From Hydrolagus colliei (lineage: Eukaryota), in the NCBI GenBank assembly GCA_035084275.1, contig CM068746.1:31806001-31870000 (forward strand): a stretch of 64,000 nt of DNA, written 5' to 3'. The notes beneath the pieces are model-generated. The model made no database searches, had not been told where the DNA came from, and saw nothing but the letters and a program-made list of their open reading frames with translations. Positions 1 to 64,000 of the stretch are shown here, one piece after another. How positions within the stretch are numbered: position 1 is the first letter of the stretch; each line of letters opens with the position of its first letter. A program made the translations under genes and the position numbers.

Positions 1-200
1 ATCCTTCCAGACTACCCAGGAAAACCAAATACACACTCTTCCACCATTTCTGGCAACCTGATCCACTTGTCAATTCCCCTTTTAAAGAAAAACTTTCTGA
101 TGTTTGTCTTTAAAATTCTAAATCTATTTCCTCTTGTACTTCTGCCTTGATACATCCTAAAGGATTGATCTGGATTTATTTATTCAATCCCATTTAACAT
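1..200 (-). mobile_element. CR1-type LINE 3' fragment (decayed)
   Basis: Resembles the reverse complement of the CR1 ORF2 end; similar to 4160-4435. Confidence 0.5.
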
Positions 201-224
201 TTATTCAAAATCCACAATGGTCTC

Positions 225-482
225 TGCCATAAACCAACGTCCACTTCTGCCTGTTCATGTGGACTTTAAAAAATCCACTGGTGCAATCCAAAAAGAGAAG
301 GAACTTTCTCCCGGGATGCCCCAAATAAAATTGGCATTAGCTTCATAATTGTTTGTGGACATTACTGTGAGTGACTTGACTCCTGTGTTTGCTTACAAAA
401 TAGTCACTGCGCTTTATACTATTTCCCATCCTTGAATGTCCTCCCAACATGAAAGGCTATATTAAATACTAGAATTATTATC
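225..482 (+). mobile_element. Deu-domain SINE fragment with L2-like tail
   Basis: Degenerate match to the copies at 60205-60637 and 61310-61718; ends ...gaaaggctatattaaatactagaattatta. Confidence 0.55.
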
Positions 483-633
483 ATTGATATCTCCTTTTGT
501 GGGTTGACATCAGTTTTATGTTTGGAATTGTATTTTGTGAATTACAGACCAGTATTACATGGGAACTTTTTTATTTAAAGCAAAATGAAGGTTGAGGTCA
601 ATGTAATGATATGTAATATGAAGTTAATATTAC

Positions 634-755
634 CTGGTGCTGGATTAAGTGCAGGGGTAGTGCTGTCCTCTGAGAGAGTGATGCTGTCCGAGAGATTGCT
701 AACCCGTGATTCTTCTGCCTCTTCAGGCACTCCAGGTGAAATGATGACCTTCTTC
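634..755 (-). CDS. CACNA1C: CACNA1C exon (~48) with S1928-equivalent PKA site: [41 protein letters not shown]
   Basis: 122 nt, ttaacag| ... |gtaata, phase 1->0. Confidence 0.95.
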
Positions 756-1599
756 CTGTTAAAAGCAGCGGTAGGTACATCAACAAAGGACTTGGTACTA
801 ATTACTGTACTAAGTTGTTGTTACACAATCTGAAGCAAAAAAGACTAGAAAAAGGAAAATAAAATAAAAGTAATCCTAGTTTTAGAATACCCGTACCAAC
901 AAAACATTGCTTGTCAGTGAATATATCAGCTCCTGATAACGAGGGAAAAGCCTGGGTGGATGATTAATTTATGAAATATTTTCCAGCGCTCTAATGATCC
1001 TGTATTTTTGCTTTATTTGTATGACTGATATAGATTTGTGGGGGTGGTGTCATGGCCTATGCAGATCTGAAAAAATGTTCTTAAATCAAATTTTGGTTCA
1101 ACCCCTGGTCTTCCCTTGGATACAAGGTGAAGAAAATCAAAGCAATTATTTGTGTTTTGTTTATAATAGCGAGAAGTCAACAGAAACATAAGTTCCACCT
1201 CGGGCATTTTGACAGTATCTAAAATCTGTTCCTTCAAACAAGTTTGGAACAGCACAAACACATTGCAATGCTGTCTTGGACTTCATATTGTTTTGAAATC
1301 TGTGTGTTACAGTTGATTATATTATGTCGACAGATGTCAAGTGTAAAAATTGGGGGGAGATTACGAATGATCGTACATTAGTACATGTTTGAAGTTACTG
1401 ATTGGGTTCCTATATTTCCATGGCAACAATCAAAATCCCTGCTTTGTTTCATCCTCACTGCCATGGAAGTCTCCATTATTCTATAAGAAAATGCTTGAGT
1501 AAGGCAACATGTAGGCATTTTGTGTGGTGTTATTACAATTCTTTATATTGTATATTGTATATTAAGCATATAAATAATGTTTTTCAAGAAGCTACCTAC

Positions 1600-1718
1600 C
1601 TAACGATGTGACTGAAAGAAGCCCCTTTGGAGAAGACTGCCATGTTTTTTCACTTTCTTCACAATAGTCCACTGAAGGAGTAAGCTGTTTGTTGTCCTCC
1701 TCATCCTGATAACAAATC
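1600..1718 (-). CDS. CACNA1C: CACNA1C exon (~47): ICYQDEEDNKQLTPSVDYCEESEKTWQSSPKGLLSVTSL
   Basis: 119 nt, tttgcag| ... |gtaggt, phase 2->1; aligns to MLSYQDDENRQLT...SASL. Confidence 0.92.
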
Positions 1719-1811
1719 CTGCAAAGGCAAATCAGACAAACAGACATACAACTTAGCCAAAGAAAATAAGATGTGTTTAATTACATTCATACAAAAATAT
1801 GGGTTCTACAA

Positions 1812-2035
1812 GAACAACAACTTGCATTTATATAAAATGTGTCATACAGGGTCATGTCTCAGAGCACTTGATGGTGGCAGAACATGCCGTATGGAGGTGA
1901 CTGTTGGCATGGTCGAAGAAGAAGTTCTTCAGGCATGACCTGAAGATAAGGAAAGAGGGGGCAAGGCAAGCAGATAGAGGAAGAGTGTTCCAGAGTTTGG
2001 GGGCATAGTGGCTGAAAGTGCAGCCTAGCACCTGA
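1812..2035 (-). mobile_element. L2-type LINE 3' end
   Basis: Translates to FSHYAPKLWNTLP...FRSCLKNFFF (L2 ORF2 C-terminus); (TTG)n tail. Confidence 0.75.
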
Positions 2036-2237
2036 TCAATCATCCATTGAACCTAAAGGAGACTAGCAAAAACACAGTTCTAAAACAGAAACTAATACAA
2101 ATTAAATAAGAAGTAGATATATTTTACTGCCAGGAACATCAAAAAGTAAAGTCTTTTGAGTAATATCAGAAGATAAGCAATGCTTGTCTCCTAGGTCACT
2201 ATGGAAATCAGTTGTTCAAGATAACTAGTTCTTAGAT

Positions 2238-2449
2238 GCAGCCAGTTGTACGCAGCAGTGTCCCACAAACAGTCATGGATTGAAATGACCAATTTTTTTT
2301 ATTACTGTATTGTTTTTTGTCGGACAGATTATTATTAGGCATGTGGAATAAGGAAACTTGCCCAAGGTTTCGCCCTGACCTGCCTGGATTTGAACACAGG
2401 TCTCACACTTGTAAGGCGAGTGCTCTAATCACTGAGGTACAGGAGCTCC
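2238..2449 (-). mobile_element. tRNA-headed SINE (dominant family), 5' part
   Basis: Head ggagctcctgtacctcagtgattagagcactcgcc...gttcaaatcc with Pol III A/B boxes; matches 32788-33126. Confidence 0.85.
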
Positions 2450-2541
2450 ACAAAATCAACTAGGTAAGAAATCTGCTCTCATCAGTGGTCTTGCATCTGG
2501 TTATTCTGCCACCTAACCAATAGAATAGGAAAATGCCTCAC

Positions 2542-2670
2542 AATTGTGAAGAAAGCATGCTCTCTTCACTGCAGCAATCAGGACCTTCATTGAAATTTTC
2601 ATCGTAAGTCTCATCTGGGGATGCTTCCACTCGTTGGATAATTGGCAAGTGGCCTTCTCCAGAGTCTGAA
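2542..2670 (-). CDS. CACNA1C: CACNA1C exon (~46): SDSGEGHLPIIQRVEASPDETYDENFNEGPDCCSEESMLSSQ
   Basis: 129 nt, ttttcag| ... |gtgagg, phase 2->2; DETY and CSE..LS conserved. Confidence 0.92.
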
Positions 2671-3454
2671 CTGAAAACACAAAAAAATTACCAGTTACTA
2701 CAACTAAAGTGTTAAATCCAAGGGGCACAGAAATGTGCAGCAGCAGAGAAACGGAATGTAATTAGTTGACTGAGCTTACGGTACATATGTGGTCGCTTGT
2801 GAAATGTTATTGCACAAAATTAACAAAGGTAAGATCATAAAAAGCATAGAACATGTCAAATGCCTGTCCTCCCCTAAATGAATCAAAGGAATACTCTCCT
2901 TTTAAAAGGGCAAAATGTTCAATGATCGCAAGGAAGCTTCAACAGACATTTGAGTGAATCATAAACCTGGTCGCAAACATTGGTGTAGTTAGGTAATACA
3001 TCCTGCTGGACAAGAAGTGAGCCCTGTGATTTGATTGCGCCTTTTAGTGAGAGAGCCAGAAAATCCCAGTTTCTTTTTGGTTTGGTTTCGCTTATACAAT
3101 ACAATATCAATATGAGTCCTGAACAGATGCTTAGTGGCGCCGTTAATCAATCGGCTCTAAATAACAGTAGTGAAGGGCAAGAGCTGAGACTGACTATCAG
3201 GTGACTTTGGTCTCCCTTCCATTCCTGCTTTAGGTAGAGACGTGGTTAATATATTTCTACACATCCACAGAATACAATGAGATAATGAAATAAGGTATCT
3301 CGCCATTGCGCCTTTGATACTGGGAGCATTAGCAATGGTTGTCAATGTCGGAGGAGACTCTCAACAACAAAATAGCTAGAAATAGTTAAAAGGTACTTAC
3401 TTTTGAGTTATTTTGTTTCAGATCATGCAAAGCTCATGTGAGATATTTGAACAT

Positions 3455-3540
3455 TATTCAATGAAGCGCTTTGGGACGTTGATAAGATGTGGAAAGCGCT
3501 ATATCAAATGCAAGGATTATTATTATTATTATTATTATTA
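3455..3540 (+). mobile_element. SINE 3' tail with (ATT)n microsatellite
   Basis: gaagcgctttgggacg...gcgctatatcaaatgcaagg(att)n. Confidence 0.85.
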
Positions 3541-4159
3541 AGAACCAGATTGTATGGCTGGAACACTGGTGCCAATTCCTATTGTTAATTGCTGTACATT
3601 AGGTTTTAATGCAAATCTAGTAGATAGTTTTACTATCTAATTCTCATGATCAGATATTGCAAATAAATTCTTGAGATTAGTTAATAAGATGAGCATTACA
3701 ATGAACTGACAAAAGGCTGCTGTGTTTATGTTGTATCTCTAATTGCAGCCATTAAACCTTTTCCTCGAGGCAGATAATTGTGAGGTTTCTTTTATTTCTG
3801 CTTGTAATGTAGATATCAGGACATTCCAGAAACAGATAGTAATCGGATATTTGCTGCCAAATCTTTGTTGGCAAACTTAAACTACGTGCAAACACAGTTT
3901 ACACATGGCTTGAATATTGTTGTTTTATCCATGGTTAAAAGCTAGTTTTAGATAAGGCAGAATTATGCCTTATCCCTCTGGCAAGCTTAGATGAGTTTTC
4001 CCCTGAACAACATTTAACTTTCTACTGACTGCGAGAATCAAGTCAAATAAAGCAAGATAACAGTCTGGATGTAACCTTGCAGGACAACTTTTCCTCAGCC
4101 TGTGATGTTGACATGTATTGGTTTGAAGAAAGGTCGGTAAAAAAATAAGAAGAAAAAAC

Positions 4160-4435
4160 TTAAGAATTTGTTAGGCGAAGGAAGATCAAGGTTCATCCAA
4201 TTCGCTTTGCACAAGTCATGTCTTTAACACATATATTGTTTTCCTAAGATATTATTTCCTAACAGCATTCTATCTAATTAATTCTTGAAAGAATAAACAC
4301 TTTCTGCTTCCACTATCTCGCTAGGGAGCCGCTTCCATATGTTAACCACTTTCTCACTGAAGTAATGTTTCCGCAGAGTTGTGCAGAATTTACCTCCTTT
4401 CAATCACAGATTGTGTCCTCTGGTTCTATTGTTTA
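4160..4435 (-). mobile_element. CR1-type LINE 3' fragment
   Basis: Reverse strand has CR1-like tagaaccagaggacacaatctg...gtggttaacatatggaa motifs. Confidence 0.65.
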
Positions 4436-6370
4436 GTACTACCGCTGTGATGGAATCCCGAAGGACTTGAAATGCCTGAATTAAATAACACATCAACATA
4501 TATAAGATGGAATAAATTACAAGTGGAGAGGAATTACTTGTCCGGTGGCTCTTTTTGGTTAGTGCTGAGGCTTCCAGTTAGCGAGGTGTAACTCAACAAC
4601 AACAAAATTACACTAAAATAGCGCCTTTCACGTCAGGAGGGCATCCCAACATAAATTCACAGAATAATCTGGAGGTTCGCAGTGAGATTCTGCAGTTCAG
4701 GCAGAGGCATTTTTAACGCCCATCGGTGAAACGCACCGATGGGCCCCTCATATTCCGGGCCCCCAGAGTAATGGGAATGTGCTGAGCTCTTGTCTTTTGT
4801 TAAATATCTTCGATAAAGGCTAGCGCTCATTACACATCAAACTAGGTAAGATTCTACAACCTCCAACTGACGGTCCCCCCAAGAAAATTGCACCGAGTAG
4901 TTAGAAGTCCTAAAAACGCCTCTGAGTTCCGGGTGGGCCTCTTATTCCATTAAGCAGATCTGATTAACCAGGACAGAATTACAAAATCTAGGGACCAAAC
5001 TATCCAGCTCATTTAGCTGAAAAGCAAATACATTCTTTGGAAAATGTCAACAAAAGGCAGAATTTTAAAGATCAGGAATTTGATCACTTCAGAGTCTGGG
5101 TTTGTGTTCCATTACAAGTTCCCAAGAATAAGATGATGAACACAAAACTTAACCCGTTTGATAAGAAGTGAAATTAAACCCAGGGAAATGGGAGAAGCCT
5201 CCTACATGGCTCGCAAATCTCTCACATTGGGTTTGGAATCCTGTGCTTTGGGACGTCCTTCTGATGTGAAAGGCACTATACAAATGTAATTTTATTGTTG
5301 TTGGAATTGCACTAACTGAGGCCTAACTGTGCGATGAACTGAGGATAGGAAAAATAAATAATACCTCTCCTTTGCCGAAGGCCTTTCTGCTCTCCTAAAG
5401 GCGTTTGACTTCCTTTTCCCCTTTTTCCTTTTATTGTGATAGCTCATCTAAATGTCTGTTATTCACAGATGAATCTTGATAGTGAGCGACAAGAGGCTAT
5501 GATTGTGGGAAGCATCTTTGCAGACCCAAATACTGTGCTCACCCAGTGTCCACACACCTGCACCTCCAGCAGGGGGTGTCGCTGCATAGTGAGCAAGACA
5601 TGGGATTTGCTCTGATTTTTCTTTATTTTGCCCAAGGTGAAGCTCCCTCAGCAATCCTGGTTGAGAATAATTATCCCAGCACAGACTAGGATTGAATTTC
5701 ACCCTTTTCGCTTGTAGCCAGCTGGTCAAAGCATAAACTTGCTGAATCATTTACGGTCCAGTGCTATCGTTTCAGTCCAATAAGTCGATTTGCCATCAAT
5801 TGCATGAGAATTAATTTTCTTTAAAGCTCTCACAGGTAAAAATATATATGTCTTTTTTAAAAAAATGTAATAAAGTAATGTATTTCCATTGGATTATGCT
5901 CACATACTACTTTAATCATTTCCTCAGACAATTCCGGTCGATTCAGGAGACATGACCTATTGCTTCTCAATCCATTTTGACTTCTCTTCATCACTTCATA
6001 CCTGGTCTTTGTGGATTGCTGTGGATAGCATCCTGCATATTGCTCTCAAGCATTTCTCCCTACAGACTTATGAAGGTGGTGAAGAACACTCAGAAGGGTA
6101 CATAGTGTGCCATAATAGTGTGTCCTGTTTCACAAGAGAGCATGAGAACAGACAAGAAAAATGGTTTAATTAGATAATGACTTACAGTAGAGATCCCACT
6201 AACAAATAAAAAGAGCTGTGAATTGATTCCATGTTCTGGGAATCATTGGCCTTTCACTGTCTGGTGCTGGAGCTCAGACTGCACTGCACACTGCTGGAGG
6301 CTCACCTTGCCTGTGGTCATATTATTGCCTGCTGTGGTGGGGCTGCTTGAGCTACTCAGGCTGTACTCAC

Positions 6371-6418
6371 AGCCTTGTTGGCAGAGCTGATGCTATTGCA
6401 GTTCCTGTTGGTGTGATT
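6371..6418 (-). CDS. Candidate optional C-terminal cassette exon (exon-45 position): (R)ITPTGTAIASALPTR(L)
   Basis: 48 nt, acacag| ... |gtgagt, symmetric phase 2-2 matching the flanking exons, no stop; weak pyrimidine tract. Confidence 0.3.
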
Positions 6419-6654
6419 CTGTGTGTTGAATCAAAGGTGTTCAAACCAACGAAACACGTTCAATTCAGAATTTTCACAACACAGTTTAGCTGTTCAATTC
6501 ATTTTGCTTAACTAGAAACAACTGAACAGATGGGCAAGCGCATAAATGTACAATCAAGTTGAAATCCTTGTGTCTTTAGCCAGCAGGTTTTCTGCGGCAA
6601 ATACTTCTCTTTTCTCTTTCTACTTGCTTAGAGAATGAGTGTCAGCTGGTTATT

Positions 6655-6770
6655 CAACAACAACAACATCAACTTTGATTTATATAGTGCACTCCACGCC
6701 AGATGGTGTCTCAGAGCACTTCACAATAGCGGATTCCGGGACCGAGCCAGGGGCAGGGGTAGAAAGGTGA
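6655..6770 (-). mobile_element. Short L2-tail element, also at 56118-56220 (-), 46060-46143 (+), 51500-51555 (+)
   Basis: Shared ctccacgcc.ga.gg..tctcagagc.cttcacaata.cgga core with (TTG)n tail. Confidence 0.7.
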
Positions 6771-6859
6771 CCAAAGGCAGAGATCACATCCGAGCTTACT
6801 GCTGTTCTCACCTAACAGAAGATATGAAGAAATAACAGATGACTTTGATTATCTTAAGT

Positions 6860-7720
6860 AGACTTGGACAATGGTTATGTGAGTGGCAAAAAGGAAAGCT
6901 ACAGGATTGAGTATGTTTCTAGTCCAGTTAGGAAGGAATTTCCATGCGTATGTGGGAAGCATGGAATTCTCATCTTGGTCTGGGTTCTCTTAAGCACAGT
7001 GATGTGTTTCCGCATGACAGATACTCAGCTGAGCAAAAAAAAGTTAAGAAGGATCTTATTCCAGCAAATAAAGCGGGGCAAGTGCGCAATGTGAGGATTA
7101 GGAATATCCTCAATAAACACATTGGAATCAGAATTTAAAAAATTAAAAGTAGAGATACAATCAAGGACAAAGGTACCTAGATGGAAAAAAAGTAAATTTC
7201 AAGGGGAAGAGAAATAGCACAGATCAACTGGGTAGAAAAACTGACAAAGGATGAACAGTGAGAAACTTTCAAATATAAATAAAGAGGATACAAATTGTAC
7301 AACTTCTGTCAACCAATAAAATGCAACTAAAACTAGGGTTCATTCAGTGAGTAGAGAAACGACGATGAAAATACTACCACCAACAAGTACAACAAATTAC
7401 ATTTGCGCCTTTCATGTCAAGAGGACATATATAAACATGTATAAAAATAAAGAATAGGTCAATAAAAAGGTCGGTTAATTAGAGATGAAAATAGAAATAC
7501 AGTCATGGAAAATGAAAGATGGAGAGCAGATAAGAGATTTTTTTTAATTAGAAAGGATTTTGAAAGAACAGATTTCCAATTAGAGAACACCAATTCAAGA
7601 CAATTAGCAAAAGGAGCAAAGAGGGAGATTCTGAGTTTTGTTTTAAACAGAGTTTGTTTAGATGTGAAATGCGCTGCCGGTGCTTGAGGCAAGATCTGTA
7701 TTATTGTTCGAGAGGGAACT
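6860..7720 (+). mobile_element. Decayed CR1-type LINE ORF2 fragments
   Basis: A-rich, frame-broken sequence resembling the endonuclease/linker region. Confidence 0.45.
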
Positions 7721-8065
7721 AATTACATTAGCAAAGAAAGGATATGGAGAGAAAGCAGGTAAAGAGACCGAATGGAATAATTTTTCAAAGTGGCAGCACA
7801 GACCCATTAGTCCAAATAGCCTTCTTCCATTTTGTAACATTCCACGGTTCACCCTACATGTACATATGGGTATTTCCCACAAGTGTTCACAATGTTCAAG
7901 GACAGGAATCCTGAGTGATTCACGACCACATTATCCGTATTTCTTTATCATATTAAATATAACAAAATATTGAATGCAACATTATCCTGACTTCAAACGG
8001 AGATAGTGAGATGCAACAACTGCAGTAAATTGAACACATTAATATATGTTACAATATAAGTTTAC

Positions 8066-8418
8066 CTTTTGGGATCAAGTTTCCATGCTGTTCCTTGTAA
8101 TAACAGTGCAGACGCCAGTGAACTCCCGGGACCGTCCACTGTGTTCACAGTGCTTTGGAAGTTGACTGGGCTTGATAATCTGGACAAGGCGGTGTTATTG
8201 GCATTGTTGATATTGGCGTTTGATCCAGAAGAGGAATAGCTACTTGGAGTAAACGTAGAATCAACCAGCTTCTCATGAGAAGGTGAGTCAATTTCCGCTT
8301 GGGAGCTTCCCGATTTATTGAGGTGCAAAGGGCGCTGGGTGGTGAATGTCTGTGGAAAAGAGAGCCTCCCATCCCCTGGATAATAGCTGACATGGTTGCC
8401 AAACAGACCACCAGCCCT
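8066..8418 (-). CDS. CACNA1C: CACNA1C exon (~44): [13 protein letters not shown]...TAWKLDPK
   Basis: 353 nt, tcacag| ... |gtaaac, phase 0->2. Confidence 0.96.
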
Positions 8419-9409
8419 CTGTGAAAGAAAGATATATTGTGTTAAATCTAGATTGATTGATTTTATCCCATACATAGAAACCTTCTATTATTAAAATAGC
8501 TTTGATCATTCTGCAGCCCACCGTGATAGTGCACTAAAGTATTAAAGATTTGCACCAAAGAAGTAGGATGTGAATCCACTTAGGTTGCACTTATGATGAG
8601 GCTATTGGAGAGGTGCTGAGCAGAAATGATAGACCAAAGACAGAGAGATAACGTACTGGTAACTAATCAGTTATCCCATCTGTTTTACAGACTCTATTAA
8701 ATAATTTCATTTCCTGAGAAAAACCTATGCAAAGTCTCACGTGTCCCCTCCAAAGGAAAATCAAATGAAATTCTAGAGCAGCTATCCAACTTTAAACCTG
8801 GATTGTGCACTCAGTTGGGGAGCAGACAGGTCAGCAATAAAATTAATAAAGTGTTTCTTAGCCCTGTCATTTCACTGTTCTTCCACCTTTAAATGTATAA
8901 TTAGATTCAAATCAGAATGATGGGTTAAAAGTCTCCTTTCTCTGGAAGCGGTTCCTTTCTCAACAAATTAGGGCCCTCTGGGCTCGTTAAATTCGGCAGA
9001 AATTCAACCAAATTGCTACCAACAGCAATTTTATGTATTAAAAAGGACGGCTGGTGTGGTGAAGTTAGGAGCTGCTGGAGCAGGGAGAAAAAGAACTTGT
9101 AATTTTTATAATACTTCCTTACGTCAAAGTGACTGAACAATTTCCTGTGTTGTGACTGTTTTTATAAGCAAACAAAGTTATTTGCATCAGCAAGGCCCCA
9201 AAGATAGAATGAAGTTGAATGCCAAATTAATTTGGAGGTCACTGTAAAACAAAGACTTTCTCTTTTTGAATGTTATTGTGGGATATTTAACTTCATAGGA
9301 CTTTTATTTGACACTTCCAACAATGCCACACTTACCTAGTATAGCATGGTTGTGTCACCTGTGACTCTGAGCTCGAGCCCTGGTGTGAAGCTCAAGCCTA
9401 CTCTGCGTT

Positions 9410-9560
9410 TAGAACATAAGAACATAAGAATTAGGAGCAGGAGTAGGCCATTCGGCCCCTCGAGCCTGCCCTGCTATTCATAAGATCATGGTTGATCTTC
9501 TAATCTAACTCCACCTACCCACCTTATCCTCATATCCCTTAGTCCCTTTGTCCATAAACC
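9410..9560 (-). mobile_element. CR1-type LINE 3' terminus
   Basis: agaacataagaacataagaattaggagcaggagtaggccattcggcccctcgagcctgcc; near-identical copy at 25675-25775. Confidence 0.8.
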
Positions 9561-10383
9561 CACAATATATCTCAGCTGGGCATGTTTATTCCTGAAACCA
9601 GGTAAAAAAAAAAATGGATAAATATTTTCCTTCCCATTCCTAAGTTTAATGAAGAAAAAAAAAGGTTACAAAACACTTTGGCAATCTTGCTGATGATTCA
9701 TCATCGAAGAATACAACAATGTATTCAAGCTGTGAAATCACAACGTAGTTACCCGATAAATTTGATTGAGTCTTCCTAATTGTCACAGCTTTTTAAAAGA
9801 GTAGCTGATAACTGGAAACCCAGGGTGTCAATACAGCCTAGGCAAGAAAGCATTATATTTATCGTAAAGATGAAAACATGGAAGAGCACAATAATCACTT
9901 AGCGGGATGCAAGGGAAAGCCGTTTACTGCTTTACTTTGTTTGGCGAGGAAATTACACTCATGAATTATGCACAAGCCTTCGTTCTGTGCAGTTTACCAT
10001 TTTTTACCAAGCATCTTCATTTACCCAAAGGCTCGGTGCAATTAGTTATGAAAACATAACGCAATTTATTTTTACCTGCTCATATTAATTGATGCTATCT
10101 TTATCATTCATAGGGCAGAAGTGTCAACTTTTAAATGTATTTAATTAAAACTCTGGGGGAGGGGACTGTTTAAAAGAATATTCTAGGAAGCAGCGTATCG
10201 TCCATGGGATTTCAATGATTGGAAAAAGATAATACAGTTCCAATAAGATAAGATACGTAATATCAAGTATAGTGACCCTAATCTCAAAGGACTGTTGAGC
10301 CACATAAATAAATTTGCAATAGTTTCTTCTGTACATTTAATCTGAATGTGACGCTGATGACACTATTCTTATAATTGAATTTA

Positions 10384-10578
<195 letters not shown>

Positions 10579-12783
10579 CTAGGGGGAAAACAGAGAAATA
10601 TCTAAAAGATTCTTTTTCAGACTATCCGATAGCCAGGTGTGAAACAGCTTCCCTTAACATTTTCTGCCCACTCTTTGGGGAAGTAACACTGCTTCACTGT
10701 TGCTGTAATGTTTGTGTTTGTTGGGTGAGTCTGTGTGCTTGTTGGATGTGTCTGTGTCTGGAGGATTTGTGGGTGCCATTGATGTGTGGCCTAATGGGGT
10801 TCACTGCCATAACCCCCCCCAAATGTATCAAATAAAGAGTGGTTTCATCAAAGTATCTCTCAAATGATACGGCTGAACATTTCTTCAGCAAATGACTAAA
10901 GTCAGATGAAAGAATGTTTTGTTTCCAGCAATATTTCTGCATTTTGTATTAGCAGAGTTTCATTTAAATACTACACGATGCATTCTAATCAGAAGAAAAC
11001 GCTGTGCAAATATACAATTCAAATGAGCAGTTTTCTGCATCCATGAAACAATCTATTGAGATAGTCACACTCATGGATATATTCACATCAATTAGTCCAG
11101 CTTCAATGTTACTGCTTCATGAAGCTGAAATAAATCAAAACAAATCTGCATGAACATAAGATAGTAACACTCAAATGACACCTTTATCACTCAATTACAG
11201 CATGCAACAATGGAAGTAGTAGTTTACGCATTTGTATAGCCAACCCAAAATAATTCAGATAAGTAATAGAAATGTCCAATCCGCATCTTTAGCATACTTA
11301 TTGAATTGTAGGAAAGAGTTACAATTGATGTCAGACCCAGTCAATTGAAGGGTGAAGGGAATTGGATGCTCATTTGAGAAAAATAACTCCTCTTTTCACT
11401 GACCTATAATTTTAGCTCAGTTTCACAAGCAATGTTCTCCTACAAGTGACACTGGATAGCTTGCTAAAATGGACACATTGAACCATATATTTCTGGAAAC
11501 CAGAATGTATGCATTAATAAATATTGATTCAATTACTTCAAAATATCACATTTCATTTTCAGCAAACTTTATAATGGACTATTCGTGCACAATACTTCAA
11601 TTGGTGCATTTATTTCCAAGGGGAAAAAAAAAATTCAGGAAATAGTTTGTTTCAAACTCATGCAGTTTCAAAACTATTGTGGAAGTAAATTTTTTTTAAA
11701 AAAGTTTGGTTGAATTTCTTCAAAGTGAAAATCTTATGCTTCTCAAATTTTCTGACCACTTCTGTCCTCGCAGCTGAAAAGGTAATCATCTAAGTCAGTC
11801 ACTGTCCTTAGCATTATACATACTTTGCAACACCTGCATGAGTTTGTACACCATGTCTGATTGTTATCTCAGAAGGTAATCATATATAAATATGCCTAAG
11901 CCTTTAGAAAGAACAGACACGCAAATCCTAAAAGCTTTAAGCTTTTCCTTTGAGAACATGAGATCCTACGATTTTCAAAGGTTTTATATATCTAATCCAA
12001 GCCCAAATCAAATCATTGGATGAGACACCTCCTGTCAAGCCTCTGCCACTGAAACTCTGAGACTTCCAGGAGTTGTGAGTGGACTAAGTTTGGCTTCTCC
12101 TTGGATGTTCTCTTACTCCCATGGGAGATGAATGATTTTTACAGAAATCCTTGATGCTTTAAAACAGCACAGTTGAGATCCACAATCCAACAGGGCAGTG
12201 GAGAAACTGAACGCCTACTCTGAGCAAATGTGTGTTGGTACATCAATGCATGAATTCTTTCACTAGAAAGTACTTTTCAAACACAATGTGCTCTTGATCC
12301 TACGTTCTGTCATTGTTAGTGAGCAGATCCAGTTAAAGTAGGAATTGGCTGCATTGCCCACATGCAGCAATGCCCACAGTACTTTCTAGAGCGAAAAATA
12401 CTGTTTTCGGGAACAAATTATAGTCGCAATATTATCCAATGTACAACTTTACTTTGTATTGTAAACATTTATATCAGTAAATGAATTCCTCTGGTATTAG
12501 ATAATTCCTCCGGCATTGACAAGTGATAAAATTACAAAGTTGTCTGTATCGATAGCACTGTATCACTGCATTGTAAGGAAAGAGCAGCATTACAACACAT
12601 GCTTCTGAAATCCTGAATGTATATTTGTTAAATCACATTCAATGCAAACCAAAAGCTACCTTAATAAATAAAAAAGGAGACACATAGGATAAAGATAGGG
12701 CCTACGTGAAACCAGACCTAAGGTTTCTCTGCCAAAATGGGGTTCATGTATTACGTATACATGAAATGGGAAGCAAAAAGGGT

Positions 12784-12839
12784 CACAAGGAAGGAAAAGA
12801 GACACAAGACACAGGGGCAATCAATACAAAACGTTTATT
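12784..12839 (-). terminator. Candidate intronic polyadenylation site in the intron after the IQ exon
   Basis: AATAAA (12839-12834) followed ~21 nt later by GU/U-rich tgtgtcttgtgtctctttt; several upstream TGTA motifs. Confidence 0.4.
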
Positions 12840-13385
12840 CCAAGCATTAGAGGAAACTTTTATAGTAACTGGAAAAATAGTTAAATGAACTTGTATTCCA
12901 TACCTGACCGGTCGGAAACCTCGGTGCACATTTTACAAGAAATACCTGAATACAGCAACATTATTTAAAATACTTCCATATAAATGAATGCAACATCAAT
13001 GTTGAAAACATGTCATTTTAAATGTAACAGTATAACAAGCAAATCTATCACAAGATGATCACTAACACCGGTAATCTTTTCATTAAATGTTTACAGTGGG
13101 ATTTTCTACAAAATGATGTAACAAAATGATAGATATTGTTAGCGATCGGTGTGTGATGGACCCCAAGAACTGTGAGGTAGATAAATGATAACAATGTGTA
13201 AGTCAGATCGCAACAACACATATGTACATTTTTTGTCTGCTCTCAAATTTCACATGTCACGATCTGAAGAACGTCAGAAGGAATCCTATAGTGGCTCTGT
13301 CCTCAGCACAGAGGTACATCAGCCACAGTACCATCTGATAATACTCCAAGATTTCCCTCAAGATGTCCTTCAACTAACTCCTCAA

Positions 13386-13740
13386 GCAACAACAACTTGC
13401 ATTTATATAGCACCCTCCACACAGAGTGGCATCTCAGAGCGCTGAACAGTGGGTGAGGCAGCCAGTGTGGGGGAGGTGACTGTAAGCACGGTCGAAAAAG
13501 AAGGTTTTCAGGCGGGACTTGATAAACGGGAGAAAAGGGGCAAGGAGAGAGCTTTCCACAGTTTCAGAGCATAGTGGCTGAAAGTACGACCTTCAATGGT
13601 GGAGCGGAGGAGGGTTGTGAGGGACGAGCAGGAGGATGGTGCCAGTCGACGCGGAGGTTCGCGGGTGGTGGATTGGGGAATGACGTCAAAGCTGAATGAT
13701 GTCATCTGGTTGTGGTAAAGAGGACCGGTAGAGACTCATA
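13386..13740 (-). mobile_element. L2-type LINE 3' end
   Basis: EGRTFSHYALKLWKALS on the minus strand; (TTG)n tail. Confidence 0.75.
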
Positions 13741-15562
13741 GGTGGGTACACATTACTGACCAGCGAGACGACATGGAGCAATACCCGGGCTTTGCAATAT
13801 TGCAAAGTGTTTTGCAACATTGAATTCACATTGCACAGTTCCCATGAATACATCGAGCTTCTGGCACATGGGCTAAAATCTCCCTCCTGCATGCTGTGGG
13901 ATTGTGGTGGTAGAAATGGCGGGACAGCACCTGGCAACTCTGGCCGATGTGTCCCTCTTACCTGTGATGAACAACATATGAGACACTGCCTCCTGCCACC
14001 CAACTTTATACCCTGCGGTCTGATCCCCACTTGGCCTTCAGTCTTGCTGAAACCACACAAGATTTCTTATGTTGTGCACACACCATCTCCTTGTCCAAGA
14101 TCACGAGTCCCTGCTGTTATTCTGATCCCTATGACTTCGATGAGGAAGAATACTCTGTGGAAATACAAAGACAAAAGTTTTGCTTAACCAACGATGCATC
14201 AACTGAACAATAAGAACTTGTAAGAATGAGAAAGCTGACTTTGTGGACATTATGCAAGAGAAAATGGTTATAGACCAAGAAGATTTACATCTGCTTTGAA
14301 GCACATATGTTATTGCAATGCAGGTTATATAATGTTAAATGCAAAGAGGTGAGACTGCAATATCTGAAGTAAAAAGATCATGGGTTTGACAAACAATACA
14401 ACACTCACCAGATTCATTGGAGTCAGAGGGGGTGTCAGGTCCATGTTGCACAAGGTGGAATATTCAGCCACCTTTCTTCTGCCCAAATTAGGATTTTTTC
14501 TTTTGGCACATCTGTGTGTTGGATTGTAGCTCTTTTTTTGTTAATAGTAATTTCGTTTTGTCAAGTGCTACATTGTATATATCATTGATGTGCTTTCAAC
14601 GGTTGATTGAACAGTGGTTGAGCTAATTTGGAAACTGCTGAATTTGACCATTATATTGAAGACTCGGTAGTGGACATGTTGGGCTTTGTGGTGAGTGATA
14701 TGTTTGTAAATATGTGCATTCATTCACAAATGTAGGTGTGTGACCATCATAAAGGTTTCTGCCATTTGTTTGGTGAATGCCATATTTGTGTCTTTTTAGC
14801 TAAGTCACCTGCAGCATTCAACCCTGGTTTATTTGACCTTAGCTCAACATTCAAATGGATTAAAAATTCCTAGTCAGCATTAAGCCACCTCCTTGGTAAT
14901 TAGCAGAATATTGAAATAGCATACTGTCCTCTTAGTTCGATCTAGTGCTGCCCTGAAAGGTTCAAAGTGAAATAGATTTTCAGGCTAACTAGGTATGGGC
15001 GGCATACATTGCATTTACATTGCAGAAATGACACCTGTTGATCTTCTTAGGTTAATGCAGAGTAGAAGGCATCAATTTTAACTTTCAGCCCAAGCTAAAG
15101 TCAATGGTACTTGATGCCAATGGTGCGGCCAAAAATGTGTTCTGATCCTCGACAATAAAATCTCTCATCTTGAAAAAGATTTTTCCCTCATCATCTTTCC
15201 ACTTGAAATCTATGTTACAGTATTTGCTAATTCAGACCACTAAACACTCAATTTCAGATTGACGGGACAAACCATAAAACCTAACATTATATAAGCTTCA
15301 AATTGCATTTATGCTTTTTTCATTCAACAAGTAATAGATAGAAAACGAAGAATAAAAAGACCAAAAATGAGATGAAGAGACAAAGAAATTCAAACAAATA
15401 TACAAATAAAAATGAGAAGAAAACTGTTTGGTTGATATTCACCATCATTTTTACAAAGTAAACATTTAGCATTTTAAATATCTCATTTTTGTAATTAAAG
15501 AAGGAATCCCAGCAATTATCTCGGTTTAAAAAGTCTTGGAATAGATCAGTGGGATAATAAAA

Positions 15563-15735
15563 ATAATAATCCCTGCATTTGATATAGCGATTTTCACGTC
15601 TTTTAGATGTCTCAAAGTACGTCACACAATATACTGTAAAGTGAATTGACTGTATATTTGTGAACAAAACACAGTAGCCAATTGTGCACAGCAGTGTCCC
15701 ACAAGTAGTCGTGGATTGCAAGGACCATTTAAAAA
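15563..15735 (-). mobile_element. SINE 3' half (dominant family)
   Basis: Central gtgggacactgctgtgcacaattggc plus tail. Confidence 0.85.
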
Positions 15736-16278
15736 AAAAAAGAGCAGGAGAGGAGAGCATGAGACTTTGTTCTTTCAGAATGAAGACATGAGTTTGAGCT
15801 CAATTGTATAGAATGACAGTTTTCTTTCTCTGATGGTTATCAAGGCCTGCAAGAATTTAGGAATTATCATAGCCATTGCTCTGTTCCTCATTTCACTGAC
15901 CTATGGTACGAAAAGGGCCCCAAATTTGGGACTAATCTCAGAAGTAATGTGAGAAATGGAAAGGCTGTTGCAGTGGTGTGGCAGTAAGAATGCTTCTATT
16001 AAGGCTGAATCATTTTGTTGAAAGTAAAGGTAGGAATTTTACAATGCACTTAATCCATGCCATAACTGGCCTGTGAGATATTATTGGAGATATTGGGAGC
16101 CCAAAGTGCAAAACGCTCCATTCCACGTCATTGCTGGACCTCACCTTGATCAGAACAAAGCTTCAGTCAGAAAAAAAGGTGTTACTTACTCAAACAGCAT
16201 GTAGACAATGGAATGAGATACTCTTCATTTTAAAAACTGAATGCGACAATTAATATAATTAAGATTTCTTTGAAGTAC

Positions 16279-16406
16279 CTGCAAAGAAAGTGAGTTCTTC
16301 TGCACTGCTTTTCCAACTATGCCCTGTTCTTTGCGTTTCTTGAACTTTCTGAAGTAATCCTGGATTAGGAATGTGGCATAGAATTTGCCCACAGTAACTT
16401 CATCAT
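16279..16406 (-). CDS. CACNA1C: CACNA1C exon (~42), calmodulin-binding IQ motif: [29 protein letters not shown]...SLSLQ
   Basis: 128 nt, ttccag| ... |gtactt, phase 1->0. Confidence 0.97.
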
Positions 16407-16410
16407 CTGG

Positions 16411-16500
16411 AATAATAATAATAATAACAACAATAATCATCCTTTCATTTGATATAGCGTCTTTATCATCAAAATGCCATCTCAAAGCACTTCGCAGGAC
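16411..16500 (-). mobile_element. SINE 3' tail abutting the IQ-exon acceptor
   Basis: gaagtgctttgagatgg...gacgctatatcaaatgaaagg then (TTA)n running into ccag|exon. Confidence 0.85.
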
Positions 16501-16664
16501 TGAGTGCAAACTGCAGTGACTACATTTCATACACAAAAGCAAAAATGTGACCACATTTGCAAAGTTAGAAATTATTATGACATTCGGTCTTGTTAATATT
16601 CAAGGTAATAGACTGATTGCCCTGAGCCATCTATGGAGACTGATGAGAAGCTGGTGTGATTATT

Positions 16665-16885
16665 ATGTCCCACAAACAATCATGGGTTGAATTACCACAT
16701 TTTTAAACAAATGGATTATTACCCCAAAAAGCAATCCACCAATCTAACAACCAGGCTCCTACTTACTAAAATTAAACAGAGGCATGTGAGGGATCTTGGC
16801 TAAGGTTTCAACCTGCCCAGGAATCAAACCTGGGTCCACTCGCTTGTGACGCGAGTGCTCTAACCACTATGCTATAAATCTCCAC
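16665..16885 (-). mobile_element. SINE 5' part (dominant family)
   Basis: tRNA-like head atagcatagtggttagagcactcgc...ggtttgattcc. Confidence 0.8.
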
Positions 16886-17028
16886 CAATTGGAAAAGTCT
16901 GAGAACTTCTACTGTCCTATTATTACCGCAATATTATTTGAGTGTTTCTCATAGTACAGTCAAGTAGGTGTTAACTGACATGATAATCTTATTGATTCAT
17001 GAAGCTTCTTCCCTTTTCAGATCCTCAC

Positions 17029-17130
17029 CTCCAGCCGGTGGTACAACCTGATCCAGTAGCTTCATACTTGTACGTTTCCAGATTTTCTTGACAATTGCAC
17101 GCAGCTCCTCGTTCGCTTGCTCCAAGTTTC
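17029..17130 (-). CDS. CACNA1C: CACNA1C exon (~41), pre-IQ: [34 protein letters not shown]
   Basis: 102 nt, gagcag| ... |gtgagg, phase 1->1. Confidence 0.97.
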
Positions 17131-17239
17131 CTGCTCAACGAAAACAGTTTTAAACAAAATGTAACTTGCACTTTCCTCCAACAGTCCAGCGGGTAAAGGC
17201 CCGAGCAAGGCGACCAGAAGATTATATAATCAATTATTT

Positions 17240-17530
17240 TTCAGTGCTGTGTTTGTGATCTCATTTGGGACACTACCACTGATCTCAGCAACCTGGAGCA
17301 GGATGGCAAATTAAATCAGGGTTCCTGTTCCTGATTATTATTCACTGATACTTATTGAAACATGTATGAATGGCATTGGATGAGCTCGGGAATGAGCTTG
17401 TACTGCCTTTCATGGCTACACAATCTGTTGCTATTCATTGTCTAAACTCACCCACGAAGACTTGGGAGACACTCATGTTTATTCCCAGGCCCGAGTAGGC
17501 AGCTTTGGTAGAGAGAGAAGTGGGAAAATG
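17240..17530 (+). mobile_element. Old SINE-like fragment (UCON3/LF-SINE-like; related piece at ~28710-28920)
   Basis: cagggttcctgttcctgatt...tcattgtctaaactcacccacgaaga resembles a recalled ancient vertebrate SINE body; family name unverified. Confidence 0.4.
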
Positions 17531-18127
17531 GCCTATAAAGTTTATCTGTTACAAAATAAATATTTTGCCATATTTTTCGAGTGCCCGTAGCTATCAGAAA
17601 CGATTTGCCCTTTGCTAATATGCCTATATAAAACTTCCAAAATTAAGTTTTCTGGGGAAGAAAATTCACATATTTCGAAGAATATTTCTGCAGTACAAGT
17701 TTCTTGCCAGAAAACATTTTGCAAATGCCCCATCTTGCAGACAAATTTTACAACATAGGTGTTACTCTCGTGGAAATCTCATTAGCAATCACACATGCAG
17801 ATAACACTTTGGATCTGGGAAGGTTAGACATTGTCAAAAGCCACAATTATTTGTTGATCCAAACCATGCTATTTGTTTTTTTCGAGAACATCCTCAACTT
17901 CTCTGTAGCTGGCTTCAGTGAGTTACCAAAATAAGGAAGGTGAGGAAAAGCAAAAATAGACAAATTTAGTGTAGAGAAAAAAAGGCTGCTGCAAAGGCGG
18001 AGAAAATTGGAGAAGGGAAACAAATGAAAGGGAAATAAGAAATAACACAGAAATTCAATTCTTTGCATTCTTTTTCTGGTGTTTTCATGGTTCACATGTG
18101 CAAAATGTTTGACATTAATTTAACTTA

Positions 18128-18301
<174 letters not shown>

Positions 18302-18930
18302 CTAGCTCGCTTAACTATCACTGAACATCAAAGTAGGCTCAGGAAGCTAACTCTAATCTGCTTAGAAACTATTAGAAATGATGAAGAGAATAACTGTGTT
18401 TGCAAAGAAATGTTTTCTGCAAGACTAGAATAGAAGGACAAGATCATCCGATGAAGAAGCCATTACGTTCAGTTGTTGATTATGTAATAGAAAACCAACT
18501 AATATAATAAATAATAATCCTTGCATTTGTTATAGTGCCTTACCATGTCACCAAAATGTGTCTGTATATTTTCAAGCTAAACATGACAGCAGCACATAGC
18601 AATATCCTGCAAACAGTCTTGAAGTGAGTGACCAATTTTAGGGGGGATTGTTGGCCAAGTGATATATTCTGAGAGGTCAGGCTCTTTCACAGATCACATA
18701 CGACCCACTCGAATGTAAATTCCACCCAACTAATTTGCTTTTCTGAAGAATGGTTTCCCTATTTTAAAGGTTTCACTTGCACAGGCCTGTCTTAGAAATT
18801 CATGCATCAACTCCACTATGCGATTTAGTTCACCTTACATTTCCTCTCTTTAGCTCACAAGGAAGATTGAAGGTTGAAGGAAGAAAGAGTTTTGAGATGT
18901 ACAGTATCTGTAGACTATACCAAACCTTAC

Positions 18931-19027
18931 TTTGCAGGCCACACGATGTGGGCACAGCTTGCCAAATCCTAAAGGAGGCTGTATTCTCCTTAGTAGTGTC
19001 ACCACATCTAAGTGTTTGATACGTCCC
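18931..19027 (-). CDS. CACNA1C: CACNA1C exon (~39): [32 protein letters not shown]
   Basis: 97 nt, ttccag| ... |gtaagg, phase 2->0. Confidence 0.97.
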
Positions 19028-19576
19028 CTGGAACATACAAAGACAAATCTGGTTATTAAACAAAACAGAGACATGACCCATTTATTTTGTATGAGCATAG
19101 AACTCCTTCTTTTCTTCATGTAATCTAATCCCTAATTTATTCCTAGAGGTCTCCATTGCATCCACCGTGAATGTCATCATAGATTTCACTGTTGTTAATT
19201 TAAAGGCAGCCATTCTAAAATATGCAAGAGGACTCCATGTGTTTGAGGATTCCCATAATCTATTTGGCAGGTTGGCTGTCATTGGAGGATCAGAACCACT
19301 AATGCACATTATAATTCATTGGTACACATCCCTTATGATGGGTACATTCCTTCACCCAAATTGCAAAACTCTGAAGTAAAGTCAAATGTGTAACCGGTGC
19401 ATATTGTAACAGTGCAGTTCATCGAACAGACATATATAATGCACATTGAAGAGTTTACAACATTGTACAATGTCTTATGTGGCGTTTATGTGAATGCCGT
19501 ATAAACATTGTACATTACGGAGCTTATGGCAAAATGAGGTAAATGTCAAAATCAGAATAGGAAGCGACATCACTTA

Positions 19577-20040
<464 letters not shown>

Positions 20041-20263
20041 CCTAAATAGTCCAGATGCTTGTCTTACATTTCATCATGCTTTTTAAATGAGAAAGAGATT
20101 AGGAAGAAAGTCAGCTTGGATCCCATTAAAGCACATTCAGCATCTCGACTTGTGAACTTCACACAGCATCTCTGCACACCAACTTCTAACTGTTTGCCAG
20201 TCACAAACTGACTCTTATTGCTCTTAAAAATCCTGTGTCAGATTCCCATGTGTCTGTACTTAC

Positions 20264-20420
20264 CAAAAAGGCACACAGCATGTAGAAGCTAACAAAGTAG
20301 AAGAAAGCAAAATGAGTCCCACAGATGAATTCCGCCTCCTGATCTGCTGATTCTTTCTCACACTGTTTTCCTGGGAGACAGGATAGCATAATTTCTTGCC
20401 AGGCTTCACCTGTAGCACAT
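20264..20420 (-). CDS. CACNA1C: CACNA1C exon (~37), repeat IV selectivity Glu and IVS6 start: [11 protein letters not shown]...FYMLCAFL
   Basis: 157 nt, cttcag| ... |gtaagt, phase 2->0; TGEAW motif. Confidence 0.97.
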
Positions 20421-21062
20421 CTGAAGAGAAAAGACAAGGTGTGTAAATTTGTTTCAATAAATAACAATACGTGATAGTGTATCAGCAGTGTTAAAGTGAT
20501 ATATGAAGGGAGCCAATGATATGCTTACATATAGAGAACCATAGCAAAGTAATTCAGCCCATTAAGTCCATGCTGGCTCTTTGAAAGAGTAATCAACTCA
20601 GTCCCAATTACCTGCCATATTACCACAATGATTCCATCAAAACCCATCATAATTTTAAAGACCTCTCTAAGTTCTCTCCTCATCCTTCTTTCTTCCAGTG
20701 AAAATATTTGTAAGGCATACTAGTACGTAGGCCAACAATTAGGAATACTATTGTCTAAACAGAGTGTGAAATGACACTTAAACAACAACTGTCTTCCAGG
20801 GCTGTTCACTAAGATACTTTCTAGAAGTTGGAGGTTGATTCTCCCTCCTATTCCATACAAGCTCCCATTCTCTGACATCACATTACAAGGTCATGTAATT
20901 GTTCTGTTTCCAACAATCTGCCAAGGGCCTTCTCTAACTGACTACTAATTATTATTATTACTTGAATATTTCTGAGGTTGATGATGGCATTGATTGACAT
21001 GACATGTGCAAGCAACTGCGAGATGGTGGAAGGCAAACTAGATGGACCTCGGTCTTCTTTAG

Positions 21063-21326
21063 ATAATAATAATAATCCTTGCATTTGATAAAGTGCTTTT
21101 CACGTTTTCTAGACGTCTCAAAGTGCTTCACAGAATATACTGTATTAGATGCGCGCAGCATTGTCCACAAACAATCATGGATTGAAATGAACAATTTTTT
21201 TTTGAAGGATTATTATTAGGCATGCAGGGTAAGGAAACTTGCCCAAGGTTTTGTCCTCCCTGGAATTGAACCCAGGTCTCTCGCTTGTAAGGTGAGCTCT
21301 CTAACCACTGAGCTACAGGACTCCAC
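21063..21326 (-). mobile_element. Full-length SINE with internal deletion
   Basis: ggagtcctgtagctcagtggttagagagctcacc...ggttcaattcc head; (TTA)n tail. Confidence 0.9.
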
Positions 21327-21657
21327 ATGGTAGGAAGGGACGGAATGGGGAGTCATTGGAGGAAGGTGGGGAAGAATCATGGGAGGAAGTGGGGGGGGGT
21401 AATAATACTTGTAAAGACTGCAAAACATCGGATCATATGACAGTGTTAGAGCACAGACAACTGACAGAAAGAAGCAGTGATACAGGAACGTCCTTTCTGC
21501 TTGTCACAACCATGTGAGGTCAGAATTATCTACAAATGTCAATAGCTACAAACATGACTGCTGGTACTTTAAATGCTGTGTTGTTATTCTCAGTAGTGTA
21601 AAAAGCATATTTTATCAACACCAGCCACACCAAAGCTTTTTCAAAGTTTCAATTGAC

Positions 21658-21693
21658 CTGACCATGAAACTGACCATGAAACTGACCATGAAA
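21658..21693. repeat. 12-bp tandem repeat x3 (ctgaccatgaaa)
   Basis: Three perfect copies. Confidence 0.95.
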
Positions 21694-22995
21694 TAGGAGA
21701 GCTAAACTCTCATTGTTAGTAACCACCAGTCATATATTGTAGAGATTGTCCACAAGCAGAACAAGACTGTGTTCTAAACACAACAATATTCATATTTCAA
21801 ACTATTCATGACTATTATAATTTAATAGCCAATAAAATTAGTAAATTACAGGTACTAGCAATTCTTATTTGTAAACCTTCTCCAGCTTTACCAATTAAAA
21901 ATGCAAACATGTTAAATCCTAAATATTCACTCATTTAATTGCAACACCAAGTAGATTGAGTGAGTTGCATAAATCAAAAATATAGATTTTAAGGCAGTTA
22001 ATGTTGTGTCTCTATCAAAGGAGTGCAGTAAAAAGCTTTACTGTCTAAGGCAGATAGAGAATTGTGTTGTCTATGTAATTTGAATAAGTATTGCTGATTT
22101 CTACCATTAAAGCCCTTTAAAGCAGTGATTTGAGAATAAAGTGAGGAAATGCCACAGTTTCTCAGCCTAGTCACATGTGGGATTGCGAGAAATACATTTC
22201 CCATTATTATGATATTCACAAAATAGATCAGCGTTTCTTATGTACTTATTATTTGTTGTTTTTTTTACACCCACAAGATGGTGCTCTTGGTCCGCCCCAA
22301 ATTCCAAGATGCAGTGAGAAACACCAGGTCCTTGTCACCTTGCCACATTGACCAACATTTACTGGGACTGTTCATTTAAAAAAAAACTGAAACTTCCTTT
22401 AATGCATTTCAGTACACATCTTTTCTTAACTTTCAATTCTTTCTCAGATTTCAAATATTTTCAGATCCTCTTTCTTGCTATTTTTGTGATTTATTCACCT
22501 TGTATAATATATTTTTGAATCATTATCTGTTTCAGGCCATTTTCCAAAAGAGGACTTTTGAGGATCATTCCACTGCTTTAAATATTTTTTGGTTTCTCTT
22601 CCCCCAACCACCAAAACAGCACAGATTTTGTTTAACTCAGTGCCACCTTTCATATTAACACAAGTGACTTGTCATCCTTTCAGTGAACTAGTGATCAGAG
22701 TGAGCCATAACTGTTCATTAAATGCTGTCCATATGTGCTAACCCACAGACAACATTATCTCTGGTTTAATTGCAGGGGTTCCTAAAATTGGAAAGTTAAG
22801 CGAGACTATTTTTTTTCCATTACTGTTACTGGGAAATGTTTGCACATGAAATGTCTGCACATTTCAGTGATGTATGGGATATATTACAGCATTTTTTTGA
22901 ATCACATAATTAGTCATGCACAGAGAAGTAGCTTGACAAGGCATGCTGTAAAAATTTTTGAAAAATGATTAGCCAACTGACAAGCATGATCAATA

Positions 22996-23195
22996 TTAAT
23001 AAAAATCCTTGCATTTGATATAGTGATTTTCACATCTTCTAGACATCTCAAAGCACTTCACAGAATATATTGTGAAGTGAATTAACCATATATATGTAGG
23101 TGAAATGTGGTAACCAATTTTACACAGCAGTCCCCATAAACAGTCGTGGATTGAGGGATTATTATTAGGCATGTGGAGTAAGGGAACTTGCCCCA
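22996..23195 (-). mobile_element. SINE 3' two-thirds
   Basis: Matches family central domain and tail. Confidence 0.85.
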
Positions 23196-24524
23196 AAAAT
23201 TGTTCTGGTATTTCAACTGGATGAAAGAAGCAAAAATAGACCTTTTGGTTGAATTGGTTGGAGAAGGAGGAAGTAAAACTATGCACAAAATTAACTGGAA
23301 TTGGTATTAATTGTTATTTCCATGTGCATTTGTGTTTTGTTCTTGGCATCTGTGTGTACAATAAAATTTGACAATATGTTCTATAATTTTATCATTTCCT
23401 TCCCCTACATTTTTATTTTATCTTTCCAACTGCTTTTATCTGTCCTTGCGTTGACAGGTCAACCAACCAACTTTTTGACAGTGTGACATTTAAGCTGTGG
23501 TTGCTTGCAATTAAGTGGCTGCCTCTCCTAAAGTTTCCTTCCTTCCTGCTGAATGACAATTTTACTAGCTGTCCAGTGTTATGAATCAGGAGTAGTTTAG
23601 AGTGTGGATAGAAGTGTATTACAAACTACATGAAACTAATCCTTTTGGATCCTTACTACTGACACAAAGGCCATAGGTGCACTCCTATGTTGTTGGGTTC
23701 TAACTCCAGGATGAAGTGGCAGATTGTGCATGAAGACAATGGATACAGTTCCTTTTATTTGTTTTAGGGGAATGCTGGCATATTTTACTGGTCTACAAAC
23801 TCTATCACTCCACAAGGTACAGAGAGTTGGCTGTTTGTGAGACTATGTGCAACGTTTACTGTAAGGTAAATCCTGCAAATTGTTTGAGACTTTCGAACGA
23901 ATAATTGAAGGTGTGGATTTGAAGCGACAAACAATTGGGCTGGGCAATTGAGGAGGGAAAGTGATACTAAAGACAAATGCCAAACAGTGCAAGGCCAAAA
24001 TTCAGATCCATGGGGTGGGAAGATACTGAGATAGCAATAGTCCGAAGTTCTTAAACTGAATGTGAGTATCAGCAGTTTGGTGAAGCTCAGTGAAGATACT
24101 GTTCCTGAAATTTGCATTGAGTTTGCATGAAACTGCGCAGGAGATGAAAAGTGAGAGTGAAAAAGGAAAATTTCAAATGTTAAACCATGTGGAAGTAAAG
24201 GTTACATTTAGCCACATAACTGGTAAGAAACAAATTTAGACTGGGAAGTTGGCAGCTCATCTACCTACCCATTGTGCTGCATGGTGTGACATGACACGAA
24301 GGGAGGGAAAATTATCTTGAGGGGGGGGGGGAGGGAAGAAAAATAGAGTCCTCCCATTATGTTGGTGGATAATCGAGCATCATAAACTGCCAGCCCATCG
24401 GGTTACTATAGTTTTAATTTCAAGTTGTTAAAGCTCATGTTTTGATGTTGGTTCAGTGCCTATAGTTACAATAGGACATGAGTTATGGGATGAACAGCAA
24501 TTTTATAAAGTGAGTGTTACAAAC

Positions 24525-24616
24525 CTGAAGAGCAACAAAACAGCCTGTGGAAACGTTTGGAAATTGTTGTTTCTGTTGATGTGACTATTATCAATCATGG
24601 CAATTTTGCCAAACAC
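24525..24616 (-). CDS. CACNA1C: CACNA1C exon (~36), IV P-loop: [31 protein letters not shown]
   Basis: 92 nt, ttgtag| ... |gtttgt, phase 0->2. Confidence 0.97.
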
Positions 24617-24714
24617 CTACAATATAACAAAAGAAACAAATTACAATAGGATTTATATTGTACCAGTTAGACTTTTGTTTCACTATAACTTTTTTTCCAA
24701 ATATTTTACTCTAG

Positions 24715-25275
24715 TTTTCTCCTGCACATGCCTCTGCTCCTGATCCACAGGATACCTTGCGTCATATAAGGGTTTTACCCTCAAATAAACATCAGCAACT
24801 TCAGCTGCTTTTATCACGTCTAGGTTACAGTACTCCACCTCTCTGCTTGCCAGAGCTCCCACCTCTTCCCTCCACAAGCTGCAGACCATCTAGAATTGTG
24901 TTGCCTCTTTCCTCTCCTGCTCTAGCCTGTGCAAGTCGATTCTCGGCTCCATTCTCGGCTGCCTCTGCTACCTCACCAGGCCTCAGAGAATTGAATTTAA
25001 AGATGCTTGTCCTCACTTAAAGTCCCTCCACAGTCTTGCCCCACTCTCCCCCTCCCCCACCACCCCCATCCCAGAAAACCTCGAACTTGACCTTGACTCA
25101 TCCTCTTCAAGATCCGTCTTAAGACCTTCCTCTTTGACCATTCCTTCAGTCGTCTCTCCCTCACCTCCCCCAATCCAACCCCTAGCTCAGGGGCAAACGC
25201 TTGACTGTCCAGAGCCTTGGGGTATTCTCCCAAAATAAAAGGTGCCAAATAAAATCAATTTGTTGTTGTGTTATT
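24715..25275 (+). mobile_element. L2-type LINE 3' fragment
   Basis: LSRLGYSTPPLCLPELP (SRLDY.N.LL.GLP-like), FKIRLKTFLF, pyrimidine-rich 3' region and tail. Confidence 0.75.
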
Positions 25276-25458
25276 GAATCCGTATTCAAGGTTTCTAATT
25301 TTAAGAGTCAAGGTATTCTTTTATTGAAACCGCAAAACTGTATACTTCAAGAATTCTTTATGAACTTCTCTTGCATCCAATTAACATACTTGTCTTCCTT
25401 GTTTTTGTGCTTGACATTTAGCACTGTACAGTGTACAGGTAGCTAATGAATAAGCTTA

Positions 25459-25587
<129 letters not shown>

Positions 25588-26648
25588 TCACAGGTGGGAG
25601 GTTACTTCTAGCTATCAAAAGGAGCGCCACTCAGGTTCCTTTAACTGAAGAATCTCGTTTAAAAATCTGTCAAATAAGAACATAAGAAATAGGAGTAGGT
25701 CATTCGGCCCCTCGAGCCTGCCCACCATTTAATAAGATTATGGCTGATCTTCTAACCTAATTCCACTTATCCCCTAAAAACCTAACTATGTCTCTCATAT
25801 ATCATCAAAACCTTTTATCCTCCTTTTTTCCCCCCGCGGTTTCAACATTTTCAACGGTTTATTCATTGGGGGTGATCCCCACTGACTGATATATCACCTG
25901 AGAGGAGGAAATATTCTCCTCTAATAACGTGATAACTTAAGAAACAATGACAGTGCGGCCATAAACCATCACAACTTTAACAAAGAAATCGTTAGCAACT
26001 GGACTCAAGGGAGAATAATCCTAACATTAAATTCACTGATAAGATAACAATTTCATATCCACTCTTTGCCTAAAGAGTCTGTGGATTACAAATGACAAGA
26101 TTGTTTGTTCTAAGTAAAATGTTAACTTGCCACAATTGTAACTTTACAAGAACAACTGTAAACCAGCTTCAAAATACAGGTAAAAACTAAATTTAAGAAC
26201 GTTCTACAATTCTGTGCAATGTTAATGAGGCGTTTAGAATTGTGAAGCATCCAATCTTATCCAGTAACTCTTTCATATTTCCAACGTCTGCAGCATTTGG
26301 TGTTTTGTTTATCCTGTAACGTATTGGTGTCATTTGCAGTTACTGGCCATTTTATTTATAGGAATCCTGATTTACAAAATACATGTACCTGAAAAAACTG
26401 CTGTTGGAAATGTTAAGCATAAACATTCTAGGGATTCCTTCAGTTCAAAAAGGGCCTTATTTAGGCTGAATTTAAGCATCTTTAAATGGTTGGTCTGCTG
26501 TGAGAATACTATCAAGCCACTATTACAGTAAACTAATCTCTTTCTGTCATTTTGGCTAGCAATTGAAGAGAAAAAGAACAGCTCACTGGATAGAAGGACA
26601 GAAACAAAGAATAATCCACATTTCTAGACTGCCGGCACAACTTCTTAC

Positions 26649-26777
26649 CTGAAATGATTTGATGAATGTCCAAAGCAGAGTTCGGATTCCCTCACCACGA
26701 CTTAGCAATTTGACCAAACGCATCACCCGAAAAAGACGGAAGAAAGTGATGGAAATGCGAGAGTTTTCGTCTGAATT
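26649..26777 (-). CDS. CACNA1C: CACNA1C exon (~34), IVS4 voltage sensor: [43 protein letters not shown]
   Basis: 129 nt, ttccag| ... |gtaaga, phase 0; S4 Arg/Lys repeat. Confidence 0.97.
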
Positions 26778-28278
26778 CTGGAATACCTCACAGAAAGCAA
26801 TACATTATAATACAGATTAAAAAGTAGCAATAACTAATAAAACTGGATCCAGAGCTCAGACCCTATAGCTTTCTGGTGACATCAAATTTTGTATGATAGC
26901 TGATACAATTCTAAACAAATCTGGAACCCCCATTTATTATAACTGACAGCTTGTAACATTTATTCCAGTGTGTATGGCATCACATTATAGCTGTACGGAG
27001 TAAATTAAGCGACATCCCAATGACACAGAATATCTGAAGATTATTAATCCATAAACCTGCATTGATAGTAGTCACACTGATTGTCCATCCTCTGCAACAT
27101 TAACATTGGAGCCTATAGAGTTGATCTATACTCTGATAGTCAGTGTGAGCACAAAACAGCCGTCTCCCTATCATACAATAATTAAACACTACAGTAGCAA
27201 TAACAGATAGAAAGGATCCATAACATTATTATATTGATTTTGAGACCGGTTTCCATTTTTGGCATTAATACTCAATAACACTATTGTCACAGCCTTGTGA
27301 TTATGCACAGGCATTGTTTTTCTTCTTTTATTTATTAATACAAATTTCACATCCTATCGCACTATATAAAACCATCGGGATCTTTTCATCCTTTCTCTAA
27401 GAGGCACTTGTCTGAGAACTAAAGTAAAGGATCCTGTTCCTCAATAAAAACAATATTGGTTGCGATCAAAACACATCACACTGCTCTACTACCTTTAACT
27501 GTTACATTTACTGAAACATTTGATGATTGCAAATTTCAATCAGTTGCACAGAAGGTATGTTCCAGGAAATTCATTTATAGTATTCTGTTGTATCGCTCAG
27601 TGCTGGTTTCAAGTGCTGTAGATGTGAGTGAGTTACAATGTCTCTTTGCGTGTGTGAGAGAATGCTGAGCTGTCTCTGGAGAAACTCTTTTATTGCTAGA
27701 ATCATAAGATTCTCAAGTTTTTTTTAACACCGTTGCCACATTACTATCCCCACTAAACCCTACGAATGTGTCAGAGCAGCTTCAGATTGACTTGTTTTAT
27801 TTTCCCCACTCTGTACCTCACTCCAGCATTTTGGCTAAGATCAAGAATTCACTGTGGTTGGAAGAAATTATGGGCACAAACCAGCACACTTCTGTTCAGT
27901 TGTGATGCTTATTTATCAACAAGCTACAACAATGGGCCACCCACTAGGTACTTTCTGTAGCTCTCAATTTACTGTGGAGTCATGCACTGTTTACTGTGGC
28001 TTCACAGTTCTGAAAATGTAAGCAGTAAGATTACTGACTTCAGTTACTCTGAACATCAAACAAATGCATTAGACTACCCATTAGACAGTAGTGGGATCCG
28101 AGCCAGTGGATAAGTCACATAACAGCTGGTTGTGATAAAATTTTACACGGTAATGAAAATTGAGCTCACTCTATGGTAATCTGGCAGTGTCCATAGAACC
28201 ATGATGGCAGAGAAAGCAAACAGGTCAATAAAGTTTGCAAACACAGTTTCACAAGACAGTGCACGCACCAACAAAACA

Positions 28279-28284
28279 CATGCA
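28279..28284 (-). promoter_or_regulatory. Rbfox-type UGCAUG intronic splicing enhancer downstream of the exon-33 orthologue
   Basis: TGCATG on the transcript strand 47 nt past the donor; Rbfox control of mammalian exon 33 is established. Confidence 0.6.
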
Positions 28285-28331
28285 GTACATATGTAAAGAA
28301 AGAAACCTGCAGGACACACCGTTTGTCTTAC

Positions 28332-28367
28332 CATGGAGGTGGAAGAAGATGAGATATTCTCAGCTGG
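28332..28367 (-). CDS. CACNA1C: CACNA1C optional IVS3-S4 linker microexon (exon 33 orthologue): PAENISSSSTSM
   Basis: 36 nt, ctttctttaaag| ... |gtaaga, phase 0; aligns to mammalian PAEHTQCSPSM. Confidence 0.9.
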
Positions 28368-30043
28368 CTTTAAAGAAAGGCAGATAAGAGATGAGCTGTA
28401 ATATGCTTGGCAGTGAGACACCATTTCTGTTACACTTCTTCAGTGTCAGGGTGTGAATACAGCCACAACATGAAGGAAGGCCAAACTTTTCTTTTGTGTG
28501 TGAATTACTTGGGATAGACCATCTCCAATTGAATTATTTTAAAGAAGTTGTATCTGTTGGTCACTTCACTTTTTCATGTTGTGGTACATGCTCAAAAGGG
28601 AACGTGAGTCAAAGGGAAGCTTTTTATGTTCAGAGCCAATTCACAGGGAAAAAATATACTCAGCCTCATGTGACGTCGCATCAAGTTTATCCAGCTTAGT
28701 AATAATCAATAGGAGGGTCTCTGGTTTGATCCCTGGTCTGCACTGAATTATCAATCATAGCCATATAGAAGTACTGTACTACATTTGGTGTTAATGCCCT
28801 GGGATAGGGCAGCAGGGGGAGAAATTTAGCCAAGACTCCTGATGGCTATCCTATAGTCAAAGAGATTCTCAATGTTCAGTTTGTCTGAAGCAAATTGGAA
28901 ACCAAAACATGGCACTGTAGATCACATACTCTATATGGCCAGTCAATTTGGTGGAGCTGCTATGGGAATATATGGGGTGGGGGGGGGGTCTGTTCCCAGT
29001 GGGATCATCAGAGTAATTGGGCCGGGAGGGAGGCTGGACCAGAGAATCTCCATCGCTGGTAGGATAATTTACATGCTTTCAAAAACATTAAAATAACTTT
29101 AGTAAGGATATTTTTTCTGTAAAAGGAAAGAATGCATTGAACAAAGTGTACAACCCATTGACTTTCATCACCCTTTAAAGTAGCTTTGTCATGGTTAAAG
29201 GAGAGATTCAGGCAAGCATCATTTTCTCAAGGGTGCAGACTGCAGCAGATGTAATATCTGCTGCAGTGAAAATAATGCAATGTTATTAACAGATGTTTAG
29301 TTTAAAAAAACTTTAAAATAGAGTTTTCACAACAGTTGTTGAGACAATGATAATAAATGTTATCAGCGGTGTCATTGTGCACTTCTATTTTATGAACTTA
29401 TGAGAAGTATATGTGATTTTACTAGGACAGCGTTGCCCCTTTAAGTCTCAAGGAGAAGTTGTTGGGATATCATACTGATTTGACATAGCAAAGGTATTAT
29501 CAACCAACAGTGGAGAACACAAACACAAAGAAAGCCCTCATCACCATCGATAAACAAATGAAATGAGTCATTTGTACAAAGGCATGAGACTATAGCTATT
29601 TAACATGGTCACACTTACAGCACTTGTGATGCTCTACCTCAATATATATCCGCAGCAGAATCAATACAACCCCCAAATCAGCCACAAGTGTCAGCCAATA
29701 TTTTGATGGTTGTTAAGAACAGTACTTGATAACTGTAATAAGTTCCAAAATTCAGTGGTTAACAAGAGTTATACTTCAATCGTCAACCTTTACTGCCAAA
29801 CACTTCTTTCCTATTCTGCACACACACAGAAAAAAGATAGGTAGCAATACAAGAAAAACTAATATATGCTCTCTGCCAGATGAGCAACATTTAATAAGCA
29901 AAGATTTTAACACACATCCCTAATCTGTCGTAACCATTTTCTTCACAAATAAAATTAATTCTCCAAGAAATCTCAAATATTTTGTTCTCAGCCATTTCCT
30001 CTAGCCCTGGTTTTAATTCTCCCTACAAAGTGATAAAGATTTA

Positions 30044-30365
30044 ACAATAATAATAATCCTTGCATTTGATATAGCATTTTCACATCTCCTAGATACCTCA
30101 AAGCGCTTCACAGAATATACTGTAAAGTGATTTGACTGTATATTTTGTGGGAGAAACGTGGCAGCCAATTGCACACGGCAGTGTCCCCACAAACAGTAAC
30201 GACTGAAGTGACTCAATTTATTATTGGGTTTTTTTCTTGAGGGTTTATTATCAGGTGTGTAGAGTAGGGAAACTGGCTTAAGGGTTCGCCCTGAGCTGGC
30301 GGGAATCAAATTCACTTCTCTCGCTTGCGAGTTGAGTGCTCTAACCACTAAGCTACAGGACTTCA
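30044..30365 (-). mobile_element. Full-length SINE, inserted beside another element's (TTA)n tail (30366-30440)
   Basis: Complete head, body and tail. Confidence 0.9.
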
Positions 30366-32787
30366 TAACAATAATAATAATGATAATAATAATAATAATA
30401 AGCTTTGCATTCAACATAGCACCTCGTCACGTCAGGACATGAGCAAGATGGAAGAGTTGGTAATTCTTGGAAGAATTTAAATTTGTTAAATTGAAATAAA
30501 ATTTAAGTATTTTAATTTCAATTTACAACACATTCCTAATCACCAAAAGGTTGTTTTTAATTATGTCCCACTATTACTGCAAGCTACGGAATCATAACTA
30601 TATTTTAAAAACAAACCAAATTGTTTCCTTTTAGACATTTAATAACTACACTACCTTGTTAGATGTTAATGCTGTTTCCTCTGATAGGAAGGAAAATAGG
30701 AGCAAACTTTTTCATTTTACATGCTGTGGTGCAGTGAAGCCATGCAGCCACAGACTCACAGTCACTTCACTAAATTGCTGACAACTGTAGAAAAATAGGA
30801 TTTTTTTGTGATGCCTTTTGAAAATGACATTTTCCACAGATAACTATCAGTGTCTTACTTTGCAAATACAGTAGTACCATAAAGCTTTTCTGTGGTGGAT
30901 AGTTGGATTTAAGCTGTATTTCCCGCATCTTTTTACACTCTTATTTCCACGGGGAAGATATACCAAGGTATAAACAATATAACCTCTCAGATTACCAGTT
31001 CAAATTCAATGTGAAAATGGACCTCAATTCACAATAATGTTCCCAGATCTCCACTGATCCTGTTGTATATTCAACCAGGAAGCAGAATGACCAGTTTACC
31101 AAAATTACACAATTTTCTGTATGCAAGGAAATTGCTTCTGCTCACCAATTTCTGCTCAACAATTGACATTTGTTTGGCACCCCTCACATGGGATAGCATC
31201 TCAGATATTCATGCCAAGATATAGATGTTCACATCTCCATCTTCATATTGAAAGCATTGTAAACTACCACTCCATTATATTTCTCAAGTGGCTCAATATT
31301 TTCCTGCTTGCATTTTGGTTAAGTAACTCAATACTTATACACAGTATTCTAATTTTCATGGGAGATATTTAATACAGACCCTTCAAAATGAAAGAAAGAG
31401 AGCAAAAAAAACATGTGAACATGATCCTAACAATGTTTAAGGATGAGAAGAGGTACAGAATGACATGGTGGGTTTCACGGAGACTCACTATAAACTTTGT
31501 TAAATTGTCAAAAGTGTTTTGTTTCAGCACAAGTTTGATAGAAAGCCTACAGAAAGCAATGAATGAGAAGCCACTTCAACTTTTAAATAACAACCACTGG
31601 TCATGGTGGTCACCAATTTGACTCGGAGGCACATTAGTCTGCTTCTGACTTACTAAATAAACTTCATGATCCAGAAAGTCAACCATTCTTTTGATGCTCA
31701 CCGCTTGAGATTCGAGAAGCATCCTTCATCATTTCAAAAGGGTTTTATTGGGACAGTCGTCTCTTATTACTATTGTGGTGAGGTGCTGAACTGGATGTAT
31801 GACTTCTTCAGAAGATGTCACAATAAATAGCTGAGAAGTTTCTTCTTGAGACACCTGCACAGGAATCATCCCTGAGGTGCCCTTGGTTTCACTCTGTTTC
31901 TCATCTTCACGAACGTCCTGGTAAATGGTAAGTCGAGTTTTTCTCTTTAATGGTGTTACTATCCATTAAAGAAGTTGCTCATTATTTAACAGTGGGTGAA
32001 TCCGGTGTGTTCCTTAATAAAAATAAAGCATGATGATGCCAACTGAATGCTACCATCCATATAAGTACAGTATTGTAAATTATTTTCAATACTGTACTGA
32101 GGAATTTAGACATAAAATTACACTTGTGTCGCGTCTTTCACATCAGGAGGACATCCCAAGGCGCTGGGATACATTCAGCCATACCTGAAGGGGTGCAATT
32201 CTGCTCCACTCACTGAATGTACTGAATCTTGTAAACAGCCCTTAAAATGGGAAATCCCATCATAAGGACACACCACAAGATCCCTCTTCCTTAGGGGAAC
32301 AGAATAGAATAACTCCCTGGTCTAACAATGTCCACACATCATTTTAGTAGCGCTCCTCCTGTCCATGGTACTTTCTCCCATGGAGTATCATTACTCGGAA
32401 ATCTGCCTCTTATACACAAATCCAAATGCAGTCATCCATCACTTGATGACCAGGGTTGCTGGAGATTGTATTAGATAGTAGGAAATTTGTGACTTGCCTG
32501 TTAATACCCAGTACAAGTTCTTCATCTCTTTCTATGCACTCAGGAACAAGCAAGAGTGTGACATCTATCCTTGGTACAGTGCTCTCCAGCTATACTTTTT
32601 ATGGCATCTAATTGAAAAAATGCAATACCTCTTTTAGACATTACTGTTTATGCTGGTCTTTTGGAATGAACTTGAATGAATGTTTCTATCTCCCGAACAT
32701 TTAAATTGCACCTTCCTCGTGAATCATGGTGAAGACATGATATCACATTCTATATAACGCTAAGGTCTTAGCAATTCAGGAATATAT

Positions 32788-33126
32788 GGAGCTCCTGTGG
32801 CCTAGTGGTTAGAGCACTTGTCTTCCAAGCTGGGGAGACCAAGCTGGGGAGACCTGTGTTCGAATCCAGGCAGGTCAGGGCGAAACCTTGAACAAGTTTC
32901 CTTACTCCACATGCCTAATAATAATCCCTCCAAAAAAACCACAATGATAAAATTGGTCATTTCAATCCACGACTGTTTGTGGGACATTGTTGTGGGCAAT
33001 TGGCTGCCGTGATTCGCCCACAAATATATAGTCAAATCACTTTACAGTATATTCTGTGAAGCGCTTTGGGACGTCGATAAGATGTGAAAAGCGCTATATC
33101 AAATGTAAGGATTATTATTATTATTA
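32788..33126 (+). mobile_element. Full-length tRNA-headed SINE, best-preserved copy
   Basis: A box (tggcctagtgg), B box (gttcgaatcc), Deu-like central tgtttgtgggac...caattggctgcc, L2-like tail, (ATT)n. Confidence 0.92.
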
Positions 33127-34271
33127 AATCCACAAAATACATTGACAGAACTGAGATAGTGAATGCAATTTAAAAAGATCAGTGAGATACACTGATGCTT
33201 CCCGTGCTTCAATCATCTCAGCACAATTTGTTACTCAGAGGATCTCCTGTCATGTTACTAACCTTGTAGCATCTGGGTGATGGATGGCTAATGGCTAAAC
33301 CCAGTGTTAAGAGTTAAATGCCTCTGCGGGTACTGTGAGTCCTTATTTGGGATTTGCTCAACGGAAGCTCATGGTGCACAAGGTCAGTAAATATTAATAA
33401 TTGGAAATTGTCGCTCATGTTCCTGTAACACACATGTCAAGAGCGCGTCTCAAAATTTACCCTTTTCAACTGGCTTTTGGTTACCTTTCCCCTACTCACC
33501 TGCCTGGGCTCCTAAGCTCAAACACCTGTAATATTAAATATTGTGAATGTGCTTTGGGATGAACATTCTATCTAACTGAAAGGCGCCATTTCAATATAAG
33601 TTGTATTGCGTTTCACAATCAACAGAAAACTACAGCAGGGGTGAAAAATACATAATTTCTTAACAATTAATTAATTATTGAATCTGTTATGTTTCCCATT
33701 TTACACCTATACATAGTAAGTACGTTGCTAAAAATGGTGGAAACAGAAACAACATCAATTAATTTCCTGTTTGTCACCAAGTTTACCTAATCTGACTCAT
33801 TTTATAATGTAGCTGTGGGATTGGGCATGACTGCATTCCGTTCTATATTCTCTCGTCGAGCCTTTGTATTTTTTTTACAGTTTAGTGGTGAAGCAGAGTT
33901 ATTTTTGTTTGGTGACATGTGACTCATGTTGGCTGACAAAAAAAGAAAATGACGGTAATGCCACTTCCTTTACTGATGCTAGAGAAACATTCAGGAGCCA
34001 GACTAGAAGAGCCATCCAAAGCAAACTGCCGGAGAGTAAGGTCATGGGAACAAGGTTAGACTCGCAAACCAACAGTAAAGTCGCAGATGTAAAAACGCTA
34101 GTAACAGAGTTACTTCCCAGCAAATGTTTAGAATGAAATACTTTATAAGGAGCAATAGGGTTATGTTATCTCTGTTGCATTCCAGAGTCATGTCATTGTA
34201 GAGATAGTGTAACTGAATCAAAAAAGTTACACAAATAAGAAAAATGATAAAACACATGGTTACTATATTAT

Positions 34272-35130
34272 AACAACAAATTACATTTGCATAGCGCCTT
34301 TCACGTCAGAAAGATGTCCCTGGCCGCTGGACAATCAGGGGTTTTGAACCCAAGCTGTTGGGATAAGAAGGGTGGCTGAAGGTACAATTGAAGAGGAAGT
34401 TCTTCAGATGGGACTTGAAGGAGGCAGGGTCGGTGGTGGGGGGGGGGGGGGATGTGGAAGGAATGCAGGAAAGAGTTCCAGAGTGTGGGGGCAGAGATGC
34501 TGAATTCCCGACAGCTAAATTGCAAGAGACCTGAAACAGAGCAATGTCCACCAAATGGAGGGAGCGGGTAGGCTGATATGGGGTTATGATGTTGCAGAGG
34601 TTGAGGGAGCAGAACCATTCAAGGCATTGAAGGTAAGAACAAGGGGTTTGTATTCAATTCTCTGAGGGATGGAGAGCCGGTGAAGCTGGACAAGAGTGGA
34701 GATGATTGGTTCCCTGTGTGGGATAGGACATGAGCTGCAGAATTCTGAATAATCTGTAGCTTGTCGGGGGAAAAGTTGGAAAGTCCAGTGACCAGGCAGT
34801 TGGTGTAGTCAAGCTAGGATGTAATGAAAACCTGGATCAGGGTTTCGGCGGCCTATGGAGAGAAGCAGTGGTGAAGATGGGCGATGTTGCGGAGGTGTGG
34901 AAAGACAGCACAGCTCACAGCACAAATGTGGGGTGTGAGTGGTAGGTGGGGGTGGAAAAGAATGCAGAGGTTTCAGATTGCCTCGGTGAGGTGAAGAGTA
35001 CTGCCATAAATGGTGATAGTATCAGTGGCTGAGGTGAGGACGCACTGCTGGGAGACAAGTAGGAGAGCCTCTGTCTTGTCAACGTTGAGCTGGAGGAAGT
35101 TGGCTCTCGTCCAGGACTTGATGTCAGACA
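34272..35130 (-). mobile_element. L2-type LINE 3' fragment (~860 bp) including RT C-terminus
   Basis: Minus strand encodes IKSWTRANFLQLNVDKTEALL and FKSHLKNFLF; tail at 34272. Confidence 0.85.
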
Positions 35131-37020
35131 GATAATTAGCCATTAATTAATCGAGTATGTATTACTAGTATAGTAACCATGATAATAGTTGAACGGTAGT
35201 ATATGTTCATATATGTGATGAAGCGATTAGACTGATGTGCTCCCTGCCTCAAAAATACTAAGACATCCTACCAAGAATCCTAGAGATGAGATTACTCAGT
35301 CTTTCAAAAGAAAGTAATCTTCAGATTCAAATGCTGTCATACCTGACAAGGAACCATAAAAAGGGAGCAATGCAAGAATTGAATAATACTTGATAGACAG
35401 TAGTATCTGATCATGTAAGACTTTCACAATACATTTCATATAGTAGGTTGATTTGAAGTCCAATGACACAACAGCTAATCTAGACCAGCAGTCTCATAAA
35501 CACCAATTAGATGAATGATCTGTTTTCATGAAGTGAATTTGGATTATATTAGAACAATGGGCTGGGTATATGAGACTAGTAATCTGCATATAAGTTTTTC
35601 ATGCTGAATAGGCTAGTGACCTGTGACATGTCAAAGTGCACCCCAATCACATCTATTGTTATGAATGGCTTCCTACCTAAGAAAAATATGCTTTTTCTCC
35701 ATAGTAAAAAAAATACTAAACAAAGTTGTATTCCATTAATGAAGATGACAAATAGCTCTCCAGTGGATTCACAATTCACAGCTACTTCACTTGATTTGTA
35801 CCAAATCGTTGACTGTCCAGCACCTTATCACATCCTCCCACATGAAAGGCGCTATATAAAATGTAATGTGTTGTTGTTGTACATGGTATTGGATATGGTC
35901 ACCAATCTAACAATTGGAATCCATATAAAAGAAACCCATTTTAAGCTGTATAGAGTAGAGGGTGGTGGGCAGCATCACGGTTAGCCATTTGGACTTGATC
36001 TACCCAACAAATGCTAAAGCTAAGATTTTATTTGTTGGTCCGCTATTTTACTGTATCTACATTTGCTAATACTGATTTGATTGCACTAGTTTTTCAGATG
36101 GGAAGTTGGATATTCCATAGAGAGATGTTTCATTTGCAAAGAGAAGAATGGTACTGGTGATGACATATGGAAGTTCGCCGATGAAGGTGACAAAGTAGAA
36201 TCAGGCACAGTTCCCTGATGGTCTTCATGCAGAAGCAGCGGTAAGATGAAACGCGATCTTCTGAGGATGTCAGTTATTCAGTTCAGTAGCTCAGCACGTG
36301 TATCTCAAGAGACAATCTTTTCAATCATAAAGAGAAACAGAGTCTTATCGAAACTACTGCTCTAATTTCTTCAAGATAATCTCCACGATTCTAGACCATG
36401 AAGTTGAAACTGTCTGATATCATGAATCTGGACTGGACTTAACAATCCTGAGTGTAATATATCTTTGCATATTCCTCAATTAAGGAAATTTTGTGGCAAT
36501 AGCATTGTTTAGCAATGCAGGCCCAATATTCACTTTAGAATAGCTGCTGGTGAATCTATGACAATGGCCCCAAGATATATCATGGTAGGAGGGTTACTCT
36601 TTGTTTCCGAATAATTTATGTTTAAGTTCAATATCTATAATTGTTTTTCTTTACAAGTCATCCTCTGTTGCTTCTGCTTGAGAAGTTTCTGCTAGAGTAG
36701 AGAGAAACTAGAGTGCATTGGCAACACAAATACTGAGAAATGCTTCACAAAATGTGGAAACGTATTGCATCGGGTAACAGAAATCCTACATACATTTATT
36801 AGGGATGAAATGGAAAACAAATAAATAACTTGAATTTCACACACTACAGTTGGTTTAATAGTTACTGGGCGAAATTCCATCTGAATTTAGATTATTGTAA
36901 AAAATTCTGGATGCTCAGAAGTGCTTCATAAATAGAATAAATCTAAACCTAGGTGAAACCTCTCTCCATATATTTTTAAAAATGTTGTCCAAAACTATTT
37001 AAAGAAATAGCAGTACTTAC

Positions 37021-37053
37021 AATGGAAGTTGATGGATGCATCCAGTATTCCTG
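37021..37053 (-). CDS. Candidate second IVS3-S4 linker microexon: (Q)EYWMHPSTSI, 33 or 30 nt
   Basis: gttaac branch-like motif, tandem acceptor atcag|cag|, perfect |gtaagt donor, phase 0, no stop; 3' end resembles the exon-33 orthologue. Confidence 0.45.
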
Positions 37054-37479
37054 CTGATAATGAGGTTAACAAACTAATGAACATAGGTGCATGAGAAGAA
37101 TCAAATCACATGGCATATGTAACACAATAATGTGTCAGGAAATCATAGCTGCTATGATTTTTTTTCGAGGATATATCCGAATGATAGCGATGAGGAAGAG
37201 TGAAACATTTGATTCAGTCTCCCACCCCTCTCTCCCATATACTCCCAAGGTATCTGAGATATTTTCCATATTCATACTGAAAGATTAATACCTGAGATGC
37301 TATCACTGTTAAATTAGTCTATGAGTAAACTATATTAGTTTTGCATTCTTAGTGATTTGGGTACCCCATCCACTCTAATGGTATTAAAAGATTCTTCTGC
37401 TTTCTAAGTAGACTTTTCATGTATCATTTGAAATGACAACCTCTACGTATAATGATACTCTGGTAGAAATAGAATCATC

Positions 37480-38030
37480 CATGGATGCACACTCCACCTC
37501 ACAAATACAGTCTGGAACCTTGGCATCTTAGTTAACTTCCAACTATCCTTTCTAACCCTACATCCATGCCAAGACATGCCCTGTCTTCCCCCACTTCCGC
37601 AACATTTCCTGGCACTGCTACTGACTCACATAGCTGGCCGCCAAAACTCTCATACATGCATTCATAATGTCCAGGCTTGACCATGCAAACTCTTTGCTTG
37701 TCGGCCTCTCCAATTCCTCCCTCCACATTCTGCCCCACCCTCTGAAACTCCATGCTGCAATCCCTCTGCCTTGCCCCACCCCTCATCTCCTTCTCACCCC
37801 TTCCCCCACCCTTCACCCTCGCCTGCTTCCTCCCTTTCCTCCTTCAAGGCCAGCCTCAAGACCTTCTTCTTTGACCGTGCCATCCGCTGCCCTCCTAACT
37901 ATCCCCTCTTTTCTTCTCTCCTTCCTCCTACCCCGACTATTCTTCCCATGCTTGGGTCCCGACCTAACTGTTCAGAGTCTTGGGACGTCCTCCTGACGTG
38001 AAAGGCGTTATACAAATGTAATTTTGTTAT
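37480..38030 (+). mobile_element. L2-type LINE 3' fragment
   Basis: LIHAFIMSRLDHANSLLVGL, SFKASLKTFFF, tail gggacgtcctcctgacgtgaaaggcg. Confidence 0.85.
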
Positions 38031-38058
38031 CTACAGTGGCACAAGCCTTGGGTAGGTG

Positions 38059-38093
38059 TGGGGGGGGGGGGGTGGGGGGTGGGGGGGGGGGGG
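38059..38093 (+). repeat. Poly-G tract
   Basis: ~35 nt of G interrupted by two T. Confidence 0.9.
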
Positions 38094-41000
38094 AGAGATA
38101 TAACTCATCGTTTTTACAGTTTAGTTTAGTTCTGTTCTATTTCTGATCAAACAGAATTCATTATTAAGCTATTTAGATTGCACCACATTAAGAGCTAGTA
38201 ACCATGGCTACATATAGTATTTGTTCAGCATGGTATTTCTGATCATTAGATACATTTTAGATAATAATAAATTGAACTACAAGTCCACTTCTTGCTTTAA
38301 AATAGCAGGTAATATTTTAGCAGGCAAGAATAGCAGGTAGTAATAATAACAGGTAATAGAAAAATGCAGTCTGTTTCCAGAAATGCATGATGTTTTTCAA
38401 CTAGACTAACATAAATTACAACCATTGTTCGATCTCAACTAATCTCAGCAAACTAATTGAAGTTTTGTCTTTTTCTTAAAAATCAAACATGACCAAAATT
38501 AATGTCACCACTGCGATGTCCTCGGAACACAATGTTGGCTGCAATCTCAGGTATTTTTCTTCCCATTCCTTTATTGGCATTTGTCTGATAAATGTACAGC
38601 AGATGGAAAAAGCAACCTGATCTGATTCCCCATTAATACCCTGTGATTCAACGCTATTGTGTTGGTCATTTGGTGGCAGAGTTGTCTAGTCTAAAACGTG
38701 AGTATTAATGACATCACTAAGAGAGTGCTTTACAAGTAGTTGCTGAACCTAAGCTGAACTGAATAAATAATGAAATTCTTTCATTTTAAAAAGTGGTAAC
38801 TAATTTTTGATCAGTTGGAAACCAATATGTCTTATTTAATTTAATCATTTATAAGAATATCCAGGCTATGAGAATATTTTTCTTGTCTGAACAATGGCTT
38901 GACTGGTATAAACTATTGGTTTGATTAGCAAAAAGAATAACAATAATAATCCTTGCATTTCGTAGAGCACCTCATCAAATCTTCGGGACATATCAAAGCA
39001 CTCCAAAGAATATACTGTAAAGTGACATTTTGTGGGCAATGCAATCTTCATGACACATATAAGTTAAAAGTATCACAACCATTTCTCAGAATTACAGCAA
39101 TAAATTGAAAATGTGCAGTGAAAATTATTTTCCTTCAAAATAAATACTGACATATCAGTTACATGTGTAGAACCTCGATATGCTTCATAGTGCATTAGGC
39201 AGTATGGTATTGGTAAAAAAACCAGTAAAGAATATTATGCAAATAAGTCACATACTCCATATTGCAGTCAGTTTTATAATGTGGACACAATATATCAAGT
39301 TCAATAGGAGCTATTATTATTATAGAATGTAATACTTTTTAAAAAGTGTGCCTTCTAATAATCCTCTAAGACTATTAGCCTGAAGGGCATTATATCAATT
39401 CAAGTCGTTGTTAATACTGGAGATCTGCTTAATACTGTATTTTAAACAGATAACATAATTAAGGAATAGGTTTTATGATTTGGAAGAACATTTTTGAGAA
39501 AGACTCAAAATTACAGCTACACTTTGTAAACCAACTTCCTGACATTTCAAGAAATAATTTCCATAAGAGCATTTTCAACTACTGTACTCTACTAATATTA
39601 TGTAATCTTCCAGGAATTATTAAATTGCTGACAAATAAAACCACTTGAAAATTAATAAGACATTCTGATATCAGCAGAGCACCTCGCTTCTGGTTGACAT
39701 GAATGGATTCTTTCGAGAGAATGTTTAGACTAAACCCGTAACATTAAATAATAGAACCAATGATTCCACAGCTCCCCCCAGGAGCGCCCCACTTCTGTTT
39801 CTCAACAATTGTGAGAAGAGCAGAATGACCAAACCAGTCACTTAAATCATTCACAGTCCTTTATGGCCAGCTAATCTAGAAGAAGCTACACTTGTGTCAT
39901 TCTATTGAGGACTTTTCCCTGCAACACCTGTCACTGAAGAACGGCAGCAGCAACAACAACAAAATTACATTTGTAAAATATAATTGCGTCCACATTTATA
40001 ACTGTGACACAAGGTATTCATGTTTCCTGCATTCATGCCAATTGTGGAACAGACAAGGCAGACATTTCCTATAGAACCAAAAATGATGCTGGAACCCAGG
40101 GATAATTTATTTGTTTGTTCTAGATAGATGACACCTGATTTAACATTGAGTGGCCTGACAAAGTAATCATATTGAAACATCTGTAATCCATATCTTAACT
40201 TACTAAGCAGATTGTACATTCGAAAGACAGTAAATATGCTGAGAAAGTAAATGCTATGAATTTAAACCAATTTTAATGGTTTAAAATTTTAGAACAATAA
40301 ATTCTAATGTTTTTGTTTCTTATTGCTGAGAAACAGTTGTGGTTTGGGCACAGCAATTAGTCAAAACGTCGACAGTTAACATGCACGATTTGTTTTTAAA
40401 ATAAAATACCAATAGAACCACTCACTTAAATCAAGATATTTTTGATTAGAGAATTTCTACATCTTGCTGGAAAAGAGCCAGCTTTAAATTCCTCATATGT
40501 ACAACAAAACCATTTTTGGCTATATGCGCAATGTTGCAGCTAAAAGCAGAAGCTCATTTAATACCTTTAGAACAGATTTTTGTAGTTTTCAGAAAGAGAA
40601 AGTATAGCGAGATTTTATGATGGTCTGCCCACACTTTCTCTAACTGTGTGATATTGATATTTGTGTATAACACGATCCAAATCACAGAATCAAATGATAC
40701 GGTTCTGGATTATATTATCATACGCTGTATAAGAGAATATACAGTAATAGATATGGTGCAACACATAGGAAGGCTGGTGGTACAAGGCACTAACATTCCA
40801 AGGTTCAAATAGACATGTAAAAGAACATGCGTGGCTTACCAACTATGATTGAAAACCTAATTATTGTATTGAGATTTTAAAAATATATAAATTGATAGGA
40901 TATATGTTCCCAGCTGTGAACCCAACAGGAAGAGTTTCTGATCTTAAGAATTAGGTTAATTAAAAAGGTTGGTAAACTAACCTTTGGAAATGTCCAGTGA

Positions 41001-42664
41001 TAATTTATCTTAGATAAACTAAGCTTCCAAAAGTATACTTTTTAAAATTATATCAATATCAAAATACAATACAGTACATATATATACACATCTGACCAAA
41101 AGGCAATGGCCTTCTGCTGAAAGTAGTTGCACTGCGCTGATTACAGAGATTGGATCATGGTTTCATAGATATCATAGTTTGAAGGGTAGATACCTCGGTC
41201 TAAGACTTAAATAAGTGCATAAAAGCTGCTCATAACAAAGAAAACCAAAATCATGCCAAGTGATAGAGAGGTAACGCAAAGTTCAATCCTACACTGTATA
41301 GCAGGTATCAACTGAAGGTCATCTCATCATTCTGTTTTTCTTCAAGTTTTAAATACTCTGAAATTCCAGTTGTAATAAACTACATGAATAATAAAAATAT
41401 CAATAATCTCAGCCATTTCGGTAAGGATGAATTCACTCTTGATATTGTGTCTCTCTTGTCAAGTAGGAATTTACTGCAATACATTTTAGAGTCACAAGTT
41501 TTATTAACAATAATGATGCCTGCATTTGATATTATGCCTCAGCACGTCATCGAGGCGTCTCAAAGTGCATCACAGGACGTAACGTGAAAGTGGATTGGTG
41601 TATATTCTATAGCAGAGATTCTCTTCTGAACATGCTTTCTACTTCTGTTCTCTCAGAAGGCATTGGTCCAAATGAACTGAGCTGTACCCCAGTACAAACA
41701 TTGATTGTGGAGTGCATGCCGCTGGAGATAGCCAGCTGTAACACCCAAGGAGCTTGTTTTGATAACGGTTTGCACTCTGAAAATTAAGATGAGATAAATC
41801 AATTTGCATTAAAAATGAATCCCTTATAAGGTATTGATGGCTGTCATGAACTTTAAGGAGACCCTTTTAAGATGCTAATCAATAAAGCACACAATTGTCT
41901 CTTTCATAAAATTGATCAACTGGTTGGTGCTCGGCATCGATTAGTGAAGGTCTCACGTAGGATTAGCACCATAAAGATTTTGAAAAGGGAAATAAATATG
42001 AATGATGTTTCTTTCCTCAAGTTGCTTTAATTTTAGTGATTTCATTTGCTTTTAGCAGTGTAAGTGCAGCATAAAAGAGAGGCTGTCCGAAAGACCAATG
42101 GCATAGGAGGGTTGCTGTAAAAGATCATTATGCCAGAAGGGTTGGACCAGGGCCATTCATTTCTGACATTCACTGCACAGTTTTTCCTAGGGGTGGTGGT
42201 GGCAGTGAGGAGTAAGTTTAGAGGTAAGGAAAGGCAAGCATTTTCCCATAACGAACCAGAAAAAATCAGAGTAGCTGCTTTAGACAGAAGACTCCCTCTT
42301 CTGAACCAAGTAAGAAAAACAATGCAGTTTAAATTTTTAAAAAAAGCTTCCTTGACTGACTTCAAATTAAGATAATCCTAAACACATCAGACAGGAGCAA
42401 GATTTTTTGTTTAAAAAGCAGCAGCTATTGCTTTACCTTTAATGATAGACATAAAAACAATCTTGACAATGAAATACACGTCAAGAGGTGGAAATAGGTT
42501 GCTACTCTTACTGAAAACTCCCAATTGCTTTCATGAAAATCGAGATTGCTTTCTTTGGGTAGATCCTTTTACTTATTTGCTTTCAATTGAACCCAGTAGT
42601 CACTAGTTATAGGCTTGTGGGATAGATGAAGAACTGGCCGAGATAATGAACTACATTATATACG

Positions 42665-42768
42665 GTAACTATACAGTCAATTCACTTTCAGTATATTCTG
42701 TGAAGTGCTTTGAGACATCGAGAAGATGTGAAAAGTGCCATATCAAATGCAAAGATTATTAGTATTAC
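42665..42768 (+). mobile_element. SINE 3' tail
   Basis: atacagtcaattcacttt...gtgccatatcaaatgcaaagattatt. Confidence 0.8.
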
Positions 42769-43708
42769 ATAAAAACACCAGCTCTATTGGTTGCAGAATT
42801 GCTTGAGGAAGCAGTTTGCTTAGAATAAGTAAGAGATAGCGGAAAATAATTTAAATGGGAATTACATTTAAAAAAATTAGTCAGGAAAGCTTCATCATGA
42901 AGAAGCTACACAAAAAACAGCTGCATGATTTTTTTCATAAAATAGGGTCGCTCTTTTTAAAGGTATACAGACTTTCCATAGCTGAGAGACTCCTCCGATA
43001 ACATTATTTTCCTTTCAATTATCTTTCACTTTCTGCAGGCGAAGGCTCTATTCTCCAATTAACTTCATCGTGGCTTAGCTATGTTCCAAAAATGAGTGAC
43101 CAGCAATATGGGGTCTTTTCCAGGAATTTAACCAGCTAAAACTGCACATTCTACCATCATGTCAACTGGCAAGCTTACTGCTATATGTCCAGTGAGGAAA
43201 TAGCTACCTGTTAGTGCTTCAGCTTGCACAGTTTGCACGTGTTGAGTGGAATAACCTGAGCCACATTAACTGGTCTGTTCCTTCCAAGTCCCACTAACAA
43301 ACCAGGCTGGCTTGTCCATCACCAACAATACTTTAGAATACCACAGACCTGCCTTGTTCAGGTATTGGACTACTAAGACTGCCACAATATATCTGCTAAA
43401 TTTTGAGTGTGTGAGTTGCCATACATTTCAGCATTTATTTTAAAAATCTCTGTGGCCTTTTTCATATATTGTTTTCTTTTTAACCAGAAATGGTTTTACA
43501 TTAGTTGTCTGGCCAGTTTCCAATCCAGAAATCAGAGTAATTTAAAACCCAAGTAACCGTATGGAGTATTTCCTCCAAATCAACCTGCTATACAGTTGAA
43601 GTCATGCCAGGCTTGGGAAAAGGGGAGAGAATAAAACATTACAAACATAAAATATTGAAAGAAAGGAGGGGAGCAGGCATGTTCCTTGAAACAACTGTGG
43701 TTACTTAC

Positions 43709-43792
43709 GTTCACCTCTGTGATAGCTATATCAACAACGCTACCAACAACAATTAAGGCATCAAATGTATTCCATGCATCACAAAAATAGTG
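43709..43792 (-). CDS. CACNA1C: CACNA1C mutually exclusive IVS3 exon B: [28 protein letters not shown]
   Basis: 84 nt, atgcag| ... |gtaagt, phase 0; paralogue of exon A, 393 nt downstream. Confidence 0.96.
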
Positions 43793-44185
43793 CTGCATGA
43801 GAAAACAGAGGAAGGAAAAGGAAAGGAAAAAGAAAAGACAAGGAGAGGAAGAACAGAAGAAAAAAAGGGAAAGAGAAAATAAGAAAAGAAAAAGTTATAT
43901 GTGCACATTATTTACTCTTATAGACAAGTTCATCTATAAAGAGTTGATCCTCAATCCCCTGGCCACGATAACCTTTTGTTACAGAAAACAATTCACAATT
44001 TTTCTCATATTCATCATTGCCACAATTTGACCTGTATTGGGTATTGAACTCTCCCAAGTTTCACCAGTTGCGCTGTGAGAGCTTGTGCTAGTGAAACCAG
44101 GGAAGTTAAATCTCCGGAAGCAAGAAGCTGGTTAAAAAGCCAAGTTAAAAAGCACAGGGTCTACAAGTGTGCTGCATATACTCAC

Positions 44186-44269
44186 ATTGATCTCACTCAG
44201 AATGACGTCTATAATGCTGCCAATTACGATGAGGAAGTCAAAAACATTCCAGGGATCACTAAAGTAACC
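44186..44269 (-). CDS. CACNA1C: CACNA1C mutually exclusive IVS3 exon A: [28 protein letters not shown]
   Basis: 84 nt, atgtag| ... |gtgagt, phase 0; missed by the ORF track, translated by hand. Confidence 0.96.
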
Positions 44270-47200
44270 CTACATGGGGCAGGTGAGGAGTGGGGTGAAA
44301 GGTAGGTTAGAAGTTGCTCTCAGACACAAGACTTTATATGGCGACATTTTTCACATTCGATGATCTCAATTCAGCACAGCAACACACAATTCAGCACAGC
44401 AACATAGTTGTACATCATTAGCATTAAAGAATACCAAGATAAATGAGATTTCCAATTCCACCAAACTAAATTATTTAAAGGGCAATACATACTAACGCAA
44501 GCGTTCTCCCTTTCTACAGAGATTGTTTCCCTTGGTCTCCAGGGACCACAACAATTGCAATGACAGACAATTTTCTCCCAAGTTTCTGTTAATGCTGCAG
44601 AGAGCCGCTGCTAAGACATGTGAGATAGAAACTTGGATTTGCCTCTCCCTCTCCTCATAGCAAAGCAGCCAGTCTCTGCCCAGCAGTTCCCCACAATCCT
44701 GGGGATGAAATTGAGAACTCACAATATGGTAAGTCAGGTGTAGCACCTTGGGACGTCCTCCGGCGCCTTGGGACGTCCTCCTGACGTGAAAGGTGCTATA
44801 CAAGCATAATTTTGTTGTTGTTGTTTAAGGGGGCATTTTAAGGAGGACAATTTGATAATGTTCAAATACAAGATACTTTTTGAGTCAAATAGTTCAATAA
44901 TACATATGTTTACATTGGTCTTTTTCAAACTATGTTGCAGGCTTTTTACTGTTATTCTTTTGTGTCCTGTCTTCAAAATAAAAGTGGGAAGCATCAAATT
45001 CATCATTACACAGTTAGCAATAAACATCACCATTACGTTTGACACAGTGACGTGCATGTTAGTTAGTAAAATAAAGTATTAAGTAATCAGATATAACTCA
45101 TAAAAATCCACTTCCTGGGCATCATTTTCTGCTCATCATTCCCCCACTACCCAGTGAATGTTAACCTTAATCATAAAGCTGAAGTATATAAATAGTTTAA
45201 GGGCCAGGGCGTGGGTAATGTTGAAACCAGCATTCTCAGGCACAGCATAGACAGAGATGGCAGTATTTATAGAATGTCAATGAGAAGCAAATTTGCTTCA
45301 CTTAAAGAGGCATTGCTGCCAGTGTAGAATTGTTGGACAAATCATCTCCTCAGCTGTTTACATGACATGATATGAAATGATGAAATTTGTGTCATTGCAT
45401 TTTGTGAAGCTACAAGTGGTATTTCGACTCTTAGATTACCTATTTCAAAATAATGGGATATAACAAGGAAATAACTATCTCATTTTACAGCATTTAACAG
45501 ATTTACTTGCATTTCAAAATTTGCAGGTACATTTATTTAGAAATATAAAATTGAAATTGCTAAATGAAAATAACTATCTCAATATTTCCTCTCACTGGTT
45601 TTCATAAATCACAAGTTCGTAGATAGCAACTCAAATTTACATTGAGTAATAAAACACCCACAGGTTCAAAATTGTTTATTACTGTGTTTTATCTGCATGA
45701 CTAAGGCACAAGTATGGATCCTCCAGAGATTGAAAAGTCACTGCCAGTCACAGATCTTTTAAATAATAAATGGGTTTAAGGCAGATGTTTCTAATAGAAA
45801 TTAAGCTAATTTATTTAGCTCCGAACTAGAACTTGGATTGTATTTTTGATGGGAAGAAAAAAAATTGTTTGGATACGAGTGAGAATTAAATTCAGCTCTC
45901 AGAGAAAGATCCATGGCAAGGGAGTGGGAGCAGCGGCACATTAGTGATGATGTTTATGAAGTGTTATGAGGTTATTTTTGATAAGCTAAACTCAAATTTA
46001 AGAATAATTCCTATCTCCTGTATGCAGAACCTGAGCAGGGAAATTGATATCACCCGAGAGTGGGTGTTCCCATCAAGTGCTCTGAGATGCCGTCCGGTGT
46101 GGAGGGTGCTATATAAATCAAAGTTGTTTTTGTTGTTGTTGTAGTGGCATCCTGATCTAGATCATGTTGTATGCTACAAGTGGTGATGAATTTTGTGATA
46201 TCTTGCCGATTAAGTGAGATTGAATTTCCACCCAGCATCATGGACAGTAGTCTCCATGCTTTGTAACACTCCTGATTGTGCAGCTTATATTGGGCATCAG
46301 TTAGATGTGTCATCTACCACAACATCAGTCTTGGCTGGCATTTTGTTTTGCTCTGCTTACTAAAAGATTTAACATTGGAGGGAAAGTTTACATTTTGGGC
46401 TAATCAAAATATTTCAGATGGCAACGTTGCCAAAGAAACACTCTTTGTCTCTTTGCACCCAATGTTAGCACTGACCACATAAAGTTGAAGTATAATATAG
46501 TTGGGTACAGAGTAAAATATTCTCTTTTTTGCTCCCACAATGTGTTTTAATTCCCACACCAAACACCCCTGTCAAGATCAGTATGACATTTCCACTTCCC
46601 ATTCCCACACCAGCCATCCTTTGGATTTCTTTGAGGCAAAATGCCAAGTTAGTCCTGAATTCTGGGACAATCAAACTGCAGACTTATAACCACAGGAAAT
46701 AAGTTGAAGCAATTCCAATCCAGGTTCTTTGTGTGGAGCACAGCCTGTCTGTGGTGGTTTAGTAATACACAAATATATAAATCAGTGGCCGTAAAACACA
46801 TTAGGGGAATGAATACCTACCATTTCTCACCCTAGCCTGAATATAAAAGAAAACTTTGTGTATGCTGTGGCTGAGAAATAATGGCTTTGCAATTTCACAA
46901 AATAAACTTCAAACAATCAATTGGCTTCCAGGTTGAAACAGTTTCACCAACCATTTTGGTTGTTATTAAATCCTTGCTCTGGCAATATTTCAGTTGCTGG
47001 GAAAACTATCTTTCAGTTATGCTTTTGTTCTTTAATTAAGGTTCTGTTTTGCTGAAATAGTTTGAAGGAATGTGGGCTTCTTTGTTAGTATGGGAGATGA
47101 ATTGTGAGTACGGTATCCTTTTTGTTCCAGTGATTCTACATCACTGAGGGCAACAATTTATTTACAATTTGGTTGTGACCTGAAATGCATCATCATGTTG

Positions 47201-49169
47201 AGTGATTAGCAAAAACTGAATTTTTGCCAACCAAATTTTTTTTCACAGCAAAAGTGCCTGTTTAAGCATACAACAAAGCAAAGGGAGCAATGCAAACAGA
47301 AACACAGGTTAGCACCCGCTGCGTACTTGTGTGTGAGGGGGTCCTGGGGAAGAGGGGGAAAGGCTGTTGAAACTTAAGTCATTCTTTATCATTAAATAAA
47401 CAAAGTTTAAATAAGGTTTACATTGGTGAAAGTCTTAAACATCTTTAAACTGTTCACAGTATCCAAAGTGCAAAATCTGCAGAAGCTAAATTTCACTGGG
47501 TGAATCAAAAGAATAACGTGAGCAAAGTCATTCATCAGTTTTGTAATATTCTTGCTATTAACATTATCAAAATATGTCAAACATTGAAAATGAACTGATC
47601 CAAGAAAATGTCCCCAGGGTAAATAACAAAATTCTCTCTCTCTCAACATGTTTCCGTCATTGTTTTACGACTGCTCTCTCAGGAACGATATGAGGCTGGG
47701 GGCAAACTAAGGGGTCAATCCTTCACCAATTATTAAAAAGGGAATTTCCCACCATATAGATATACAGTATATTGAAAGGATCTGTGGTTTTGGTGAATGA
47801 CCTCTGGTGATTGATATCTAAGTGAGATTAAATGCTCTGTCTGTCGCACCTATAAGGTTGTTCACAGAGATCTCTTTTTAGACGCTTGTGACATTTGTCC
47901 ATGATGCGGTCACACTGTAATAATAATACTTGCATTTGATATAATGCCTTATCATGTCTTCTAGAGGTCTCAAAGCGCTTCACATAATATATTGTAAAGT
48001 GAATTGCCTGTTATCTGCATCACACATGCATGAAACAGACACCAATTACAAGCAATGCTTAGTTCTTCTGAAATAATAGTTCTCATTGAAAATAAAGTCT
48101 CAATTCTCCTCAACATAGTGCTGACAATTGAGAGGAGACCACCTAGCATTTCTAGCGTTGAAATTGCATTTATGAAATAAGGCATTGGAGTTAAAAATGT
48201 AGTATTCGCTAAAAAATGACGACAATTGGAGCAATTTCTACAGGTTATTGTGATGGTCACTGCAGTGAATACCGCATTTTCAACCTCACTGCAAAACTAT
48301 GAGTGCTGCATCTCCCCCATTCCTTCGCCTCCCTCAGCCCTAAAGAATGAAACACTGAGTCAGGCTTGCAATCATTTCAAGTTGTCGAGGAGGCGATGCA
48401 TTTGCATAACTTGATTTTTAGACCGTAGAAATGCATGGAAAATATAATTTTTTTCCACCATTACAGATTGGTTCTGGACAACGTCACTGTTTATTCCTTC
48501 ATAGCATCACTCACAATTATTTACGCAATTTTGTTTTGCAATATTACTTCTAAATCTGGAAGCGAAATAACTGACGTAAGTCATACATATTGGCACAGGA
48601 CACATTTTCAATATCTAATATCCCTGAACTACATCAAACATGACGATCATCCTAGTGTCAGGTATTTGAGCACTTTAGAGGAGACGTAAACAAAAAGCCA
48701 CTCTGCTGGCCCCAGGCATGAATTTCTAGCTAGTCTGACATTATAAGCTGCTGGGCTAAGCTGTTGTGGAAATTTATGTGCTTTTACAAACGAGAAGGGT
48801 AGGATGCGCAAAAGGTGTAGGATACGCAAGCCATAAATACTGCGGGGATCTGCAGCCCTGTAAGTGCACACATTTTATTGTAAACATCAGAAATTACCGG
48901 TACTGCTTATTTTGCTCAATGCAAAGCAAGCAAGGACAGACTTTCTAAGCAGGATGCTGGGAACACTTGCTTGCAAGGTCTCCAGAGGGAGGAGACAAAA
49001 AAGAACTTTCATGAAATGTTTCTTCCCAGGCAAAAATAGCCCTCTTCTTTCAAGAGCTTCATTCTGAAATGGTGACTGCAGTTTTAAAAACAGTGCTACA
49101 ATGATTACAGCGGATCTATTTTCAATGCCTATCATCCCACAAATCTGCTACTTGTCACAGTGCCAAGAA

Positions 49170-49580
49170 TGAATTGGACAAGTTCAAGAGGCAGAACAGA
49201 AGAGAGCCACCAGAAGGATCCCCAGTAATAGAACAATTAACAACATTTAGACCAGCAAAGGCTCTTCAAACTTGAAGGGAGACATTTCAGAGGGGGTGCA
49301 ATTTTAAATGGGATTGAGAAAGTACACCCAGAACAATAATTTTAGATGCACTAAACAATAGAAAAAAAGAAGATACGTTTCAGGATTTCTTCAGCCAGAA
49401 GGTAATTGATCATTGGAACAGGTTATCAGGCAGTGTTAAGGTTAAGTAAGACTCTGGGTTCAAATTTATTTTTATAAAAAAAGCATAGCTTGATGCTATT
49501 AAGGGAGGATGGCATGGTGATGTTCTGGAAGGATGAGATCAAATAGATTGAACTGCCTTCTTCCGACCTTCTCATGTGAC
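49170..49580 (+). mobile_element. CR1-type LINE 3' fragment
   Basis: agttcaagaggcagaac, gagacatttc, ttcttcagccagaaggtaattgatcattggaacagg, 3' UTR gccttcttcc. Confidence 0.7.
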
Positions 49581-52069
49581 CATGTGAGGTTTTACAATGT
49601 CTCAAAACAATTTTCACAGATGATTCAAAGTGCTCCAGTTGTAAAACAATGGTTTCTTAAGAGCTAAGTGCCACCCTATCTAAGATCTTGATCCTTCAGT
49701 GCTACTTATGACAATTAACCAGTTTGTATAGTTTATGAGTCTAAAGTTCAATGCATTGGGTGTCTAGCGTGGTTAACCAGACCAACAGGAACAAGTTTTC
49801 TTTAGCAATTCACCCATGCTGAGTTCCCATTGTCAACTGGGTTCAGGGTAGATGCCAAACAGATTCAAGGCAAAAAGTAAATCCACTTGTGTAACCATTA
49901 TATATATTAAAGAAGCTGGTTCAAGATTGGGGTTCACTTGACAGAAAACTCCACATTTTAGCATGAACAGAAGATATATTTATAATCTCAGTCAGAAAAG
50001 TAACAAAAAGCTTGTGTAGAAAATAGTAATATGTGCAACATGCACATTTCTGAGATTGAATAACGGAACTTTGATTGAGAAGAATAGTAGGAGCCTTACT
50101 ATGCATCTTCCACTTAATATCTAATTCAGGAGTCTATGATGCTAATAGGATGCATCCAACGTAAAAGCATTTTCTGACGTTCTCACCATTTGACTCCAAA
50201 CGGTAACATTTAAAATCAAGGAAGGTAAATGAATTACAAAAGGAGGAGCAATGAAATTGACACTGATCATGTTATTGTTAGAGAAGAGGGAGCTCAGATT
50301 TAATATTCGTGGACTGGTGCTGCATAACAATGGGAAATTATTTCACTGCACTGTCTTGACAAAATAACCATTTGAAAGATTTTACTTGTATATGAGAGAC
50401 AAAATAAAAAAAACACAGCAGTGACCAGAAGTAGTTACATTTTAAGCAGGAGTTGCATAACCGTAGAATTAAACAGGCTGTTTAGTGAAGGTAAATTCCA
50501 TAACTCCTTTCATTTATGAAAAACCTTGTGTGGTCCAGGACTTTGACCTTTGTTAAAGAAGTGTTGTTACTGACTATTCACTGGTAAGGTTTCCACTATT
50601 CTGCTGCTGTACAAAATGCTTCTTTTTATACTCACTATAATATCTCACACAATGCGTGAATAAAGAGCAAATTGTATATGCTGAACACCAAAGGTAAAGT
50701 ATTTTCAAAGGGATAATTCAAAACGATTAAATCTTCAGACAAACCCTCTGTGAAGCGGAGAGGTGATGAATAGACAGATTGCTGATGACTGCATTGTCCC
50801 ATTTGCAAATGATTGAACAATAGACGTGGAGCTAAGATATTGGGATATCTAATGAAGCAATAGCTTATTTTATTCTCGACACATGTCCCATTACCATGGT
50901 GGGAGTTAACTTTGGTTGAATAAGGATAGATCTTTGGCAAGACTTTCATAGGAATATAAGTAAGTAACTTGGCACATCAAGCCCACTCTGACATATTAGC
51001 TAATGTAGTTTACAGGAACATAAAGCATGTCACAAGCTGTCCTGTAACGGTCTGCCCACCATCTGAAGGTGGCCGCCCACCAGATAGCTGATGTGTAATC
51101 TCTGAGGCTTGAGCAACAGCTGCTAGAAGGCGTTACCTGGAATCAAAATTTGTGACAAATCCAGCACCTGGAATCCACCTTGATTGGCTTACGAAGGGCA
51201 AGAAAGTTTGACAGATAGTGCCATCAATGCAAGCTATGTGGTTTTGGTTGATCGGACTCCAACAGTATCCCAATGCACACTCTAGAGTCCCCAAGGCTTG
51301 GCTATTGCCAACCTGCGCCTAATACTCTCTGGAATTAGGTAAGCAGGGTGCATCCCACCAGAGAGAGAGAGAGCAATCCATTCTGACAATCTATCTCTGG
51401 AATTTCCACGTGTAGGTGGGATGCATGGAAATCTCAGCTTGGTTTGTATACTCTTAAGCACGATGATGGATTTCTGAATCTGTCAGATTCTGCCACTGTA
51501 AAGCACTCTGAGACATCCCCCGGGAAGGGTGCTATATAAATGCAAGTTGTTGTTGTGTCACAGTCCAGCTGAACACCTGCCCACGCCAATCCCCCAAATA
51601 AAAATGGCAGTTTAGGGAGGAGTTACTTACAGTTGACTACTGGTGGCCAGAATTAGACTTATCGCAGTGAATTTCATTGTTGCTTAGGAACTCACACTTG
51701 CTCAATAGATACAAATGGAAGAAGAAACAAGATGAGAGTTTTAGTGTTCTCTATAGCATCATTAGCACTTGAATGGATTTGAAGTGTAAATAGCAAAGAT
51801 AGTAAAATGCAAATGAGCCAAATCCTGACCGTGGAAACCTCTGGGGTACAATGTCTTGAATCAGGTCATTATAACCTTAGCATCACCAGAGAACAGATCT
51901 GATCTTAAACCAAGCATATTAATTAGACTCCGATGAACAATTAATCGAACGGCCATTTAACAGTGAATTAAATCATAGGATAAATAAGTTCATCATTAAA
52001 GGCTAGCCACTAGAACATTTAGGAAAGAACAGCATGCAGTTTTACAATTAATTTATTTGCAGTACATAC

Positions 52070-52180
52070 TCTGGGCTTGAAAGCGATTAATTTCAGGATC
52101 ATTTCAACTGTGAAAAGGCCAGTGAAGAGCATATTGAGGACATCCATTGCATGACTGAAACTATGGGCCTGACCTTGATG
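52070..52180 (-). CDS. CACNA1C: CACNA1C exon (~30), IVS2: [37 protein letters not shown]
   Basis: 111 nt, tttcag| ... |gtatgt, phase 0. Confidence 0.97.
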
Positions 52181-52484
52181 CTGAAAGAAATAAAAGAGCG
52201 GGGTAAAATTATTCATTGTCTCAAAAGAAACACATATTTAAAATCATTAAAAATATGACTGAGTCATAGAAATAATTAATTTTTAAATGAATTTATTTTG
52301 TGAGTTAAGTGATTCAAGTTCTCTTCACTGCTATAGAATTTTGTACCCGAGATGGCTCCGAGCAAAATACACTTTTCTGAACAAAACTTCCTAGTTTAAA
52401 CAAATGGCCAGAATTGTCCGATTCCTGAATAATCTCATTGAAATTAATTTATATAAAATCTTTGGCCAATGGCAGTGAAATTCA

Positions 52485-52781
<297 letters not shown>

Positions 52782-53350
52782 TTAACCATCTTAAAATAAA
52801 CGGAAAAAGAACAACCAGAAAATAGTGCTGTAAGATTTACAATTTGTGCTTCAATTTGGAACCACAGACAAAGTTTGGTCAGCTTTTCGAACCAGGATTT
52901 TTTTTTACATGATAGTGATATTTAATGAAATGGAATACTTCAGAATGGAGCCAAGAGTAATCAAAATAAAAACATAATTACAAAACATTAAGAAACTTCT
53001 CTCCCACTATAAAACCAAGAAAACATGGTTTTATAATTATCTGTTGTTTCTCCTTAGTTTAGATTGCCGTAGTAACAATTTACAAAATAACTTTGATTAC
53101 ATGGGCCTACATAGGAAACAATTCCCATTCCTACTGTGGAGACTGCAACTTGAGGAGTACAGCATTAACTGTGAAGCAAGGTATTACAATTAAATTGCTA
53201 TAGGATAATGAAATTTATACATAAGTTTAAATGACACACATGTTCCCAAGTACTGTACTTTGCAATTAGCCTGATTCAGGAGCTGTCGTTTCTTATGCTT
53301 TTCACTTCTGAGATGAATTCTAGTTTTTTGCCTTACTGGGGTGAACATTA

Positions 53351-53605
<255 letters not shown>

Positions 53606-54914
53606 TCATTTGAAATAGAGAAACTTAGAATCATCTCTTTTTCTGATTTTCGTCCAATTCAAGCCTTTCAGTCTGTTCTGTACCTAACAATTTTCTACAG
53701 CCAAGGCAGGTTTAGTCCTCCCCATAATGGCTATCAAGTTTTCCTTTCTTCTGTGATGAAGATCATTGCTTTACTTTGTTGATGCATTCAACAGCAGTAA
53801 ATGATGTTCTTACGTTGTTAATCAAGGTACATTATGGGGGCAAAATAAAAGCGAATTTTGCCAAGCAACTGACTCTTAAGCTGCACCTGATTAAGGAGTA
53901 TTTAATGTTGAAGGCACAAAAGCTATTTTTTCCAAATCTGACAACCAATTCACCAAATATAATTAAACAGGAAAATAAATGTGCTTTCAAGTCATAAGCG
54001 TACATAAAGCAATATCCATCAGCACTCTGTTATTTAACGCAGACAGGTAACATTAGCCAAAAACCTAACAGGTAGGACCAAAGCTCATATTGGCTTCCAT
54101 TATATACAATCAAAATAATTTTCCCACTCAAGCTGTGGAGAATAAACTGGCAACTGCATTATATGTCTTTTTTGTATTAAACGCAGGAGGTTTCTCACTA
54201 CAACTCATGGAACCTGAATGCTGTATTTTATTCAGAACTCCTCCAAATCTTTCTTCTGGGCTCTAGTCATGTCCACTTTTCTCCAACTCCACAACATCCT
54301 TCTCCTTCTCTTCCTCCACCTTACTCTCCCACCCCACAGCTCAAACCCTCATATAGGCCTTTGTCCCCTGGAGGCTTGATGTTTCCAATGCTTTGATTGC
54401 TGGCCTCCCCAACTCCATTCGGATTTTTAAAATGGAAGTAGATAAATGTTTATTATAGGCCAGGATATTAGGGGATATGGGGTAAGAGCAGATAAGTGGA
54501 CTTGAAGTAAAGATCAGCCATAATCTTATATAAAAAAAGTTGTAACAGGCTTGAGGGACTAAATAGCCTACTCCTTTTTCTATGTCTATGTTTCTAAATG
54601 TCTGTACTCCGCAAGCTCCATACCATTCAAAACTCTGAGGCTTGTATCGTTCTTGCACCAGGCTCCACAGATCCATAATCCCATCCTTGCCTAGCTCTAA
54701 TACAGCTAAATCCTCCAGTGGATCAACATTAAGATCTTTGATTGTGTTCAATGTTTAGCTGAGCCAAAAGGTCTTCTTCATCTGAACTTCTCTTGTGATC
54801 TGGTGAACACTTGAAATGATTTCAAATTGGTAATTTGCTCATCATGACTGTCAGGCTCCTCATCATTACCAAACAACTGCTGCTGAATGTGTACATGTAT
54901 GGACTTAACAAGAG

Positions 54915-55280
54915 GATAATAACAATCTTCGCATTTGATATAGAGTCTTCTCACGTTTCAATGTGCTTCACAGAATATACTGTAAACTGTACATTTTGTG
55001 GGTGAAATGCAGCAGCTAATTGCTCACAAAAGTGTCCCCACAAACTGTCGTGGATTGAGCAATTAAATTATTATTTTTTAGTTCTTTATTTTTGAAGGGA
55101 TTATTACCACTGGAAAATCGATTTGTCAGTCGACTAACAACTGAGTTCCTAATTAATGTTAGGTGAACAGAGATGTATGAAGTAAGCAAATTTACCCCAC
55201 ATCTCGCCCTGCTGGGAATCAAACCCAGATCCTCTCGCTTGCGAGGCAAGTGCGCTAACCATTAAACTACAGGACTCCAG
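54915..55280 (-). mobile_element. Full-length SINE, long subfamily with extra central insert
   Basis: Head ggagtcctgtagtttaatggttagcgcacttgcc; insert shared with 56890-57062 and 62305-62680. Confidence 0.88.
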
Positions 55281-55469
55281 ATAGGATCTGGTTCAATCAT
55301 AAAACTCCCTGCGCATGATGAACAGATTATTGTATGGGTCAAGACTTACAATTGAATAAAAACCACTACCGGTAGAAGCAAAATTAAGTTAAGGATGAGG
55401 AGTCAGGAGAAAAAAAGTCCTAAACTTTGAGTTTTATAACATCATAAACATTTAGTATGCTGTACTTAC

Positions 55470-55616
55470 TGTGGCCAGCCTTCAAAGGTAGAAACAGTGA
55501 AAAGAGCCATCATAGCAGAGGGAACATCATCAAAGTTGAATTCACTGTTCTCCCATTTCCGCTGACTTATTATTGGTTGGTTTACATTTCCATCTTTGTA
55601 CAGAATATATTGACCT
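55470..55616 (-). CDS. CACNA1C: CACNA1C exon (~27), repeat III pore with selectivity Glu: GQYILYKDG...[11 protein letters not shown]
   Basis: 147 nt, aacag| ... |gtaagt, phase 2->2; STFEGW motif. Confidence 0.97.
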
Positions 55617-56889
55617 CTGTTAATAGGAAATAAATAATAGTTAGGTATTTCCAATAATTATATCTGTTCTCCCCAAATATGAAAGATCATTAAAAATGTC
55701 CTGTGCCGTTTTATTTTCTTGCCACCTCTTTGACTAATGGCACAGTCCACTAATCAGGAGGGTAGCTGTTTGAATTACTCAAATTATAGGAATGCTATTC
55801 TCAACATTAAATACCAGGAAATATTAAATGACTGCCTTTACAGATTTCCTCTCCATATATGTAAAGAAACAATGTGGACACCAGTTGCCTTTTCTAAATA
55901 GGAATTTCTAAGAATCATCCACTGTACACTCAAACTTGTGGAGAATCTGCATATGAATTAAAAAACAATAACTTACATTGCAGATCCTAGATTTGAATAA
56001 CACACTCTGATAGTAAAATATAGAATGATATAATTTACACGAAAAATCAACCGTGGTCTGGGAGCAGCAAAATTATGAATATAATTCTGACAATACTTTC
56101 TCATCTGCATGTACAAGAACAACAACAACAACCTCGATTTATATAGCATCCTCCACGCCGGACGGCATCTCAGAGCGCTTCACAATAACGGATCCCGGGA
56201 GTGAGCCAGGGGCCGGGAAAAATACACTAGAAAAACACATCCTGAAAACCTTTTTGTTACTGTCATGTTTGTCCATTACAGAAGCACCAACAATGTACAG
56301 AAATCAGGAGCCTAATGTATAGAATGTTTGAGTTGAGTACTTTTCTATCACTCCAAGACATTGCACAAAAAAATACTATATAATTAGGCTATCTTAGCCT
56401 TGGTTTACTTTAAAGATGACATTGGGAAAAAGCTATTTCCTTAATTAATCAATATAATTGTGAGTACTGTATTTGTCTTACATTTACAAAATGTATTTTA
56501 TAAGAGCAATAATCTGCTGATATAGTTAGTTATTTACAGTACAATTTCTTCAGAAACTATGGAGCATAGAAACTACAAAGGCGGAATTGTGCTGTGGGCT
56601 ACAGAGGATCATGCAGCACTTAAAAAACGAAGGGGTAGAAATTCCATTTGGGTCTACATTAACTCCATTTTTGTAGCATTTTGAGAGATCCAGAATTAGA
56701 CAAATTCTTAAATACAGCTTTAATTTTGAAGCCAGTTTTCTATAAGATCTTCTAAGTACTAAAGGAAACCGGCTTTGAAGTTCTGAATGCAGTTGAATTT
56801 ATATAATTCAACAACGACCAAATGGCTGTACCAATAAATACCAATCTCTTGTAAAAGCACTACAAAATAACTAAACTTTTATTTTTTTT

Positions 56890-57062
56890 AAGGATTATTA
56901 TCCCTGGAAAAGTGATCCGCTAATTGACTAACAACCGGATTCCTACCTACTGCTAGGTCCACAGGCGAGTAAGGAAACTTGCCAACATTTCACCCTCCGG
57001 GAATAGAACCCAGGTCTCTCGCTTGCGAGGCGAGCGCTCTAACCACTGAGCTACAGGACTCT
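56890..57062 (-). mobile_element. SINE 5' part, long subfamily
   Basis: gagtcctgtagctcagtggttagagcgctcgcctcgcaagcgagagacctgggttctattccc. Confidence 0.88.
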
Positions 57063-58324
57063 TCCTCCTCAATCAAAATATTTTAAAAAAATCTTAGTTC
57101 TGAATAGTCCATGTTAGGGAATGCCTCCATGTTACATGGAATCCAAAGGAATGTTCTGTAAGCCTGCAAAAAACATTGGTTATTTCCCAGTAACAATGAT
57201 TCTGAAATGCAGCCTGAATAACATCACATTAGGTTGGGTCACCAAGAGGACATGACTATTAGTCACATATTTCCTGTAATTAAAAAAATGTATTACTCAA
57301 ATGTGGCGAAATAGAACATTCAAAGTGGGGGAAAGTAGGATACAGGATAAATGACTTGCAATGTCAGGAAACACAGGAGCCACTTGAACTGTAGACTCAG
57401 ATAATATGTCTACTCCGGATTCATTTGAGAATTACAAATGAGTTAATAGATATACTCAAGCAAAAGACATATTGACATGGGAAATCACATAAAGGGAAGC
57501 TCAAGCATTTAGAGAGTGATATGCTGTGCAGACTAAAAATTTATGCCATAAATAAAGCAATAATTTTTGCTTCCATCTGCAATCTCAAATATTTCAGGCA
57601 CTACACAATTTGACAAATGTAGTTGGGATTTACTGTAAAAATCTACTACGCACTGAGCAGACTGCATTTTGGGAAATGGAATAGCTCAAATCTAGTTTAA
57701 TACAATGGAAGATGCAACATAAGTACCAAGAATCTAGTCTTGCAGATGCAAAATTGGAATAAGCGCCTTGGGACGTCCTCCCGACACGAAAGGCACGCTA
57801 TAAATGTAATTTTGTTTATGTGTTTGCTTGTGTTTGTGTTAATCTCCAGTAGATTCTTCCAGTTGATTGTATTGCTGCAAGTGTTTTAGATTCTCAATTC
57901 CACACAATATATAATCAATGGACATGATATCAATGTATCATGCGGTGGTTTTCTGTGCAGTAAACTTCACATAATCCATACCATCTGGGACTGTAAATTT
58001 AATATGTCATACAAAGTATGAATAATTTCCATCTTGCATTGGATATAAATCTTGAACAGGACTTGGGCAGATACAACGACTACAATAACACCTTGTACTT
58101 ATATAGTGCCCTTCCCGCAGGGTAGGGGAGTAAGCAGATTGGAGAGGTAGGGAGGTGCCAGAGCATGAAGGGATTTGAAAATGAGTATGATGATCTTGAC
58201 ATCGATCCTTTCCTATGACAGGGAGCAAGTGGACTATGGTTAGAACTGGTCTGATAGAGGAATGTACGACCTTGGTGATTATATTATTTATACCCTAATA
58301 AAATCTTTAAAATTAATAATTTGA

Positions 58325-58470
58325 TCACTCAATCCACAACTGTTCATGGGACACTGCTGTGCACAATTGGCTGCCGTATTTTGCCCACAAAATACTTCAC
58401 AATATTTACTGTGAAGCGCTTGCAGACGTCCTGATGATAAGGCGCTATATCAAATGTAACGATTGTTATT
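58325..58470 (+). mobile_element. SINE 3' half
   Basis: Central domain plus tail. Confidence 0.8.
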
Positions 58471-59384
58471 ACACAGGTCCAATTTATGTGAGTTTTATTG
58501 TATTTGGATCCAGAAAATTGAATTACTTCTAACCCTAGTGTTTAGAATCATTAATTATTCTCCCTCTGAAACAAATAGTAGTACATCTCTAACCAAGTGA
58601 TGGCTTTACTCTGTGTGATGTGTATTGATCTTTGCCTGTGTTATACTTCTTTGCTTTTAACCTGAGTATATTTCCAATTTGGAGCCTAGCTAGATATCAA
58701 CTGTCAGCACATACCGCTCAGCTGGCTCAACCCCTTAAAGTGCGTGCTTTAATCATATGATTTATAGCTACAAAATGCTGAAATAAACCTAAAGGTGACA
58801 TTAAATTGTTCATTCTCAGAGACTTCCTAACCCTGCAAAGACAATGGATTCCGTTGATTATTTGGATAAGGATTTTAAAGTACAATGCAGATTTTTCAAT
58901 TTGTCTTCCCCCAATTAATGAGCTCCAACACCCGGTTCTAAAAATAAATTTTTCAAGATCATTGCACTTTGCCAAAGTTGCTGAAGATTGCTAAACTTGT
59001 TACTCATCAAACAATTTGGAGAGTTGTTTATCATCTTTGATGGTACGTAAAGCAAGTGGGTTGCCACACAACGCTAGGAGTTAATGTTCTATGTATGCTA
59101 TGATTACCACCTGATTAGATCATATTAAAAATTACCAGCCGAAAGACCCTTGAAGTGGGGGGGTCATCTAAAAGTGGTCTTAATTGAATCTGACTTGGGC
59201 AAATGGTTTACTGGGTTAGGTGCTGTGGAGGTTATACCATGTGCATTTTTACATGGGATGAAGATGCAATGGTTGACTAGGGTTCTACAGACCACCACTA
59301 AAATGAACAGTACAGCAATTTGATGTCATTCCAGGGCATAAACTGCAAAAGAAAAGGCTGTTTTAACAATAAGTGTAATGATTT

Positions 59385-59607
59385 GGGCAGGTTTCCTTAC
59401 TCCACACAACTGATAATAATCCACTAAAAACATTTTGGTAATTTCAATCCAAGACTGTTTGTGGGACACTGCTGTGCGCAATTAGCTCCAGCATTTCGCC
59501 CACATATATACAGTCAATCCCCTTAACTGTATATTCTATGAAGCGCTTTGAGACGTCTAGAATACGTGAAAAGCGCTATATCAAATGCAAGGATTATTAT
59601 TATTATT
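59385..59607 (+). mobile_element. SINE 3' two-thirds
   Basis: Central domain plus (ATT)n tail. Confidence 0.85.
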
Positions 59608-60204
59608 AAAACAGTGCCTATGACAACTACATTGAATTGGTGCAGCCTGACCTTGTATTCTGTGCTTGGCTGGAGCTGCATAATTTTGTTTTGCTTTTAT
59701 TGTTTCTCAATAAAATAATGCAGTGTCTGGCAATTGTTCAACATGCAGCATTTTACAAGCTGCCAATTCAAGTTTATTGTTTAATGGAACACAAGAGGCA
59801 AACACAACGACTACAATGACCAATGTCGTAGCTAAGTGTTGCTCTGAGTCCTTATAGAACAGAAGAACATAATGTGGTGGGTCACTGAGTTAGTTTTGCT
59901 TCTACCATGGATTAGTGGGGCAAAGTTATACCCTTAGGGGTGGTGCTGAATAGCATTTCAGAGGTACAGCTAAAACATTCAAATCATACGTCTTGAACAT
60001 TACCTATTCAAAGATCAAAAACACAGAACAAAGAGAAACTGAGTGAATGATGAAGCTGTCAAAACATTTTCTATTTACATTTAAAATAAATGGATTGTTA
60101 AATGTACTAAAGAAACCAACTCTACCGTGTCCTTTAAAGTGATAGAGCAAAATATAGATTTATCCTTCATCTTAGTCCTCCCCATTTTTGAAGTGCTTAA
60201 TAAT

Positions 60205-60637
60205 AAAGATGATAATTGTTTCATTTGGTATATAGACTTATCACATCAGAAGCATGTCTCAAAGCGTTTCACCGGATTTACTGTGAAATTCACTGATTGC
60301 GTATTCATGGACAACCTCGGCAGCCTAATTGCACCCAATAATGTCCCACACATATCCATGAATTGAATGCCCAATTGGTATTTGAGCCAGGACACCAGGA
60401 GAACCTCTTTTCTCTTTTTGAATAGCTTGATGGGATCTTTAACTTCCATCTGAGCAAACAAACAGGACCTTAGTTTAACATCTCGTTCGAAGGATGGTGC
60501 CTCCAACAATGCAACCCCTTCCCCAGCAGATTGGAGTGTCATTTTAGACAATGCAAGGTCACGCTCCAAAATGGGACTTGAACCCACAACTTTCTGACTC
60601 GGAGGCGAAAGTGCTATAACTGAGCCAAGCTGACACA
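60205..60637 (-). mobile_element. Full-length Deu-domain SINE (SacSINE1/AmnSINE1-like)
   Basis: tRNA head tcagcttggctcagt...gggttcaagtccc; Deu core gagatgttaaactaaggtcc...aaagatcccat..ctattcaaaaagag; L2-like tail. Confidence 0.8.
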
Positions 60638-61309
60638 CTTGTTTGTACAGTATTACAAGATGTACTGCAATCGGTTCAATTAGAATTTTTTTTACGATAA
60701 TTAATCTTCCATTCCAACTTGTGGTGCACTTTAGTAAACAAGATGTTCTTTTTAAAAAAAAAATTCCACGCAGTATATTTGGGCTGTTGATTAAGATGTC
60801 ACTAAATTTGTGGAGGCTTGAAAAAAAGAAACAGGAATTTTACATATGTCCAGAAATTCAAAGCCCTCTTTGTTTACCTCAAAAAAATTGTTGCTCCATA
60901 AAACCACTAAATGTGCCATATTAAATGTTTAGTACTGGTTCACTGTAAGTGTATTCACAGAATACTGAACTTCAGAAGATGTTTCATGTCTTAGTTCACT
61001 TCTAACATAGATTCCTTTAGTTCCATAAAAGGGGTGAGAAATTAGTTACAAGTGCCAAAGATGATGGTTTAAAACAATTACAGTTTAGAACATTTGTCAG
61101 CAACTGCAATTGTTATGTTAACGTCAATGGCCACAAATTTATGTCTTCGCAATTAAAACACTGTCAAACTGAACATCTGTTTTATCTCTTTTAATGCAGT
61201 GCCCCTAAAAGATACGCCACTATGTCTGCTATATTTGTGGGAGTATCCCTCCCTTTCTCTTCAATACCTCCTGCCTTAAGAAGTGGGCTAGTCATGTAAC
61301 AGGAATGAA

Positions 61310-61718
61310 GTGTTAATAAAGTGCCTTATCATGTCATCAAAATGTCTCATGCTTTATAGGATACACTGTAAAGTGGTATGATGGTGCATATTTTGCGCGT
61401 GAATGAGCTAGTCAATTTGTGTGCATCAATGTCCCATAAACAGCCTCGAATGAGTGACTAATTGTTTTAATTTGTTGGAATATTGGCCAGGACACTGCAG
61501 AAGCTCCCTTCTCTTTTCAATTTGGGCTTTGGGATTCGAATGTCCGCCTGAACAGGATCTCAAATTTGAACGTCTCATCCGAAAGATGAAACTTCCGATA
61601 ATGTAACTCTCCTCCAATATTGCTCAACTGAGACATGAGCTCAAACTCTTGATATGGGTTTGAAATCACATCTTTCTGATTCAGAGGTGAGAGTGCTACC
61701 AACTGAGCCAAGCTCACA
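61310..61718 (-). mobile_element. Second full-length Deu-domain SINE
   Basis: Collinear diverged copy of 60205-60637. Confidence 0.78.
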
Positions 61719-62304
61719 TTTGAATGCATAGGCTAGATATTTGGCAGCAGAACTATTAAGGGATATGGTAAAATGACAGAGATTTGGGATTAAAAGATCT
61801 GCCAGAACCTGACAAATTGCTCAATGGTCTGAATAGCCTCCTCCTGTTCCTGTTTTCTGATATTCCTATGTCATCAAAGCACCATGGAAGGAGCTACTTG
61901 AGTTTTCTGGCAGGGAAAGGCATTTTCCCTATCATGTCTGCAAGGCTTTAATGACCAGTTAAAGGTGTTTGCGAAATTTACTCTGAATAATCATACTCAT
62001 GTAATTTTACGATAATGCACTTCATCCAAAAAAATGTAAGGATTATTCCTGTCAGAACAATCACTGTTTAACTAATTGTTCACATCAAGTCTATAAAGTA
62101 ATCCTCACCAGGGTTTTTTCCCTATTTAAATAATAAATGTGACACTACAGATCCTTGAAAGTGAAGCAGAAATGTTGTGCTCCCAAATCGATAGTTACAA
62201 GCAATTCCAATTGTAAGGGGGCACAAATGTCATCTGTCTTTTGTACATCTGTCTTGGGAAATGGTACAAAGAAAGACTGGAAAAAGGGCAGAGAAACAAA
62301 ACAA

Positions 62305-62680
62305 TCATAATAATCATTGCATTTGATGCAGCGCCTTATCACCTCATTGAGACATCTCAAAGCTCTTCACAGAATACATCGTAAAGTGAATTAACTGTAT
62401 ATTTTATTGGCAAAATGTAGCAGCCAACTGCAGACAGCAGTGTCCCACAAACAGTCGTGCATTGAGTGATCAGGAAATTATTGCTTTTTGGTGAGGCTCG
62501 TGAAGGATTATCACCCCTAGTTAGCCAATCAACTAACAATCAAGTTTTGACTTACTGCTAGGTAAACCGAGACGTGTTGAGTAAGAAAACGTGCCTAATG
62601 TTTTCTCCAGACCGGGAATAGAACCCTGGTCCTCTCATTTGCGAGGTGAGCATGCTAAACATCATGCTAGGGAACTCCAC
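62305..62680 (-). mobile_element. Full-length SINE, long subfamily
   Basis: Head, insert, central domain and tail present. Confidence 0.85.
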
Positions 62681-63569
62681 AATATACAGAATAGTGCACA
62701 CGGCTCACACTTAAACCTTTCAATAACAAAATAAAACAAAGTTTTCAGCAGGAAAAATGCCCATAGATTTATTTACAAAATAGCCAATAAAATCTGGCTA
62801 ATCTTAAATATCCATTTAATGTGGCATTCTAACTCTGGCTAGTGGCTGCTGAAATGCTCTTGTAAGATTGCCCACGTAGCTCAAATTTGCTGACATTATC
62901 TAGCAGCACTGACATGGATTAAAATAACAATCTCTATGAGTGGCAGCTCTCCTTAGTTCTTCAACAAAAACAAACAGTGAACAGATTTGCACATAGCTAA
63001 AATGGTACTAAATACCACAGCACATTTGTTATGTCAGTTAAAGTGCATTTTGGTGACCCCACCAAAAATAAACATTTACAACATTAAAAATTACTGCAAT
63101 ATTACATAAGCATTTAAAAGACTAAATATTTTTTCCAGAAATAAATAATTGTCTACTTTCTGACAAAATGACAGTAAAGTATGTACTTCTCGTACATTTG
63201 TGTTTTTGCAGTTGACGAGAAAGCTATCTTCCTGAACAATGCAGGGCCCTTCTGCGTTTTGGACAAGTGTTTGAATCTTACCTACATTAAAAAGATGTTA
63301 TCCCTCACATATAATAAAAAATAATAACATAGAGAGGGGAATATTCTTGACTGCTTTTACATAAAACCTAGCAGACAGTTACCAAACAACATTGGCACAG
63401 ACATGTTTCTGCTAGAAACCCTGTAGCAGAAAAACAGCCTGCTTTCCTAACTATAGACTGAAGTGTGACTTTGGAAATTAAATATATATAGGAAGAAATA
63501 CTTTTTTAAATGTTCCTAATTGTTGTCAGCAATTCTGTTCAATACCATCAAAGAACAAAAGAAACTTAC

Positions 63570-63622
63570 TTGCATTCAGATTCCCTTTGCTTGGATCCAT
63601 CTGTGCAGGTGTAGAATTTCCC
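63570..63622 (-). CDS. CACNA1C: CACNA1C exon (~26), IIIS5-P loop: GKFYTCTDGSKQRESECK
   Basis: 53 nt, tttaaag| ... |gtaagt, phase 0->2; homologous to GKLYTCSDSSKQTEAECK. Confidence 0.95.
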
Positions 63623-63811
63623 CTTTAAACAAGAAAAGTACACATAGTATACATTGAGATGAGTTGTTTATTTCCAACAGAATGGATAAAATGGAGCATA
63701 ATATAATGTTAAGGATGATTGACTCTTCAGATGAAGATGACTAAGGGAGATTAATACATAATTCAGCCACATGTACCTGAAAAGTGGAGATAGTAAACAT
63801 GTTACACTGGT

Positions 63812-63862
63812 GTCCATGACTCACTACTGTATATCATGGACATACAGTAGTGAGTCATGGAC
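63812..63862. repeat. Perfect 21-bp inverted repeat with 9-nt loop
   Basis: gtccatgactcactactgtat / atcatggac / atacagtagtgagtcatggac. Confidence 0.95.
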
Positions 63863-64000
63863 TACAGTTTTTATGTGTAGTTCTTAGCTGCACGTTTTAT
63901 AGCATTACAAAGGTTTGAATTCAACACGTCAGCCATAAAGTAACAAAAAACATCTTTGGATGGTTGAAAAAACCCCTCAAATTCCAAACATGCAGAAAAG

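What the first reader, a model, noticed from the sequence alone, without database searches (positions are those of the whole stretch)
37021..37053. Possible second, duplicated IVS3-S4 linker microexon upstream of the exon-33 orthologue
Seen: in the 15-kb intron between IVS3 exon B and the PAENISSSSTSM exon lies ...gttaacctcattatcag|cag|GAA TAC TGG ATG CAT CCA TCA ACT TCC ATT|gtaagt. It is phase 0, stop-free and frame-preserving with either tandem acceptor (33 or 30 nt), and has a perfect donor. Its end (tca act tcc att|gtaag, STSI) resembles the end of the true exon (tcc acc tcc atg|gtaag, STSM). Established: this extracellular linker tunes Cav1 voltage dependence, and mammals use a single optional exon 33. 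Inference: this lineage may have two alternative linker microexons from tandem duplication, giving extra voltage-sensor variants.
Basis: partly seen in the sequence, partly recalled or inferred. Interest (0 to 1): 0.7.

Follow-up and report, generated by a model that had tools for sequence, protein, structure and literature searches.

The report
Probable pseudo-exon in chimaera calcium channel
A 33-base stretch inside an intron of a chimaera-type fish's Cav1.2 calcium-channel gene has exon-like borders and a short likeness to the gene's known tuning exon, but borders this good arise by chance about once per such intron and no related protein examined carries it, so it is likely an unused look-alike, not a second exon.

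Summary
The sequence is as described: AG|33 nt (or 30 nt via CAGCAG)|GTAAGT, phase 0, stop-free, in the intron between IVS3 exon B and the exon-33 orthologue of CACNA1C. The genome is holocephalan-like (one exon 97% identical to Callorhinchus milii). Splice-site quality is at chance level: shuffled introns give 1.16 equally good micro-ORFs, and at least one in 71 of 100 shuffles. The 3'-end likeness to exon 33 (9 of 12 nt) is the only non-trivial signal: 7 of 600 shuffles, post hoc. Flanks show no homology. None of 353 readable Cav1.2 linkers carries the peptide, including 44 elasmobranch ones; the 10 C. milii models are uninformative because they also lack true exon 33. RNA laying was inconclusive: repeats swamped the junction tables. 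Verdict: likely pseudo-exon (0.7); a real lineage-specific cassette remains possible (about 0.2-0.25). Better-supported linker variation lies next door: a 9-nt upstream acceptor on exon 34, annotated in 23 of 44 elasmobranch records, and a 12-nt distal donor on exon 33 that matches the gar and bowfin exon end.

The parts
37021..37053 (-). Candidate microexon / probable pseudo-exon (QEYWMHPSTSI; 30-nt form from 37050)
   Evidence: crude splice score 14.7 (33 nt) or 12.0 (30 nt); single copy in the genome
44186..44269 (-). CACNA1C IVS3 exon A (exon-31 type, GYFSDPW...SEIN)
   Evidence: same peptide in chondrichthyan records
43709..43792 (-). CACNA1C IVS3 exon B (exon-32 type, HYFCDAW...TEVN)
28332..28367 (-). 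Exon-33 orthologue, PAENISSSSTSM; top-scoring site of the intron; TGCATG (Rbfox-type) motif 48 nt downstream
   Evidence: sawshark PAENIPSTSTPM
28320..28331 (-). 12-nt in-frame extension of exon 33 to a second donor (adds VRQT); gar and bowfin exon 33 ends in VRQM
   Evidence: rank 2 of 589, score 16.5. Use in this species not shown
26778..26786 (-). 9-nt upstream alternative acceptor of exon 34 (adds VFQ); V[LI]Q in 23 of 44 elasmobranch records, GLQ in gar and bowfin
   Evidence: Use in this species not shown
26649..26777 (-). Exon 34 (IVS4, [13 protein letters not shown]...)
36902..36983 (.). Fragment of a dispersed, palindromic (MITE-like) repeat starting 37 nt after the candidate's donor; weaker likeness on to about 36780; it does not include the candidate

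Best explanation
The 33-nt stretch has an AG acceptor, a GTAAGT donor and an open phase-0 frame, but it is likely a pseudo-exon: intron sequence that the spliceosome would skip, removing the whole 15.3-kb intron. Shown: borders, frame, chance-level splice score, single genomic copy, absence from all protein records read. Inferred: it is skipped because it lacks the support that exon 33 has (polypyrimidine fraction 0.64 against 0.82; nearest TGC at -38 against -15; no GCATG within 300 nt downstream against one at +49), and its likeness to the end of exon 33 is a coincidence of a C/T-rich 12-mer. Linker variation in this gene more likely comes from including or skipping exon 33, from the 9-nt alternative acceptor on exon 34 and from the 12-nt alternative donor on exon 33.
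For:: 100 order-3 Markov shuffles of the intron give a mean of 1.16 sites this good and at least one in 71 of 100; the intron's antisense strand has 1, the window's plus strand 2 in 64 kb; two unannotated sense-strand sites elsewhere in the gene score higher (56006-55977, 5581-5558); no DNA likeness to exon 33 once 100 or 300 nt of flank are added (P 0.26, 0.16); peptide against the gene's own exon 33 P 0.063; 0 of 353 readable linkers (of 367 records) hold it; six of its seven 5-mers occur in no record; 44 readable elasmobranch records (14 genera) show skipped, included and +3-residue forms but no second exon; motif comparison; in a paralogue's linker intron a 69-nt micro-ORF (14.2) outscores the likely true exon (10.9), so the score does not pick real exons. 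PMC4318891 (one passage): pseudoexons can outnumber exons 10:1.
Against: Donor-anchored match of 9 of 12 nt to exon 33: only 3 other of 6,828 GT sites in the window reach it; 7 of 600 (lenient) and 3 of 600 (stricter) shuffled introns yield a pseudo-exon that does, and the next best real site has 5 of 12. PSTSI equals five residues of skate exon 33 (4 of 1,162 control peptides score as high), though in another register. Length 33 nt equals human exon 33. No holocephalan evidence either way: C. milii models lack even true exon 33, and 29 members of two elasmobranch clusters were not listed. Annotation misses rare exons: long reads found 38 novel exons in human CACNA1C (PMC6906184 passages).
Confidence: 0.7

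Rival explanations
1. A real holocephalan-specific cassette exon born by old tandem duplication of exon 33, whose 5' two thirds have since diverged; included instead of or with exon 33, it would give an 11- or 10-residue (or 22-23-residue) IVS3-S4 linker and would shift activation positively relative to the skipped form.
For: 9 of 12 nt at the donor end, P about 0.005-0.012; ungapped donor-anchored identities E, S, T, S and I/M with exon 33; both splice sites and the frame intact; L-type channel genes are prone to tandem exon duplication (PMC9741552 passages); inserting linker exons right-shifts V1/2 (PMC5279877, PMC6161609 passages).
Against: Statistic chosen after seeing the sequence; the same test gave 3 chance hits in 3,608 exon-site pairs, about 1% per intron, so a scan of many genes will meet such cases. 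No flank homology and three gaps needed to align the two exons. No counterpart in 44 elasmobranch or 353 vertebrate linkers; the exon-33 orthologues are polar S/T/P/N peptides without Y, W.
Confidence: 0.17
2. A real but low-level exon that arose de novo from intron sequence (cryptic or noisy inclusion), tolerated because it keeps the frame in a flexible extracellular loop; the likeness to exon 33 is incidental.
For: Best unannotated splice-site pair of the intron; human CACNA1C has many rare novel exons; TCT-CTC followed by TGC lies upstream, loosely like the SRRM3/4 enhancer described in bioRxiv 10.1101/2024.09.17.613571 (passages).
Against: No transcript evidence; motifs this short are common; the TGC is at -38, upstream of three of five branch-point-like pentamers.
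Confidence: 0.08
3. A decayed, unused duplicate of exon 33.
For: The same 3'-end likeness.
Against: A copy old enough to have lost all flank homology would be unlikely to keep both splice sites and the frame without selection (inference).
Confidence: 0.05

Closest known systems
CACNA1C exon 33 (Cav1.2 IVS3-S4 cassette; human PAEHTQCSPSM, 33 nt)
   Same: Same intron region, phase 0, 33 nt, ends S-x-S-hydrophobic before GTAAG.
   Different: The true orthologue is already present at 28367-28332; the candidate lacks the P-A/T start seen in shark, ray, chimaera, gar, coelacanth and amniote orthologues, has Y-W-M-H, no downstream GCATG, and is in no record.
Other IVS3-S4 cassettes: Cav1.1 exon 29, Cav1.3 and Cav1.4 exon 32, Cav2.1/2.2 exon 31a (PMC5279877 passages)
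   Same: Optional, frame-keeping linker inserts that tune activation.
   Different: One cassette per gene in the passages read; no second linker cassette was seen there.
Tandem duplicated mutually exclusive exons of CACNA1C, such as 31/32
   Same: Proposed origin by exon duplication in the same gene region.
   Different: Exons A and B are equal in length, clearly homologous end to end and under 400 nt apart; the candidate is 8.7 kb from exon 33 and alike only in its last 12-18 nt.
Intronic pseudoexons (PMC4318891 passage)
   Same: Canonical splice sites deep in a long intron, no transcript or protein record, frequency at chance level.
   Different: It has a nominally uncommon likeness to a neighbouring real exon.

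Membership tests
IVS3-S4 linker cassette exon (exon-33 type) | Lies between the IVS3 and IVS4 exons, phase 0, multiple of 3, stop-free, AG/GT borders | tested here: met
IVS3-S4 linker cassette exon (exon-33 type) | Included in mRNA (junction reads) | tested here: inconclusive
   listed joints all lie at repeats; not even exon 33 to 34 is listed; 1,594 joints not shown; raw-read depth about 10 on exon 34
IVS3-S4 linker cassette exon (exon-33 type) | Peptide present in annotated isoforms of relatives | tested here: not met
   0 of 353 readable linkers, 0 of 44 elasmobranch; C. milii models uninformative
IVS3-S4 linker cassette exon (exon-33 type) | Conserved island with intact splice sites in related genomes | not testable with these tools
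   no vertebrate genome collection (no relatives); one search shows no letters at the site
IVS3-S4 linker cassette exon (exon-33 type) | Shifts voltage dependence when included | not testable with these tools
   needs patch clamp
Tandem duplicate of exon 33 | Exon homology above chance | tested here: inconclusive
   last 12 nt P 0.005-0.012 post hoc; whole exon P 0.04, peptide P 0.063
Tandem duplicate of exon 33 | Homology of flanking intron | tested here: not met
   P 0.26 at +-100 nt, 0.16 at +-300 nt
SRRM3/4-dependent neural microexon | UGC between branch point and AG (79% and 74% of two classes; not strictly required) | tested here: inconclusive
   TGC at -38 only; branch point not established
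Rbfox-activated cassette, as exon 33 | (T)GCATG in the adjacent downstream intron (motif recalled; Rbfox control of exon 33) | tested here: not met
   none within 300 nt; exon 33 has one at +48
Exonised transposon | Exon or its splice sites lie inside a repeat | tested here: not met
   36990-37100 scores as shuffles against 12 repeat copies (23.9 vs 24.2), the repeat itself 87; single copy

The most novel reading that the evidence does not exclude
Chimaeras carry a second, duplication-derived Cav1.2 IVS3-S4 microexon (QEYWMHPSTSI or EYWMHPSTSI) that, with exon 33, its 12-nt alternative donor and the 9-nt alternative acceptor of exon 34, builds a combinatorial set of voltage-sensor IV linkers, including an aromatic-rich one seen in no other vertebrate record read here.
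Probability: 0.2. Interest if true: 0.5.

Novelty: not a real feature. Interest (0 to 1): 0.2.

Why it matters
If it is a pseudo-exon it does not matter, beyond showing the base rate of such look-alikes. If real, it would be a natural variant at a site that sets Cav1.2 voltage dependence and whose loss causes arrhythmia and altered plasticity in mice (PMC8748671 abstract), and a case of microexon birth by duplication: a new variant of a known kind. The side findings are firmer and small: the window supplies the holocephalan exon 33 that all 10 C. milii models lack, and points to alternative splice sites on exons 33 and 34 shared with other fishes.

Tried and rejected
Sequencing-run search with the 3' end of the gene: no RNA holder listed on record; five guessed-RNA contig sets of a relative (share 0.05-0.10), one DNA holder, three single-cell raw-read runs. 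Laying X1, X2, X3, X7 (4 of 9 runs) on 26400-43700, which leaves out both IVS3 exons, so upstream junctions could not be seen whole: repeat-derived records filled the tables and no exon joint was listed. The raised depth in the bin holding the candidate (X1 17, X2 35.9) is not evidence, as that bin holds a dispersed repeat. Exonised-repeat origin rejected. A profile search with a two-row alignment of a sawshark linker stretch and the candidate returned 120 listed hits (of 1,980), mostly amniote exon-33 forms, none with the peptide; the alignment placed the candidate poorly, so this is weak. A search with the bare 29-residue frame was not run: 11 residues could not reach the allowed E-value. 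The odd 29-residue linker of the C. milii RefSeq model maps in pieces to about 43045, 41726 and 30910, the last with a purine-rich acceptor and weak donor: read as model fill, not as an exon. Paralogue intron (G000:C20) shows no likeness to the candidate; its strong matches are to repeats. Earlier-findings look-ups gave nothing. Ten paper searches listed no paper on a second Cav1.2 linker exon in fishes; the library lacks most subscription papers, and supplements were not read (those of PMC6906184 list the human novel exons and may bear on whether any lies in this intron).

Full report
Setting. The window is G000:C13:31806001-31870000 of a 1.0-Gb genome. The minus-strand gene is CACNA1C: a C-terminal exon hits shark CACNA1C first and is 97% identical to three Callorhinchus milii models against 80-86% for elasmobranchs, so the animal is most likely a holocephalan (inference). 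Twenty-one tblastn matches lay out the exons. Around voltage sensor IV: exon A 44269-44186, exon B 43792-43709, the exon-33 orthologue 28367-28332 and exon 34 26777-26649. Human exon numbers follow PMC5748662 and PMC6161609 (passages) and partly recall.

Observation. The stretch 37053-37021 is as described and is single-copy. With a crude generic splice matrix (frequencies recalled, not trained here) it scores 14.7, third of 589 in-frame AG..GT micro-ORFs, behind two forms of exon 33 (18.9, 16.5). That rank is not unusual: order-3 Markov shuffles of the intron give 1.16 such sites on average and at least one in 71 of 100; the antisense intron has 1; two unannotated sites elsewhere in the gene score higher, one of which (56006-55977) is also stop-free in its intron's phase. 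In a paralogue's linker intron the probable true exon scores below a pseudo-site.

Duplication test. The last 12 nt match exon 33 at 9 positions. Of 6,830 GT sites on both strands 5 reach this, two being exon 33 and the candidate. In 600 shuffled introns a plausible pseudo-exon reached 9 of 12 in 7 (lenient) or 3 (stricter) cases. An empirical control using 19 of 21 exon ends (2 dropped for want of a GT; a few others visibly off by some bases) against 190 sites in 268 kb gave 5 hits in 3,610 pairs: the candidate, one paralogous exon and 3 chance hits, about 1% per intron. The 12-nt window was chosen after seeing the match; at 24 and 33 nt the rate among GT sites rises to 2.7%. Whole-exon DNA P is 0.04, with 100 or 300 nt of flank 0.26 and 0.16; peptide against its own exon 33 0.063; against the best of eight natural chondrichthyan exon-33 peptides 4 of 1,162, through PSTSI in skate, in a register two residues off the donor. 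So there is a modest signal and no supporting block of homology.

Relatives. Three protein searches and three cluster look-ups gave 367 Cav1.2 records, 353 with a readable linker, many of them redundant amniote isoforms. None holds the peptide. Of 47 elasmobranch records 44 are readable (14 genera): they show exon 33 in or out and a 3-residue insert, never a second cassette. Two clusters were listed only in part (15 of 23, 15 of 36). All 10 C. milii records have filler linkers and lack exon 33, so they say nothing; one filler maps in pieces to three other intron sites, none the candidate.

RNA. No run on record as RNA holds the gene's 3' end. Laying four runs on 26400-43700 showed a relative with introns about 85-90% alike (X1 pieces) and raw reads (X7) that agree with the window at four exon-34 positions where X1 and X2 differ, at depth 5-11. 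The listed joints were all at repeats, so neither exon 33 nor the candidate could be judged. Higher depth in the candidate's bin is explained by a palindromic repeat at 36902-36983, which does not include the candidate.

Regulatory context. Exon 33 has a pyrimidine fraction of 0.82, TGC at -15 and GCATG at +49; the candidate 0.64, TGC at -38 and no GCATG in 300 nt. Rbfox proteins promote exon 33 (PMC5748662 passage); UGC near the acceptor is usual but not required for SRRM3/4 microexons (bioRxiv 10.1101/2024.09.17.613571 passages). This is suggestive only: exon 34 has the same 0.64.

Mechanism. Most likely the site is ignored and the intron is removed whole (0.7). If used, it would add 10-11 residues to the extracellular IVS3-S4 loop and, by analogy with exon 33 and other inserts (PMC5279877, PMC6161609 passages), would shift activation positively. 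The better-supported extra linker forms are a 9-nt upstream acceptor of exon 34 (VFQ here; V[LI]Q in 23 of 44 elasmobranch records; GLQ in gar and bowfin) and a second donor 12 nt past exon 33 (VRQT here; gar and bowfin exon 33 ends VRQM, and one gar model stops before it; V-R is forced by the GTAAG donor, the Q and the in-frame GT are not). Their use in this species is inferred. Mammals also vary this linker beyond one cassette (exon 33L; a 2-residue-short exon 32 in two primate records), so 'a single optional exon' understates the known picture.

Papers: passages read of PMC6906184, PMC5279877, 10.1101/598722, PMC5748662, PMC6161609, PMC3596553, PMC9741552, 10.1101/2024.09.17.613571, PMC4318891; abstract and outline of PMC8748671; the rest as search listings only; no supplements. 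Ten searches listed no report of a second Cav1.2 linker exon in fishes.

Verdict. Observation confirmed; interpretation unproven and less likely than not. Interest 0.2; if shown to be spliced in, 0.5 as a new variant of a known kind.

Noticed in passing
window 26778-26786 (-): AG 9 nt upstream of the exon-34 acceptor adds VFQ in frame; RefSeq isoforms of sharks and rays carry V[LI]Q in 23 of 44 records, gar and bowfin GLQ; bird intron-translating models show GFQ.
   Followed up: partly
window 28320-28331 (-): Second in-frame donor 12 nt after exon 33 adds VRQT; gar and bowfin exon 33 ends VRQM, suggesting tandem donors conserved between chimaera and holosteans.
   Followed up: partly
window 28332-28367 (-): True exon 33 is present here but absent from all 10 C. 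milii protein models read, which carry filler linkers: an annotation gap.
   Followed up: partly
window 55977-56006 (-): 30-nt AG..GTAAGT site scoring higher than the candidate (17.5), stop-free in its phase-2 intron (would add about VCYSNLGSA) upstream of the exon at 55618; probably another pseudo-exon.
   Followed up: partly
window 5558-5581 (-): 24-nt AG..GT site scoring 16.4 in a C-terminal intron; phase not checked.
   Followed up: no
G000:C20 about 9970830-9970835 (L018): In the linker intron of a CACNA1D-like paralogue, a 6-nt AG|AATTGG|GTAAGC site (NW) with an upstream TGC, reminiscent of the 6-nt NP/ET exons of Cav2.1/2.2; a 45-nt PFVKPTDTPPTGDPV site is the likelier exon 32.
   Followed up: no
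L020 (G000:C29): CACNA1S-like paralogue with a single IVS3 exon and a 57-nt exon-29-type linker exon, TALASSGGLYCLSSGCDPN.
   Followed up: no
window 36780-36983: Decayed palindromic MITE-like repeat of about 220 bp, at least 39 other matches in the genome; two contigs of the relative stop aligning at 36782, so it may be absent there.
   Followed up: partly
G000, search with exon 34: Only three Cav1-type loci were found (C13, C20, C29) where four paralogues are usual in jawed vertebrates (recalled); one may be missing from the assembly or from the search.
   Followed up: no
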